This document shows positions 1 through 64,000 of a DNA stretch of 64,000 bases, in pieces. Each line of letters starts with the position of its first letter. Within the stretch, counting starts at the first letter, position 1. Source of the stretch: an uncultured Thiomicrospira sp. (GTDB lineage Bacteria; Pseudomonadota; Gammaproteobacteria; CAKMZV01). The notes under the pieces are model-generated. The model was given only the letters and a program-made list of their open reading frames with translations, did no database searches and was not told where the DNA came from. The stretch is taken from NCBI GenBank assembly GCA_965195345.1, contig OZ239628.1:896001-960000 (forward strand), given 5' to 3'. The position numbers and the translations under genes are program-made.

Positions 1-1029
1 GATATTTACGATCTGCATATGATAATTTTCTGGATTTGTATTGCTATTGCATTACTTGTTTTCGGAATAATGGCGTATTCAATAGTTAATCATCGTAAGT
101 CCAAAGGGGTAAAAGCTTCACAATTCCACGAAAGTACAACTGTTGAATTGATTTGGACGATTGTCCCTCTTCTTATTTTGACAGCAATGGCAGTTCCAGC
201 AACTAAAGTGTTGCTTGACTTAGAAGATAGTTCAAAATCAGATATTTCTATTAAAGTGACTGGTTTTCAATGGAAATGGAAGTACGATTATGTTGATGGG
301 GAAGCAGAAGGAATTAGTTTCTTTTCAAATCTTGATGACCGATCACGTCAAGAACTAAAGGATTCTATTGATAAAGGAGTAACACCAACCTATGAGAAGT
401 ATTTGGTTGATGTGGACAATGAACTGGTTTTACCAATTAATAAAAAAGTTCGATTCCTCGTTACATCAAATGATGTGATTCATGCTTGGTGGGTTCCAGA
501 TTTAGGAGTGAAGCAAGATGCTATTCCTGGTTTTATCAATGATACGTGGGCGAAAATTGACGTACCTGGAGTGTACAGAGGAAATTGTGCAGAATTGTGT
601 GGCAAGGATCATGCCTATATGCCAATAGTTGTGCGTGCTTTACCTGAAGCAGAATATACACAGTGGGTTGCTTCAAAGAAAAATGCTGAACAAGCTGCCT
701 CGGCAAATGCAGATAAAGTATTTACCAAAGAAGAATTGATTACGAAAGGAAAAGCTATTTATGCCCGTAATTGTGCCGCATGCCATGGTGCAACTGGAGC
801 AGGCATTCCAGGTGTGTTTCCAGCAATTACAGGAGGTGCTATAGCTACTGGACCAATCGATGCGCATTTGGACATAGTTTTAAATGGTGTGGCTGGAACT
901 GCTATGCAAGCCTTTAAAGAACAATTGTCTGATGTTGATATAGCGGCAGTTATTGCTTTTCAGCGTAATGCATTGGGTAATAGTGTAGGGGATTTTTTAC
1001 AACCTTCTGAAGTGAAAGCTAAACGTTAA
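1..1029 (+). CDS. coxB: Cytochrome c oxidase subunit II with C-terminal cytochrome c domain (5' truncated by window)
   Basis: CuA motifs DVIHAWWVP and CAELCGKDHAYM; C-terminal CAACH heme motif; frame is open back to base 1 (DIYDLHM). Confidence 0.96.
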   Translation, partial: DIYDLHMIIFWICIAIALLVFGIMAYSIVNHRKSKGVKASQFHESTTVELIWTIVPLLILTAMAVPATKVLLDLEDSSKSDISIKVTGFQWKWKYDYVDGEAEGISFFSNLDDRSRQELKDSIDKGVTPTYEKYLVDVDNELVLPINKKVRFLVTSNDVIHAWWVPDLGVKQDAIPGFINDTWAKIDVPGVYRGNCAELCGKDHAYMPIVVRALPEAEYTQWVASKKNAEQAASANADKVFTKEELITKGKAIYARNCAACHGATGAGIPGVFPAITGGAIATGPIDAHLDIVLNGVAGTAMQAFKEQLSDVDIAAVIAFQRNALGNSVGDFLQPSEVKAKR

Positions 1030-1068
1030 TAGAAACGTTAAAGAACCTTTAAATCTAAGGAGAAAACA

Positions 1069-2685
1069 ATGGCAACAATATCATCACCTAGTAAACATCA
1101 TGTACATCACGGACCAGACAAAGGACTGATGCGCTGGGTCAGGACAACGAACCACAAAGACATTGGGACTTTGTACATGTGGTTTTCTTTTCTTATGCTG
1201 CTAACTGGTGGATTTCTTGCCATGATTATTCGTGCTGAGTTATGGGCTCCTGGTCTGCAAGTAGTTGATCCACAATTTTTCAATTCACTAACTACTATGC
1301 ATGGTTTGATCATGGTTTTTGGTGCGATTATGCCTGCTTTTGTAGGTTTGGCTAATTGGCAAATACCCTTAATGGTTGGTGCGCCAGACATGGCTTTGCC
1401 TCGGTTGAATAACTGGAGCTTTTGGATTTTACCGTTTGCCGCAATGATGTTGATTAGCACTTTCTTTATGGACGGTGGTGCACCAGCTTCAGGCTGGACA
1501 ATGTACGCCCCTCTTTCAACGACTTATGGTACTCCAAGCGTTGACTATATGATATTCGCCATTCATTTATTAGGTTTTTCTTCTATCATGGGTTCCATCA
1601 ATATCATTGCTACCATTCTTAATATGCGTGCTCCTACTATGCGTTTAATGGATATGCCTTTGTTTGTGTGGACGTGGTTGATTACTGCATTTTTGCTCAT
1701 CGCAGTTATGCCTGTTCTTGCGGGTACTGTAACGATGATGCTAACCGATCGTAATTTTGGAACCAGTTTTTTTGATGCGGCTGGTGGTGGTGATCCAGTA
1801 ATGTTTCAACATATATTTTGGTTTTTTGGACACCCTGAAGTATATATTATGATATTACCTGCTTTTGGCGTTGTTTCTCAAATCATCCCAACATTTGCAC
1901 GTAAACCTCTGTTTGGATATAGCTCTATGGTGTATGCGACAGCATCGATTGCTATATTATCTTTTCTTGTTTGGGCTCATCATATGTTCTTAGTGGGAAT
2001 GCCTGTTGCAGGACAGCTTTATTTTATGTATGCTACTATTTTGATTTCAGTACCAACAGGCGTTAAGGTATTCAATTGGATTGCCACAATGTGGAAGGGA
2101 GCGATGACTTTTGAAGTGCCGATGTTGTGGGCAATATCTTTCGTTGTACTCTTTACAATTGGTGGACTTTCTGGACTGATGCTAGGAGTAGTACCTGCCG
2201 ATATTCAATATCATGACACCTACTTTGTAGTAGCGCATTTTCATTACGTATTGGTTACGGGTGCATTATGGTCAATTATTGCTGGAGTCTTTTACTGGTT
2301 TCCAAAATGGACAGGGCGTATGTACAATGAGACCTTAGCCAAAATTCATTTTTGGTGGGCATTGGTTTCAGTTAATGTGTTATTTTTCCCTCAACATTTT
2401 CTTGGATTAGCTGGGATGCCACGTCGTTATGCAGACTACTCTATTCAATTTACGGATATGAACGCACTCTCTTCTTTCGGGGCGTTCGCATTTGGTGCTT
2501 CATTCATTTTGCTGACGTACATTATTATAGACGGTATTGTGCGTGGAAAAAAAGTCAACGACCCTCAAGTTTGGGGCGATCATGCGAAGACATTAGAGTG
2601 GCAAGTTGCTACTCCTGCTCCTTATCATACCTACGAAACACCACCAAGTGCTGAGTTGGTAAAAGTCTCTTCACAAAATGGCTAA
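1069..2685 (+). CDS. coxA: Cytochrome c oxidase subunit I
   Basis: TTNHKDIGTLY, WFFGHPEVY, VWAHH and VVAHFHYV motifs; AGGAG RBS. Confidence 0.98.
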   Translation: MATISSPSKHHVHHGPDKGLMRWVRTTNHKDIGTLYMWFSFLMLLTGGFLAMIIRAELWAPGLQVVDPQFFNSLTTMHGLIMVFGAIMPAFVGLANWQIPLMVGAPDMALPRLNNWSFWILPFAAMMLISTFFMDGGAPASGWTMYAPLSTTYGTPSVDYMIFAIHLLGFSSIMGSINIIATILNMRAPTMRLMDMPLFVWTWLITAFLLIAVMPVLAGTVTMMLTDRNFGTSFFDAAGGGDPVMFQHIFWFFGHPEVYIMILPAFGVVSQIIPTFARKPLFGYSSMVYATASIAILSFLVWAHHMFLVGMPVAGQLYFMYATILISVPTGVKVFNWIATMWKGAMTFEVPMLWAISFVVLFTIGGLSGLMLGVVPADIQYHDTYFVVAHFHYVLVTGALWSIIAGVFYWFPKWTGRMYNETLAKIHFWWALVSVNVLFFPQHFLGLAGMPRRYADYSIQFTDMNALSSFGAFAFGASFILLTYIIIDGIVRGKKVNDPQVWGDHAKTLEWQVATPAPYHTYETPPSAELVKVSSQNG

Positions 2686-2782
2686 GAGGAACAACCGTGG
2701 AGTGTGGATAACTTTCTTTGTATTGTTGGCGATATCAGTTGGCATATTTGCATATACTATAATGCACGGAGTTACTGTATAA
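2678..2782 (+). CDS. 34-aa single-TM cytochrome oxidase small protein (not in ORF track)
   Basis: Read by hand: MAKRNNRGVWITFFVLLAISVGIFAYTIMHGVTV*; overlaps the coxA stop and its TAA abuts the ctaG ATG. Confidence 0.75.
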   Translation: MAKRNNRGVWITFFVLLAISVGIFAYTIMHGVTV

Positions 2783-3382
2783 ATGGACGGTCAAAAAAAT
2801 AAACTGGCATTAAAACTATTGGTTATTCCAATATTGATGTTTGGTTTTGCTTTCTTATTAGTTCCTTTGTATGACGTGTTATGTGAGGTGACAGGATTGA
2901 ATGGACGTTCCTCCAGTTTGACCGAAGCGAGTGATGAGCAGTTTAAGGTTGCTACAGAACGAAGCATAAAAGTAAAATTTCTGTCAAGTGTAGCAACGGG
3001 TTTCCCAGTCAATTTCTATCCAAAGCAATCGACGATCGAAATGCACCCTGGTCAAGTTGTAACGGTTTACTATATTGCTGAAAATCGATCGGATGAAGTT
3101 CAATATGGCCAAGCAATTCCTAGTGTTGCTCCTGAGTCTGGGGCCTCTTGGTTGAAAAAAGTAGAATGTTTTTGTTTTAACGAACAGCAGTTTGCAGCTA
3201 GAGATAGGGTTGAAATGCCCGTTCAACTGGTAATTGATCCAGAAATTGATGCAGATATAGAGGAATTGACTTTATCTTATACATTTTTCCCGAAAAAAAA
3301 CGTTGATAAAAAGACCCCCGAAAATGAAAGTGTTATCAGAACGCATTCAGACAAGGGTATAAAAGAATATAAAAGAGAATAA
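2783..3382 (+). CDS. ctaG: Cytochrome c oxidase copper chaperone CtaG/Cox11
   Basis: VPLYDVLCEVTG and KVECFCF motifs; cox operon position. Confidence 0.95.
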   Translation: MDGQKNKLALKLLVIPILMFGFAFLLVPLYDVLCEVTGLNGRSSSLTEASDEQFKVATERSIKVKFLSSVATGFPVNFYPKQSTIEMHPGQVVTVYYIAENRSDEVQYGQAIPSVAPESGASWLKKVECFCFNEQQFAARDRVEMPVQLVIDPEIDADIEELTLSYTFFPKKNVDKKTPENESVIRTHSDKGIKEYKRE

Positions 3383-3414
3383 AATATAACCACCTGAGAT
3401 TGAAAGGAGAAAAA

Positions 3415-4290
3415 ATGGCTAATAATCCAAATGCTTATTACGTACCACATGGCACCAATTGGCCGATCATAGGTTCTATTGGACTTGCTGTGATGCTGGG
3501 CGGTTTTGCTAGTTTTTTGCATGGCTCTTCATTCGGATCTCCTATGATGATCATTGGATTAGCAACCGTATTAGTCATGATGTTCGGTTGGTTTTCTCAA
3601 GTTATCTCTGAGTCACAAAAAGGCAAATACAATGCACAAGTAGATATGTCCTTTAGGTGGGCGATGGGCTGGTTTATTTTTTCTGAAGTTATGTTTTTTG
3701 CAGCCTTCTTTGGTGCATTATTCTATGCGCGAGTCTTATCAGTACCATGGCTTGGAGGAGAAGACACTGGCGCACTAACAGCACAATTTCTTTGGCCAGA
3801 ATTTAAAGCTACATGGCCATTGCTGGAAATGCCAGATACTACAAAGTATGTGGTGCCTAATGGAGTCATTCCAGCCTTTCAAATTCCGCTTTTAAATACT
3901 CTTTTGTTATTATCATCAGGTGTAACTATTACTTGGGCACATCATGCGCTCAAAGCTGGTAATAGAAAACATTTGATTATGGGTATGTGGGCAACGGTCG
4001 CTCTGGGTTTATTGTTTCTTGGTTTTCAAATCTATGAATATGGGCATGCGTATAGCTTTTACAATTTGAAACTCGATTCAGGCATTTACGGTTCAACATT
4101 TTTCATGTTAACAGGGTTTCACGGTTTCCATGTTACTCTGGGAACAATTATGTTAATTATTATTACTTTTAGATGCATGAGTGGACATTTCAGTAAAGAG
4201 GGGCATTTTGCTTTTGAAGCAGTCGCTTGGTATTGGCACTTTGTAGACGTTGTTTGGTTGGGATTGTTCATATTTGTCTATTGGTTATAA
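3415..4290 (+). CDS. coxC: Cytochrome c oxidase subunit III
   Basis: FIFSEVMFF, TGFHGFHV and WYWHFVDVVW motifs; ATG 3415 follows AGGAG. Confidence 0.97.
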   Translation: MANNPNAYYVPHGTNWPIIGSIGLAVMLGGFASFLHGSSFGSPMMIIGLATVLVMMFGWFSQVISESQKGKYNAQVDMSFRWAMGWFIFSEVMFFAAFFGALFYARVLSVPWLGGEDTGALTAQFLWPEFKATWPLLEMPDTTKYVVPNGVIPAFQIPLLNTLLLLSSGVTITWAHHALKAGNRKHLIMGMWATVALGLLFLGFQIYEYGHAYSFYNLKLDSGIYGSTFFMLTGFHGFHVTLGTIMLIIITFRCMSGHFSKEGHFAFEAVAWYWHFVDVVWLGLFIFVYWL

Positions 4291-4307
4291 TATTCTTCCG
4301 ATTTTTT

Positions 4308-4343
4308 AAATAAAAAAGCCCGAAGCTACGGGCTTTTTTATTT
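4308..4343 (+). terminator. Rho-independent terminator of cox operon
   Basis: AAATAAAAAAGCCCG-aagcta-CGGGCTTTTTTATTT perfect inverted repeat with T tract. Confidence 0.9.
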
Positions 4344-4363
4344 CAGAGTAAAATGCAACGTCT

Positions 4364-6034
4364 ATGAACATTCATCTTAAACAAGAAGTAAAAACCAAAT
4401 ACGGCATTGTAGAGCTCACTATCTCTGTTGAAAGTGATCAGGCTATTGCTGATATTCGATTAGGCGATCGCTTTGTTTCAGAATTGAGGCAAGCATACGA
4501 TGCAACATTGCCGAATAAACCACAAATTCAAGGACTCAAGAAAAAAGCGTTAGAAGCGATTGAGCGTGAAGAAAATATACGTCGTCGTTTGAAACTATGT
4601 GCTTTACGAACAACTGGTATTGCGTATCCTAATACATTCAAACCTCAAAATAATTGCGCTGAAATTTATTCCAATTGGTCAGAACTGGATGGGGAAGAAT
4701 TAGAGAAGAAAAATATTACTGTTTCGATTGCTGGCCGTTTATTTGGTCAACGTGTAATGGGCAAGGCGGCGTTTGCAGAGTTGAGAGATTACCATAAGAA
4801 TATTCAATTATATTTAAATCGAGATAATTTGCCCCAAGAACAATACAGTACTTTCAAGCAAATGGACATCGGTGATATCATTGGTGTGGAGGGGACGCTT
4901 TTTCGAACTGAAACAGGTATGCTAAGTATTTCAATTACGCATATTGAATTATTGGCGAAAGCATTAAACCCATTACCAGATAAATATCATGGATTGCAAG
5001 ATATAGAACAACGCTATCGTCAACGCTACGTTGACCTTATTGTTAATGACAAAGCAGCAATGGTGTTCAAAAAACGCAGCGAAATAATCATGTTTATACG
5101 TAATTATTTCATAGGGAGAGATTATTTGGAAGTAGAGACACCGATGATGCACTCCATTCTAGGGGGCGCAGCTGCGAAACCATTTACTACACACCATAAT
5201 GCGTTGGATATGGATTTATACTTGCGTATTGCCCCAGAACTTTATCTTAAACGATTGATAGTGGGGGGATTTAATCGAGTTTTTGAAATAAATCGTAATT
5301 TTAGGAACGAAGGATTATCCACTAAACACAATCCTGAATTCACGATGCTCGAGTTTTACCAAGCTTATGCAACCTATGAGGATTTCATGGAGTTGACTGA
5401 AAATCTCTTTAGGGCGTTAGCTAACAATATTTTTAATTGCCAACAGATAGTATGGCAAGAACACGTCCTTGATTTTTCTAAGCCATTCAAGAAAATATCT
5501 ATGCGTGATGCAATCATTGAAAATTACACTGAATTGAATAAAGACAATGTTGATGATAGATCTGAGCTGATTCAAGTGATGAATTCTTATAAATTGGCAA
5601 CGAAAGAAGAATGGGGTGTTGGTAAGCTGCAAACCGAATTGTTCGAAGCGCGTGTTGAAGAGCAATTATTACAGCCTACTTTCATTACGCAGTACCCTAT
5701 TGAAATATCACCACTTTCACGCAGGAATGACAAAGAATCAAACATAACCGATCGTTTTGAATTGTTTATAGGTGGTCGTGAAATTGCCAATGGTTTTTCT
5801 GAGCTTAATGATCCTGAAGATCAGTCTCAGCGGTTTAAGGAGCAAGTGGAATCAAAGAAAAGTGGGGATGACGAAGCGATGGAATACGACTCGGACTATA
5901 TTAATGCATTGGAATACGGTATGCCACCAACAGCGGGTGAAGGGATAGGAATTGATCGCTTGGTTATGCTATTTACTGATACAGCTTCCATTAGAGATGT
6001 ATTATTGTTTCCTCTCATGCGTCCAAGCGGATAA
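4364..6034 (+). CDS. lysS: Lysine--tRNA ligase (class II) with N-terminal extension
   Basis: [27 protein letters not shown]...HNPEF and [15 protein letters not shown] motifs. Confidence 0.97.
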
Positions 6035-6056
6035 ATTTAGAAAATCAAGGAGAAAT

Positions 6057-6830
6057 ATGGGATTCTTAAAAAATAAAAAAGCATTAGTCATCGGAGTAGC
6101 AAATGATAAGTCAATTGCTACAGGGATTGCCAAAGCGCTGCATCGTGAAGGTGCAGAACTCTGTTTGACATACCAAACTGAAAAATTACAATCGCGCGTT
6201 GAAAAGTTGGCAAATCAGCTTGACACGACATTTGTACTACCATTGGATGTGACAAAAGAGGATGAGATGCAAGGCGTTCATGATGCCATTGCCAAACGTT
6301 GGGGACAGGTTGACATTGTCGTTCATGCGGTTGCATTTGCTCCTAGAGAAGAATTAGAAGGAAATTATCTTGAAGTAGGTACTCGTGAAGGCTTTCAAAT
6401 GGCACATGATATAAGTGCTTGGAGTTTTGTCAGTCTTGGGAAAAGCCTTAAACCACTTATGAAAGAAAATTCAGCGATGTTGACTTTGACATACCTTGGG
6501 GCAGTACGTGCTATCCCTAATTATAATGTCATGGGAATCGCTAAAGCAAGCCTTGAAGCAGCAACACGATATATGGCGAGCGCTGCTGGAGAAGATGGAA
6601 TACGTGTCAATGCTATTTCAGCAGGACCTATACGTACGCTTGCAGCCAGTGGCATAAAAAACTTTCGTGAATTACAAAGTAAATCTGCTTCAGTTACTCC
6701 TCTAAGACGTTGTGTAACTATTGATGAAGTGGGCAATGCTGCGGCATTTTTATGCTCTGACTTGGCTTCGGGCATTACGGGAGAGATACTTTATGTTGAC
6801 GGAGGATACAATATTGTTAGTAGTGCATGA
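6057..6830 (+). CDS. fabI: Enoyl-ACP reductase FabI
   Basis: GVANDKSIA, YNVMGIAKASLE and AGPIRTLAASGI motifs; ATG 6057 after AGGAG. Confidence 0.96.
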   Translation: MGFLKNKKALVIGVANDKSIATGIAKALHREGAELCLTYQTEKLQSRVEKLANQLDTTFVLPLDVTKEDEMQGVHDAIAKRWGQVDIVVHAVAFAPREELEGNYLEVGTREGFQMAHDISAWSFVSLGKSLKPLMKENSAMLTLTYLGAVRAIPNYNVMGIAKASLEAATRYMASAAGEDGIRVNAISAGPIRTLAASGIKNFRELQSKSASVTPLRRCVTIDEVGNAAAFLCSDLASGITGEILYVDGGYNIVSSA

Positions 6831-7538
6831 ATGAGTAGTGAAAAAAAAGCCTTTGATGCTTGGCAGTGGTTATTGAGGCAACGTTCTGGGCGTATACTTA
6901 TGCTTTGGGAACGTAGGCGTTTAGTTGAGTTATTGAAGCAAACGGGCGCACAAACAATTTTGCAGATTGGCAAATGCTCTTTGTCTTTTCCTAAAATTGC
7001 TTTACCCTTTTCCACTATTGTCAGGTTGTCGTCGTTCGAAAATGTTAAGAACTTTGATGTTTTCAGCAGTGTGCAACAGTGTGGCATCGAAAACCAATCG
7101 TTTCAAGTAATCATATTACAGCATACGCTTGATTGGGCGGATGATCCTAAAAAAATATTTGATGAAGTGTGGCGCATTTTGCAACCGAACGGGTTGTGCT
7201 TTATTCTCATTAGTAATAGATCTTGGTTTGCACAAAAAATACTTGGAGATAAAAATTATCGAAGCAGTTTGAAAGACTTGCAAAAAATTCATAGGAAAGA
7301 TTTGCGCCAGTATTGGTTAGATAAAGGTTTTTTTGAAATATACAAGCAAGGGATACTCGGCATGATGGTTTGGAGGATGCGTTATTTTAATGTATTCGCT
7401 TTTTTGGGGCTAACACAGTTGATTGTTCTGAAAAAAGAATTGGTTGGAGTAAGAATGAAGTCAGTGACAGGTAAGGTGAAAATAATGGGTTTAGCGCCTA
7501 CACAAGTGGCTCGTAGCAGCAACTCAGATGTTGCTTGA
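6831..7538 (+). CDS. Class I SAM-dependent methyltransferase-like protein (YafS-like)
   Basis: ILQHTLDWADDPKKIFDEVWRILQPNG motif; conserved position upstream of rnhA. Confidence 0.7.
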   Translation: MSSEKKAFDAWQWLLRQRSGRILMLWERRRLVELLKQTGAQTILQIGKCSLSFPKIALPFSTIVRLSSFENVKNFDVFSSVQQCGIENQSFQVIILQHTLDWADDPKKIFDEVWRILQPNGLCFILISNRSWFAQKILGDKNYRSSLKDLQKIHRKDLRQYWLDKGFFEIYKQGILGMMVWRMRYFNVFAFLGLTQLIVLKKELVGVRMKSVTGKVKIMGLAPTQVARSSNSDVA

Positions 7539-7580
7539 TTTTCAATTGATGGTTCTTTGAAATTCCTTACTAAAATTCGT

Positions 7581-8021
7581 ATGAAAAGCGTAATAATATA
7601 TTCTGACGGAGGTTGTCGAGGAAATCCTGGTATTGGAGGTTGGGGAGCATTACTTTTTCATGGAAAGACAGAAAAATCATTAAGTGGACATGCATTGAAT
7701 ACAACAAACAACCGCATGGAATTGACTGCTGCTATTGCAGCGTTGGAGTGTTTAAAAGAACCGTGCGAGGTTAAAGTTGTAACTGACTCTAAATATGTAT
7801 GTCAAGGTGCACTTGAATGGTTGCCTAACTGGAAAGCCAAAAATTGGAAAACAGCCAATAAAAATCCTGTGAAAAATCAAGATTTGTGGGAAAAAATTGA
7901 CAATCAATTAAATATTCATAAAGTTTCTTTTGAATGGGTAAAGGGGCATGCGGGACATCCAGAGAATGAACGCGTTGATGCACTTGCCAATGCTGAAATG
8001 GATTTGATTGCACAAAAGTAA
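7581..8021 (+). CDS. rnhA: Ribonuclease HI
   Basis: [23 protein letters not shown] and [15 protein letters not shown] motifs. Confidence 0.97.
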
Positions 8022-8023
8022 AA

Positions 8024-10312
8024 ATGATATCCTACCTTGCTAAATTTATAAATCCCTCACAGACAAATGCTCAATTGGCTTTTGCATTGTGTCTGGGTGT
8101 TTTTGCTGGCTTGTTACCGTTTCCTTTCTGGCTCTTCATTTTAATATTGTATGTGGCGATGCGAGTGCATACGCTTTTTTTTGCTTTGGCATGGTTGATG
8201 ACAGGATTTATCACTTTGCTTTTACGCCCGTTATCTGATTACTTAGGGTATCAGATTTTGCTCAATGCCGATTTTCTTGACTTTTTTACACATGCTTATA
8301 ATAGTGCTTTATGGAGAACAACACATTTTGATGACACCGTTGTAGCAGGGAATATGTTCATTGCATTAATTTTTGCAATGGCAGGTTGCGTAATAGTTTA
8401 TGTGTTGATATACAAGTATCGATCAATTCTTTATAGCCGTTTTACGGAAACAAAATTTGGTGAGAAAATACTTTCCTCGATTTTTGCTGAATGGTTTAAA
8501 GAGAGGACGGAACCTATTGAGAGGGTAAATTTACTTTCTAAAAAAAGACTGATAACTATTGTAAGTGTTTTTGTACTTATTTTATTCATGTGGTCTTTTG
8601 TTGTGCCATACTATTTAAAGAACCAAATTAACGCGCGATTAAGTATGCAATGGGGTGCTCCTGTTAATATATCAGATATCTCAATTTCATTATTTCCAAT
8701 AAAAATTCATGTTCAAAATATTAGCATTGCAGATTTATACGATAATCGTTTCAATCGTGTGGAAGCATCTGATATTACGATTATATTTAATGCACTGGAC
8801 TTGATAGCTGAACGCTTGGTCATAGAGGAGTTGACGTTGAAAGGTTTGTATTTTGATAGAAAGCGTACTGTGCCATATCAACAGAAAAGCACATCACTTT
8901 CTTTGAGTGGAAAAAAGAAAAAAGGCGAAAATGACCTTAATATATTGTTGACAAAGGAACCTGACTTTGAAAAATTATTGTCCCATCACTCCCTTCCTAT
9001 GACGCAAGAAATTGAAATGTTAGAGGAGCGTCTAGAGGGTGAAGAAAAAGAAATATCTGTTCGAGAAAACATAGTTAATGCTTTGTTAAATGTGGAGTAT
9101 TATAGAAAACAGATAGAAGTCCTCAGAGGGAATGGATTGCGAAATATGCAAGACTTTAATGAATTGCGCAAAGAACTTTTTAAAATTCGAAATCACATTA
9201 ACAACGATCAACGTATTGTTATAAAGGCAACAGATTGGGTAAATCGTCAAATAACCTCAATCAAAGACGATTTGACGGCTTTGGATAAAACGGTAGATGG
9301 TGATGCAAATGCCCTTTTGAAATTATATGAATATGATAAAGGGCGGCTTCAAAATATTGCTAAACTGCTGTATGAAGATGAGATGTTTAATTACTTTCAT
9401 CAGGCACAAGAGTGGATAGAAGACGTCACCATAACAATAAGCAAATGGAAAGAAAAGAAAGAAGATACTGGTTACCAGTACCAAGGGCGTAAAATTTTAT
9501 TTCAAGAAGACGATCCGCAACCTGCATTTAATATTAAGCATTTAATTGTTGATACACAAGTGGGGGATAAAAAATGGGTAGTTAAAGGTGAGGATTTACA
9601 CTTTGAGAAATTTCTTAACAAAAAAGCCATGCTTACTATTACAGAAAAAAACACCACCAGCCCGATTCGTATCATAGGCAGTGTGAATTACAATCAATCT
9701 GGTGCAATTTCTTTTGAATGGGATCTTGAAGAACGAATGGTGCCCGTTAACCAACGTACGTTATTAAATGCGGTGCATTTCCCAATAATTATTGGGAGTG
9801 CAATTGAATCGATAAAGGGGACGCTTTCTATTTCGCACGATCGTATCCTAAATGGACGATTACAGTTGGATTATAGAGACGTAGTGTGGGATACTCGTAA
9901 ATATCGCCAGCTTCCTAAAAGTGTCCAAGTAGTCAAAGCATTAAATGGGATCAAAGATTACTCTGTTATCATCACAATTTCGGGCAGTATAGAAGAACCA
10001 AGCATCGAATTTTCATCAAGCATTAACAAGGGTTTATCAATTGCTATGGATGAAACGCTTGATGAAGTGCAAAAGGAATACAAAGAAAAAATAGAAAAAT
10101 ATTTGCAGAAAGAAAAAGAAAATCAATTGCCGAGTGTAATTAATATCTTAACCTTGTTGAATATGTCAAAACAAGCATGGGTTCAAAAAAACAACAGCTT
10201 AGAGATTATTGTCAAAGAAAATTTGGAACCTATGTTCAATGAGCTCGAAGCGTTCAGAAAAAATTTTGAAACGAAACATTTAAAAAAACATCAAACGATT
10301 CAAAAAAACTGA
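8024..10312 (+). CDS. Probable fused TIGR03546/TIGR03545-family membrane protein
   Basis: N-terminal multi-TM block (QLAFALCLGVFAGLLP), then a TM anchor, an AsmA-like beta region, a coiled coil and a C-terminal beta region. Confidence 0.6.
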   Translation: MISYLAKFINPSQTNAQLAFALCLGVFAGLLPFPFWLFILILYVAMRVHTLFFALAWLMTGFITLLLRPLSDYLGYQILLNADFLDFFTHAYNSALWRTTHFDDTVVAGNMFIALIFAMAGCVIVYVLIYKYRSILYSRFTETKFGEKILSSIFAEWFKERTEPIERVNLLSKKRLITIVSVFVLILFMWSFVVPYYLKNQINARLSMQWGAPVNISDISISLFPIKIHVQNISIADLYDNRFNRVEASDITIIFNALDLIAERLVIEELTLKGLYFDRKRTVPYQQKSTSLSLSGKKKKGENDLNILLTKEPDFEKLLSHHSLPMTQEIEMLEERLEGEEKEISVRENIVNALLNVEYYRKQIEVLRGNGLRNMQDFNELRKELFKIRNHINNDQRIVIKATDWVNRQITSIKDDLTALDKTVDGDANALLKLYEYDKGRLQNIAKLLYEDEMFNYFHQAQEWIEDVTITISKWKEKKEDTGYQYQGRKILFQEDDPQPAFNIKHLIVDTQVGDKKWVVKGEDLHFEKFLNKKAMLTITEKNTTSPIRIIGSVNYNQSGAISFEWDLEERMVPVNQRTLLNAVHFPIIIGSAIESIKGTLSISHDRILNGRLQLDYRDVVWDTRKYRQLPKSVQVVKALNGIKDYSVIITISGSIEEPSIEFSSSINKGLSIAMDETLDEVQKEYKEKIEKYLQKEKENQLPSVINILTLLNMSKQAWVQKNNSLEIIVKENLEPMFNELEAFRKNFETKHLKKHQTIQKN

Positions 10313-10403
10313 AAAACATTATTAGATTTGAGAAAAAATAGCATAATGCTATTAAAAAGATTTTTTAATTTGATCGCACCATTTTAAAGCGAATTAAGAA
10401 ACT

Positions 10404-11000
10404 CTAAACTTCGGGTATTAAGAGTACAGTAACTTGCAATGGCCCATGTGCCCCCAAAATCAAAGTTTGTTCAATATCAGCTGTTCGAGAAGGACCTGAT
10501 ATAAAGATAACTTGAGAAGACATTTTATCGACAACTAGCGTGTCAAATACATCACTTAGGCGATTAACAAGTTGATTTTCTCCAACTACAGCAAAATGAT
10601 GAGCAGGTAAGATAGCAACACTTTGAGGATGGTGAGCTTGAGACTGCAAAACCAAAGTGCCTGTTGCGCAAATCCCATAACTAACGCCAGTGAGTCCATA
10701 TGCATCATTTTTTTCCGCTTGGCCAAATACAGGAGAAATTCCGACTTTTCCCCAATCAAGATATGAATAAACTTCCCACATTCTAAGTTGCGAATCACAG
10801 CCTATAATGTTTCTAATCTTTTGTGGAATCCCATCTGCCGTATTCAGCTCAACGAGATCAGTATTACTTTTCTTGCATGCATCTCTAAACATTTCAATAG
10901 GATTGGTGATAATCTTTTTTTGAACATGGGGTCTTTCAACTGGCGTTTGAATTGAGCGACTATTGCGCAGATTCTTGAGAATAATATCGCGACTAGACAT
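10404..11000 (-). CDS. lutC: Lactate utilization protein C (LUD domain)
   Basis: FISGPSRTADIEQTLILGAHGP motif. Confidence 0.92.
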   Translation of the reverse strand: MSSRDIILKNLRNSRSIQTPVERPHVQKKIITNPIEMFRDACKKSNTDLVELNTADGIPQKIRNIIGCDSQLRMWEVYSYLDWGKVGISPVFGQAEKNDAYGLTGVSYGICATGTLVLQSQAHHPQSVAILPAHHFAVVGENQLVNRLSDVFDTLVVDKMSSQVIFISGPSRTADIEQTLILGAHGPLQVTVLLIPEV

Positions 11001-11002
11001 GC

Positions 11003-12382
11003 TTAATTCCTCGGTTTGGGCAAGAAACGATTACTGAACCAACCAAATTGTATAACTGGTATTTTTTTGATTACATTCCCAGATGAAATAAAGCACAGAA
11101 ATAAACGACTTAAACGAATGCTCATTCGATAGAGCATAGGATGCATCGCTAAGAAACTACATATTTTAACGGTTACTTTTTCGAGATTTGGACGCATGTT
11201 TTGTTCAACTTGATCTAATCGCAGTTGATGCAGTAGTTTAGGTAAGGGGATTTTTACGGGGCATACTACATGGCATTGGCCGCATAAAGTAGCAGCATGT
11301 GGCAAATCAATGGACTGCTTCATGTCAGTATATAACGAAGTCAATATTGCGCCCATCGGTCCAGGATAAACCCACCCATAAGCATGCCCTCCAACGTGCT
11401 GATAAACAGGACAATGATTCATGCAAGCTCCGCATCGAATACAGCGCAGCATATCTTCATAATTTGATCCAAGCAAAGAACTACGTCCACTGTCTATTAA
11501 GACAAAATGCAGTTGTTCAGGATGTTCTTCTTCCGATTTCAACGATCTAGAGGTTAATGTAAGGTAATTGGAAATTGCTTGACCTGTCGCAGAACGTGGT
11601 AATAATTCAATAATATCCGCGGCATCTTGTAGCGTCCCAAGCACCTTTTCAATACCTACTAAGACCACTCGTATTTTTGGTAAGATTGACGTGAGACAGC
11701 CATTCCCTTCATTTGTCACAATTCCGACACTACCCGTTTCGGCAACCAAAAAATTGGCACCGGTAATACCCATGTCCGCATTTATAAATTTTTCGCGTAA
11801 TACACTGCGCGCTTGGCGAGTTAAGTCTTCAATGCTATTTGCAGGTTCAGAGCCTCGATGATGCTCTTTAAAGAGTTTTCTGACGTCATCAACATTTTTG
11901 TGTACGGCGGGAGCAACTATGTGAGATGGCGGTTCTTTGGCTAATTGTAAGATGTATTCGCCCAAATCAGTTTCAGTTACTTCAAAACCTTTTTGCTCAA
12001 GTGCTTGATTAAGATTGATCTCCTCTGAAATCATTGATTTGGATTTAATAATACTCTTAACATTATTGGAAAAGGCAATTTTTTCAACAATAGAGCACGC
12101 TTCTTCTTCGTCTAACGCCCAATGAACAGTTGAACCATTTTTTTGAGCATTTTTCTCAAAAGTTTCAAGGTAATCAGCCCAATGTATTAGTGTTTGGTTA
12201 CGAATCCACTCACCTAATTGGCGTTGCTCTTCAAAATTCCCAAGAGTCTCGTCATAAAGAGCTATTGCTGAGGATCGATGGTGTGTGAACTTATGCTGTG
12301 CATTTTTCATCGCTTGACGCAGAAATGGATTTTCTAACGCTTTATGAGCATTTTTCCGAAAATGAATGCTTTGTTGTTGCAT
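11003..12382 (-). CDS. lutB: Lactate utilization Fe-S protein B
   Basis: ETDLGEYILQL, CIRCGACMNHCP and LCGQCHVVCPVKI motifs. Confidence 0.94.
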   Translation of the reverse strand: MQQQSIHFRKNAHKALENPFLRQAMKNAQHKFTHHRSSAIALYDETLGNFEEQRQLGEWIRNQTLIHWADYLETFEKNAQKNGSTVHWALDEEEACSIVEKIAFSNNVKSIIKSKSMISEEINLNQALEQKGFEVTETDLGEYILQLAKEPPSHIVAPAVHKNVDDVRKLFKEHHRGSEPANSIEDLTRQARSVLREKFINADMGITGANFLVAETGSVGIVTNEGNGCLTSILPKIRVVLVGIEKVLGTLQDAADIIELLPRSATGQAISNYLTLTSRSLKSEEEHPEQLHFVLIDSGRSSLLGSNYEDMLRCIRCGACMNHCPVYQHVGGHAYGWVYPGPMGAILTSLYTDMKQSIDLPHAATLCGQCHVVCPVKIPLPKLLHQLRLDQVEQNMRPNLEKVTVKICSFLAMHPMLYRMSIRLSRLFLCFISSGNVIKKIPVIQFGWFSNRFLPKPRN

Positions 12383-12386
12383 ATTC

Positions 12387-13106
12387 TTAAATCGATTGCG
12401 CCAAAATTTCAGTCACATGCATGACTTTTACATTATTGTGTCCTTCGTACATCAACTTCCCCTCAATATTCAACATACATCCCACATCCCCCATAGCAAT
12501 AATTGGACTGCCATTTTCTAATATTTTTTGACATTTCTCACTGGCAATGCTCGACGATATTTCACCGAATTTAGTTGAAAAAAGACCGCCAAAACCACAA
12601 CATTGTTCACAATCAGTCATCTCAATTATAGTATGCCCACATTGTTCGAGCAGTAAGCGCGGTTGTTCTTTAATGTTCATCTCGCGTAATCCGGCACAGG
12701 AATCATGATATGTGAGTGTTAGTGGAGTAGCACTTAGCGGCAGTTGAATTGAACAAATATCTATCAAAAATTCGCAAATTTCAAAGCATTTTTCGGCATG
12801 CTTTATAAGTTCAGTATTGCTGGAATCTAATTCTTGATAGTGCTTGCGCATCATACCAGCACACGATCCAGAAGGAATGATTACATAGTCGCAGTGCATA
12901 AATTCAGACACACACTTACGTGCTAGTGCAAGGCTTTGTTTTTGATATCCCGCGTTCCAGGCAGGTTGTCCGCAACAGGTTTGTGATTTTGGAAGAACCA
13001 CTTCAAATCCAAGATATAAAAGAAGTTTTGCAGTGGCTTGGCTAACCGATGGCCTCATCGATTCAACCAAGCAAGTGGAAAATAATCCAATAACTTTTTT
13101 AGTCAT
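12387..13106 (-). CDS. lutA: Lactate utilization protein A (CCG domains)
   Basis: QTCCGQP, YHDSC and CCGFGG motifs. Confidence 0.93.
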   Translation of the reverse strand: MTKKVIGLFSTCLVESMRPSVSQATAKLLLYLGFEVVLPKSQTCCGQPAWNAGYQKQSLALARKCVSEFMHCDYVIIPSGSCAGMMRKHYQELDSSNTELIKHAEKCFEICEFLIDICSIQLPLSATPLTLTYHDSCAGLREMNIKEQPRLLLEQCGHTIIEMTDCEQCCGFGGLFSTKFGEISSSIASEKCQKILENGSPIIAMGDVGCMLNIEGKLMYEGHNNVKVMHVTEILAQSI

Positions 13107-13349
13107 TTGTTAAAGATGATGAAATATAGGTGTACAGCAATTAAGTTAGTAAGTAAAGTTATACTATTTACAAAGCATTATAGTCATTAACAAAGAAAAT
13201 AGCCTTTTTAAAGAACCTCTCTGAATGTAATTATTGTTTTGGAAGAATCGGTGATTATGTGCAAAAGTGCTAAAATATGCTTGTTGATGACCGTTCATTG
13301 ATGCGCATTTACAGGCAATATTACGTTGAATAAGTAGGATAGATATCTG

Positions 13350-14051
13350 ATGAAAACGATAGGCATGTTAGGAGGTATGAGTTGGGAGTCGACGATTTCT
13401 TATTACAGAATGCTCAACGAAGGAGTAAAGACTAAATTAGGTCAACTTCATTCAGCCAAAATTATTCTTTTCAGTGTGGACTTTGAAGAGATTGCTCGGT
13501 TACAGAAAACATCGGATTGGGAAAGTGCAGGGAGAATATTGGCTTTAGAAGCTGAAAAGATAGAAGCTGGCGGAGCAGATATGTTACTAATCTGCACTAA
13601 CACCATGCATAAAGTAAATGACTTGATAACGAAGAATCTTTCAATTCCAACGGTACATATCATTGACGAAACGGCGCGTGTGCTGTTAGAAAAAAACGTT
13701 AAAAAAGTTGGTCTACTGGGCACTCGCTACACTATGCATGATGGTTTTTATCATAGTTATATGCTGGATAAGCACGGAATTGAAACCCTTGTGCCATCGG
13801 ATACCGTGCAGTTAGAAATTAATCGTATTATTTTTGAAGAGATTTGCCTTGGAAAAATAAAAGAAGAGTCACGGGAATACTATTTGCAAGTGATACAAAG
13901 TTTACACCAAGAAGGAGCGCAAGGGATCATACTCGGGTGCACTGAAATTGCTCTTTTAATTCAACAAAAGCATACAGATATTCAATTGTTTGATAGCACA
14001 AAAATTCATGTAGACGCTGCACTGTTCAAAGCGTTATCTTTAGTTGGTTAG
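13350..14051 (+). CDS. Aspartate/glutamate racemase family protein (YgeA/RacX-like)
   Basis: MKTIGMLGGMSWEST, ICTNTMH and ILGCTE motifs. Confidence 0.92.
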   Translation: MKTIGMLGGMSWESTISYYRMLNEGVKTKLGQLHSAKIILFSVDFEEIARLQKTSDWESAGRILALEAEKIEAGGADMLLICTNTMHKVNDLITKNLSIPTVHIIDETARVLLEKNVKKVGLLGTRYTMHDGFYHSYMLDKHGIETLVPSDTVQLEINRIIFEEICLGKIKEESREYYLQVIQSLHQEGAQGIILGCTEIALLIQQKHTDIQLFDSTKIHVDAALFKALSLVG

Positions 14052-14930
14052 AGGGCTATTTTTTAGGACATTTAATTTTTTAATATGCTCAGGTCCTATT
14101 CCGCAACATCCACCAATGATAGAAGCACCAGCACTTTGCCATTGATGCGCAAATTCGAAATACCTTTCTGGAGTAAGTTCTTCACGAATTGGTGAAATTT
14201 CCTCGTTTGCATTCCTCATGGCTTCCAAAGGAGGGAAAGCATTAGCATACACTCCGATTTGAAAAGACTGGCTTGTCATCGTATTTGTCATTGTCACAGC
14301 ATCAAGCATTACTTCAGGTTGAGAGCAATTGAACAGCAATGCATCGACCTCATCAGAAGAAAACATAGGTAGTACGTCAATCAATTTTTCCCCTGAACGC
14401 AGACAAGGCATTCCAGATTCTGCTTCATCTTGCAGCGACATACTAATCCAAAGGGGCTTTCCACAACCAAAAAACACATCCATGACTGATTGAATTTCTG
14501 CCTTACTTGACATTGTTTCAGCAAGTATGATACTGGAATAGGGGCAAAGGCAATCGGCAAACATTTCCAGCATGGGTGTTGCTTTTTTAGCATCAAAAAG
14601 AGCCGGCTTATAGGAACCAAACATTGGAGGAATACTTGCTGCTACTTTAATATCATGGTTCGCTTGCAATTTTGCTTCAGAGGCTAGTTTCCCAGATAAA
14701 GTTAATAGACTCGGCGCCAATTCATTAAAGCATTCTTCTCCGATGTGAAAAGGAACTAATGCATAGGAATTTGTTGTAATGACATCGGCACCAGCTTGAA
14801 CGTAAGCGGTGTGTGCTTCAAGAACAGACTCAGGTTTTTCCAACAAAGCTTTGGCAGACCATTCTGGTTGAGCAAATGGAGCGCCCATTCGTTCAAGTTC
14901 TCTGCCCATGCCGCCATCAAGAATAATCAT
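14040..14930 (-). CDS. Homocysteine S-methyltransferase family protein
   Basis: ILDGGMGREL, FNC and IGGCCGIGPEHI Zn-binding motifs. Confidence 0.92.
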   Translation of the reverse strand: MIILDGGMGRELERMGAPFAQPEWSAKALLEKPESVLEAHTAYVQAGADVITTNSYALVPFHIGEECFNELAPSLLTLSGKLASEAKLQANHDIKVAASIPPMFGSYKPALFDAKKATPMLEMFADCLCPYSSIILAETMSSKAEIQSVMDVFFGCGKPLWISMSLQDEAESGMPCLRSGEKLIDVLPMFSSDEVDALLFNCSQPEVMLDAVTMTNTMTSQSFQIGVYANAFPPLEAMRNANEEISPIREELTPERYFEFAHQWQSAGASIIGGCCGIGPEHIKKLNVLKNSPLTN

Positions 14931-15036
14931 GTGCTAAATTATAAGAGGAATTGGTCAACTATGTTGAAGACAGTGGTAGAATTCCTTTGCAGAGTTCCTA
15001 CTGTAAATGTAATAGTTCACGAAAATAACTTTATTT

Positions 15037-15582
15037 ATGAAAATAACTGCCTTTGCTGCTAGTAACAGTCGCACATCGATTAATAAAAGTTTAGTGCAAT
15101 ACGCTGCTAAATTTCTTAAGGTTGCCGATGTAAATTTGCTTGATTTGAATGATTTTGAATTACCTGTTTTTAGTGAAAAATTAGAAGAGGAGATTGGTCA
15201 ACCACCTCAAGCTCATGATTTCCTTGCAAATATAGCCGCCAGTGATGGAGTATTGGTGTCTTTTGCTGAACATAATGGAAATTACAGCGCAACTTATAAA
15301 AATACTTTTGATTGGGCGTCTCGAATTAATCCTAAAGTGTATCAAAAGAAACCTGTGACAATTATGTCTACTTCTCCTGGTGGTCGTGGAGGGAAAGGCG
15401 TTCTGTCGATTGCTTCAAGCCAATTACCTTTTTTTGATGCCGAAGTGGTTTCTTCCTTCAGTCTACCCAATTTTTACGAAAATTTTGACTTAGATAAATT
15501 ATGCATAACCGAATCTTCTCTCGATGAGGAGCTGCAGGTTGTGATGATGGATTTTGAGAAACGAATTAAAATGGCGATCTAA
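15037..15582 (+). CDS. NADPH-dependent FMN reductase
   Basis: ASNSRTSINK, AEHNGNYS and STSPGGRGG motifs. Confidence 0.9.
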   Translation: MKITAFAASNSRTSINKSLVQYAAKFLKVADVNLLDLNDFELPVFSEKLEEEIGQPPQAHDFLANIAASDGVLVSFAEHNGNYSATYKNTFDWASRINPKVYQKKPVTIMSTSPGGRGGKGVLSIASSQLPFFDAEVVSSFSLPNFYENFDLDKLCITESSLDEELQVVMMDFEKRIKMAI

Positions 15583-15623
15583 ATTGATTATCAAAGTGTC
15601 GTCACTAACCATTATAAAACCAC

Positions 15624-16574
15624 ATGAATCATCTTGATTTTGAAGCTCCTATAGCAGACCTTGAAGAGAAAATAACTGAGTTGAGCCGTCTTGGCACAGA
15701 GTCTGGGATGGAAATTACTGAGCAGACGTTGAAGCTAAAAGAAGAGAGTCGGAAGTTAACCGAAAAAGTTTTTCGAAATTTGACTGATTGGCAAATAAGC
15801 AAGTTAGCCAGGCATCCGCTACGCCCTTATACTCGGGATTATATAAAATATATTTTCACAGATTTTAATGAATTGCACGGAGACCGTCATTACAAGGATG
15901 ACAGTGCTATTGTTGCAGGAATTGCACGCATTCAAGGTCGTTCAGTAATGGTTATTGGACATGAAAAAGGGCGTTCAACAAATGAAAAGATAAAACAAAA
16001 TTTTGGCATGCCCAGACCCGAAGGTTATCGTAAGGCTTTGCGTTTAATGCAGTTGGCTGAACGGTTTGGCATTCCAGTAATTACATTGATAGATACACCA
16101 GGGGCACATCCAGGCATTGATGCTGAAGAACGCAATCAAAGCGAAGCGATAGCGATTAACTTGCGAGAGATGTCTATGTTACGTATTCCCATTATATGCA
16201 CTGTTATTGGCGAAGGCGGTTCGGGAGGTGCATTGGCTATAGGGGTTGGCGATCATATTATGATGATGGAGTTTGCTGTTTATTCGGTTATTTCACCGGA
16301 AGGATGTGCTTCGATTTTATGGAAAAGTACGGAGAAAGCACCAGAAGCGGCAGAAGCATTAGCTCTGACGGCTCCTAAATTATTAAAACAAAAAATCATT
16401 GATGAAATTGTTCCCGAACCATTGGGAAGCGCTCATCGATCTTATGAAACAGCAGCACTCAATCTACAATCTTCATTGGTACGCGCATTAGATAAGTTTT
16501 GCGCAATGGATGTTGATAAGTTAGTGCATTTGCGTTATGAAAAACTTATGAATTACGGTAACTTTCAGGGTTGA
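15624..16574 (+). CDS. accA: Acetyl-CoA carboxylase carboxyltransferase alpha subunit
   Basis: [20 protein letters not shown] and GEGGSGGAL motifs. Confidence 0.98.
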
Positions 16575-17827
16575 AGAAAAGCGTACCTTCTGATCAGTTA
16601 TTGCTGAATCATTTATTATCATTCTTTAATAGTTGGGACGACATCAGTGCCAATTCGCCTCTTTATGTGGGATTGAGCGGCGGAGTAGATTCAGTCGTTT
16701 TATGTCATGCACTGCACTCAATGCTGTCATTGACCCAACGCTCATTTACTATTGTTCATATTAATCACCAGTTGCAAGATAATGCTGATGAATTCGTTCA
16801 GCAAAGTCAATCGCTTGCGCGAAAACTAAACGTACCGATTGTTGTGGAAGAAGTGCAGGTGGATAGTCAGCCACGCACCAGTATAGAGGCACAAGCGCGG
16901 GCAGTGCGTTATAAGGCATTCACAAAATTGTTGGAACCAAATGCTATGTTGCTATTGGCGCACCATCAGGATGACCAAGCAGAAACGTTTTTACTAAATG
17001 CATTGCGTGGTGCTGATATAAATGCCTTAGGAGGAATGCAAACGTTAAGGAAGCATAAAACTATATGGATTGGGAGACCAATGTTGCAAATAGAACGTAA
17101 AGATATTCTGAACTACGCTAGCATGTTTGATTTGCAATGGTCAGAGGATACGAGTAATACAGACGAAACGATCAAACGTAATTTTTTACGTCATGGAGTG
17201 CTTAAAAAAATCGAAGAGAATTTTCCAGAAAGTTCTAAAATGTTAGCCCGTAGCGCAAGTCGCTTGCAAGTTATCAATGCCCATATACAAGATGAAGCAG
17301 AGGCTTTTTTACAGACACAAACTAATGAATACATTTTGTCATTAGCAGGGTGGAGAGCTTTATCACCTGCGTTAGCTATGGCTGTGTTGAGATTATGGTT
17401 CCAAAAATATAGCGTACCAGCTCAGAGGCAATTGAATGAATTGGTTAGACTTTTCAGAAAAGAAAATGGGCGAGGTGAATTTCGATGGCGTTCAGAGCGA
17501 GGAGAAATCATTTGCTTTGTGTGGCATGATTATGTATTTTTATATTCTCATGAGCAATTGATGGGAACCTCCCCTATAAAGTATTTGCTGAGTGATGGTT
17601 ATGAGGTTCGATGCCGAGTCTCAGGGCAAAGAGTATTATTTAAAGGGCAATCTCGGCAGGTTAAAACGCTTTTGAAACAGATGGGCGTGTTTCCATGGTG
17701 GAGGGATAATTTCCCGATTTTATTTAAAAATGATAGTGCTGTAATGTTGGGAAATTTATGCTTGGATAAATACGAGCATTCAATTAAATTGATTGCTTCA
17801 TCTCCTTATCAATTAGGAGATTTATAA
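16571..17827 (+). CDS. tilS: tRNA(Ile)-lysidine synthase
   Basis: SGGVDS PP-loop, [10 protein letters not shown] and RNFLRH motifs; follows accA. Confidence 0.95.
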
Positions 17828-17866
17828 ATAGAAAAAAGAAAGTGTTTGCGTAAAACAAGTTGAGGG

Positions 17867-18982
17867 TTACTCCACTTGGCTTTCTTTTGGAATGTCTACA
17901 TCAATAGTGTATTCATGTATTAAAATATTATCGTCAGCATACACTTGAGTGGTGAGAGTTCCTTTTGAACTCGCTGGGAAAACATACGCTGTGTAAATAC
18001 GCCAACGATTTCCACGAATCAAAAATTTTTTTTGGTTGATAATTTGATCATTGAACACCCATTGATGGCGAATGCTATGATCTTTGAAATTTCTAATGTT
18101 CGTATAGAAATAAACAATTTCATTATTGTCTATTTTTTCCAATGCTTCACCAGGTACACGGTCAACTACTGAATGTGTAAATAAAGGAGATGTAATTTTT
18201 AATTTTAGATAATCACTAGACAACGAAGACGTTGAGTGACTTTCATTCGAAGTATTCTTCGAAGCGCTCGTTGTATCATTATTGTCTATTATGGTTTCTT
18301 GATTTTGACTCAACAATTCTTTCTTTATTGGTTGAACATCTTTTTTGAATGTGGCACTGGAAGGTTCTTTAATTTTGAGCTCCTGCTCATTCTTTGCCTC
18401 ATGATCGTTGCTTTCTAATGCAGATGCACTTTCTATTTTGGTTGAACTATGGATCACATCTACACTTAGTATTGTTGGGACTGGAATTTTAGTTTCTTGT
18501 TGTTTTTTTTGTAACACAGCATCAAACGATTGATCGCGTGTACTCTTCCTTGCCTGTATGTTTTCTGATAATGCTGGCTTTTCAGGTTTATTTGTTTGAT
18601 CTTTTGAAGTCAATGAAGATGAGGTATTATCATTTGTGTTTGAGGAATCTGGCTTTGACGTTTTAGAAGCGGTAATTGAAAAAATAGGTATATACTTATC
18701 GTCCGTCAAGTTTCGATAGTTGAAATAACCAATGATTGATAAGAGTAAGAGAATCAGTAGTCCCCATAAGATGGACTTACTCGGGTTAGCGTGCGATATG
18801 CCTGCCGATTTGCAACCTGCTTTCCAACCATTTATCCATTTTCTTTTCAATGCTGCAGACGATAGATACCTATGAGAGCAGTATGAAGAGTCCATGCCTG
18901 CATTTCCTTTGTTAAATCCATCCTCATAGGCTGAACGTAATTCTTCAGAAGAATATTTTTTTTGATTACTATCAGTTGTCAT
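17867..18982 (-). CDS. Single-pass membrane protein: N-terminal Rmf-like domain, low-complexity linker, C-terminal DUF2914-like domain
   Basis: AYEDGFNKGNAG..C..WINGWKAG; TM at residues ~71-87; VYFYTNIR...IRHQW...RGNRWRIYT. Confidence 0.65.
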   Translation of the reverse strand: MTTDSNQKKYSSEELRSAYEDGFNKGNAGMDSSYCSHRYLSSAALKRKWINGWKAGCKSAGISHANPSKSILWGLLILLLLSIIGYFNYRNLTDDKYIPIFSITASKTSKPDSSNTNDNTSSSLTSKDQTNKPEKPALSENIQARKSTRDQSFDAVLQKKQQETKIPVPTILSVDVIHSSTKIESASALESNDHEAKNEQELKIKEPSSATFKKDVQPIKKELLSQNQETIIDNNDTTSASKNTSNESHSTSSLSSDYLKLKITSPLFTHSVVDRVPGEALEKIDNNEIVYFYTNIRNFKDHSIRHQWVFNDQIINQKKFLIRGNRWRIYTAYVFPASSKGTLTTQVYADDNILIHEYTIDVDIPKESQVE

Positions 18983-19087
18983 TTAATCTACAGGACTGGA
19001 ATTTTTTTTCTAATCGGTTTTTAATCCAATTAATGGGCATCTGCATTTACTTCTCTTCATTAAAATACATTGTATATCATTCAAAGT

Positions 19088-20008
19088 TTAACGTCCTTCA
19101 CATTGTTTTTTACAACGATTTACGGCAAGCACCGAACTAAAAAAACCGATGAGGATTGCAAAGGAAAAACAGTATAGATAGGCAGCGTTTAAATGCAAAA
19201 TTTGAACGTCACCTGCAGTGGCTGTTACAAGCAAGTTATTAATGACTTCAATGCTCCCCCAACTAATGCCAACGGCACAAAGAGTGCCAATAAATCCAAG
19301 TGAAGTGCCCCAAATTATAAATGGTTGATACAACTGAGTAAGCGTAGCTCCAAGTAATAGATTTATCGCTACTTCGTCGCGTTTTATTTGGATATGTTGA
19401 CTTAAAGCGTGATTTAAAATCAACCAGATAGCCACGATGAATACAGCACTTAGAAACCAGACCAAACGCTCTCCTAAAGTAATTAATTCTTGCACATGTG
19501 ACACCCATTCTTCATTGATATCTACTTCATAAACCATTTCGTCTTCAAGTAGTAATGATTTAAAAGAGAGGATTTGTTGCAAGCTTGATTGAACCGTTGG
19601 ATTAAGGATTATCAGATCGTGCAATGGGTTGTATCCAAGTAATTCAAGGGAGGCTTTTATGTCTTTTTCACCACGATATTCTTTCAATTCCTCAATAGCA
19701 TCGTCGCGTGAGATAAGGACAGGATTATTCTTTATAACACTGCCATAGGTCGCAATCATTGAATTGATGCGCTCCAAAGTTTCGGTACGTTCAGATGCAT
19801 TATTTGTATGTAAAAAGACAGTAATTTGTTTGTGTGCTGTTTGTACTCCGAGCCAATTATTGGAATTAATTAACAATGTAAGCCCAAGCAGGGGTACGCT
19901 AAAACTTGCAGCGATCACCAATATAGTCAGAAAGCTGTTGGAAAAAGTCATTTTCACATCAACCCAAAAGTTATGGTATCCGGTTGGTGTACTGGTTTTA
20001 TATTTCAT
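19088..20008 (-). CDS. ftsX: Cell division permease FtsX
   Basis: 4-TM topology, LGYNPL and LLGAT motifs; follows ftsE. Confidence 0.85.
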   Translation of the reverse strand: MKYKTSTPTGYHNFWVDVKMTFSNSFLTILVIAASFSVPLLGLTLLINSNNWLGVQTAHKQITVFLHTNNASERTETLERINSMIATYGSVIKNNPVLISRDDAIEELKEYRGEKDIKASLELLGYNPLHDLIILNPTVQSSLQQILSFKSLLLEDEMVYEVDINEEWVSHVQELITLGERLVWFLSAVFIVAIWLILNHALSQHIQIKRDEVAINLLLGATLTQLYQPFIIWGTSLGFIGTLCAVGISWGSIEVINNLLVTATAGDVQILHLNAAYLYCFSFAILIGFFSSVLAVNRCKKQCEGR

Positions 20009-20694
20009 TGTACAAAGCCATTTTTCAATTTGATTTCATGAAATGCATGTGATTTTTTGAATCGCTCAACCAGTGCAATTTCATGCGTTGCAATCATAAT
20101 ACAAGTTTTTCGTGTTTGATTGATACTAATCAATAATTGCATGATTTTTTCAGATAAATCGGGATCGAGATTTCCGGTTGGTTCATCGGCTAATATGATT
20201 TTAGGATGACGTACTAACGCTCGTGCCAAACCAATGCGTTGTCGTTGCCCTGCAGACAGCGATAAAGGGTTGTATAGAGCATATTCGCGCATTTTAACTA
20301 ACGATAGTGCAGCTTCTACTTGACTTGAAAATTCACTTTTAGGGACGCCATTTAAATGCAGGGCAAGAGCAATATTATCTTGAACGTTCCGATCATTCAA
20401 AAGCATTGGTTCTTGAAAAACGATGCCCAATTTTTGACGATAGGAAGGAATTTGGTGATTTGAAGTTTTATTCAAACTATTACCAGCGACGTAAATTTCG
20501 CCATTTGTTGGTCGCTCCATTAAAGCTAATAATTTAAATAAAGTGCTTTTGCCTGCTCCTGAGGGTCCCGTTACAAAAGTTAATGAATTTGGTGCGACTC
20601 TGAAAGTAATGTTTTTTAACGCATCATGATGCGTAGGATGCGCGGGGTAACGCTTGGATACGTTGTCAAAATGAATGAAATTTTTATCAGACAT
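20005..20694 (-). CDS. ftsE: Cell division ATP-binding protein FtsE
   Basis: GPSGAGKST, LSAGQRQR and LADEPTGNLD motifs; ftsY-ftsE-ftsX order. Confidence 0.93.
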   Translation of the reverse strand: MSDKNFIHFDNVSKRYPAHPTHHDALKNITFRVAPNSLTFVTGPSGAGKSTLFKLLALMERPTNGEIYVAGNSLNKTSNHQIPSYRQKLGIVFQEPMLLNDRNVQDNIALALHLNGVPKSEFSSQVEAALSLVKMREYALYNPLSLSAGQRQRIGLARALVRHPKIILADEPTGNLDPDLSEKIMQLLISINQTRKTCIMIATHEIALVERFKKSHAFHEIKLKNGFVQ

Positions 20695-20726
20695 TTATAA
20701 ATAAGTTAAAGGGTACGAATCTGTTA

Positions 20727-21623
20727 TTATCCATTGGGGTGTTCCTCTAATAATGCGCTTATGAATTCTTCGGCATTAAATAATTGTAAGTCATCTATTT
20801 TTTCCCCCACACCCAGATAAATGATTGGTAAATCTAGGATGTGAGCAATGCTGAGTAAAGCGCCACCTTTGGCAGTGCCGTCTAACTTACTGGCTATAAC
20901 ACCAGTAATAGGAACGATGTCCTTAAATGCTGCAATTTGTTTAACACCATTTTGCCCACTACCTGCATCAATAACCATCCAAATGTCCGGCTCTATTAAG
21001 GCATCTACTTTGTTTAGAGTGCGGATGATTTTTTCTAACTCGTTCATTAAATGCTTTTGATTATATTGTCTTCCTGCAGTATCTATAATGAGAATGTCGT
21101 AATTCCGAGCTTTCGCCATCTCTAATGCAGTGTAAGCAATAGCTGCAGGATCAGTGGTGTTTTTGTCAATAAATACATCGACATTGCTTTGAGAGCCCCA
21201 GCTAGAAAGTTGTTCATGGGCGGCTGCACGAAAAGTATCGCCACTTGCCAATAAAATCTTTTTCTCAGAAGCAGAGAATTTTTTTGCTAATTTACCAATT
21301 GTGGTTGTTTTTCCAGCGCCATTGACGCCAGCCATTACAATAACGTGCGGGAGAGGATGAGTTTTTTCGTTGTTAGAAGTATGGTTAAACATTGACAGCA
21401 TTACTGTAGAGATTGCTTTGATAGGATCTTCAGTTTTGAGCATGCGCAGTTGTTTAATAATATAATCAGTTGTATCAATGCCAACATCTGCGGATAGGAA
21501 TTGATCTTCAAGTGCGTTTAATGAGTCTTCATCTATTTTTTTTTGTGCAAAAAAAGAATTGAAGTTTAAACGCCTTTTGGTTTTGATTAGAGAATCGTGA
21601 AGAATTTGTTTGAATGACGGCAC
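20727..21623 (-). CDS. ftsY: SRP receptor FtsY (NG domain only; start uncertain)
   Basis: GVNGAGKTTT, DTFRAAA, DTAGR and KLDGTAKGG motifs; GTG 21623 chosen to avoid overlap with the divergent gene. Confidence 0.93.
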   Translation of the reverse strand: MPSFKQILHDSLIKTKRRLNFNSFFAQKKIDEDSLNALEDQFLSADVGIDTTDYIIKQLRMLKTEDPIKAISTVMLSMFNHTSNNEKTHPLPHVIVMAGVNGAGKTTTIGKLAKKFSASEKKILLASGDTFRAAAHEQLSSWGSQSNVDVFIDKNTTDPAAIAYTALEMAKARNYDILIIDTAGRQYNQKHLMNELEKIIRTLNKVDALIEPDIWMVIDAGSGQNGVKQIAAFKDIVPITGVIASKLDGTAKGGALLSIAHILDLPIIYLGVGEKIDDLQLFNAEEFISALLEEHPNG

Positions 21624-21653
21624 AACTAATTTTAAAGAGTGAGTATTAATTAT

Positions 21654-23018
21654 ATGGCTAGATACAGTGAGTATAGCAGTTTGCAAGTGGTTTTGTTCAG
21701 TCTATTAAGCATATTTATGTTGTCAAATTATAACGCTCATGCTGCTGATTCGCCTGTGCATGAAAAAAAACTTGCGAATGGATTCAGAGTGTTTGTAAAG
21801 GTTGATAATCGATCGCCAGTGGTATCTTCACATGTTTGGTATCGAGTTGGTTCAGTCGATGAATATAGTGGGTCTACAGGATTGTCTCATATTCTTGAAC
21901 ATATGATGTTTCGTGGTACAAAAAAACACCCTAAAGATGCATTTTCGAAGATTGTTAATCAATTTGGCGGAGAGCATAACGCATTTACATCTCGAGATTA
22001 CACCGGTTACTATCAAACCATTGGGTCAGAGCATTTAGAAAAGATGCTTGAGTTGGAAGCAGATCGTATGCGTAACGTTATTTTTGAACAAAAAGGCTTT
22101 GAAAAAGAGCGTGATGTAGTTGCAGAGGAACGTCGATATCGTGTTGAAGATAAACCGCTTAATAGACTTAATGAATTATTCTATGCGACTGCTTATGTTA
22201 CCAGTCCATATCATCATCCAATTATCGGATGGATGAAAGACATAGAGGAGACTCAAATTGATGACTTATACCAATGGTATAACCGATTCTACACACCAAA
22301 TAATGCATTATTAGTGGTTGTTGGAAAAGTGAAGCCAAAAGAAGTGTTTGCTATGGCCGAGGCAACATTTGGAAAAATCAAGCCGAATGTCATGAAGCCT
22401 CTTAAGACGCGCCCTGAAATTCCTCAAAAAGGAGAGCGTAGAGTGGTAATGGAAGCTGATGTTGATTTGCATTATGTTTTGATGGGGTATCACGTCCCCA
22501 GTTTGAAAACAGCGACACAAGATCAGTTGAAAGATGTGTATGCGCTTGATGTTTTATCAGGAATTCTTTCAGGCAGCAGTAGCGCACGTTTGCCAAAAGT
22601 GCTGGTACGTCGTGATAAAGTTGCTAGTAAAGCAAGCAGTTATTACAATATGACTTCTTTAAAGAGTGCTTTGTTTATACTGGATGGGATAGCCGCTCAT
22701 CAAGGCAGTACTTTGTCGGTCGAGCAAGCATTGAATGAAGAAATTGATAGACTCAAAACGGAGTTAGTCAAGGTTGAAGAGTTGGAACGAATAAAAACAA
22801 ATATAAAAGCATCTGAAATATTTCAAAAAGATTCAATTTTTTATCAGGCATATGAAATAGCTTTACTTGAAACAATCGGTGTGGGTTGGAAATTAACTGA
22901 TAAGTATTTAAAAAACATCTCCATGGTTACACAAGAAGATTTACAGCGAGTTGCACGTAAATACCTAGTGAAAAATAACCGTACCACAGCTGTGCTTAAC
23001 CCAACGGAGGAACGCTAG
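21654..23018 (+). CDS. M16 family zinc peptidase, catalytic subunit (start uncertain)
   Basis: HILEH inverted HxxEH motif, NAFTSRDYT; signal peptide ending AHA. Confidence 0.93.
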   Translation: MARYSEYSSLQVVLFSLLSIFMLSNYNAHAADSPVHEKKLANGFRVFVKVDNRSPVVSSHVWYRVGSVDEYSGSTGLSHILEHMMFRGTKKHPKDAFSKIVNQFGGEHNAFTSRDYTGYYQTIGSEHLEKMLELEADRMRNVIFEQKGFEKERDVVAEERRYRVEDKPLNRLNELFYATAYVTSPYHHPIIGWMKDIEETQIDDLYQWYNRFYTPNNALLVVVGKVKPKEVFAMAEATFGKIKPNVMKPLKTRPEIPQKGERRVVMEADVDLHYVLMGYHVPSLKTATQDQLKDVYALDVLSGILSGSSSARLPKVLVRRDKVASKASSYYNMTSLKSALFILDGIAAHQGSTLSVEQALNEEIDRLKTELVKVEELERIKTNIKASEIFQKDSIFYQAYEIALLETIGVGWKLTDKYLKNISMVTQEDLQRVARKYLVKNNRTTAVLNPTEER

Positions 23019-24337
23019 TGTTTCAATTTTGCAAGAATATTCTTTTAACTTTTCTTTTTTTCGCACCTGCTTCATTAGTATGGGGGCAAGACGCGTTTCC
23101 AGAACCAGAGTCTTGGGTTAGTGAAAGTGGGACGCAGATTCGTTATCTTTACGCACCTGAATTAGACATAGTTGATATTCAGATTGTTTTTTCAGCGGGT
23201 TCAGCGCGTGATGGAAAAAAGGCAGGTGTTGCTTCCATAACCAATGCGCTTCTTGCTCATGGAAGTAAGGTGTTACCAGAGGAAAAACTGAATCATAGTA
23301 TGGACGGATTGGGAATACATTGGTCGGTAAGAAGTTTACGTGATATGGCAATTTTAACGTTGAGAAGTTTGAATGATGCTGATCATTTGGATAAAGCAAT
23401 AGGACATATTTCTCATATCCTGAGTGAACCACATTTTCCTCAAGAAGGGCTGCAACGGATTATAAATAGTCGTACTGTTGAATTACGCGCGCTTGCCAGT
23501 CGAGCGTCCTATGTTCTCGATAGAGCTTGGTGGCAGAAGCTTTACCCTAATCATCCTTATGCTTCTCCTCCGTATGGAACAATTGAATCCTTGGCAAGTA
23601 TTCAAAGAGATGATCTGGTTTCGTTCCATAAAAAATATTATGTGACTAAAAATATGACCATTGCAATGGTTGGTAACATCAGTAAAGAAAAAGCTCAAGC
23701 TATTGCAAAACGATTGACAAGCAATCTTCCTAAGGGCAAGAAAGCAGCAGAGTTGCCTCAACCTGAAGCATTAAATGCAGCTGAAGAGTTCATCGAAGTT
23801 GATGCAAAGCAAGCGCATATTCGTATGGGTACTTTAGGTGTATCAAGATATGGAAGTTTACGCCACTATACTGCACTGTATCTCGCCAATTATTTGCTTG
23901 GGGGTAATGGACTCGTGTCTGATTTAAGCATTGAAGTACGAGAGAAAAGAGGTCTTGCCTATAGTGTCCATAGTAGCTTTAGACCCATGGCATCACGAGG
24001 TCCTTTCAGTATTTCTTTGCAAACACGCAGTTCTAAAGAAAAAGAGTCCATTCAAGTAGTGAATGATACGTTAAGTAAATTTGTGGATACTATAGACGAA
24101 GAAAGAGTTAATGAAGCTCGTGAAAGCATCCTTGGAAAATTTATTTTAGGTTTAGATAGTAACGCAGAAATGGTTTTATATCTCGGGTTAATGGGGTTCT
24201 ATAACCTTCCAAATAGTTATTTAAATAATTTCATCAAGGAGATTGAAACGCTTGATGCTGAATTCGTACGCGAAACATTCAAGCGCTATCTTGCTAATAA
24301 TTCTTTAGTCTTGGTGAGTGTAGGTAACGGAATCTGA
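23018..24337 (+). CDS. M16 family peptidase, non-catalytic partner subunit
   Basis: AGSARD, HPY and EVREKRGLAY motifs; lacks HxxEH. Confidence 0.9.
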   Translation: MFQFCKNILLTFLFFAPASLVWGQDAFPEPESWVSESGTQIRYLYAPELDIVDIQIVFSAGSARDGKKAGVASITNALLAHGSKVLPEEKLNHSMDGLGIHWSVRSLRDMAILTLRSLNDADHLDKAIGHISHILSEPHFPQEGLQRIINSRTVELRALASRASYVLDRAWWQKLYPNHPYASPPYGTIESLASIQRDDLVSFHKKYYVTKNMTIAMVGNISKEKAQAIAKRLTSNLPKGKKAAELPQPEALNAAEEFIEVDAKQAHIRMGTLGVSRYGSLRHYTALYLANYLLGGNGLVSDLSIEVREKRGLAYSVHSSFRPMASRGPFSISLQTRSSKEKESIQVVNDTLSKFVDTIDEERVNEARESILGKFILGLDSNAEMVLYLGLMGFYNLPNSYLNNFIKEIETLDAEFVRETFKRYLANNSLVLVSVGNGI

Positions 24338-24358
24338 TAATCATCGGAACTAAAATTG

Positions 24359-24910
24359 ATGAAAAATGGCACTACTCGGGTGATTAGTGGTATACATGGT
24401 TCTAGAAAAATATCCTTTTTACCAATTAAAAATTTGCGGCCAACAACGGATAGAATTCGTGAAACTCTATTTAATTGGTTGCAAAATTCTATAGCTGGTA
24501 GCTATTGTCTTGACGCATTTTCTGGGTCAGGTTCTCTTGGAATAGAGGCATTATCAAGAGGAGCATCCTCCGTTAAGTTTATTGAAAAGAATAAGGCACA
24601 GTGCAGTCATTTGCAAAAAGAGTTATTCAATTTAAAAATCGATATTGAGGCTATTAATGCTGATTTTTTTGCATGGGCAAAATCACAAAATGAGCAGTTT
24701 GACGTCATTTTTCTCGATCCACCTTTTTTAGAAAATTTCTGGCAAAGGAGTTTTGACACTATTGCATCTAATAATATTATTAAGATGAATGGGCATGTTT
24801 ACTTGGAACACCCGTCTAATATAGAGATGAGCTACGCTAATTGTTGGAAACTAATAAAATCAGAAACCTATGGCAGGGTGTCATTTAATCTTTTGCAGAA
24901 AGTAGCGTAA
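24359..24910 (+). CDS. rsmD: 16S rRNA m2G966 methyltransferase
   Basis: RPTTDRIRETLFNWL, DAFSGSGSLG and DPPF motifs. Confidence 0.95.
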   Translation: MKNGTTRVISGIHGSRKISFLPIKNLRPTTDRIRETLFNWLQNSIAGSYCLDAFSGSGSLGIEALSRGASSVKFIEKNKAQCSHLQKELFNLKIDIEAINADFFAWAKSQNEQFDVIFLDPPFLENFWQRSFDTIASNNIIKMNGHVYLEHPSNIEMSYANCWKLIKSETYGRVSFNLLQKVA

Positions 24911-24936
24911 CACTACTTTAAATAGCGAAGGGCCAT

Positions 24937-24976
24937 TAAAAAAAGCCGTGATTTAAGAAAAACCACGGCTTTTTTA
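24937..24976. terminator. Bidirectional intrinsic terminator between rsmD and the symporter gene
   Basis: AAAAAAGCCGTG...CACGGCTTTTTT inverted repeat between convergent genes. Confidence 0.85.
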
Positions 24977-24992
24977 GTTAACTTTTTTATGT

Positions 24993-26354
24993 CTAGATGG
25001 ACATACGTTGTTGGTTATCGAAGTAATCTCGAGTTACTTTGAATACCATGGGTGCTAATAGAATAAGCCCGATAAGGTTTGGAATGGCCATTAATCCATT
25101 CAAGGTGTCGGATAGGTTCCATACAAGTTGTACTTCAAAGTTAGCAAATGATAGTGCAGCAACGACCCACATAACTCGATAAATTATAAGTGTCTTTTCA
25201 CTGAATAAAAATTGCCAACATCTTTCACCATAGTACGACCAACCAAGGATTGTAGTGAAGGCAAAAACAGCTAGAGCGATTGTAACTATGTACTCACCTC
25301 CAGGAATGCTATTTCCAAAGGCGAGAGAAGTTAAGGCTGCTCCATTTTCACCTGAAGTCCATGCGCCTGAAGTCAGTATCACTAATGCAGTCATAGTACA
25401 AACGATTAAAGTATCTATGAACGTGCCTAACATTGCAATTATGCCTTGTTTTACAGGATTGTCTGTTTGAGCTGCTGCGTGTGCTATAGCGGCAGAACCC
25501 AAGCCAGATTCATTTGAAAATACACCTCTTGCAACCCCAAAACGAATTGCCGCGGCTACGGCAGCACCTGCAAACCCACCTGCTGCTGCTGCTGGATTAA
25601 ATGCATGATAGAAAATCAATCCAAAAGCATGTGGTATTTCTGAAATATTAATTATGAGAATAACAAATGCGGCGCCAATGTATAGGACGATCATGGTGGG
25701 AACCAGCTTTCCTGCAACTTCTGCTATGCGTTTAATACCACCAAAAATAACGAAAGCGACTAAAGCTGCGACAATAATTCCCGTGATATAGGTTGGAACA
25801 TTAAAGTTAGTAACTAAGACAGCTGCCATTGAGTTAACTTGAACTGCGTTACCTATGCCAAAAGCAGCGATTGCTCCAAAAATTGCAAATGTAATACCCA
25901 ACCACTTTCCTAATCCTGGAGCCGATTCGCCAACACCATTACGAAGGTAATACATTGGACCGCCAACGTACTTTCCATCGGCATCTACTTCTCTGTATGT
26001 AACAGCACAAACCGCTTCAGCGTATTTAGTTGCCATTCCAAACAGCGCAATAACCCACATATAGAAAATAGCGCCTGGACCACCCAGTGCAATTGCGGTT
26101 GCGACACCAGCAATATTACCAGTACCAACTGTCGCAGATAAGGCTGTCATTAAAGCATTAAATGGTTTAACTTCTCCAGCTCCTGTAGATTCACTTTTAT
26201 CGAAGAGTAATTTGAAACCATATCCAACTTTACGCCAAGGCATAAAAACCAGACCTAAAGTAAGTAAAAGACCCGTAAATCCAAGAGCAGATAGCATAGG
26301 TGGACCCCATGCAAAGCTATTAACACTGCTTATAAAATTGTTTAAAGATTCCAT
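24993..26354 (-). CDS. Alanine/glycine:cation symporter (AGCS family)
   Basis: ATVGTGNIAGVA, GGPMYY and RGVFSNESGLG motifs. Confidence 0.95.
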   Translation of the reverse strand: MESLNNFISSVNSFAWGPPMLSALGFTGLLLTLGLVFMPWRKVGYGFKLLFDKSESTGAGEVKPFNALMTALSATVGTGNIAGVATAIALGGPGAIFYMWVIALFGMATKYAEAVCAVTYREVDADGKYVGGPMYYLRNGVGESAPGLGKWLGITFAIFGAIAAFGIGNAVQVNSMAAVLVTNFNVPTYITGIIVAALVAFVIFGGIKRIAEVAGKLVPTMIVLYIGAAFVILIINISEIPHAFGLIFYHAFNPAAAAGGFAGAAVAAAIRFGVARGVFSNESGLGSAAIAHAAAQTDNPVKQGIIAMLGTFIDTLIVCTMTALVILTSGAWTSGENGAALTSLAFGNSIPGGEYIVTIALAVFAFTTILGWSYYGERCWQFLFSEKTLIIYRVMWVVAALSFANFEVQLVWNLSDTLNGLMAIPNLIGLILLAPMVFKVTRDYFDNQQRMSI

Positions 26355-26455
26355 AGTTTTTCCTATTAAAATATTAAATTTAAAAAACAAAAAACGAATT
26401 GTTTCTATGATGTTAAGGCAAATATAACACAGAATGAATGCGTTGGCTATTTAAA

Positions 26456-27373
26456 TTATAGAAAGTGCTGGAGTATTTTTTTAAAGGGTAAATCTCTATT
26501 GAGATCGTTTCCTTCGGTTTCAATTCTAACGACCTCTGGAAAACGGTTGAGCCATGTCTTTTGTTTTTTAGCCAGTTGAGATGTCGCTATAATGGTTTTT
26601 TCAATGGCAGTTTCACGGCTATAATCTCCGTCAAGGTACTGCCACCATTGACGATAACCAACTGCGCGAATAGATTGCGAATCTTTGGTTAAATCTCCAC
26701 GCAATCGTAATCTTTCAATTTCATCAGAGAAACCACTTTCAAGCATTTTTATAAATCGCATTGCTATTATTTGTCGATGCTGTTCTCGGTTTTGAGGTAC
26801 GATTGCTACGGCTTTGTATTGATAGGGAAATGAATGCACTTCTTTGTAATAATCGTGTCTGCTTTTCCCACCGTTCTGCTGCACGCACAGAGCTCTAATA
26901 ATTCGTTGGTGATCTTTAGGATGGAGAAGAGATGCACTAAGTGGATCTTTTTCTCTAAGTAAGGCAAACAAAGCGTCGCTTCCTTGCTCTGCGAGGATGT
27001 TTTGGAAGTGTAAACGTTGTTTTTCCTCACTTCTTGGTAATTTTGACAAGCCATGCAAAAGAGCGTTAAAGTAGAGCATCGTGCCACCAACAAGAATAGA
27101 AGGCTTCCCATTTTCTCTATTTTTTTGTATCAATGCATTTGCTTGATCTACAAAAAGAGCAACAGAATATGATGCGTTTGCATCTAAAATATCGATTAAA
27201 TGATGCTTTACACCTTGCCGTTCTTCTTCCGTTGGCTTAGCTGTACCAATGTTCATGCCACGATATATCATAGCAGAATCAACACTTATGATATCGCAAT
27301 TCAATTTTTTTGCTAATCTAATGGCTAAGTCTGTTTTACCAGTAGCTGTCGGGCCCATCAATGCGTATATCAC
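26456..27373 (-). CDS. miaA: tRNA dimethylallyltransferase
   Basis: GPTATGKT, DSAMIYRGMNIGTAKP and VGGTMLY motifs. Confidence 0.97.
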   Translation of the reverse strand: MIYALMGPTATGKTDLAIRLAKKLNCDIISVDSAMIYRGMNIGTAKPTEEERQGVKHHLIDILDANASYSVALFVDQANALIQKNRENGKPSILVGGTMLYFNALLHGLSKLPRSEEKQRLHFQNILAEQGSDALFALLREKDPLSASLLHPKDHQRIIRALCVQQNGGKSRHDYYKEVHSFPYQYKAVAIVPQNREQHRQIIAMRFIKMLESGFSDEIERLRLRGDLTKDSQSIRAVGYRQWWQYLDGDYSRETAIEKTIIATSQLAKKQKTWLNRFPEVVRIETEGNDLNRDLPFKKILQHFL

Positions 27374-27380
27374 GACCTTT

Positions 27381-29135
27381 TTACTGTCCGCGCTTAAACC
27401 AGCTATTCATTTCGGACATATTGAAATTTCGAATTATGGGGCGCCCGTGGTTACAGACTTCTCCTGATTCTGTGTTTTCAAGTTGACGCAAAAGAAGATT
27501 CATTTCGGTAATATTCATTGGTCGATTGGCTCGCACTGCAGCATGACAGGCGATGGTGGAAAGAAAAGAATCAATATTTGTTTGAATGCGCTCTGAATGG
27601 ACACTTTCCAAAGATAAATCAGATAGGGCGTCAAGAACTGTTTTTTTAATGTCAGAATTAATCAAAATGGAAGGTATCTGTCTAATGATTGCAGCGCTAT
27701 TGCTGGCTGGTTCTATAATGAATTTGAGCGATTCAAAATGACTTTGATGCATTTGGAGAACACTAAATTCGTTCGCGCTTAATGAAAGGCTAATAGGAAC
27801 TAGTAATTGTTGGGCAGTCAAGCTTGTAGCGTCTAAATGTTTCTTAAGTTTTTGGTAAAGAATACGTTCATGTGCCCCATGTGCATCAACAACACACATA
27901 CCATTTTGCGTCATGCTGATAATGAATACACCATGAATGTAGGCGACAGCTTCTCCCAATGGATGCTCTGTATCAACCGAAGTGTACTCAAGTGGATTTG
28001 AATCTTTTACAAAGAGCGCGTAATCTTGAAACGACTGAGGATTGTTGCTTGAGTTCGCTTGATATGAAGAATAACTTGCTTTTTGCATTGGAAGTTTGGG
28101 ATTTTCTAATACGGGAATATTTTTTTTGACTAGAGGAGTGCCTTTAGCACTGTCTTTAATTGGTCGGGTAATAACATGGTGTATCGCTTGTTGGATGAAG
28201 GAAAATATATTCGTATCACGAAATCGAACCTCTGATTTTTCAGGATGAACGTTAACATCAACGGCGTTTGGAGGCAGTTGTAAATAACAAATGAATGCAG
28301 GGAATCGGTCGTGGTACATTTGATCGCGGTAGGCTCTTTTAGCGGCACCTGAGAGTAGTTTGTCACGTACTATTCGATTATTAACAAACCAATATTGCAT
28401 GTTTCCTTGTGGGCGCGAGAAGACAGGTTTTGCCAAAAAACCATGCAATCTTAAATCACCTTGTGTAACGTCAATGGCAATCATTGACTCTTTAAATTCT
28501 TCGCCGCATATTTGAAGAATACGCTGCTTGAATGACTCTTCGTCAGTACCTGCTGCGCATTTGAAAACATTGCGTTGATTATGAGATACGCTAAACCCAC
28601 AATGAGGCCAGCCTAAGGATAATCGGTGTATGGTATTTAGACATTGGCGAAATTCGGTTGATTCCGAACGCATAAATTTGCGTCTTGCTGGTAGATTGTA
28701 AAACAGCTCGCGTATAGAGACATTAGTACCCACAGTACCTGCTGACGGTTGAACGTCACCATCACTAAACTTCCAACTGTGTGGAGCATCCGCTGTGCGA
28801 GAAGTAATTGAAAAATGACTGACAGCATTTATACTTGCTAAAGCTTCCCCTCTAAACCCTAACGTTTCAATGGACTCAAGATCGGATGAAGAAGCTATCT
28901 TACTGGTTGCATGTGACCACACAGTACGAGGCAAATCTTCCTTATCAATGCCGTGTCCATTATCATTAACAATAATGCTTTTGAGCCCGCCTTTTTCAAG
29001 ATGAATATTGATTTCAGTAGCATTAGCATCGATGGCATTTTCAATTAACTCTTTGATGACGGATGCTGGACGTTCAACAACTTCACCTGCAGCTATCTGA
29101 TTAGATAATTCATTTGATAGAAGTTTGATTTTCAT
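27381..29135 (-). CDS. mutL: DNA mismatch repair protein MutL
   Basis: NQIAAGEVVERP, GFRGEALAS, DAHGAHER and CNHGRP motifs. Confidence 0.98.
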   Translation of the reverse strand: MKIKLLSNELSNQIAAGEVVERPASVIKELIENAIDANATEINIHLEKGGLKSIIVNDNGHGIDKEDLPRTVWSHATSKIASSSDLESIETLGFRGEALASINAVSHFSITSRTADAPHSWKFSDGDVQPSAGTVGTNVSIRELFYNLPARRKFMRSESTEFRQCLNTIHRLSLGWPHCGFSVSHNQRNVFKCAAGTDEESFKQRILQICGEEFKESMIAIDVTQGDLRLHGFLAKPVFSRPQGNMQYWFVNNRIVRDKLLSGAAKRAYRDQMYHDRFPAFICYLQLPPNAVDVNVHPEKSEVRFRDTNIFSFIQQAIHHVITRPIKDSAKGTPLVKKNIPVLENPKLPMQKASYSSYQANSSNNPQSFQDYALFVKDSNPLEYTSVDTEHPLGEAVAYIHGVFIISMTQNGMCVVDAHGAHERILYQKLKKHLDATSLTAQQLLVPISLSLSANEFSVLQMHQSHFESLKFIIEPASNSAAIIRQIPSILINSDIKKTVLDALSDLSLESVHSERIQTNIDSFLSTIACHAAVRANRPMNITEMNLLLRQLENTESGEVCNHGRPIIRNFNMSEMNSWFKRGQ

Positions 29136-29160
29136 GGAACTAACGCAAAATTTGCGATAA

Positions 29161-30573
29161 TCAATTATTAGGGATCACTAATACTTGTCCGATAAGGATA
29201 TCATTGGTTGTTAAATTATTTCGTTTTTTCAAGTCGGTTACTCGAATGTTGTAAAGTTGAGCTATGTGATATAGCGTATCTCCATTCTGAACACGATATT
29301 CTTCTTCTTCTTCCTTAGAGTCGAACTTGGGTAGCGAGCGGCGCACAATGAGGTGCTTATTTTTGTATTCGCGCAATCCTTTGAAAATTGTTTGTGCGAT
29401 ACGCTTTTGTACAGTTTTTGAGGATAATCGCTTAGCATCTTCTTTGTTGGTGATAAATCCAGTCTCAATTAATATAGCAGAGATTGATGAACGTAAAACA
29501 GCAAAGTTTGCGCTATGTGTTTTTTTAAATGCAATAGGTCCTATAGAGGATAAATTTTTCAACATGATTTGTGCAAGCATTGCGCTTTGATTGCTTTTGG
29601 CTTGCAATTGGATTTCAGATAAAGCTTTTTTGAGATCACTTGGCATGTTGTCGAAGTCAACATCAAATCCGTCTACAATGTTTTGATTTCTAGCTAATCC
29701 CCTTGCTAGCGCGTCAGACGCTTTTTCAGAAAGCGTATATACAGATGCTCCTTTGATTTCTGGGTTGGACGGTAGGGCATCGGCGTGAATTGAAATAAAA
29801 ATATCAGCACCTGCTTGATTTGCTCGTTTTACGCGCTCCATAAGAGGTATTTTCTTATCAGTTTGCCTAGTAGCTTCCACGTCAAAGTAAGGGTCTTTCT
29901 CAAGAATCTCAAAGAGAATGCGAGAAATACTCAAGACTATGTTTTTTTCCGTCACACCATTGGCTTGGGCTCCTGGATCAATGCCTCCATGGCCCGGATC
30001 TAAAACAACCTTCGCTTTTACTTGAAATGTTTTTTCTGCGGAATTAATGTCAAGGGGTTTGTCTGTTGCAGGTGTTGATTTTAAATCCAAATCTGATGAT
30101 GAATCGCCGTTCGGTTGATCTTTCTTATAGTAACCTTTGGTAGAGGGTTTGCCAAATATTACCACTAATTGATTATTTCCTTTTTCGGTAATTAATACAT
30201 CATCAATTTCGACGTCTTTATACAAATCGAAAACAATTCGGGTTGTGAGAAAACCATCTTCTAGTCGCACTCCAGTGCGAATGTTTTTCAATATGGCATC
30301 ATCTAAATTTCGGTCAAGTTTAACGCGCGTTTTTGCATCTTTGATATCAATAACATATCGAAATGGCTTTCCTTCTCCAAAATTAGCTTGAAGCTTAAAA
30401 GCTTTATATTCAAATGATTTATTTGCATTGATATTAGCTTGAGCAGTTTCTTGATCTGCAGAATAGCTGATGTGAACGCCTAAAATAGTCGTCACTGCAT
30501 AAGACCATGTAGGGAACAGTAGAGAAAAAAACAGGGCAAGCAGAATGTAAGAGACTTTGAAATTATTTTGCAT
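29161..30573 (-). CDS. amiB: N-acetylmuramoyl-L-alanine amidase with AMIN and LysM domains
   Basis: LDPGHGGIDPGA, FISIHAD and ETGFITN motifs; C-terminal YRVQNGDTL LysM; tsaE-amiB-mutL-miaA synteny. Confidence 0.9.
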   Translation of the reverse strand: MQNNFKVSYILLALFFSLLFPTWSYAVTTILGVHISYSADQETAQANINANKSFEYKAFKLQANFGEGKPFRYVIDIKDAKTRVKLDRNLDDAILKNIRTGVRLEDGFLTTRIVFDLYKDVEIDDVLITEKGNNQLVVIFGKPSTKGYYKKDQPNGDSSSDLDLKSTPATDKPLDINSAEKTFQVKAKVVLDPGHGGIDPGAQANGVTEKNIVLSISRILFEILEKDPYFDVEATRQTDKKIPLMERVKRANQAGADIFISIHADALPSNPEIKGASVYTLSEKASDALARGLARNQNIVDGFDVDFDNMPSDLKKALSEIQLQAKSNQSAMLAQIMLKNLSSIGPIAFKKTHSANFAVLRSSISAILIETGFITNKEDAKRLSSKTVQKRIAQTIFKGLREYKNKHLIVRRSLPKFDSKEEEEEYRVQNGDTLYHIAQLYNIRVTDLKKRNNLTTNDILIGQVLVIPNN

Positions 30574-31034
30574 AGCTTTTACATTGTAAGCCAAAATTAT
30601 TGTTATCTTGTTGTTGTATGCGGATTTTTCGAGTGTTTTTATCAACATGCTCCATTTCTACTAGCATGTCAGGAGCAGGGAGCACAGTAGATACTATTTT
30701 TGGCCATTCTATAAGTGTTATAGATCGGGGAGTTAAACAAGAATAAAAATCAAATGCTTCTAATTCAAAAGGATCTAAAACACGATAAAAATCCGCATGA
30801 TTGATGGCTAATCCATCACTGCTTTTGTAGATGTTAAGCAATTCATAAGTTGGACTCTTCACTAAAACTTCACCACATAAAGTATGAATGAATGATCGGC
30901 AAAATGCGGTCTTACCAGCGCCTTGCTCCCCTTGTAAAAACAGCATGAGAGTGGCATTTCCTATTTGTTGAGCCAAGTCATCGGCTAGTTTACTGGCAAT
31001 GGATTGTGTTTGTGACAAGCAAGTTGCCGTTATT

Positions 31035-31042
<8 letters not shown>
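30563..31042 (-). CDS. tsaE: tRNA threonylcarbamoyladenosine biosynthesis ATPase
   Basis: GEQGAGKT, SPTY, HADFYR and IEWP motifs. Confidence 0.94.
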
Positions 31043-33467
<2,425 letters not shown>

Positions 33468-33475
33468 GATTAAAG

Positions 33476-35317
33476 TTAATCAACTGAACGAACGGCACCG
33501 TTTGAGGCATTAGTAACCATTTTTGCATAGGCTTTTAGAGCAGTGGAAACTTTGCGTGTTCTTAACTCATGAGGCATCCATGCATTATTTTTTCGACCTT
33601 CCTCAGCTTTACGTCTTTTCTGCAGTATAGCGTCGTCAACTTTCAAATGAATACTTCTATTAGGTATGTTAATTTCAATTACATCACCATCTTCAACTAA
33701 AGCTATTAAACCACCTTCGGCGGCTTCAGGAGAGACATGACCAATTGATAATCCGGAGGTTCCTCCAGAAAATCGCCCATCAGTAAGTAGAGCGCACGCT
33801 TTACCCAAGCCTTTCGATTTTAGATAGCTCGTAGGGTAGAGCATCTCTTGCATGCCCGGTCCACCTTTGGGGCCTTCGTAGCGAATGACGAGAACGTCGC
33901 CTTCATTAATTTGATTGTCTAAAATGGCAGAAACAGCACTATCTTGGCTTTCAAAAACGCGTGCTTTACCAGTAAAACAAAGGATAGATTCATCAACTCC
34001 CGCAGTTTTAACAACGCATCCTTGTTCTGCAATATTACCAAACAAGACTGCTAAGCCACCGTCTTTACTAAAGGCATGTTCTACATCGCGAATACAGCCA
34101 TTTGCGCGGTCTATATCCAAACTTTTCCAGCGTTTTTCTTGACCGAATGCTTGCGTGGTTCTTATGCCACCAGGGGCGGCTGAATAAAATTTGAGTATCG
34201 CTTCGTCTTTGGTGCGCGAAATGTCCCATTTATCAATGGCATCTTTAATGGTGGGGCAGTGAACGGTGGCACATTGATTGTTAATTAACCCAGCATTGTC
34301 AAGTTGTCCAAGAAAAGCCATGATGCCACCAGCACGATGTACGTCTTCCATGTGATAGGTTTGAGAATTTGGTGCTATTTTAGAAAGGCAGGGCACTTTG
34401 CGTGATAGACGATCAATATCGTCCAAACCAAAATCTATTTCTCCTTCTTTTGCAGCTGCTAACAAATGAAGAATAGTATTAGTAGATCCCCCCATCGCAA
34501 TGTCGAGAGTGATGGCATTTTCAAAGGCGGAAAAATTCGCAATGGAGCGAGGCAAAACGCTGTAATCATCATTATCATAGTGTTTTTTTGCCAAAGAAAC
34601 TATTAAAGAACCAGCGTCTAAAAAAAGTTGTTTGCGATCTATATGCGTTGCTAAACAAGAGCCGTTGCCTGGCAAAGCCAAGCCAATTGCTTCGGTCAAA
34701 CAATTCATGGAGTTTGCAGTAAACATTCCAGAGCATGAACCGCAAGTTGGACAAGCGCTTTCTTCGTAAACACCCACCTCAGCATCACTTAAACTGTCAT
34801 CGACAGCTTTTACCATGGCATCAATTAAATCAACTTTGATGGATTGACCACCAAGAATTGCTTTGCCAGCTTCCATTGGACCACCTGAGACAAAAATCGT
34901 TGGAATATTTAAACGCATTGCAGCGTTAAACATTCCTGGGGTTATCTTGTCACAATTAGATATACATATTAAGGCATCCGCACAATGTGCATTACACATA
35001 TATTCAACAGAATCTGCGATCAAATCGCGCGAAGGTAAAGAATAGAGCATGCCATCATGCCCCATAGCAATGCCATCATCGACTGCGATGGTATTAAACT
35101 CTTTAGCAATTCCACCCGATTTCTCCACTTGTCTTGCGACCAGTTGCCCCATGTCTTTAAGATGTACATGCCCGGGTACAAACTGAGTGAATGAATTAGA
35201 AATAGCAACGATGGGTTTGCCAAAGTCTGCAGGACCTACACCTGTAGCACGCCATAAGGCACGAGCCCCGGCCATATTTCGTCCGTCTGTAGAAGTTTTT
35301 GAGCGGTATTCAGGCAT
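33476..35317 (-). CDS. ilvD: Dihydroxy-acid dehydratase
   Basis: [23 protein letters not shown] and TDGRFSGGT motifs. Confidence 0.98.
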
Positions 35318-35398
35318 AATATCTTTAGGTTTTGGCTACAATTATCGAGGATTCTTTATCAGGGTAATTGTACTGTAAATGCGTTTTTCTTTATTTTT

Positions 35399-35474
35399 TG
35401 GTCTCCCCGTCAGGACTTGAACCTGAATTTAGAGCTTAGGAGGCACCCGTTTTATCCAGTTAAACTACGGAGAG
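35399..35474 (-). tRNA. tRNA-Arg(CCT)
   Basis: Cloverleaf read by hand: acceptor CTCTCCG/CGGGGAG, anticodon loop CT-CCT-AA, T arm TCAGG-TTCAAGT-CCTGA, CCA end. Confidence 0.92.
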
Positions 35475-35480
35475 GTTACC

Positions 35481-35798
35481 TTACTTTAACGTGGCAATGT
35501 AAGCGGCTACATTTTCAATATCCGCATCGCTCAAAGCCGCCGCCATTGGTGCCATTACTGCCGTCATCGCACCTATTTGCTCTCCAGATCGGTATTGTTT
35601 AAGCTTTTTTATTACATCGTTTTCGTCACTTCCCGCTAACTTGGGGAACGGAGCGATTCCTTCGCCGTTTACACCATGACAGCTAATGCAAATAGAAGCA
35701 AATTTTGTTTTTCCTGCTTCTATATCACCAGCAAATGCTACAGGAGCGCAGAGAGCTGCTAATAAAAATGATGTTGAGAGAAAGGTTTTTTGCTTCAT
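35481..35798 (-). CDS. Monoheme class I cytochrome c (c4/c552-like)
   Basis: Signal peptide, CISCHG, PKLAG and distal Met region. Confidence 0.93.
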   Translation of the reverse strand: MKQKTFLSTSFLLAALCAPVAFAGDIEAGKTKFASICISCHGVNGEGIAPFPKLAGSDENDVIKKLKQYRSGEQIGAMTAVMAPMAAALSDADIENVAAYIATLK

Positions 35799-35850
35799 GG
35801 TAATTACTCCTTATAAAAAATTCAAACGAAAATGTTCTCTGAGTGAAATT

Positions 35851-35888
35851 ATAAATATGGAACATAAATATGGAACATAAATATAAAC
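35851..35888. repeat. 13-bp tandem repeat upstream of cytochrome c gene
   Basis: ATAAATATGGAAC x2 followed by ATAAATATAAAC. Confidence 0.8.
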
Positions 35889-35964
35889 ACACCACAACCC
35901 CGAACTTTCATTATACCAAGTAAGTAAATATTATATTGATTAGTAATGTGGTTCCATTTTTTGA

Positions 35965-38097
35965 TTACGGTCTAAGACCTAATGCACGATTGGCAGCGTT
36001 CTCTTTGGAGTTAGAAAGTCCAATGGATGATAAGTTTTTGAGTACCAGCTCAAAATTTAGTTCTGTCAATCGTTCTTGGGAACGATCGTTTACTAATTGT
36101 TGGCTTTCGAAAAAAACATTGAACTGCCAGCAACAATCGTCGTACGACGCTCCAACCAGTAGAGTATTTAAATGTTCTTGTTCAACATTGTAGTTGGTCA
36201 AAGTGGCAATATTCCAATTTTGAGTTAATTGCAGGCTGTATCCGAAGGCAAAAAATCTATATATGTCATTCATAATATTTTCACGTAAGAAATTTGCGCG
36301 CAGTGCATAGCGTTTTTGTTCATAAAGTAGATTGCTGCTGAAAAAATTAATGTTTTCAAAATCTTCATCCCATTGTGTTGATACATCGAGACTTACGGCG
36401 TTAAGTGATAAAAGGGATTCTACAAACCAGTTATCAAAAGAATCAGCATTCGAGCGGATTAAACGTGGTTGTTCAATGTTGATATTCCGCCCTATACTTG
36501 TGCGAAGAAATAAAGTCGAATCAGGGACGAAAAACGTTTGGTTAAGAGCAGCCACAACTCTATTGGCATCGTTTATACGGTCGTAACCATTGAATTCAAG
36601 TGGGTCATAAAGTTGTTCTAATCTAGTAATACTTTTGCGAGAGGTCTCTAAATTTGGAATGTCTTCTTGTTCTACGTAAGGCGTATAAATGTAGTGCAAA
36701 GAAGGGATGAGGGTAGTGGACATTGAATTCCTTAGACTATCGGGAGTATTGTCAATATAAAGTTCGCTCCCGAGATGAATATATCCATTTGCAATATTAA
36801 ATGAACGCGATCCGCCATTGTTGAGTTGTTGCGCTTCATAATGATTTAAAAGTGCGCCTGCTTCGGTTAATAATTGATACTGTAGGGATGAATACTGCCA
36901 TCTCCAATGTGGGTTAAAAACGAAACGAGTTACTTCTGGAGCGATAGCATTTTGTACTGGATCTCTAAATTGAGTTGCTTGTGAGTTTAAGGTTACTCTG
37001 CTATTCCCCGTTCTATCAAGATAGTAGATGTTTTCTACTTGAGGAACTTTTTGTACACCATCTAAGCTCTCATCAACCAATGATATATTATCTTGCACAG
37101 AAACATAAGTATAAGATTTGGGTACTGTATATGTTAAACGAAAGTAACGATCAACAGAAGCACTGTATCTGTCTTTAAAGATGTCAGGGAAGATCTGATT
37201 GAAATTTCTTGGAGCAAAGTAGACATAGTTTGCTTCTAGTGAAAGTTGATCGTCAAGCTGGCCATTATGTTTCCAAAGTATGCGTTGAGAGTCACTTGCT
37301 TCCTGATCTTCCAGTATAGGATCATTTGCAAGATTGGCTATATTAAATTCGCCGTTATGTGTTTTTTCAAATAGGTAACGAAACTCTCCACTGGCAAGAG
37401 TGCCACGTTCATCAAGATAGGTCCCATACAAAGTAGCATCGTAATTAGGAGCTAAGTTGAGAAAAATGCCTTGAGAGACATAGAAAGACTCTCTTCCTGT
37501 ATTATTATTTGAAGCAGGAGCTTGAAAAAAACCAAAACTTGGAGCAAGAAGTCCGGATGCACGTACCGTGTTCATGCTGAAATAAGGTGTATAGAGAAAC
37601 GGAATGCCTTGAAACCAAAGGGACACATTATAACTTTCGATTTTCCCGCTTTCGGCATCATATGTTGACTCTTGTGATTGAACCCACCAAGCAACGTTTT
37701 CTTCCTCACCTGGGCAGTAGCTGAGCTTTGCATCTGTAAATTCGCTGGAAAGTGGATCGTTTTTAAAAGAACCACCCCAAACTTGCAACTCCCCTTGTTG
37801 AAAATGGAATGGCTCATCCGTACGGTAAGATTCTGAGCGTTTCCTAAAAATAAAGCGATCACCTCGGACTTCAAATTTCCGATGGTTAATATAGCTATCT
37901 TTATAAAGTATTAATTCACCTTCAGCATCAAGAGAAAGAGATTGAGTTTGAATTTCCGTTTGATCAGGAACTACTCTGGTAAGGGTTGGGCAGAGCGTAC
38001 TTACATCAGAATTTTTTGTAGATACAGCCATGGACGATGTCAATGGTAAAATAACCAATATGAAAAGAACGAATCTAATGTTCAACTTTAAAGGCAA
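35965..38097 (-). CDS. lptD: LPS assembly protein LptD
   Basis: LSYCP..WW, GIPFLYTPY, NLAPNYDAT, GYDRINDAN and YDDCCW motifs; divergent from amgK-murU. Confidence 0.92.
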   Translation of the reverse strand: MPLKLNIRFVLFILVILPLTSSMAVSTKNSDVSTLCPTLTRVVPDQTEIQTQSLSLDAEGELILYKDSYINHRKFEVRGDRFIFRKRSESYRTDEPFHFQQGELQVWGGSFKNDPLSSEFTDAKLSYCPGEEENVAWWVQSQESTYDAESGKIESYNVSLWFQGIPFLYTPYFSMNTVRASGLLAPSFGFFQAPASNNNTGRESFYVSQGIFLNLAPNYDATLYGTYLDERGTLASGEFRYLFEKTHNGEFNIANLANDPILEDQEASDSQRILWKHNGQLDDQLSLEANYVYFAPRNFNQIFPDIFKDRYSASVDRYFRLTYTVPKSYTYVSVQDNISLVDESLDGVQKVPQVENIYYLDRTGNSRVTLNSQATQFRDPVQNAIAPEVTRFVFNPHWRWQYSSLQYQLLTEAGALLNHYEAQQLNNGGSRSFNIANGYIHLGSELYIDNTPDSLRNSMSTTLIPSLHYIYTPYVEQEDIPNLETSRKSITRLEQLYDPLEFNGYDRINDANRVVAALNQTFFVPDSTLFLRTSIGRNINIEQPRLIRSNADSFDNWFVESLLSLNAVSLDVSTQWDEDFENINFFSSNLLYEQKRYALRANFLRENIMNDIYRFFAFGYSLQLTQNWNIATLTNYNVEQEHLNTLLVGASYDDCCWQFNVFFESQQLVNDRSQERLTELNFELVLKNLSSIGLSNSKENAANRALGLRP

Positions 38098-38198
38098 CGT
38101 ATTTGACTCACAAAAAAGAAGCCAAGTTGTTAGTATTTATTATGTCCAGTATTTTATTGGACGTATAGGCTAGCATTACCGTATTTTAAACCAACTTA

Positions 38199-39227
38199 AT
38201 GGCTACATCTGTTCAAAACAATCAAACGAGTTCAAGATGCTGTTCTTCCGTTGAAGAGTTACCGCAGCGGTTTAGTTTTCTTTGTGAATGGCTTGCAGAA
38301 ATAGAATGCTCAGGCACGATAGAAAAAATTGCTGGCGATGCCAGTTGGAGAAAGTTTTATCGAATTCAAAAAAACGAATCAAAAGAATGGCAAAGTGCAA
38401 TAGCTATTGATGCTCCTCCGCCTCATGAGGATGTCAACGCGATTGCAATAGCGCTCGATTGGTTTAGTGTTAATGAAAAATTAAAATTCCCCAAAATTTA
38501 TGCCATAGACATAAAGAAAGGGTTTGCATTAGTAGAGGATTTTGGAGATGAGCTGGTGCAGTTCAGTTTAAATAATAATGAGAAGCTGCATTACAAAAAT
38601 TTAATAATTGGCTTAGCACAAATGCAAACCACTGATATTAAGAAAAACGTTCCTTTATACGATGAAACGTTGTTGTTATCAGAGATGGCTCTATTTGAAG
38701 AATGGTTGATCGGTAAGCATCTCAAAATATCTTTAAGTACTGAACAATTAGAGTTATTTCAAAATGTAAAAAAAACAGTTGTCAAAGAGGTTTTGAATCA
38801 ACAGCAATGTTTGGTACATCGTGATTTCCATAGCAAGAATATTCTGTTTTTTGGAAATAGTTACGGAGTTGTTGATTTTCAAGATGCTTGTAAAGGTGCC
38901 TATACTTACGACCTCGTATCGCTACTAAGAGATGCCTATCATAAAACGGATCATTTAAACGAATGGCTTCATCTTTTCTTTGAAAATGGTGAGCAAAAAA
39001 AAGATTTTTCAAGTTTTCAAAAAGATTTTCATTGGACGTGTATTCAGCGGCAATTGAAAGTGGCTGGTATTTTTTATAGGCTATGGTTGCGTGATGGGAA
39101 GGACAGTTATTTGAAATACATTCCGCTCGTATTTGATTACTTATTAACTTCTATTAATGCAGTGCCGCTCGATAAAGACTTTGCCTTGTTAATTCGAGAT
39201 ATTAGAGCTATGTTATGCAAGCAATGA
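38199..39227 (+). CDS. amgK: N-acetylmuramate/N-acetylglucosamine kinase (APH family)
   Basis: GDASWRKFYR, HRDFHSKN and DFQDA motifs; adjacent to murU. Confidence 0.88.
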   Translation: MATSVQNNQTSSRCCSSVEELPQRFSFLCEWLAEIECSGTIEKIAGDASWRKFYRIQKNESKEWQSAIAIDAPPPHEDVNAIAIALDWFSVNEKLKFPKIYAIDIKKGFALVEDFGDELVQFSLNNNEKLHYKNLIIGLAQMQTTDIKKNVPLYDETLLLSEMALFEEWLIGKHLKISLSTEQLELFQNVKKTVVKEVLNQQQCLVHRDFHSKNILFFGNSYGVVDFQDACKGAYTYDLVSLLRDAYHKTDHLNEWLHLFFENGEQKKDFSSFQKDFHWTCIQRQLKVAGIFYRLWLRDGKDSYLKYIPLVFDYLLTSINAVPLDKDFALLIRDIRAMLCKQ

Positions 39228-39877
39228 TTTTAGCAGCGGGGTACGGTAAAAGATTGCGCCCGCTAACAGATGTTCTGCCTAAAGCATTGATGCTCGTTGA
39301 TGAACACACCTTAATTGAAAAACATTTGTATAAATTACGTAAAGTTGGCGTTGAAAAAGTTGTAATAAATACTCATTGGTTAGGACAAGAGATAATCGAT
39401 TTTTTACAAGATGGATCACGTTACGATGTACAAATAGTATACAGCGAAGAAGAGAATTTGCTCGACAGTGGTGGTGGAATTAAAAACGCATTAAAGCATT
39501 TGGGAAAGGAGGCGTTTTTCGTCATTAATGCTGATGTGTTTTGTGAAGGTGGTTATGAACAGCTTAGTAAAGTTGTTTTGCATGGGGATATATTAGGGCA
39601 TGTTCTTTTAACACCAAATCCTGAGCATAACAAAGAGGGGGATTTTTCGATGGGTGATGGTTTGCTTTGTGCTGGGAAATCCTATACGTTTAGCGGAATC
39701 AGTCTGCTTTCTCCGAAATTATTTGAACTTGAAGCTCGCACAATATTCGGATTGGGAGATGTGCTGAGAAAAGCTTGCCAAAACAAACTCATTGCATCAA
39801 GCTTGTTAGAAGGGCTTTGGTTTGACGTGGGAACGGTTGAGCGTTTAAAAGAAGTACAAAATCTATTAATCAGATAA
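39215..39877 (+). CDS. murU: MurNAc-alpha-1-phosphate uridylyltransferase
   Basis: MILAAGYGKRLRPLT..PK and WFDVGTVERL motifs. Confidence 0.9.
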   Translation: MQAMILAAGYGKRLRPLTDVLPKALMLVDEHTLIEKHLYKLRKVGVEKVVINTHWLGQEIIDFLQDGSRYDVQIVYSEEENLLDSGGGIKNALKHLGKEAFFVINADVFCEGGYEQLSKVVLHGDILGHVLLTPNPEHNKEGDFSMGDGLLCAGKSYTFSGISLLSPKLFELEARTIFGLGDVLRKACQNKLIASSLLEGLWFDVGTVERLKEVQNLLIR

Positions 39878-39995
39878 ATTTTCTCATAAGCTTTTAAGTA
39901 CCATTTTTTGGTGCTTAAGTGTCCGGTTTGATCATCATACAATGTCTTTTTGACAGCCTTCGTTATTTTTTTAATACTATCTTTTCTCTCAATCA

Positions 39996-42176
39996 ATGAG
40001 TATTGTCCCTTCAACTATCAATAGTTTGAGGAATGCGCTTGCTCTACAGCAGTGGATATTGTTCAGTGTTGGATTTTTATGGCTCTGTTGGTTAAGCTTT
40101 AACTGGTTACACTGGTGGCTTTATCCAAATCCATTTCCCGCGGATATGGTAGGGCGTTTATTAGTTGTGGAAGGGACCGTAGACGGTTTAGTAAGAACGA
40201 ACCACGACAGAAAAAATAAACGATTTACTTTCAAAATAGATCGAATAGAAACAGGGGTAAACACGATTTGTGAGAAGAAAGTCAAAGTTCGCTTGGCCGT
40301 GTATTACGATGAAACAGTTCCTCTTGTCAAAAGTGGTGAGCGTTGGCGTTTTGTTGTTCGTCTTAAACAGCCTAATGGACAAGCGAGTATGGGCTCTAAT
40401 AACTACGAAGATTGGCTATTTGAGAATCGCATTCAGGCAACGGGCTATGTGCATAAAGATTATTTATCGGAACGTTTAGAGGATGCCTCTTGGTGGGATT
40501 ATGACGTATGGCGCACGGCACTCATAGAACATATAGAAATTGTATTGCCTACGGGCAACGGTAGAGCTTTAGTTAAAGCCTTAGTGTTGGGTGATCGAAG
40601 TGAAGTATCACAAGAAACATGGTCCGCATTAATTGCGACGGGGACCAGTCATCTATTAGCAATCTCTGGGCTTCATATAGGTTTGATCGCACTTTTCTTT
40701 GGTTACATTGGTGGGTTTATATGGAGACGTTCTCATCGATTGTGTCTGTTTATACCAGCTCCTATGATGATAACGATTTGTGCATTATTGGGCGGGTTTT
40801 TGTATGCTGCACTGGCAGGATTTTCAATACCCACATTTCGTGCTGTGTTAATGCTGATGGTGGTTTGTGTGGGTTTTTTGAGCAAGCGATATTTTCCCAC
40901 GTGGTTTATTTTATTTGCAGCATTAATCGTTGTTTCTTCTGCACAACCAGCAAGTATTCTAAGTGCTGGCTTTGTATTATCTTTTTTGGCAACAGCAATC
41001 ATACTTAATGTCTTACGTAAGTCAAAGGAAAATGAAAATAAATTTGTCTTCTGGATAAGATTGCAAGTTATTCTCACTCTGATAATGTATCCAGCAGTCA
41101 TTTGGTATTTTGGGCAGATTTCGTCGATTTCAGTATTGATTAATTTAGTGTTTGTTCCATTGATTGGGTGGTTCGTTTTGCCTTTTGTTTTTTTTATGGT
41201 GCTACTGTCTTTTGTTTTTCCTCAATGGTTATTCAGTACGGATTGGGTTTTAAGCGCTATGGCTGAAATGCTTTTTTATGCAGAGCATATTTCTGGAGGA
41301 AGTATTGATTGGACGAGACCTTTCATTTTTCAGATTATTCTTGCTATTGTTTTACTATGGATCATTTGCTTAGGGAATGGGCAGTGGTGGAAACGTTTAT
41401 CCTATGGATTGGTATGCGTTGCATTGCTTTACCCGTACGCTCATAGAATTGAAAATGGACGTGCCGACATTGTTGTATTGGATGTTGGGCAAGGATTATC
41501 TGTGTTAATCATGACACGTAATCATACAATGTTATTTGATACAGGACTAGAAGGAATGGGGCAAAGGGTTATTAATCCAGCTGTTCGATATTTTGGCAGA
41601 AGAAATCTTGACATCATAGCAGTAAGCCATGATGATATTGATCATAGAGGTGGGTTGAAATGGTTGAAAAAACGTTATCCTTTAGCCAGAGTTGTAAAGG
41701 ATGAAGATTGCATGGGGCATTGGCGTTGGGATGAGGTAACGTTCACTTGGTTGCCTACAGAAGGTTTTGAAGGAAATAACCGCTCTTGTGTTTTAAGGAT
41801 AGTAGCTAATGGGGAGGCTTTTTTGTTGACAGGAGATATCGAGAAAGAGGCTGAAATGAGTTTAATAAAAAAATACGACTTGACTGCTCATTGGCTACTA
41901 TCTCCACATCATGGTTCAAAGACTTCAAGCAGCATGCCTTTTCTTCAGAAAACAAAAGCACGTAATGTTTTTGTTTCGGCAGGCTTTCAATCCCGCTATG
42001 GACACCCTCACAAAAAAGTAATAGAGCGATACCATCAATTGGGAATGAACGTGTACAACACAGCGTGTAGTGGAAGTGCGCTGGTTCGCCTCGGTGCCAA
42101 TGCTACAATGCCAACACTTGAGTGGCGCAAACATCAAATGAAATTCTGGTGGCGCCAATGCAATCAAACAAAATGA
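39996..42176 (+). CDS. comEC: DNA internalization competence protein ComEC/Rec2 (start uncertain)
   Basis: HLLAISGLH competence motif; DVGQG and PHHGSKTSS MBL domain. Confidence 0.95.
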   Translation: MSIVPSTINSLRNALALQQWILFSVGFLWLCWLSFNWLHWWLYPNPFPADMVGRLLVVEGTVDGLVRTNHDRKNKRFTFKIDRIETGVNTICEKKVKVRLAVYYDETVPLVKSGERWRFVVRLKQPNGQASMGSNNYEDWLFENRIQATGYVHKDYLSERLEDASWWDYDVWRTALIEHIEIVLPTGNGRALVKALVLGDRSEVSQETWSALIATGTSHLLAISGLHIGLIALFFGYIGGFIWRRSHRLCLFIPAPMMITICALLGGFLYAALAGFSIPTFRAVLMLMVVCVGFLSKRYFPTWFILFAALIVVSSAQPASILSAGFVLSFLATAIILNVLRKSKENENKFVFWIRLQVILTLIMYPAVIWYFGQISSISVLINLVFVPLIGWFVLPFVFFMVLLSFVFPQWLFSTDWVLSAMAEMLFYAEHISGGSIDWTRPFIFQIILAIVLLWIICLGNGQWWKRLSYGLVCVALLYPYAHRIENGRADIVVLDVGQGLSVLIMTRNHTMLFDTGLEGMGQRVINPAVRYFGRRNLDIIAVSHDDIDHRGGLKWLKKRYPLARVVKDEDCMGHWRWDEVTFTWLPTEGFEGNNRSCVLRIVANGEAFLLTGDIEKEAEMSLIKKYDLTAHWLLSPHHGSKTSSSMPFLQKTKARNVFVSAGFQSRYGHPHKKVIERYHQLGMNVYNTACSGSALVRLGANATMPTLEWRKHQMKFWWRQCNQTK

Positions 42177-43156
42177 ATGAAATGAAGTACCCTTTGTATT
42201 GGCAACAAAAATCTTGGTTGATGTGGCTATTAATGCCGTTGTCTTGGATATTTCGATTTTCAATGTTTGTCCGTAAGAAATATTGGAGTAGCAGATCGTA
42301 TAAAGCAAATTGCCCAGTAATAGTGGTTGGGAATATTAGTGTGGGCGGCACGGGGAAAACGCCTATGGTCATTGCTACGGCAAAAGCGTTGCAACAGGCG
42401 GGAAAGATTGTTGGCGTTGTTAGCCGTGGTTATGGTGGAAGATTGAGTAGCAAAACGCCTTATTTAGTACAAGCGGAAGACAGCCCGAATGATTATGGTG
42501 ATGAGCCTGTGATAATAGCGCAAACTGTTCCAGTTGTCATTTGTAAGGTGCGGGTTGAGGCAGTGCGTTTTTTAGAAAATCTAGGAGTTGATGTAATTGT
42601 CAGTGATGATGGATTACAGCACTATGCGATGCATCGGGATTTTGAAATTGCGATGGTTGACGGACTACGTGGTTTAGGTAATGGTGCTTGTTTGCCCGCT
42701 GGTCCGTTGCGTGAAATTCCGTCAAGATTGAAAAGCTGTAACCGAGTAGTTACCACACAAATAAAGACTGGTGAGTTTGCAAATGAATATTTAATGAAGT
42801 TGCAAGGCAACACTGCGGTAAACTTATTAAGTGGTGAGAAAAAGAGCTTGATTGATTTTGCAAGCGAAGGAAAAGTAAATGCTATCGCAGGCATTGGTAA
42901 TCCTGAGCGTTTTTTCCTCCATTTAAAAGAACATGGGTTGAACTGTGATTGTAAAGCATATCCTGATCATTACCGTTTTTCTTTAGAAGATATTAATAAA
43001 AGGAATGTGGTACTCATGACGGTTAAGGATAGCGTAAAATGCAAACAATTAATCAAAAATAATGCGTTAGAAGGATGTTGGGAAGTACCTGTATTTGCCA
43101 AATTGCCTGCTGATTTTTATCCAAAAGTATTCGCAGAGATTTACAAGCAAGATTAG
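42173..43156 (+). CDS. lpxK: Tetraacyldisaccharide 4'-kinase
   Basis: VGNISVGGTGKTP, SRGYG and DDGLQH motifs; ATGA overlap with comEC. Confidence 0.96.
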   Translation: MNEMKYPLYWQQKSWLMWLLMPLSWIFRFSMFVRKKYWSSRSYKANCPVIVVGNISVGGTGKTPMVIATAKALQQAGKIVGVVSRGYGGRLSSKTPYLVQAEDSPNDYGDEPVIIAQTVPVVICKVRVEAVRFLENLGVDVIVSDDGLQHYAMHRDFEIAMVDGLRGLGNGACLPAGPLREIPSRLKSCNRVVTTQIKTGEFANEYLMKLQGNTAVNLLSGEKKSLIDFASEGKVNAIAGIGNPERFFLHLKEHGLNCDCKAYPDHYRFSLEDINKRNVVLMTVKDSVKCKQLIKNNALEGCWEVPVFAKLPADFYPKVFAEIYKQD

Positions 43157-43204
43157 CACGATGTTGACTGGGTCATTGTGAAGTTAAAGTATGTTGAGGA
43201 GATT

Positions 43205-43396
43205 ATGGAATTAAAGATATTGGAATTCTTAGCTTGTCCTTTAAGTAAGGAAGGTCTTCAATGGGATGCAGATAAACAGGAGTTGATTGCTGTTAAGTCA
43301 GGCTTGGCGTATCGAGTAGATAATGACATTCCCGTTTTGCTTGTCGATGAAGCGCGTCAAATGAGTCAAGAAGAAAAGAAAAAGTGGCGAAAGTAA
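43205..43396 (+). CDS. ycaR: Trm112-family protein YcaR
   Basis: LEFLACPLSK...LAYRVDNDIPVLL; follows lpxK. Confidence 0.9.
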   Translation: MELKILEFLACPLSKEGLQWDADKQELIAVKSGLAYRVDNDIPVLLVDEARQMSQEEKKKWRK

Positions 43397-43402
43397 TCAA
43401 GA

Positions 43403-44314
43403 ATGAATACTATTGCTTTATACACGCATCCAGTTTTTGCAAAGCATATTTCTCAACTATCACATCCTGAAAATTCAGAACGCCTTCTCTCGATTGAATA
43501 CGCTTTAAAGAAAACACAGTTACCAATAGATTATTATCAAGCTAATCCATGCAATAGGAGTGTGCTTGAGTTAGTTCACCCTTTCGAGTATTTAGATGCT
43601 TTATTCAACGTCAAAAAACATACTCATATTGATGGGGATACGTACATGTGTGAACATACAATGGATGCGGTTTTGTATGCTTGTGGAGGATTAGTGGATG
43701 CTGCCGAGAATTTGCTTGACGGAGTTTTTGATAAAGCAATGGTGATTGCACGCCCCCCTGGGCATCATGCGGAACCGAATCAATCAATGGGGTTTTGTCT
43801 TGTAAACAATATCGCGGTGCTTGCAAAATATTTGGTTGAGAAAAAAAAGATTGATCGCCTAGCAATTATTGACTTTGATGTGCATCATGGCAATGGTACA
43901 GAGGCGGCAGTAAAGGGTGATGATCGTATATTATTTTGCTCAACGTATCAACAAGGCATTTATCCGCCAGGGACAGTGCATGGAAGGAATGAAAATATCT
44001 TAAATGTTCCACTTCAAGCTTTTATTGATGGCGATGAGTATCGCAGGATCTTTACAGATCAGGTGATGAGCGCAGTGAATGCGTTTCAACCCAATGTGAT
44101 ATTAGTGTCTGCTGGGTTTGATGCTCATAGCAGAGACCCTCTTGCTCAAATAAATTTAGAAAATGATGATTTCTATTGGTTAGGTGAACAAATTAATACA
44201 CTTTCACAGAAACTTTGTTCTGGAAGGGTTATTTCGTGTCTTGAAGGGGGATATAACTTGGAAGTTATTGGAGACAGTGTAAGCAGTTACTTGATGGGGC
44301 TTACTGCAGAATAG
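43403..44314 (+). CDS. Histone deacetylase family protein
   Basis: RPPGHHA, DFDVHHGNGT, SAGFDAH and LEGGY motifs. Confidence 0.95.
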   Translation: MNTIALYTHPVFAKHISQLSHPENSERLLSIEYALKKTQLPIDYYQANPCNRSVLELVHPFEYLDALFNVKKHTHIDGDTYMCEHTMDAVLYACGGLVDAAENLLDGVFDKAMVIARPPGHHAEPNQSMGFCLVNNIAVLAKYLVEKKKIDRLAIIDFDVHHGNGTEAAVKGDDRILFCSTYQQGIYPPGTVHGRNENILNVPLQAFIDGDEYRRIFTDQVMSAVNAFQPNVILVSAGFDAHSRDPLAQINLENDDFYWLGEQINTLSQKLCSGRVISCLEGGYNLEVIGDSVSSYLMGLTAE

Positions 44315-44332
44315 AGAAGTCCTAATAATTTA

Positions 44333-44671
44333 TTACTCGCTCTTCGTATCAACCACATCAAAAAATGCTGATTCAAGCTGTGCAAGGTGAAATCCTTGTA
44401 TATTATCGTAGGGGCTGAATAAAGTAATTGCTCCTTTGATTGAATCTGAGTCATTCTGTAATTGTTGTTCATATTTGAAATTCAATAATCCAACACTTAA
44501 AACAACGGTTGCAGCTAAACCTGTAAACCAATAGAGTCCTTTATTTTTCCTCTCGAACCGACCATCACCAACTGTAGCCGAAGAACTTTTTACGGCAGTA
44601 ATAATAATTTTAGATTCAAACCCTGAGGATGAATTAGGGACTTCAAGCTGTGGCAGATTGCATTCTTTCAT
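44333..44671 (-). CDS. Putative single-TM anti-sigma factor
   Basis: Overlaps the 3' end of the ECF sigma gene; one TM segment (WFTGLAATVVLSVGLL). Confidence 0.55.
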   Translation of the reverse strand: MKECNLPQLEVPNSSSGFESKIIITAVKSSSATVGDGRFERKNKGLYWFTGLAATVVLSVGLLNFKYEQQLQNDSDSIKGAITLFSPYDNIQGFHLAQLESAFFDVVDTKSE

Positions 44672-45212
44672 GAATTTTCCTTAGGTCTTTACGAGCTCTT
44701 GCAACAAGAGATTCAATTGCTTTTGGGGTGGTGTCCATTATTTCCGCTACCTGTTTATGACTCATTTCTTCATAGTAATAGAGATTTATAGCAGTCTGTG
44801 CTCTTTCATCAAGAGATTTAATTGACTCTTGCAGTAAATACTGTTGTTCATCCCTGAGTCGAGTTGCTTCAGGCTCAAAGGCAATAGAAGGTACGTCTTC
44901 ACCTGCTTCTATACGTTCTTCATACGAAGAAGTTTGTGCTTTACGCTTTTGTTTTCGCAAATAGTCTATACAACGATTAACAACAACACGATACAGCCAT
45001 GTCTCAAATTTACAACCTTTGCCCGATTGCCATGAAAGAGGCTTTCTCCAAATTGTCAACATCACTTCTTGAACAATATCTTCGGCTATTTGAATGTCAA
45101 ATACTTGTCGCCAAGCAATGCGATAGCAAGATTGAGAATAAATATTAACAAGTGAAGCAAAAGCGACTTCATCGCCCTCGGCTATTTGATTGAGTAGTAG
45201 TTGCGAGTCCAT
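44643..45212 (-). CDS. ECF sigma-70 factor
   Basis: GDEVAF, AEDIVQE and TWLYRVVVNRCID motifs; region 4 HTH. Confidence 0.93.
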   Translation of the reverse strand: MDSQLLLNQIAEGDEVAFASLVNIYSQSCYRIAWRQVFDIQIAEDIVQEVMLTIWRKPLSWQSGKGCKFETWLYRVVVNRCIDYLRKQKRKAQTSSYEERIEAGEDVPSIAFEPEATRLRDEQQYLLQESIKSLDERAQTAINLYYYEEMSHKQVAEIMDTTPKAIESLVARARKDLRKIHERMQSATA

Positions 45213-45217
45213 TTTAT

Positions 45218-45715
45218 TTATTTAATATATTTAAAATCAAATTTCACAAATTCTTTTGGAGTAATGCAAGTGTCGTTATCGTCATCCATCTTACTAAAGA
45301 CACTGTACTTATGAAAAACGTTCATTTCGCTCTTTGAAATTTTTTTGTCTTGATTTACATCAGCCATCATAAACTGTTGTTCTCGCAAAGTAGTGTACTC
45401 ATTTACAGTAATACGTCCATCTTTGTCAAAATCCCCTAAGTTACTCATTGATTCGCTCTTCATGATGTATTTTCCAACGTCATTGTTTGTCATTTCTTGA
45501 GCACTCATTATTCCATCTTTATTAGAGTCAATGTGATCAAATATTTTTTTAGTGATCATTCCATGCTCGTTTATGCTTATAAATCCATCGTTGTTAATGT
45601 CTAATTTATCAAAAAAAATTGGGTTACTTGCAAAAGAAAATCCAGAGTGCATCAAAAATGCATACAAAAAGAGGCTTTTCATGCCTTGTGTAAGGAGTTT
45701 TATCAATTTTTCCAT
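45218..45715 (-). CDS. Secreted EF-hand calcium-binding protein
   Basis: Signal peptide; loops DINNDGFIS, DSNKDGIMS, DFDKDGRIT, DVNQDKKIS and DDDNDTCIT. Confidence 0.9.
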   Translation of the reverse strand: MEKLIKLLTQGMKSLFLYAFLMHSGFSFASNPIFFDKLDINNDGFISINEHGMITKKIFDHIDSNKDGIMSAQEMTNNDVGKYIMKSESMSNLGDFDKDGRITVNEYTTLREQQFMMADVNQDKKISKSEMNVFHKYSVFSKMDDDNDTCITPKEFVKFDFKYIK

Positions 45716-45902
45716 ATCATAAAAATACGATTGACTTTACTAATTCCCGCTTATCTTTAGTGAAATTAAGTAGTTTACATCTAATTCTTTAAATAGTAAT
45801 TATAGTTTCTTAATAGCCATATTGGTGGATTTACTTAGTATTTTGCAAATTATTTTGATAAAAATCTTGAATGTGAACAGCATAACAATTGATTTTTCAT
45901 GG

Positions 45903-45938
45903 TTGACACTGCGCTTTGTAAAGGTATAATACCGCCCC
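45903..45938 (+). promoter_or_regulatory. Sigma-70 promoter of tRNA operon with GC-rich discriminator
   Basis: TTGACA-16 nt-TATAAT followed by ACCGCCCC. Confidence 0.88.
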
Positions 45939-45969
45939 ATCGGTATGGGCTTGATGTCTACTAAACCAA

Positions 45970-46045
<76 letters not shown>

Positions 46046-46082
46046 ATACATACCGGTTTTTAAGACATCGTGTCTTAAGCTA

Positions 46083-46158
46083 GTCCCCTTCGTCTAGTGG
46101 CCTAGGACTCCGCCCTTTCACGGCGGCAACAGGGGTTCGAGTCCCCTAGGGGACGCCA
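46083..46158 (+). tRNA. tRNA-Glu(TTC)
   Basis: GTCCCCTTCGTCTAG...CCGCC-CT-TTC-AC-GGCGG...GGGGACGCCA. Confidence 0.97.
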
Positions 46159-46184
46159 TTCTTATGTGGTGACTTTGCTCGTTT

Positions 46185-46260
46185 GCGGGAATAGCTCAGT
46201 TGGTAGAGCGCAACCTTGCCAAGGTTGAGGTCGCCGGTTCGAACCCGGTTTCCCGCTCCA
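46185..46260 (+). tRNA. tRNA-Gly(GCC)
   Basis: GCGGGAATAGCTCAG...CAACC-TT-GCC-AA-GGTTG...TCCCGCTCCA. Confidence 0.97.
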
Positions 46261-46261
46261 C
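46216..46261 (+). repeat. attL core (3' half of tRNA-Gly), 46-bp direct repeat
   Basis: TTGCCAAGGTTGAGGTCGCCGGTTCGAACCCGGTTTCCCGCTCCAC identical to 48304-48349. Confidence 0.93.
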
Positions 46262-46275
46262 GAAAAATCCTTTAA

Positions 46276-46908
46276 AAGCACAGTGAGCAATTTCGAAAAA
46301 TTTACAATCAAACGCAAGAGGAATTTTGTGATACTGTGGGGATAAAAGTGGGAACTCTACGAGGAATTGAGAATGCCCGCAACGCTCCAGGGTTAGATAT
46401 TATTGAGAAAATTTGTTCTACCTTTCCTGATAAAACTACTTGGATTATGACGGGTCAAGGTGCGCTACCAACTCTAAGCAATTCTGATAATGCTATTCAT
46501 CTTGGCTTTTATGATTTATCAGCATCAATGGGAAAAGGGGAAGCAATATTTGAACAACCAACTGAAGAAAGTTTAACAGTAACAGAGGAATCGCTCGGGT
46601 TGAAACTCGGTATTCAGCACTACAAAGACGATAACCTTTTTCTATTTACCGTTGCTGGTGATAGTATGCAACCGAAAGTAGGACCCGACGATATTTGCCT
46701 TGCAAAGCGCAGTGAAGTTAAAGAAGAAGACGGGATTTATCTTTTGGACACACCCGATGGCATCATGTGTAAACGCCTCATTAGACAAGGCGATAAAGTG
46801 ATTGTGCGCTCCGATAATAAGAAGTATGGCGACTGGACACCCGACGACCCCGCCGAGATCATCATCCGCGCCCGCGTCATCAGCATCCTTAAACAAATAC
46901 GAGTTTAG
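46276..46908 (+). CDS. Phage CI-like XRE-HTH/S24 peptidase repressor, 5' start missing (possible pseudogene)
   Basis: Frame upstream of GTG 46336 reads KHSEQFRKIYNQTQEEFCDTVGIKVGTLRGIEN (HTH) back to TAA 46273; S24 motifs ASMG, VAGDSMQP and CKRL. Confidence 0.82.
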   Translation, partial: KHSEQFRKIYNQTQEEFCDTVGIKVGTLRGIENARNAPGLDIIEKICSTFPDKTTWIMTGQGALPTLSNSDNAIHLGFYDLSASMGKGEAIFEQPTEESLTVTEESLGLKLGIQHYKDDNLFLFTVAGDSMQPKVGPDDICLAKRSEVKEEDGIYLLDTPDGIMCKRLIRQGDKVIVRSDNKKYGDWTPDDPAEIIIRARVISILKQIRV

Positions 46909-46910
46909 AT

Positions 46911-47135
46911 ATGTTTGATTTTAAAATTTCAGATACTGGTTGGACGGTATTGTGGCTTCCATTGATTATTTGTGCAATGACACTTGTATTTTTCATTGAT
47001 AAATGGGATGGACACATCCACAGCCAAGAGGGGTGTAATCAGCTTCAAAAAGTAGAGGAAAAAGTCTATATGGTTAATACGTGTACAGGGAAATATAAAT
47101 TAATCAAACAAGAAAATAGCAAACTCAAAGAATAA
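46911..47135 (+). CDS. Small single-TM hypothetical protein
   Basis: 74 aa, TM at residues ~10-29, two Cys in the C-terminal domain; 2 bp after the repressor stop. Confidence 0.7.
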   Translation: MFDFKISDTGWTVLWLPLIICAMTLVFFIDKWDGHIHSQEGCNQLQKVEEKVYMVNTCTGKYKLIKQENSKLKE

Positions 47136-47181
47136 CGGCAAACTAAGCCACCACCACTAACCACAAACAAATAACCTATTT

Positions 47182-47808
47182 TTATTCCAAATCAAATTTT
47201 TCGTATATTAATTTGAATGTATTATGTAAATTTGGCTCCTTTCTTGCCTCTACAGCTTTCATAGGACACTTGAGTTTTTCAGAAATTCTTTCATTGCTAA
47301 GCGAATTCCATTCAGTGCTCTCAACAAAATAATGAGGAATTAATATCTCAAGTGCAATGTAAAAAGCACATATTTCTGACATGCTAATATTACGTGTTCT
47401 ACTGCATTCATCTTTAAAAAAATTTGTATTTAATATTTCTTCAGAAATATTTTTCAAACCGTCTGGCTCTTTTTCTCTAAGGTTTGGAATAACCCTGTTT
47501 AATAATAGGTGAGAGAGTTCTTTTGCCACATAAAGTCGTCTCCAGCAGTAATTTACGTTTTCGCTTACATAGATATGAGCGGTTTCAGTTCTCTCTATTA
47601 AAACCGCTCCAAAGTGTACAGAATGTCCGCCATCGTTTTTAATTTGTATTTTTTTGTTAATTTCTATCTCAGTAGCAAGTTTGAAATGATTATTTAAAGA
47701 AATAGGGGTATTAGAATCACATTTTTTTAAAAGAAGGAGGCACTTTTTTACTCCAACTTCTAAATAGCGGGAAAAATTAGGATGTTGAGTTATTTTCATT
47801 TTAGACAA
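47182..47808 (-). CDS. ImmA/IrrE-like metallopeptidase-fold protein with KELxH motif
   Basis: IYVSENVNYCWRRLYVAKELSHLLL and EICAFYIALEILIP mirror the IrrE N..RRFTLAHELGH and E..AN.FA..LLMP motifs; start is TTG 47808 or ATG 47799. Confidence 0.7.
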   Translation of the reverse strand: MSKMKITQHPNFSRYLEVGVKKCLLLLKKCDSNTPISLNNHFKLATEIEINKKIQIKNDGGHSVHFGAVLIERTETAHIYVSENVNYCWRRLYVAKELSHLLLNRVIPNLREKEPDGLKNISEEILNTNFFKDECSRTRNISMSEICAFYIALEILIPHYFVESTEWNSLSNERISEKLKCPMKAVEARKEPNLHNTFKLIYEKFDLE

Positions 47809-47836
47809 AAAAAAACCATTCGTTAGAATGGTTTTT
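47807..47836 (-). terminator. Intrinsic terminator between the 58-aa ORF and the KELxH gene
   Basis: Minus strand AAAAACCATTC-TAAC-GAATGGTTTTTTTTT; the T9 tract runs into the downstream start codon. Confidence 0.72.
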
Positions 47837-47852
47837 ATTAGATATTTTAATT

Positions 47853-48029
47853 TTACCCTTCAAATTCTGTTAAGGCTCCAGCCTTATCTGCTTCTACAAC
47901 ATTATTGATTTCTTTGAACAAGTCGTCAGCAGTATATTCGGTATTTGCAATAGCAAACTTAACATCGACCAGATTAGGATCATTTAAAAAAGGGTATTTT
48001 TCTTTCATATCGTCATTGTAACTAGACAT
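47853..48029 (-). CDS. 58-aa acidic hypothetical protein (not in ORF track)
   Basis: Read by hand: MSSYNDDMKEKYPFLNDPNLVDVKFAIANTEYTADDLFKEINNVVEADKAGALTEFEG*; AGGAGG RBS upstream of the ATG. Confidence 0.8.
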   Translation of the reverse strand: MSSYNDDMKEKYPFLNDPNLVDVKFAIANTEYTADDLFKEINNVVEADKAGALTEFEG

Positions 48030-48303
48030 TATCCGCCCTCCTGTTTATATGTATGTAAAGTGTGGTAAATTGTGTGATTTTTAGTATAACTGAAAAGTGC
48101 GCGGATTGTACAACAAAGTTACCTCGAATACATTGTGTTGTAGTAATTAAAAGCAATTTATACCAAAATCAAACCATTTAACGTAGTATTGAAAAATAGG
48201 TAAGTAACTTTAAATACGCACCATTTTGGTAAACCCTGCCTTCTTTAGCGCATTTTTAGCACACCACCTTTAGAAAGCCTTTACTAATATGGTTATTCTG
48301 CCA

Positions 48304-48349
48304 TTGCCAAGGTTGAGGTCGCCGGTTCGAACCCGGTTTCCCGCTCCAC
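48304..48349 (+). repeat. attR core (duplicated 3' half of tRNA-Gly)
   Basis: Exact 46-bp copy of 46216-46261 without the tRNA 5' half. Confidence 0.93.
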
Positions 48350-48474
48350 TATAAAAGTATTACATTCTGTTTATTTTCCGTCGTATTCCTATAGAAAGTT
48401 ATTTTTTATCATGCTGAGAAATATTATTTCTGGTGATATTTATTGTTTGTAAGTCGAAATTAAATGATATGTAT

Positions 48475-49686
48475 CTATGTATGCAAAGGTAAAAATTTCT
48501 TTTGCCATTTAATGCAACGCTGCGCATCGCGCTCTTCATATTCTTGAAGGGCGGATGGAAGATCCAGTTCAAAAGCACTTTCACAATCTTCGCCCAAGGC
48601 TGTCAGAAGCATGGTGTACCAAGCGGTTACTCCACCTGGCAGGGTGGATTCAAATTTTGGAAATTTAGGATCGCCCCCTATATCACTTAACCAAGTATTC
48701 GCGAGTTGGTGATTAAGCGCCATACCACGCGCCAAGCCGACCATGTCGACAGCGCCACTAGTTAGTGCTTCAATTGCTTGGTCACGTCTTTTGAATCCGC
48801 CTGTTAGCATTAACGGTACATTGGTTGCCTTTTTTGCGAGTTTAGCAAAGTCAAGAAAATACACTCTATCATTTGAACTATCAGAGCTTGACTTTGCTCC
48901 AGGAAAATATGTCCCTCCGCTGATATCAATCAGATCAATTGAGCTTTGATCGAGTAAGGACACTACTTTCAATGCATCAACTTCCGTCAGTCCACCTTCC
49001 AGTTGATCCGTGGAGTTGATTCTTATTCCGATTGGAAATGAAGAACCAACAGCACGCCTAACTTCGTTTATTATTTCAAGGACTATACGAAACCGTGCTT
49101 CAATTGAGCCACCGTAACAATCATTTCGACGGTTAAACAATGGGGAGATAAATTGACTTAGTAAAAATCCATGCCCTGCATGAATATGAACACCACTAAA
49201 ACCTACAGTCTTTGCGTGTAAAGCGGTTTTTGCATACATACTGGGTAGTTCGCGAATCTCTTCAATAGACATGCCCGCACATTGGAGACCTTCAAGGTCA
49301 AGCGCAGACGGTCCTTTTGGCTGACTAATCGGCAAGTGTGAAAGGGCTCCAGCATGGCCAATTTGTGCCCACAGGTGAGCCGCTTCAATCATTGCCCGAC
49401 TGGTGAGTAACTTTAGTGCTTTTCTATTGGAGTGTTCTCCTAATACCAAATTCCCCGGTTTCTCAGGAAAGCGATGATCTCCTTGTACTTCACCGATGAA
49501 AGACACAGAGACCCCGCCTTCTGCCCATCGTTCGTAAAGCCGAATTTGCGCCTCAGTGGGATTACCTTCGCCATCAGCAAGCGAGTCCGACATTGACGAC
49601 TTGGCGAGTCGGTTCTTTAGGACAGCTCCACAAGGAAGTTCTAATTTTTTTTGAAGGATGTATGTTGAATCTAAATTTTTAATCAT
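48475..49686 (-). CDS. NADH:flavin oxidoreductase (old yellow enzyme family)
   Basis: NRLAKSSMS, QIGHAG and HAGHGFLLSQFISP..N.R.D.YGGS motifs. Confidence 0.93.
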   Translation of the reverse strand: MIKNLDSTYILQKKLELPCGAVLKNRLAKSSMSDSLADGEGNPTEAQIRLYERWAEGGVSVSFIGEVQGDHRFPEKPGNLVLGEHSNRKALKLLTSRAMIEAAHLWAQIGHAGALSHLPISQPKGPSALDLEGLQCAGMSIEEIRELPSMYAKTALHAKTVGFSGVHIHAGHGFLLSQFISPLFNRRNDCYGGSIEARFRIVLEIINEVRRAVGSSFPIGIRINSTDQLEGGLTEVDALKVVSLLDQSSIDLIDISGGTYFPGAKSSSDSSNDRVYFLDFAKLAKKATNVPLMLTGGFKRRDQAIEALTSGAVDMVGLARGMALNHQLANTWLSDIGGDPKFPKFESTLPGGVTAWYTMLLTALGEDCESAFELDLPSALQEYEERDAQRCIKWQKKFLPLHT

Positions 49687-49829
49687 AAATAGTTGCAGTT
49701 ATAAATTTCAATAAAGTAGTTATTTAGAAGGAAAAATCACAGGTGAGATTCACATTTTAGTCTTTCTATTGTGTTTTTAGTGACGCACCTCATACACGTA
49801 ATATTGACACATCAATAAGCGGATGAAGA

Positions 49830-50447
49830 TTAATCTTTCTGTACTTTATTAACGAATGATGCCATTTTTTCATGAGACTTCACTCCTGGCGCAGTTTCTA
49901 TACTACTGCTGACATCAATACCCCAAATCATTGGATTTTCCAAAATGGAAACAACGTTGGTATCGTTTAATCCTCCAGCGAGGATGATGGGTTTTTCAGA
50001 TTCTTTAGGGATCAGTTTCCAATCGAATAAAGTTCCAGTACCACCGTAATAGGATTCATGAAAAGCATCAATTAAGATTCCCCTAGCCAAACTGTCATTC
50101 CATATATCTAAATCTTTTGCTAATGTTGCTTGACTCTCCACTCTGATTGCTTTCATAAAAGGGCGATCAATTTTTTTAGAATCCTCTAGTGTTTCATCTC
50201 CGTGTATTTGCACCATATCAAGTTTGCATGTGGCAGAGATTTTATTGATAGTGTCTGTCGGAGCATTAACAAATAAACCGACGGTCGTTATAAAAGGAGG
50301 AATCTTTTGAATAATTTTGGTGGCTTCTTGGGGTTCAATATAGCGTTTGCTGTTGTTGTAGAAAACGAAACCAAGTGCGTCTATTCCCAATGAACATGCA
50401 AATTGTGCGTCTTCTATGCGCGTTATGCCACAAATTTTAATTTTCAT
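49830..50447 (-). CDS. trpF: Phosphoribosylanthranilate isomerase
   Basis: KICGITR, QIHG, GGTG, LAGGL and DVSSSIE motifs. Confidence 0.96.
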   Translation of the reverse strand: MKIKICGITRIEDAQFACSLGIDALGFVFYNNSKRYIEPQEATKIIQKIPPFITTVGLFVNAPTDTINKISATCKLDMVQIHGDETLEDSKKIDRPFMKAIRVESQATLAKDLDIWNDSLARGILIDAFHESYYGGTGTLFDWKLIPKESEKPIILAGGLNDTNVVSILENPMIWGIDVSSSIETAPGVKSHEKMASFVNKVQKD

Positions 50448-50620
50448 TTATCGATACTTTAAAGGAGAGGTATTTTGCATTTTTCAGGATATTTTACAGC
50501 AGATATATATAACTCGTTGGCTGCTGCTGTTTTAGCTACTTTAGAACGTCCTTTTAAATGCAATGCTTTTTAAGTATCGATTTTGAATGATATTTATTGT
50601 CCCTACAGCCCTCGAAACCT
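50448..50620 (-). pseudogene. truA: Decayed duplicate of the truA 3' end
   Basis: Aligns by eye to ~52685-52882 (e.g. ATTTTTCAGGATAT, GTTTTAGCT.CTTTAGA, CTTTTAAATGCAAT, CCTACAG) with indels. Confidence 0.8.
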
Positions 50621-50798
50621 TAAAGAGCAATGAGGACTATTTTTCTCTTCTGTTTCAACCAGCCGTATAACTTTCAGAATTTAAACGACTGGTGATAAAC
50701 TTTTTTACTACGCAGACTCTTGCTTCATAAAATCACTCTAACTACTACAAGAAGTCCACGAGACAAGAATCAATCATAAATAGAGCATTTATTTAAGA

Positions 50799-52388
50799 CT
50801 AAGCGATTTTTTCCCGATACTCTGTGCTCAAGCCTCGCCAAGTGCTATAGCACATTGCTAATAATACGATAGTAAAAGGCAAGCCCGTAGAGACAGTCAT
50901 TGCCTGCAATGCAGATAATGCTTGATCGCCGCCAACGATTAATAAAACAATCGCAATTATGCCCTCAAATGAACACCAAAAAACTCTTTGAGAAACGGGT
51001 GCATTTGTCTTTCCACCTGCTGTAATCGTATCTATGACTAATGAGCCAGAGTCCGAAGAGGTAACAAAAAATACTAATACCAATGTTATGCCAATGAATG
51101 AAAGAAAACCAGCGAATGGGAAGCTCTTGACCATTACAAATAATTTCAATTCTTGGGCAACCGAGGCAACTTGTGCATCGGCATTAGCTAATACTTGTGA
51201 AATTGCTGTGCCTCCAAAAGTTGCCATCCATAAGATGCTCAAAAGTGTTGGAATCAAAATTGCGCAGATGACAAACTCGCGAACCGTTCGACCTCGTGAC
51301 ACACGGGCAATAAACATGCCGACAAATGGCGACCAAGAAATCCACCACGCCCAATAGAATGCAGTCCATCCTTGGGAAAAATTGACATCATCACGCCCAA
51401 ACGGCATCGATAGTGGGATTAGTTCTTGAATATATGCTATTCCACCAAAAAGTGCAGTCAATAAAATATCCTTCGTCGGTCCTACAAATAAAATCGCTAA
51501 GAGCAATAAGAGCGCAAAAATCATATTGATTTCTGATAACCGTTTTACTCCACCGTCTAAACCACGTACCACCGATACGACAGCTATAAGGGTTATAAAA
51601 GTTACAAGCAATACAATAGCGCCTGACCCAGTGCTCCAACCATAAAGATGATTAAACCCAGCTAAAGCCTGTTTAGTACCGAAACCAAGGGATGTTGCCA
51701 AACCAAAAAGAGTTGCAAACACTGCAAGAACGTCAATGATATGACCAGATTTCCCCCATACTTTTTCTCCCAATATTGGATAAAAAACTGAACGGAATGT
51801 CAGTGGCAAACCACGATTGAAAGAAAAGTATGCAAGCGATAATGCTACAACAGCATAAATTGCCCAAGGATGAATTCCCCAATGAAAAATCGTAGCTGCC
51901 ATCGCAAGATTTCTTGCGGCTTCAGTATCATTTGCTGCTGAACCTAATGGTGCCCAGTCAGTGCGTACTCCATTTTCCAAGCTAACGCCTCCAAAGGAAG
52001 AGTTAAAATGAGAAATCGGTTCTGAAACTCCAAAGAACATCAATCCAATCCCCATTCCAGCAGCAAATAGCATGGCAAACCAGCCAAGATAACTATAGTC
52101 AGGTTTAGCATCCTGTCCGCCAAGTCTTATCTTACCGAGTTTTGATACAGCAAGAAATAAAGCAAACAAAACAAATATGTTACCTGCAGAAAGAAACAGC
52201 CAATCAAAGTTGGTTGTAATCGCCGGCCTTAGCCAACCAAAAAATTCGCTTGCTTCAGCTTGAAATAACAATGTGGCTAGTACAAATAACAAAATAGTTA
52301 TTCCTGAGACAAGGAAAACTGGATTGTGAATGTCTAATCCAAACATTTGGATATTATCCTGTCCCTCTTTATAGTTAGTTTTTTCCAT
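50799..52388 (-). CDS. BCCT family betaine/carnitine/choline transporter
   Basis: WFAMLFAAGMGIGL, FHWGIHPWAIY and WTAFYWAWWISWSPFVG motifs; GGAGG RBS. Confidence 0.96.
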   Translation of the reverse strand: MEKTNYKEGQDNIQMFGLDIHNPVFLVSGITILLFVLATLLFQAEASEFFGWLRPAITTNFDWLFLSAGNIFVLFALFLAVSKLGKIRLGGQDAKPDYSYLGWFAMLFAAGMGIGLMFFGVSEPISHFNSSFGGVSLENGVRTDWAPLGSAANDTEAARNLAMAATIFHWGIHPWAIYAVVALSLAYFSFNRGLPLTFRSVFYPILGEKVWGKSGHIIDVLAVFATLFGLATSLGFGTKQALAGFNHLYGWSTGSGAIVLLVTFITLIAVVSVVRGLDGGVKRLSEINMIFALLLLLAILFVGPTKDILLTALFGGIAYIQELIPLSMPFGRDDVNFSQGWTAFYWAWWISWSPFVGMFIARVSRGRTVREFVICAILIPTLLSILWMATFGGTAISQVLANADAQVASVAQELKLFVMVKSFPFAGFLSFIGITLVLVFFVTSSDSGSLVIDTITAGGKTNAPVSQRVFWCSFEGIIAIVLLIVGGDQALSALQAMTVSTGLPFTIVLLAMCYSTWRGLSTEYREKIA

Positions 52389-52544
52389 AACAACCTCCTA
52401 AATATTGTTTATGTCATTATAGGGAGATATTTGATTTTTATGGGTTTTTTTTGTTAAGCTCTACTGCATAGACTAAAAATAGAATAATGAACGTTAAGAT
52501 AATTGCTTTCTTCTCGAAAAATGGAGTGCGTAATTTTAAAAATC

Positions 52545-52684
52545 AAGCAGGATTTTTTAGAGTATTTTGCATAGTAGATTCTGTCTATGAGAAGGTATAT
52601 TTACGAGTGATAAATATGTTTTGCGGTTCATCAAACCAATACGAAACGTATATTCCTAAAGAGTAAGCAAATTTTAATTTTCAA
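52545..52684 (-). pseudogene. trpF: Decayed duplicate of the trpF 5' end
   Basis: Minus strand TTGAAAATTAAAATTTGC directly after truA matches the trpF start ATGAAAATTAAAATTTGT; weaker similarity further on. Confidence 0.6.
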
Positions 52685-52696
52685 TCTTTCGGTACT

Positions 52697-53482
52697 TTAA
52701 AGTAGAGGGAGGATATTGTTTTCAAGTTGTGGTATTTTGAATTTTTCAGGATATCTTACAGTAGACAGATATAACCCGTTTGCGGCTGCAGTTTTAGCTG
52801 CTTTAGAGCGATCTTTTAAATGCAATAATTCTTCTATCCATTCTGGATGAACAAGTTTTGTTCCTACAGTACTTAGGGAACCAACGATATTACGAACCAT
52901 GTGATACAAAAAAGCATTCGCCTCTACTTCTAAAATGACCCAGTTATGCTGCCTTTTAACAGATATTTGATGAATGGTTTTTATAGGGGTTTTTGATTGG
53001 CATCCTGTGGCTTGAAAGCTGGTGAAGTCGTGCGATCCTAATAATATCTGTGCGCTTTGGTGCATGATTCTTTCATCTAATGGCTGTTTAACCCAGGTTG
53101 AAAAGGAATGCATGATGGCGCTTTGATAATTTGCATTATTTATAAGATACGTGTATTTTCTAGATGTTGCGCTATAGCGTGCAGAAAAAAGATCATTGAC
53201 AGGGTTTACCCATCGAATTTTAATGTTATCGGGCAAATGTCGATTTGTTCCTCGAAGCCATTCTTGGGGGGTTCTCACTTTAGTTGTGTCGAAATGAACC
53301 ACTTGAAATAATGCGTGTACTCCACTATCGGTTCGACCTGCACAAGTACATGCAATAGGTTCATCAGCTATTTTACTTAAAGCGTCTTCTACGAATTGTT
53401 GAATACCAAGTTGAGTGTTTTTTTGCCTTTGCCAGCCATGATAAGGATGCCCGTTATATTCGATAATAGCAGCAATTCTCAT
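52697..53482 (-). CDS. truA: tRNA pseudouridine(38-40) synthase
   Basis: GWQRQ, AGRTDSGVHA and FLYHMVRNIVG motifs; ATGA overlap with holC. Confidence 0.97.
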   Translation of the reverse strand: MRIAAIIEYNGHPYHGWQRQKNTQLGIQQFVEDALSKIADEPIACTCAGRTDSGVHALFQVVHFDTTKVRTPQEWLRGTNRHLPDNIKIRWVNPVNDLFSARYSATSRKYTYLINNANYQSAIMHSFSTWVKQPLDERIMHQSAQILLGSHDFTSFQATGCQSKTPIKTIHQISVKRQHNWVILEVEANAFLYHMVRNIVGSLSTVGTKLVHPEWIEELLHLKDRSKAAKTAAANGLYLSTVRYPEKFKIPQLENNILPLL

Positions 53483-53901
53483 ATCAAGTAATGTTTTATA
53501 GTAAAGCCTTTTTTTCGGAAATAGGAAAAATGTATACGTGCTGGTTCTTTGCTGGTGAAAACCGCTATGTATCTTTGGCATTTTGAACCGAATGCTATGT
53601 TTTCAAGTTTTTCAGGTTGGATGTTAAAGACGACCACTGCATCCTTCGAAGACGACGAAGACGAAGACGACGAAGACGATTCAAGTTGAATAAGACTGCT
53701 GTTATTACTGTTGACTTCATGCGGCAAAAAACTATCGTTCTCTACATTCCATAAAGCGTCGCTTATTGAACTATTTAATTCTTCAGGTAGTATCACAAGA
53801 ACACTTTTGTACTGCCTCCATGCTTTTGCACACAAACGCGCTGTTGAATATGAAAGGCGTTGTTCGTTTTCAAGAATATAAATGCTAATCAAAGGAGTCA
53901 T
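53479..53901 (-). CDS. holC: DNA polymerase III chi subunit
   Basis: ARLCAKAW...DALWNVENDSFLPH and C-terminal AR..F..FRKKG motifs. Confidence 0.8.
   Translation of the reverse strand: MTPLISIYILENEQRLSYSTARLCAKAWRQYKSVLVILPEELNSSISDALWNVENDSFLPHEVNSNNSSLIQLESSSSSSSSSSSKDAVVVFNIQPEKLENIAFGSKCQRYIAVFTSKEPARIHFSYFRKKGFTIKHYLI
53647..53679. repeat. 15-bp tandem repeat encoding a poly-Ser tract in holC
   Basis: (CGAAGACGACGAAGA)x2 plus CGA. Confidence 0.85.
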
Positions 53902-53913
53902 GAAAAGAATTTA

Positions 53914-55191
53914 TTAGATGACATCCGTTTTCATTCCTTTTTGCAAAACTTTGGGGATGTGGATATTCCCATCAGAATCTTGGTAATTTTCTAGAATTGC
54001 AACTAATGCCCGCCCAACAGCAACACCCGATCCATTTAGTGAATGCAATAATTCAGTCTTCCCTGTATCAATGTCTTTGTGGCGTGCTTTCATACGTCGA
54101 GTTTGAAAGTCGGTGCAGTTTGAAATAGATGATATTTCTCGATATGTATTTTGTGTAGGAATCCAGACCTCAATGTCGTACGTTTTAGCGGCACCAAATC
54201 CCAAATCTCCAGAGCAAAGTTCAATGACGCGATACGGCAATTCCAATGCTTGCAAAACTTGTTGAGCGTGCAGACACATTTCTTCCAAAGCTTGCATGGA
54301 ATTTTTAGGATGAACAATTTGTACCAACTCTACTTTTTCAAATTGGTGCTGACGAATTAACCCGCGAGTGTCTCTTCCAGAAGAACCTGCTTCGGAGCGA
54401 AAGCAAAGAGTGTGGGCAACGAATTTTAAAGGTAACTCTTCGGTATTTACAATTTGATGTGCTACTAAATTGGTTAATGGTACTTCAGCTGTAGGTATCA
54501 TATAGAAGTTTCGATGTTCATCTATACTTTCAAGGCGGAATAAATCTTCACTAAATTTGGGTAACTGTCCAGTGTGATAAAGTGTTTTTTCGTTAACTAT
54601 GGTGGGAGGATTGATCTCTAAATAGTTATTGTTTTCTATTTGGAACTCAAGCATGAACTGCGCCAAAACTCGATGCAAGCGTGCCAGCGGTCCACTTAAT
54701 ATACTAAAGCGTGCTCCACTAATTTGTGATGCTTGTTTTGATAATTCCCAACCCTTTGCTCCTATCAAATCAACATGATCTTTATACTCAAAGTCGACTT
54801 TTTTAGGAGTACTCCATCGGAGTATTTCTACGTTTTCTTTTTCGTCTTTACCAAGAGGAACTGTATCATCAGGCAGATTTGGTAGATGCGTAATCAAGCT
54901 GTCTATGTGCTCGACTAATTCTTGTAGTGCGTCTGAGGTGGTAGCTATTTCAGTATTTAATTGGTCCGCTTTTTGACGCAAATCTTCGATGTTTTCATTG
55001 CGTGACTTCGCTTGGCCAACCAGTTTGGCAATTTGATTGCGCTGTTGTTGAAGTGATTCGTTTTTCTGTTGCAAATTTTTGCGCTTTCCGTCCAATTCTA
55101 AAAAAGCGGTGGTATCAAAGAAAACGCCTTTGGATTGCAGTTTTTTCGTAATCGCCTCTGGATCAGAGTGAATAAGTTTAGTGTCCAACAT
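53914..55191 (-). CDS. serS: Serine--tRNA ligase
   Basis: PTAEVPL, FRSEAG, RQHQFEKVE and EISSISNC motifs. Confidence 0.98.
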   Translation of the reverse strand: MLDTKLIHSDPEAITKKLQSKGVFFDTTAFLELDGKRKNLQQKNESLQQQRNQIAKLVGQAKSRNENIEDLRQKADQLNTEIATTSDALQELVEHIDSLITHLPNLPDDTVPLGKDEKENVEILRWSTPKKVDFEYKDHVDLIGAKGWELSKQASQISGARFSILSGPLARLHRVLAQFMLEFQIENNNYLEINPPTIVNEKTLYHTGQLPKFSEDLFRLESIDEHRNFYMIPTAEVPLTNLVAHQIVNTEELPLKFVAHTLCFRSEAGSSGRDTRGLIRQHQFEKVELVQIVHPKNSMQALEEMCLHAQQVLQALELPYRVIELCSGDLGFGAAKTYDIEVWIPTQNTYREISSISNCTDFQTRRMKARHKDIDTGKTELLHSLNGSGVAVGRALVAILENYQDSDGNIHIPKVLQKGMKTDVI

Positions 55192-55193
55192 AG

Positions 55194-55568
55194 CTAATTT
55201 TGTCGAGTTAAAAGAATTCCTAAATAAGTCGCTCCGATAGAAGCAAATACACTTAATAGAATATAGTTAAGGGCATTGATTATTTTGCCTGCTGCTATGA
55301 GTTCAATAGCATCGATTGAAAAAGCAGAAAAAGTAGTAAAAGCCCCAAAAAATCCGATAATCACCAGTGCTTGAGTCTGGATATTGAATACCCCCTTTTC
55401 TTGCATTAAAATCAATGCAACGCCCATAAAGAATCCACCTATTACATTGACGAATAGCGTACCATAAGGGAAACTTTTCCCAAGCAGGGCTGTTGTGCTT
55501 GTAGCAACTCCGAAGCGCGCCATTGCTCCAAGTGCTCCTCCGAGAGCTACGAATAAGAGTTGGTTCAT
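55194..55568 (-). CDS. crcB: Fluoride efflux channel
   Basis: GGALGAMAR, PYGTLFVN and GAFTTFSAF motifs. Confidence 0.95.
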   Translation of the reverse strand: MNQLLFVALGGALGAMARFGVATSTTALLGKSFPYGTLFVNVIGGFFMGVALILMQEKGVFNIQTQALVIIGFFGAFTTFSAFSIDAIELIAAGKIINALNYILLSVFASIGATYLGILLTRQN

Positions 55569-55612
55569 TCAAGAAAAATTAAAGGTAATATTGACTAAAT
55601 AAAGTCGTATTG

Positions 55613-55621
55613 ATTATAGCA
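55613..55621 (-). promoter_or_regulatory. Possible extended -10 promoter for crcB-serS-holC-truA
   Basis: TGCTATAAT on the minus strand ~45 bp upstream of crcB. Confidence 0.4.
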
Positions 55622-55850
55622 TGATGAACTGCGCCACGAGATAGTCAGTGATATTTCGCACACTGGAAATGTACAAACGTAAAGGTTTCAGAAGAGTTCT
55701 ATCCAATAATTTGATTGAAGTGATAAAAACGGTTGCTAAACTTTCATTGAACATTTACTATATCAGGCTAAAAATAGCGTTTAAGAGTCATTGTTTAGAT
55801 ATGATGTTCTCTTATATTATTATGGAAATTCAAAATAAAGGAAGAGTGGC

Positions 55851-57752
55851 ATGAATCTAACAAGGCGGGAATTTGTGCAATTAATTGGAGTAGGGGTTGC
55901 CAGCGGCCTGTTTTCCAGTAAAGTACTCGGTAAAGGTCAAATTAACAGGACTTCTATTGAGCACGCGATTAGGGCGTTGTATGATGTCCCACTGAATGGC
56001 AATGCTCGCATTCTCCATATTACCGATACGCATGCCCAATTACTTCCAACTTATTTTCGAGAGCCAAACGTAAACCTTGGGTTTGGGAATGCTTTTGGTA
56101 AATTACCTCATATTGTAGGTCAGAATTTATCTAGGCGTCTTGGTTTGGATAACAATCCTTTATTACAACATGCTTTTACTTATTTAGATTATGAAGAATC
56201 GGCTCATAATTTTGGGAAAGTTGGTGGCTTTTCTTATATCAAAACATTGTTAGATAATCTGCGTGAAGCAGCGGGGGGTGTTCAAAATACGATTACTGTT
56301 GATGGTGGGGATTTATGGCAAGGTTCTGCTACGGCTTTATGGACAAGGGGTCGGGATATGGTAGATGCTTCTAATTTACTTGGTGTAGATGCCATGACTG
56401 GTCATTGGGAGTTTACGTATTCAGAGAGAGAGGTTTTGAGCAATATCAAGGCATTTAATGGGGAGTTTCTTGGGCAAAATGTTGCCATTAAAGAAGAATC
56501 ATTATTTGAAGATGCTTATGCTGAAATGGTCAGTGAGTACGGGTATGGGTTATACGATGAGGATAATTCATTAGCATTTAAACCTTATACATTAAAAATA
56601 ATCAATGGTTATAAAGTCGCAATTATTGGACAGGCATTCCCTCGGACTGGCAATGCCAATCCGCAGTCAAACTTCCCTGATTGGTCGTTTGGATTGCGTG
56701 AAGATGAGCTAAAAGTACTTGTCAGTGAAATTCGTACGATAGAGAAACCATCTGCTGTAATAATGCTCTCTCATAATGGCATGGATGTGGATCTAAAAAT
56801 GGCTTCTAGAGTTAGTGGTATAGATGTCATACTTGGTGGGCATACGCACGATGGCGTGTCTAAACCTATAAAAGTAAAAAATGCAAGTGGAGAGACTTGG
56901 GTTACAAATGCAGGTTGTCATGGCAAATATGTTGGCGTGTTAGATATGCAGTTGAGCAAATCTGGAATAAAGAGCATGCAGTACAAGCTATTACCTGTTT
57001 TTGCACGCTTCATTGAAGCGGATGAAACGATGGTCAACTATTTAGATTCTTTATACCAACGTAAATATGATGCAAACATCATTGAGTCAAGACGCAAGAA
57101 TGCACTTTACAGTCCTAACAAAGTAGGTAAACGTTATGAAGATATTCTTAACGAAAAACTAACGATTGCCGAACAGACATTATATAGGCGTGGAAATCTA
57201 ATTGGGACTTGGGATCAAGTGATCGTGGATGCTTTGCGCCATGAACATGATACACAAATTGCCTTATCGCCAGGCGTTCGTTGGGGCGGTAGTTTGTTAG
57301 AGGGAGACACCATTACCATGCGCAATGTTTTTGAGCAAACAGCTATAACATATGGCGAAACTTACCGTAGTGAAATCACAGGTGAGCAACTGCATCTAGT
57401 TCTTGAAGGGGTGGCTGAGAATTTATTTGTCACAGATCCATATGCTCAATCTGGGGGGGATATGGTACGAGTAGGCGGTTTGAATTTCACAATTGATCCA
57501 ATAGAATCTTACGGTAATCGCATTAGTGAAATGCGTTTAGATGATGGGACAGCTATTAAGAATAATAAAACCTACAGTGTTTCTGGATGGGCGCAAGTTA
57601 ATGAAATTGGAGAGGGTCGTCTAATATGGGATGTAGTAGCTGATTTTTTACGAAGCAAGAAAACTTTAAATCTGTCTAAAGTGAATTATCCAAATATAAA
57701 AAATGTTAGAAAAAATCCTGGAATAGCTGATTATCAAGGAATTATTCAGTAG
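55851..57752 (+). CDS. soxB: Thiosulfohydrolase SoxB
   Basis: Tat signal TRREF; LHITDTHAQL..YFREP, DGGDLWQGS, GHWEF, SHNGMDVD, GGHTHD and DPY..SGGDMVR motifs. Confidence 0.95.
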   Translation: MNLTRREFVQLIGVGVASGLFSSKVLGKGQINRTSIEHAIRALYDVPLNGNARILHITDTHAQLLPTYFREPNVNLGFGNAFGKLPHIVGQNLSRRLGLDNNPLLQHAFTYLDYEESAHNFGKVGGFSYIKTLLDNLREAAGGVQNTITVDGGDLWQGSATALWTRGRDMVDASNLLGVDAMTGHWEFTYSEREVLSNIKAFNGEFLGQNVAIKEESLFEDAYAEMVSEYGYGLYDEDNSLAFKPYTLKIINGYKVAIIGQAFPRTGNANPQSNFPDWSFGLREDELKVLVSEIRTIEKPSAVIMLSHNGMDVDLKMASRVSGIDVILGGHTHDGVSKPIKVKNASGETWVTNAGCHGKYVGVLDMQLSKSGIKSMQYKLLPVFARFIEADETMVNYLDSLYQRKYDANIIESRRKNALYSPNKVGKRYEDILNEKLTIAEQTLYRRGNLIGTWDQVIVDALRHEHDTQIALSPGVRWGGSLLEGDTITMRNVFEQTAITYGETYRSEITGEQLHLVLEGVAENLFVTDPYAQSGGDMVRVGGLNFTIDPIESYGNRISEMRLDDGTAIKNNKTYSVSGWAQVNEIGEGRLIWDVVADFLRSKKTLNLSKVNYPNIKNVRKNPGIADYQGIIQ

Positions 57753-57784
57753 CATATGGAGATTGCTCTGCGATAATCCCGTGC

Positions 57785-59119
57785 ATGTCAGGTTTTTTAT
57801 ACATAGTAATATTGTGGATACTATTTCCTTTTGCGATTTGGCGCATATTTAAAAGGCAATCATTCTTCGCAACACGGAATTTATATTTTCCTTGGAAAGA
57901 GTATTTTGGACAAAGCGACCAAAAACTTCAAACAGGAGGGATATGGATTCATGCGTTATCGCTTGGTGAAAGCCGTTCAGTTATTGCACTCATAGAATCG
58001 TTGTTAGATGGCGAAACTGCCAATTCTTTAGAATTAAGGGACGGTGATGGTGAGGAAATCCCTAGTAAACAAAGCCCAGTCATCATAACGGTAACATCAA
58101 CTACCATTAGTGGCTATGAACAGATGCGAAACCATTTTGGTAATCGCATTCAGCATCATTTGATGCCCTTAGATTATCCCTTTGCAGTCAAAGCATTTTT
58201 GCAGAGGCTAAAACCTCAAAAATTTATTGTCATTGAAACTGAAATTTGGCCTAATACTTTGCGACTTTGCAAAGAAAGAGGGATACAACTTATCTATGCT
58301 AATGCGCGCATAAAAGAGAGGTCGTTTTTAAAATATAAGCGATATGCCTCAGCATTAATGCGGCAAAGCCTTGAAAGATTTGATGCTATTTTCCCCCAGT
58401 CTTTGATGGATAAACAACGTTTAATCGAGTTGGGTGCGCGTGAAGAACAAATCGTTCACTGTGGCAATCTTAAATTTGATCTAACCGTTCCTAGAGAATT
58501 GAAGGACGCAGCAAAGAATTGGAAAGAAACTTATGCAAAAAACCGTTTTGTCTGGGTAGCTGCTAGTGTTCACACGAACGAAGCCAGTCAAATTGTTCAT
58601 ACACACAAAGCGTTGATGGAAGAAGCACCAGATGCTTTATTGTTAATAGCTCCTAGACAAGAAGAAACAATTAATGAGATTCTAATAGCTGCAGAAGGAA
58701 ATAAAGTTGAGCAAAAAAGTTTGGGAAATTCACAGTTAAATGGTGTTGAGTCAAATACAAATATTTTGATAATCGATACTTTTGGAGAGATGCTGTTTTG
58801 GAATATTATTGGTGATTGTGTTTTTATAGGAGGGTCTCTGGTGCCTTTTGGAGGGCATAATTTAATAGAAGCGGCAATCATGGAAAAGCCCGTTATTAGT
58901 GGACCACATTATCATAATCTTGAAAACTTATTTAACCCAGCAATTGAGGCTGAAGCGGTAATGATAGTAAGCGACAATAATGCGTTGTCTGAAAAATTAA
59001 AAGCGCTTAAAAACGATCATAAGCAGCGTGATAGGGCGGGGAAAAATGCGTATCGATTTGCAAATTATAATCAAGGGAATATGAAATATTTGCTAAATTA
59101 TGTCTTAAGTACTAAGTGA
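57785..59119 (+). CDS. waaA: Kdo transferase
   Basis: WIHALSLGE, ETEIWPN, GNLKFD and GGSLVPFGGHN motifs. Confidence 0.95.
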   Translation: MSGFLYIVILWILFPFAIWRIFKRQSFFATRNLYFPWKEYFGQSDQKLQTGGIWIHALSLGESRSVIALIESLLDGETANSLELRDGDGEEIPSKQSPVIITVTSTTISGYEQMRNHFGNRIQHHLMPLDYPFAVKAFLQRLKPQKFIVIETEIWPNTLRLCKERGIQLIYANARIKERSFLKYKRYASALMRQSLERFDAIFPQSLMDKQRLIELGAREEQIVHCGNLKFDLTVPRELKDAAKNWKETYAKNRFVWVAASVHTNEASQIVHTHKALMEEAPDALLLIAPRQEETINEILIAAEGNKVEQKSLGNSQLNGVESNTNILIIDTFGEMLFWNIIGDCVFIGGSLVPFGGHNLIEAAIMEKPVISGPHYHNLENLFNPAIEAEAVMIVSDNNALSEKLKALKNDHKQRDRAGKNAYRFANYNQGNMKYLLNYVLSTK

Positions 59120-59153
59120 TTTAAAATATTCCAATTTGAAGAAAAAGTTGATC

Positions 59154-59175
59154 AACCCTAAGGATTTTTAGGGTT
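59154..59175. terminator. Hairpin between convergent waaA and pyk
   Basis: AACCCTAA-ggattt-TTAGGGTT inverted repeat. Confidence 0.5.
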
Positions 59176-59177
59176 TG

Positions 59178-60614
59178 TTAGACTTCCACAATTTCCATTG
59201 TGTTGCTTCCACCAGGCATTCCAATACGTGGACCACTTGTTACAATCATTCGCTGTTTAAAGCGCACTAAATTGCGTTTTTTTAATGCATTAATAATATG
59301 CTCTCGCGGTTTGTCAAAAGTTGGAATTTCTGTTTCATTTAATAGAATGGGAAAAACTCCACGATAGAGGCTCATTTGATGAAAGGTCCACTCATTAGTG
59401 GTGAGCGCAAAAATTGGTTTGCCAGAGCTTATTCTTGACATATATATTGCAGTAGCCCCAGATTCAGTCAATGCAGCAATGCCACCCAGATTACTCATAT
59501 GATTAGCCAAATACATGCTCCCTAAGGCAAGGGCCTCCTCCGTTTTTTCAAAAACTTGATTCAAACGATGAGCTGAATGCGTGGTTGTTCTTTGTTTCTC
59601 AGCGTTAAGACAAGTTCTATCCATCGCTTTGATTGCTTGTACGGGATAATTTCCCACAGCCGTTTCAGCGGATAACATAACGGCATCAGTTCCATCAAAC
59701 ACAGCGTTAGCTACATCAAACACTTCCGCCCGTGTAGGTAAGGGACTATTGATCATGGATTCCATCATTTGGGTTGCCGTTATTACGCCCCGATTCAGTG
59801 TTCGTACTCTGGAAATTATCCTTTTTTGTACAGCGGGTAAGCATTCGTCACCAATTTCAACACCAAGGTCACCTCGAGCAATCATAATCAAATCGCTTGC
59901 ATGAATTATCTCGTCAAGTGTTTCTTTTTCAATTGCTTCTGCCCGTTCTATCTTTGCCACTATGCGCGTATCTGGAGCCCCCATGTCGTGTAGCAGTTTT
60001 CGGGCTGCGTGGATGTCCGTAGCATCTCTAGGAAATGAAATGGCCAAATAATTGGCTTTTAACTCTGCGGCTTGTTTAATATCTTTTAAGTCTTTATCGG
60101 TAAGAGCATTTGCAGAAAGCCCTCCACCTTTGAGATTAAGCCCTTTATTGTTTGATAAAACGCCACCTTGAACAACTTTGCAATGAATGCGGTCGTCGAC
60201 TATTTTTTGAATATTGAGAATAATACGCCCATCGTCTAGCATCAAGTCATTCGTTACAGATACATCATTTGGTAAATTTTTATAGGTTGTGCCGACGGAT
60301 TTCTTTGTGCCTTTATTGATTGGTAGAGACACATCTATAATAAATGCATCGCCTTCACTTAAATTTATAGCGTCTTTTTCAAATTGCCCAATACGGATTT
60401 TGGGACCCTGCAGATCAAATAGTATACCGATTGCAGCTTTATTTCTATTTGCCGCTTGTCGTATCTCTTCAACTCGGCGCACTCTTTCATTGGCATTGCC
60501 GTGCGAGCAATTTATTCGAAAAGAATTAACACCAGCTTGGATGAGTTCATCTAAAATTTGTGCTCCATCTGTAGATGGACCACAAGTAGCTAAAATTTTA
60601 GTTCGTCGAAACAT
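59178..60614 (-). CDS. pyk: Pyruvate kinase
   Basis: [24 protein letters not shown] and ATQMMESM motifs. Confidence 0.97.
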
Positions 60615-61806
60615 TTCCCTTCGCTTGAATAGCTCGTTCTTCAAGCACAGCTACAGCAGGCAAAACCTTGCCCTCAAGGAACTCTAAAAAAGCACCTCCT
60701 CCTGTAGAAATGTATGAAATTTTATCGGATACTTGAAACTTTTCTATGGCAGCTAAAGTATCGCCACCACCTGCAATTGAAAAGGCATTCGATTCTGCAA
60801 TTGCTTGAGCGATTGCTTTTGTTCCGTTAGAAAAATTCTCAAATTCAAACACACCTAATGGTCCGTTCCAAACGATTGTGGCAGCTTCAGAAATAAGTTT
60901 GCAAAGTTTTTGAGTGCTTTTGGGCCCAAAATCAAGAATCATATCGTCAGGTTCAATGTTTGAGAGTACTTTTGTTGAAGATTTGGAATTTTCTGAAAAC
61001 TCTTTGGCCGTCACAACATCTTCAGGAATGGGTATCACCGCACCGTTTGCTGAGCAGGAGTTGATTAAATTTTTAGCAACAGTAATCAAATCATCCTCAC
61101 ACAACGATTTGCCGATTTCATGACCACTTGATTTAATGAAAGTGTTAGCGATTCCTCCACCAACAATTAACTGGTCACAAATAGTCGACAAAGATTCAAG
61201 CACGTTTAATTTGCTAGAAACTTTAGCCCCTCCAACAATGGCTAACATGGGGTGGGCAGGTTCTTTCAAAGATTTTCTCAACGCTTCTAATTCATTTACC
61301 AGTAGTGGTCCTGCACAAGAAATTGGTGCATACTTTGCTACACCACAGGTTGAAGCTTGTGCTCGATGAGCTGTTCCAAAAGCATCCATCACGAACACAT
61401 CACATAAGTTTGCCATTTTTTTCGAAAGCAAATCGTCATTGCTTTTTTCGCCGCAGTTAAATCGAACGTTTTCGAACAAAACTACTTCACCATTCATCAC
61501 TTCAAAGTCAGTATCAATCCAATCTCGAATCAAACGAACTTTTCTATCAAGTAATTTACTTAAGTGATCAGCTATCGGTTGCAATGAAGCATTAATATCA
61601 AATGATCCCTCACAAGGACGCCCCAAATGAGACATTAGCATAACTTTAGCATTGTGCTTAAGTGCGCGATTAATAGTTGGAATACTAGCAAGGATACGAG
61701 CATCAGAATTTATTTTCCCATTTTTTATAGGGACATTTAAATCTTGACGAATCAATACACGCTTATGGGCAAGATCCACATCGTGCATTTGTAAAACGTT
61801 AATCAT
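60598..61806 (-). CDS. pgk: Phosphoglycerate kinase
   Basis: [19 protein letters not shown] and STGGGAFLE motifs. Confidence 0.98.
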
Positions 61807-61816
61807 GATCAAATGA

Positions 61817-62815
61817 TTATTGCATTATGTGGTTTGCAAGTCTTAGTAAGTTACAAGTGTAACCGTATTCGTTGTCATACCAAGATACCACCTTAACGAA
61901 GGTCGTATCAAGTGCTATTCCTGCTTTTGCATCGAAAATTGAAGCTGCATTGCAGTCACGAAAATCAGTGGCAACCACCATTTCATCAGTATATTCCAGC
62001 GTGCCCTTCATCGTGCCCATAGACGCTGTTTGCATCGCTTTGCAGATTGCTTCATAGCTTGCTTCTCGTTCAAGCTCAACGGTTAAATCAATGACCGATA
62101 CGTCAGAAGTTGGTACACGAAAAGCCATTCCTGTAAGCTTACCATTGAGTTCCGGCAGAACTACCCCAACGGCTTTTGCTGCCCCAGTTGACGAAGGGAT
62201 TATGTTCTCTAACATTCCTCGACCGCCTCTCCAATCTTTCGCAGAAGGTCCATCAACAGTTTTTTGCGTTGCAGTGACAGCATGTACTGTAGTCATTAGA
62301 CCGCGTTTTAGTCCCCAGTTGTCATTTAAGACTTTGGCAACGGGGGCAAGGCAATTAGTGGTACAAGAAGCGGCAGAAATGATTTTTTCACCTGCATACT
62401 TGTCGTGATTTACACCATAAACGAACATAGGTGTTGTGTCTTTAGATGGTGCTGATTGAATGACTTTTTTAGCGCCAGCTGCTATATGTGCTTTACAGCC
62501 TTCTTCAGTCAAAAAGAATCCAGTTGAGTCAATAACTAAGTCGACATCTATTTCATTCCATTTCAAATCTGCAGGATTACGCTCAGATGTTAAACGAATA
62601 TGTTCTCCGTCAATTACAAAGTGGTTACCATCCAGTCCAATTTCTTTATTGAAACGCCCGTGTACTGAATCGTATTTGAGCATATAAGCTAGATAGTCAT
62701 TTTCAAGTAAATCGTTAATTCCAACCACTTTTAAATGAGGAAATTCATTGTTAATAGCACGAAATATCATTCGTCCAATACGGCCAAATCCATTAATTCC
62801 AACTCTAATTGTCAT
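61817..62815 (-). CDS. gap: Glyceraldehyde-3-phosphate dehydrogenase type I
   Basis: [20 protein letters not shown] and WYDNEYGY motifs. Confidence 0.98.
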
Positions 62816-62828
62816 TCTTATCTCCTGT

Positions 62829-64000
62829 TTAATTTATACTTATTTGTTGATGAACCGCTGCAGTTACAGCATTTTTGTTAAATCCGAAATGTTCAAATAC
62901 ATCAGAAGCAGGCGCAGACTCTCCAAAGGTACTGATGCTTATAATTGCACCCGTCAGTCCAACGTATTGAGCCCATCCTCTGCCTACTCCTGCTTCAATC
63001 GCTACCCGAGCGGTGATTGAAGGAGGAATAACCTGTTCTTTGTAGCTTTTCGATTGGCTGTCAAATGCATCTTGAGAGGGCATGGAGACCACTTGAACAG
63101 AAATATTTTCAGCTTCTAGTAATTCAGCCGCTTGCATCGCTAATTGAACTTCTGATCCAGTACTTATAATAAGTGCATCAGTGCCGTCACGTAAAATATA
63201 AGCTCCTTTTTCTATATTGTTTAGTTGGCTATCGTTACGCGACCAGCAAGGCAAGGCTTGGCGTGAAAAACACAGTGCTGCAGGCCCATTTTTGCGCTCA
63301 ATTGCGACTTTCCAAGCAACAGCTGATTCAACACTATCACAAGGGCGCCAAACGCTTAAATTGGGTGTGCACCTTAAACTTTCTAACTGCTCAACGGGTT
63401 GGTGCGTTGGACCGTCTTCTCCTAAACCGACCGAATCATGAGTGTAAACAAAAATGCTTCTTTGCTTCATCAAAGCACACATACGAACCGCATTGCGAGC
63501 GTATTCCATAAACATAAGGAAAGTGCCTCCAAATGGAATGAATCCTCCATGCAAAGCAATGCCGTTCATGATTGCTGACATACCAAATTCACGCACACCA
63601 TAGTTTATGTAATTGCCATCAACGTTTTCATGAATTGGCTTTGAATATGAGCAGATAGTTAAATTAGAATGTGTAAGATCTGCAGAGCCACCTATCAATT
63701 CTGGTAAAAGAGAAGAGAGCTCTTCAATCGCATTTTGAGAGGCTTTTCGAGTGGCAATTTTTTCTGACTTTTGTTGCGTTTTTTTAATATACTCTGAGAA
63801 GTTTTGAGAAAAAGAGTCAGGCAATGTTCCTTCCATCCGTCTATTCAGCTGCGTCGCCAGATCAGGATATTTTTTCCCGTATTGGATGAATAATTCGTCC
63901 CATTCTTTATTTAAAGAAGCTCCTTGTTTTTGACAATCCCAAGCATCATAAATTTCTTTAGGAATATGAAAAGGCGGATGTTCCCAATTCATGTTTTTTC
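62829..64000 (-). CDS. tkt: Transketolase (5' part outside window)
   Basis: [21 protein letters not shown] and [15 protein letters not shown] motifs. Confidence 0.97.

What the first reader, a model, noticed from the sequence alone, without database searches (positions are those of the whole stretch)
17867..18982. Membrane-anchored ribosome-modulation-factor-like domain fused to a periplasmic DUF2914-like domain
Seen: residues ~15-56 (LRSAYEDGFNKGNAGMDSSYCSHRY...KRKWINGWKAG) reproduce the Rmf pattern A-x3-G-x3-G-x2-G-x5-C...W-x2-G-W. Then come one TM helix, a long Ser/Thr/Lys-rich linker and a C-terminal beta domain resembling DUF2914. The gene follows ftsY-ftsE-ftsX in the slot rpoH often occupies. 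Known: Rmf is normally a free ~55-aa ribosome hibernation factor, and the Rmf/CrpP-like fold also occurs in other proteins. Inference: a trans-envelope protein that could tether or silence ribosomes at the membrane, or couple a periplasmic or division signal to translation. Caveat: Rmf's basic N-terminus and the CPY proline are missing.
Basis: partly seen in the sequence, partly recalled or inferred. Interest (0 to 1): 0.78.

Follow-up and report, generated by a model that had tools for sequence, protein, structure and literature searches.

The report
Membrane-anchored RMF-fold protein after ftsX
A rare inner-membrane protein of an uncultured gammaproteobacterial lineage carries on its cytoplasmic end a diverged copy of the ribosome-hibernation factor RMF that has lost RMF's RNA-gripping basic residues, so it looks like a re-used fold in an envelope-spanning protein rather than a membrane-bound ribosome silencer.

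Summary
Window 17867-18982 (-) encodes a 371-aa protein with four parts: an RMF-like N-domain, one TM helix, a 168-aa disordered polar linker and a C-terminal DUF2914 beta-sandwich. It is the last gene after ftsY-ftsE-ftsX.

RMF homology is real. A profile of 8 N-domains hits E. coli RMF in the PDB at E=3.7e-8. RMF is the top structural match by two aligners.

The architecture is conserved in 5 of 5 genomes of the order and in one genome of another family. All 14 of 14 longer proteins with this N-domain also carry DUF2914. The N-domain is the most constrained part (dN/dS 0.09).

The fold core is kept, but the basic residues that bind 16S rRNA in RMF (R3, K5, R8, R11, R15) are K/R in only 0-1 of 13 fused sequences. 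R15 is D/E in 12 of 13 (papers). Canonical RMF action is therefore unlikely.

Best reading (0.42): an envelope-spanning adaptor linked to the ftsYEX operon, whose RMF-fold head binds a protein. Ribosome docking remains a rival (0.2). No function was tested.

The parts
17867..18982 (-). Whole ORF, 371 aa (P0001): RMF-fold head, TM helix, disordered linker, DUF2914 domain
18803..18952 (-). Residues 11-60: cytoplasmic RMF-homologous two-helix domain (H12-27, short H37-40, H43-59)
   Evidence: Pfam RMF 20.8 bits alone. Profile against PDB RMF E=3.7e-8. AF2 pLDDT 94-97. RMF is the top structural hit. dN/dS 0.09 in G001 versus G002.
18704..18784 (-). Residues 67-93: single transmembrane helix, N-in orientation inferred
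   Evidence: AF2 helix 67-93. Hydrophobic run 71-87 present in 8 of 8 family representatives, with a net-positive N-side.
18218..18703 (-). Residues 94-255: disordered Ser/Thr/Asn/Lys/Glu-rich periplasmic spacer, variable in length (65-168 aa) among relatives
   Evidence: pLDDT below 50 over 104-251. Composition and lengths. Unalignable in A7. dN/dS 0.56.
17888..18217 (-). Residues 256-365: DUF2914 Ig-like/macroglobulin-like beta-sandwich
   Evidence: Pfam PF11141 28 bits, over the cut-off. 501 phmmer hits, mostly DUF2914 proteins. AF2 strands 262-363, pLDDT 94-97. Generic beta-sandwich matches. Invariant P277, H306, W308, W327, R328 in 65 sequences.
19088..20008 (-). ftsX, immediately upstream on the same strand with a 105-nt gap
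   Evidence: best family FtsX_Gneg, 126 bits, below the equivalog cut-off
20005..20694 (-). ftsE
   Evidence: best family FtsE, 232.6 bits, below the cut-off of 264.85
20727..21686 (-). ftsY, first gene of the cluster
   Evidence: TIGR00064 290.6 bits, over the cut-off

Best explanation
The gene encodes a bitopic inner-membrane protein.

Shown:
- A roughly 50-residue two-helix domain homologous to ribosome modulation factor sits at the N-terminus.
- It is followed within about 7 residues by a single TM helix.
- Then comes a 65-168-residue disordered polar spacer.
- The C-terminus is a DUF2914 beta-sandwich.
- The combination is fixed in a small lineage-restricted family, and the RMF-fold head is its most constrained part.

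Inferred:
- Topology is N-in, so the RMF-fold head lies against the cytoplasmic face of the membrane. The DUF2914 domain is held on a flexible stalk in the periplasm.
- The head keeps RMF's fold-forming residues but has replaced the rRNA-binding basic face of helix a1 by an acidic one. It therefore most likely no longer acts as RMF. It more likely serves as a small protein-binding module.
- The gene sits at the 3' end of ftsY-ftsE-ftsX in most lineages. The most likely role is therefore an envelope-spanning adaptor or tether connected with FtsEX, cell division or envelope function.
- In that role the periplasmic Ig-like domain would bind an envelope component such as a glycan, peptidoglycan or a protein. 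The cytoplasmic head would engage a protein partner.
- The partner and the ligand are unknown.
For: Architecture.

RMF homology.

Loss of the RMF functional face:
- 8 of 8 canonical RMFs taken from genomes have 5-7 K/R and 0-2 D/E in the 15 residues before G16.
- 9 of 9 fused N-domains have 0-3 K/R and 3-7 D/E in that segment.
- At RMF positions R3, K5, R8, R11 and R15 the fused set has K/R in 1, 0, 1, 1 and 0 of 13, and D/E at R15 in 12 of 13.
- Core residues are kept: G16 13/13, G23 12/13, W40, G43 and W44 13/13.
- Some of the 13 sequences are near-duplicates.
- The roles of these residues come from passages of 10.1101/382572 and the Results and Discussion of PMC8126665.

The head is functional, not a relic. 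dN/dS between G001 and G002 is 0.09 for the head, 0.11 for the TM, 0.56 for the linker and 0.31 for DUF2914 (one pair only).

Fixed combination: 14 of 14 longer proteins with this N-domain carry PF11141. It is present in 5 of 5 genomes of the order and in G081 of another family.

Extracytoplasmic DUF2914: 79 of 142 other DUF2914 hits begin with a hydrophobic signal or anchor-like stretch. The partner domains seen are pilin and OmpA.

Linkage to ftsX:
- The gene lies directly downstream of ftsX on the same strand in G000, G001, G002, G004 and G081. That is 3 of the 4 genera where context is known.
- Gaps are 105 nt, about 139 nt and 45 nt, and there is a 14-nt overlap in G081.
- No minus-strand terminator-like site lies between ftsX and the gene.
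- The gene stayed with ftsX in G000, where rpoH lies about 770 kb away.

Non-basic RMF-like domains occur in other, non-ribosomal contexts. One sits at the C-terminus of an AcrB-family transporter at 29.4 bits, over the cut-off.
Against: - No partner or ligand was identified, and nothing functional was measured.
- Adjacency to ftsX is absent in G003, where the gene follows zapE. Being last in an operon can be a neutral syntenic relic.
- Helix a2 keeps basic residues at the RMF R37 position (K/R in 7 of 13) and the R45 position (10 of 13). R45 contacts the anti-SD region in E. coli (PMC8126665 Discussion). Some rRNA contact therefore cannot be excluded.
- This ORF is the only RMF-like sequence in the genome. 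All six genomes with the fusion keep one short HPF. Both facts fit a ribosome-related role as well.
- The beta-sandwich matches are generic, with Z about 8-10.6 to many unrelated Ig-like or MG domains. They do not point to a ligand.
Confidence: 0.42

Rival explanations
1. Membrane-tethered ribosome factor. The RMF-derived head still docks on the 30S subunit near the anti-Shine-Dalgarno region, using helix a2 and the inter-helix loop rather than helix a1. It would hold or silence ribosomes at the inner membrane, possibly under control of the periplasmic domain. It would stand in for free RMF beside the short HPF.
For: - Homology and fold identity with RMF.
- It is the only RMF-like sequence in G000 and in the four other genomes of the order.
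- One short HPF (open frames of 99-125 aa) is present in all 6 genomes that carry the fusion.
- Residues whose alanine mutants lose ribosome binding in E. coli (G16, W40, W44) are invariant, and C29 is kept in 8 of 13 (PMC8126665).
- The R45 equivalent is K/R in 10 of 13.
- Canonical RMFs from genomes carry C-terminal extensions after helix a2, so a C-terminal continuation is tolerated.
- There is a precedent for membrane-anchored hibernation factors: YqjD/ElaB/YgaM (abstract of 10.1101/2024.08.16.608256).
Against: - The five basic residues that contact 16S rRNA are almost entirely lost, and helix a1 is acidic.
- In E. coli, single R3A, K5A or R11A changes abolish 100S formation, and deleting the first 5 residues abolishes binding.
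- G16, W40 and W44 are fold-core residues. Their conservation shows the fold, not the function.
- The inter-helix loop, which in RMF helps hold the 16S 3' end, carries a 3-residue insertion.
- Only about 7 residues separate helix a2 from the TM helix, whereas RMF sits in a cavity ringed by S2, S7, S9 and S21 under S1. A steric problem is my inference and was not computed.
- RMF is uncommon in the class sample anyway, with 16 of 400 genomes over the cut-off. Its absence here says little.
- Acidic RMF-like domains exist in clearly non-ribosomal proteins.
Confidence: 0.2
2. Anti-sigma-like, single-pass signalling protein. The small cytoplasmic head would sequester a regulator, for instance sigma-32. 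The periplasmic DUF2914 domain would sense an envelope signal that releases it.
For: - The architecture of a small N-terminal cytoplasmic helical domain, one TM, an extracytoplasmic stalk and a sensor-like beta domain is that of single-pass anti-sigma factors. This is established knowledge, recalled.
- In G081 the gene lies between ftsX and rpoH. It overlaps ftsX by 14 nt and the rpoH start by 4 nt.
- The sensor domain of anti-sigma factor RsgI4 is among the beta-sandwich matches at Z 8.9. That match is generic.
Against: - No anti-sigma domain family appears for the protein in Pfam or NCBIfam even at E up to 10.
- rpoH is unlinked in G000, about 770 kb away.
- rpoH is not next to the gene in G001, G002, G004 or G003.
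- ftsX-rpoH adjacency is an ancestral gammaproteobacterial arrangement (recalled). The G081 position may simply reflect an insertion site.
Confidence: 0.1
3. The RMF likeness is convergent or by chance, and the N-terminal segment is only a cytoplasmic cap of a DUF2914 membrane protein.
For: The single-sequence Pfam and NCBIfam scores are below the curated cut-offs. The domain is small, and the structural E-values and Z are modest.
Against: - The profile-to-PDB match at E=3.7e-8 covers the full RMF length.
- 8 of 8 members hit Pfam RMF.
- RMF ranks first by two independent structure aligners.
- The spacing of the G and W core residues is identical.
- The head is the most strongly constrained part of the protein.
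Confidence: 0.03

Closest known systems
Ribosome modulation factor RMF (Pfam PF04957; PDB 6H4N chain v, 4V8G, 2JRM)
   Same: Same two-helix fold, and a significant profile match over the whole RMF length. Core residues G16, G23, W40, G43 and W44 are kept. C29 and P30 are kept in 8 and 9 of 13. The R45 equivalent is mostly K/R.
   Different: - Not a free protein of about 55 aa. It is the N-terminal head of a 249-427-aa membrane protein.
- The basic N-terminal extension and the basic face of helix a1 are replaced by acidic or neutral residues.
- The inter-helix loop carries a 3-residue insertion.
- The window protein scores below the Pfam cut-off.
DUF2914 proteins (Pfam PF11141)
   Same: The C-terminal domain scores above the Pfam cut-off and shares the invariant P, H-x-W and W-R residues. 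Like most relatives, it is predicted to be extracytoplasmic.
   Different: Most relatives are one or two DUF2914 domains behind a signal peptide or anchor. A few carry ankyrin, pilin or OmpA domains. Of the 150 best hits, 9 including the query carry the RMF-like head. No paper on the function of DUF2914 was found (listing only).
YqjD/ElaB/YgaM (DUF883) membrane-anchored ribosome hibernation factors
   Same: Concept only: a cytoplasmic ribosome-binding part held at the inner membrane by a single TM helix (abstract of 10.1101/2024.08.16.608256).
   Different: - No sequence relation.
- Those are C-tail-anchored with no periplasmic domain, and they bind the 50S tunnel exit.
- No DUF883 match in this genome.
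- Ribosome binding by the present protein is not shown and is disfavoured.
Single-pass anti-sigma factors (e.g. RsgI, RseA type)
   Same: Overall layout: a small cytoplasmic N-domain, one TM, and an extracytoplasmic stalk with a sensor domain (recalled). There is a generic beta-sandwich likeness to the RsgI4 sensor at Z 8.9.
   Different: No anti-sigma domain family was detected. No cognate sigma gene is adjacent except rpoH in one genome.
Other non-basic RMF-like (Rmf/CrpP-type) domains
   Same: These are acidic or neutral RMF-fold domains that match PF04957 from about profile position 7-14 onwards and lack the basic N-terminus:
- an AcrB-family transporter C-terminus (29.4 bits);
- a 413-aa protein C-terminus (33 bits);
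- 120-140-aa acidic proteins;
- a free protein of about 53 aa (46.6 bits).
Sources.
   Different: Different partners and contexts. None of them has DUF2914. The CrpP relationship itself is recalled from memory and was not tested here.

Membership tests
RMF (functional ribosome modulation factor) | Free cytoplasmic protein of about 55-70 aa | tested here: not met
   The domain is the N-terminus of a 371-aa ORF with a TM helix. Orthologues are 249-427 aa.
RMF (functional ribosome modulation factor) | Two-helix RMF fold with core G16, G23, W40, G43, W44 | tested here: met
   Core residues conserved in 12-13 of 13.
RMF (functional ribosome modulation factor) | Score above the Pfam PF04957 gathering cut-off (27.9 bits) | tested here: not met
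   20.8 bits for the whole protein and 25.4 bits for residues 1-62. Some relatives carry a precomputed PF04957 label, 5 of 14 clusters.
RMF (functional ribosome modulation factor) | Conserved basic residues R3, K5, R11 (plus R8, R15) that bind 16S rRNA and are needed for 100S formation | tested here: not met
   K/R in 1, 0, 1 (and 1, 0) of 13 fused sequences. The R15 position is D/E in 12 of 13. Residue roles.
RMF (functional ribosome modulation factor) | Conserved C29-P30 in the inter-helix loop and R45 in helix a2 | tested here: inconclusive
   In the window protein these are C35, S36 (Pro lost) and K54. Across the family, C is kept in 8/13, P in 9/13 and K/R in 10/13.
RMF (functional ribosome modulation factor) | Binds 30S and induces 70S dimerisation with short HPF | not testable with these tools
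   Needs sucrose-gradient and binding assays. A short HPF gene is present.
DUF2914 (PF11141) | Score above the Pfam gathering cut-off (23.6 bits) | tested here: met
   28 bits by hmmscan and 31.4 bits in the genome scan.
DUF2914 (PF11141) | Family-invariant residues in the beta-sandwich | tested here: met
   P277, H306, W308, W327 and R328 are invariant in an alignment of 65 sequences.
YqjD/ElaB/YgaM (DUF883) | DUF883 domain with a C-terminal tail anchor | tested here: not met
   No PF05957 match in the genome at E<=0.01. The TM helix here lies in the first quarter of the chain (residues 67-93 of 371) and is followed by about 280 extracytoplasmic residues, not at the C-terminus.
Single-pass anti-sigma factor | Recognisable anti-sigma domain and an adjacent cognate sigma gene | tested here: inconclusive
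   No anti-sigma family in Pfam or NCBIfam at E<=10. rpoH is adjacent only in G081 and is 770 kb away in G000. Divergent anti-sigma domains can escape profiles.

The most novel reading that the evidence does not exclude
A membrane-tethered derivative of RMF that still docks the small ribosomal subunit at the inner membrane. It would bind through helix a2 and the enlarged inter-helix loop near the anti-Shine-Dalgarno end of 16S rRNA. The docking would be under the control of a periplasmic DUF2914 sensor on a long stalk. It would replace free RMF as the partner of short HPF in a host-associated-looking, small-genome gammaproteobacterial lineage. That would be a direct trans-envelope switch on translation.
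Probability: 0.17. Interest if true: 0.8.

Novelty: new variant of a known kind. Interest (0 to 1): 0.45.

Why it matters
RMF is regarded as a small free factor whose only known job is to prepare 70S ribosomes for 100S dimerisation. Here the RMF fold forms the strongly constrained cytoplasmic head of an envelope-spanning protein. It is one of several non-basic RMF-like domains found in other proteins.

This matters for annotation. An RMF Pfam hit lacking the basic N-terminus should not be read as a hibernation factor. It also gives a defined, testable case of exaptation of a ribosome-binding fold.

If the minority reading is right, this would be the first RMF-type factor anchored in the membrane and wired to the periplasm. 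It would also give DUF2914, a family of hundreds of uncharacterised exported domains, a first functional context.

Tried and rejected
- Near-length homologue search: found only the query itself. The family was recovered by genome searches and the representative library instead.
- Complex prediction with FtsE + FtsX + residues 1-100 of the protein: verdict 'no answer', score 0.00 against a mark of 0.32. It counts neither for nor against binding.
- The look-up of sequencing runs: no RNA holder listed, and 4 rows of one study hold the DNA. I therefore did not use read laying. This says nothing about expression.
- ESM Atlas with residues 1-66: no usable hit.
- Promoter and terminator scan of 17700-19300: 7 promoter-like sites against 6.0 +/- 2.5 expected, and 1 terminator-like site against 1.0 +/- 1.0. 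That is no more than chance, so it is used only to note that no minus-strand terminator-like site lies between ftsX and the gene.
- Fold searches of the C-domain: only generic Ig-like, MG, RhoGDI, CARDB and Wzt-CBD sandwiches, with Foldseek TM by target at most 0.54 and VIA Z at most 10.6 spread over many unrelated families. I rejected naming a ligand from them.
- I considered that the protein replaces EnvC as the FtsX partner. I rejected this as unsupported, because G000 has four M23-peptidase matches.
- I considered that RND-RMF fusions show a general rule of RMF domains on membrane proteins. Only 2 clusters were found, so the fusion is sporadic.
- Literature: no paper on this architecture turned up in the following searches, of which I saw listings only.
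  - 'DUF2914': 3 papers, 2 listed, unrelated.
  - 'ribosome modulation factor' + 'CrpP': 2 papers.
  - 'ribosome modulation factor' / 'transmembrane' / 'RMF domain', at least 2 of 3 terms: 43 papers, and none of the 15 listed holds 'RMF domain'.
  - 'CrpP' / 'structure' / 'Rmf'.
The 50-species RMF alignment of PMC8126665 (its Supplementary Figure 1) was not seen. I relied on the residues named in its main text and on 8 canonical RMFs taken from genomes.
Full report
**1. What is there**

Window 17867-18982 (minus strand) is a 371-aa ORF with an ATG start and a stop directly upstream of it. It is the fourth gene in a same-strand row:
- ftsY, 20727-21686
- ftsE, 20005-20694
- ftsX, 19088-20008
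- this gene

The convergent tilS (16571-17827, plus strand) follows it. Names were checked against NCBIfam. FtsY and TilS_N score over their cut-offs. FtsE and FtsX are the best hits for their ORFs but fall below the equivalog cut-offs.

The gap between ftsX and the gene is 105 nt. It holds no minus-strand terminator-like site, and promoter-like sites are no more frequent than in shuffles. No clear Shine-Dalgarno motif precedes the ATG (read).

**2. Domain anatomy**

- Pfam gives DUF2914 at residues 302-357, with 28 bits against a cut-off of 23.6.
- Pfam gives RMF at residues 11-57, with 20.8 bits against a cut-off of 27.9 and E=4.2e-4.
- NCBIfam RMF gives 19.5 bits against a cut-off of 40.

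An AlphaFold2 model built on 65 aligned sequences shows the following:
- helices 12-27, 37-40 and 43-59, at pLDDT 94-97;
- a long helix 67-93, whose hydrophobic core is 71-87;
- disorder over 104-251;
- a seven-strand sandwich at 262-363, at pLDDT 94-97.

The linker is 168 aa and 72% S/T/N/Q/P/E/D/K. In relatives it varies from 65 to 168 aa.

**3. Is the RMF likeness real?**

Yes.
- A profile of eight orthologous N-domains (alignment A2) finds E. coli RMF chains at E=3.7e-8 and 5e-8, and Vibrio RMF at 4e-3, among 177,635 PDB sequences. The alignment runs over RMF residues 1-46. The next hit is at E=0.34.
- 8 of 8 N-domains match Pfam RMF, best E=3.6e-9.
- The model of residues 1-62 has pLDDT 87.8.
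- Its three best Foldseek PDB hits are all RMF: 9iot_y, 6h4n_v and 2jrm. TM by target is 0.77, 0.73 and 0.61. The E-values are weak at 0.16-0.73, as expected for 55 residues.
- By VIA-align against 48,161 representative chains, RMF is rank 1 (4v8g_AV, Z 6.4, rmsd 2.1 A, 50 of 53 residues). The runner-up has Z 5.7 at rmsd 4.9 A.

**4. Distribution**

- The genome (G000) is 1.92 Mb in one contig and 99.7% complete. Its only RMF-like match and its only DUF2914 match are both in this ORF.
- All 5 of 5 genomes held for the order (one family, three genera) have the same protein, 306-419 aa, with N-domain scores of 85-95 bits against the A2 profile.
- The four relatives recovered with record titles are uncultured Gammaproteobacteria MAGs.
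- In a class-wide sample, 300 genomes were scored and 8 matched. One genome of another family, G081 (1.1 Mb, 84% complete), has a 257-aa version at 75 bits. The remaining non-family matches are canonical RMFs in open frames of 59-129 aa.
- phmmer against 1.84 billion representatives gives 501 hits at E<=1e-3. Of the 150 listed, 9 including the query carry the RMF-like head plus TM plus DUF2914. The rest are DUF2914-only proteins.
- Searching the 5.8-billion-protein set with the N-domain profile for longer proteins gives 14 clusters. All 14 carry PF11141, and each cluster has 1-3 member sequences.

The domain combination is therefore a single, rare, lineage-restricted family.

**5. Topology**

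- All 8 of 8 representatives examined have one hydrophobic helix right after the head. The N-side net charge is 0 to +5, and the 15 residues after the helix have a net charge of -2 to +1.
- Of 142 other DUF2914 hits, 79 begin with a signal or anchor-like hydrophobic stretch.
- Of the 86 longer hits scanned, 2 carry pilin and 1 carries OmpA.

From this I infer an N-in orientation: head in the cytoplasm, and linker and DUF2914 in the periplasm. This is inference from the positive-inside rule and from relatives, not a measurement.

**6. Does the head still look like a working RMF?**

No. The relevant published findings are these:
- Passages of Beckert et al. (10.1101/382572) state that helix a1 of RMF inserts into a cleft between 16S helices h28 and h37/h40.
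- The same passages state that the conserved residues Arg3, Lys5, Arg8, Arg11 and Arg15 hydrogen-bond the rRNA backbone.
- They also state that the N-terminal extension intertwines with S7, and that helix a2 and the linker hold the 3' end with the anti-SD.
- The Results and Discussion of Yoshida et al. (PMC8126665) report that single alanine changes at R3, K5, R11, G23, P30, G43 or R45 abolish 100S formation.
- They further report that G16A, C29A, W40A, W44A, removal of the first 5 residues, or removal of the last 10 residues abolish ribosome binding.

I aligned 8 canonical RMFs taken from genomes with the fused N-domains.
- In the 15 residues before G16, canonical RMFs have 5-7 K/R and 0-2 D/E (8 of 8).
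- In the same segment, fused heads have 0-3 K/R and 3-7 D/E (9 of 9).

| RMF position | Fused set (n = 13) |
|---|---|
| R3 | K/R in 1 |
| K5 | K/R in 0 |
| R8 | K/R in 1; D/E in 8 |
| R11 | K/R in 1 |
| R15 | K/R in 0; D/E in 12 |
| G16 | kept in 13 |
| G23 | kept in 12 |
| W40, G43, W44 | kept in 13 |
| C29 | kept in 8 |
| P30 | kept in 9 |
| R37 | K/R in 7 |
| R45 | K/R in 10 |

The 13 sequences include near-duplicates, so they count lineages loosely. The fused heads also have three extra residues in the inter-helix loop.

What is kept is what makes the fold. What is lost is the rRNA-binding face. In the window protein the mapping is:
- R3 to K9
- K5 to S11
- R8 to E14
- R11 to S17
- R15 to D21
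- C29 to C35
- P30 to S36
- R45 to K54

**7. The head is nevertheless functional**

Between the two congeneric genomes G001 and G002, dN/dS by region is as follows (one pair, small counts):

| Region | dN/dS | Identical residues |
|---|---|---|
| RMF-fold head | 0.09 | 68 of 70 |
| TM helix | 0.11 | 23 of 25 |
| Linker | 0.56 | 105 of 123 |
| DUF2914 | 0.31 | 99 of 109 |

In the family alignment, the invariant columns outside DUF2914 are M1 and the head residues G22, W49, G52 and W53. G26, A28, G29 and G56 are nearly invariant.

**8. RMF-like domains elsewhere**

A scan of 400 class genomes with PF04957 gave 30 genomes with a match, 16 of them over the cut-off. Besides canonical small basic RMFs there are:
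- a free acidic form of about 53 aa (46.6 bits);
- an AcrB-family transporter with an RMF domain at its cytoplasmic C-terminus (29.4 bits, over the cut-off; only 2 clusters known);
- a 413-aa protein with a C-terminal RMF-like domain (33 bits);
- a group of acidic 120-140-aa proteins.

All of these match the profile from about position 7-14 onwards, so they lack the basic N-terminus. The RMF fold is therefore used outside ribosome hibernation, which lowers the weight of homology as evidence of function.

**9. Context**

The gene directly follows ftsX in the following genomes:
- G000, with a 105-nt gap;
- G001 and G002, with a gap of about 139 nt;
- G004, with a 45-nt gap;
- G081, where it overlaps ftsX by 14 nt and is followed, with a 4-nt overlap, by rpoH.

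In G003 it follows zapE instead. An M23 amidase-activator-like gene lies four genes further upstream.

In G000, rpoH is about 770 kb away, so the gene stayed with ftsX rather than with rpoH. G000 has four M23 peptidase matches, one short HPF and no DUF883 (YqjD/ElaB) match. All five other genomes with the fusion also have one short HPF, in open frames of 99-125 aa.

**10. The C-domain**

Foldseek and VIA-align return many unrelated Ig-like or macroglobulin-type sandwiches:
- TEP1 and complement MG domains, Z 10.4-10.6;
- glycosidase accessory domains;
- the Wzt carbohydrate-binding domain;
- RhoGDI and CARDB;
- the RsgI4 sensor domain, Z 8.9.

The fold is a generic binding module and no ligand can be named. 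The residues invariant across 65 DUF2914 sequences (P277, H306, W308, W327, R328) would suit a conserved binding site. That is inference.

**11. Reading**

The best-supported explanation (0.42) is an envelope-spanning adaptor co-expressed with FtsYEX. Its RMF-fold head has been re-used as a protein-binding module. Its DUF2914 domain, on a flexible stalk, binds an envelope component.

The rivals are these:
- The ribosome-docking reading keeps 0.2. Homology, the retained basic residues of helix a2, the absence of free RMF and the presence of short HPF all fit it. The loss of the whole basic face argues against it. So does the very short tether of about 7 residues to the membrane, given that RMF sits in a cavity under S1. 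The steric argument is mine and was not computed.
- An anti-sigma-like regulator keeps 0.1.
- Chance likeness keeps 0.03.
- The remainder is unassigned.

**12. Novelty**

No paper on this architecture or on DUF2914 function was found in the searches, of which I saw listings only. Automatic Pfam labels (PF11141 plus PF04957) already sit on some relatives. It is a new variant of a known kind: an RMF-superfamily domain in a new, membrane-anchored context with a changed functional surface. Interest is moderate at 0.45. It would be high only if ribosome binding were shown.

Noticed in passing
L068 167-3448 (-) (G313:C12); also L046: A 1093-aa AcrB/AcrD/AcrF-family RND transporter ends in an acidic RMF-like domain (PF04957 29.4 bits, over the cut-off, with a CPF loop motif). 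Only 2 clusters with this C-terminus were found among 5.8 billion proteins.
   Followed up: partly
L045 1495-2733 (-) (G216:C31): A 413-aa protein with no other Pfam domain carries a very acidic RMF-like domain at its C-terminus (PF04957 33 bits, residues 376-410).
   Followed up: partly
L051, L056, L059, L060, L061 (five genomes of the class sample): A group of acidic 120-140-aa proteins holds an internal RMF-like core (E-G-Y ... N-P-Y ... W-x-x-G-W-W) that matches PF04957 from about profile position 13. L051 scores 26.7 bits. Function unknown.
   Followed up: partly
L021 (G036:C24:28909-29052, -): A free protein of about 53 aa scores 46.6 bits on Pfam RMF but lacks the basic N-terminus (1 K/R and 3 D/E before the first Gly). 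An RMF annotation for such proteins may be functionally wrong.
   Followed up: partly
L033 886-2539 (G081:C96): In a 1.1-Mb genome the order is ftsE-ftsX-[RMF-TM-DUF2914 gene]-rpoH. There is a 14-nt overlap with ftsX and a 4-nt overlap (GTG start over the stop) with rpoH, which suggests one tightly packed transcription unit.
   Followed up: partly
window 20727-21686 (-): The FtsY ORF is short: 319 aa from the first possible start. Orthologues are 294-296 aa, and they align from residue 18 (G001, G002) or 27 (G004) of the window ORF. It therefore consists essentially of the NG core without a long N-terminal acidic domain. The comparison with the roughly 500-aa E. coli FtsY is recalled.
   Followed up: no
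L019 1607-5810 (G003:C39): In the one genus where the gene is not next to ftsX, it follows zapE (NCBIfam ZapE 249.5 bits). A coiled-coil M23 amidase-activator-like gene lies four genes further upstream. These are other cell-division-related neighbours, which may be coincidence.
   Followed up: partly
window 15624-17827 (+) and 21639-24337 (+): An ORF that looks like accA (named by eye, not checked) and tilS overlap by 4 nt (16571-16574). Divergent from ftsY lie two adjacent ORFs of 459 and 439 aa (21639-23018 and 23018-24337) that look like a pair of M16-type zinc peptidases. That name is also by eye and was not checked.
   Followed up: no
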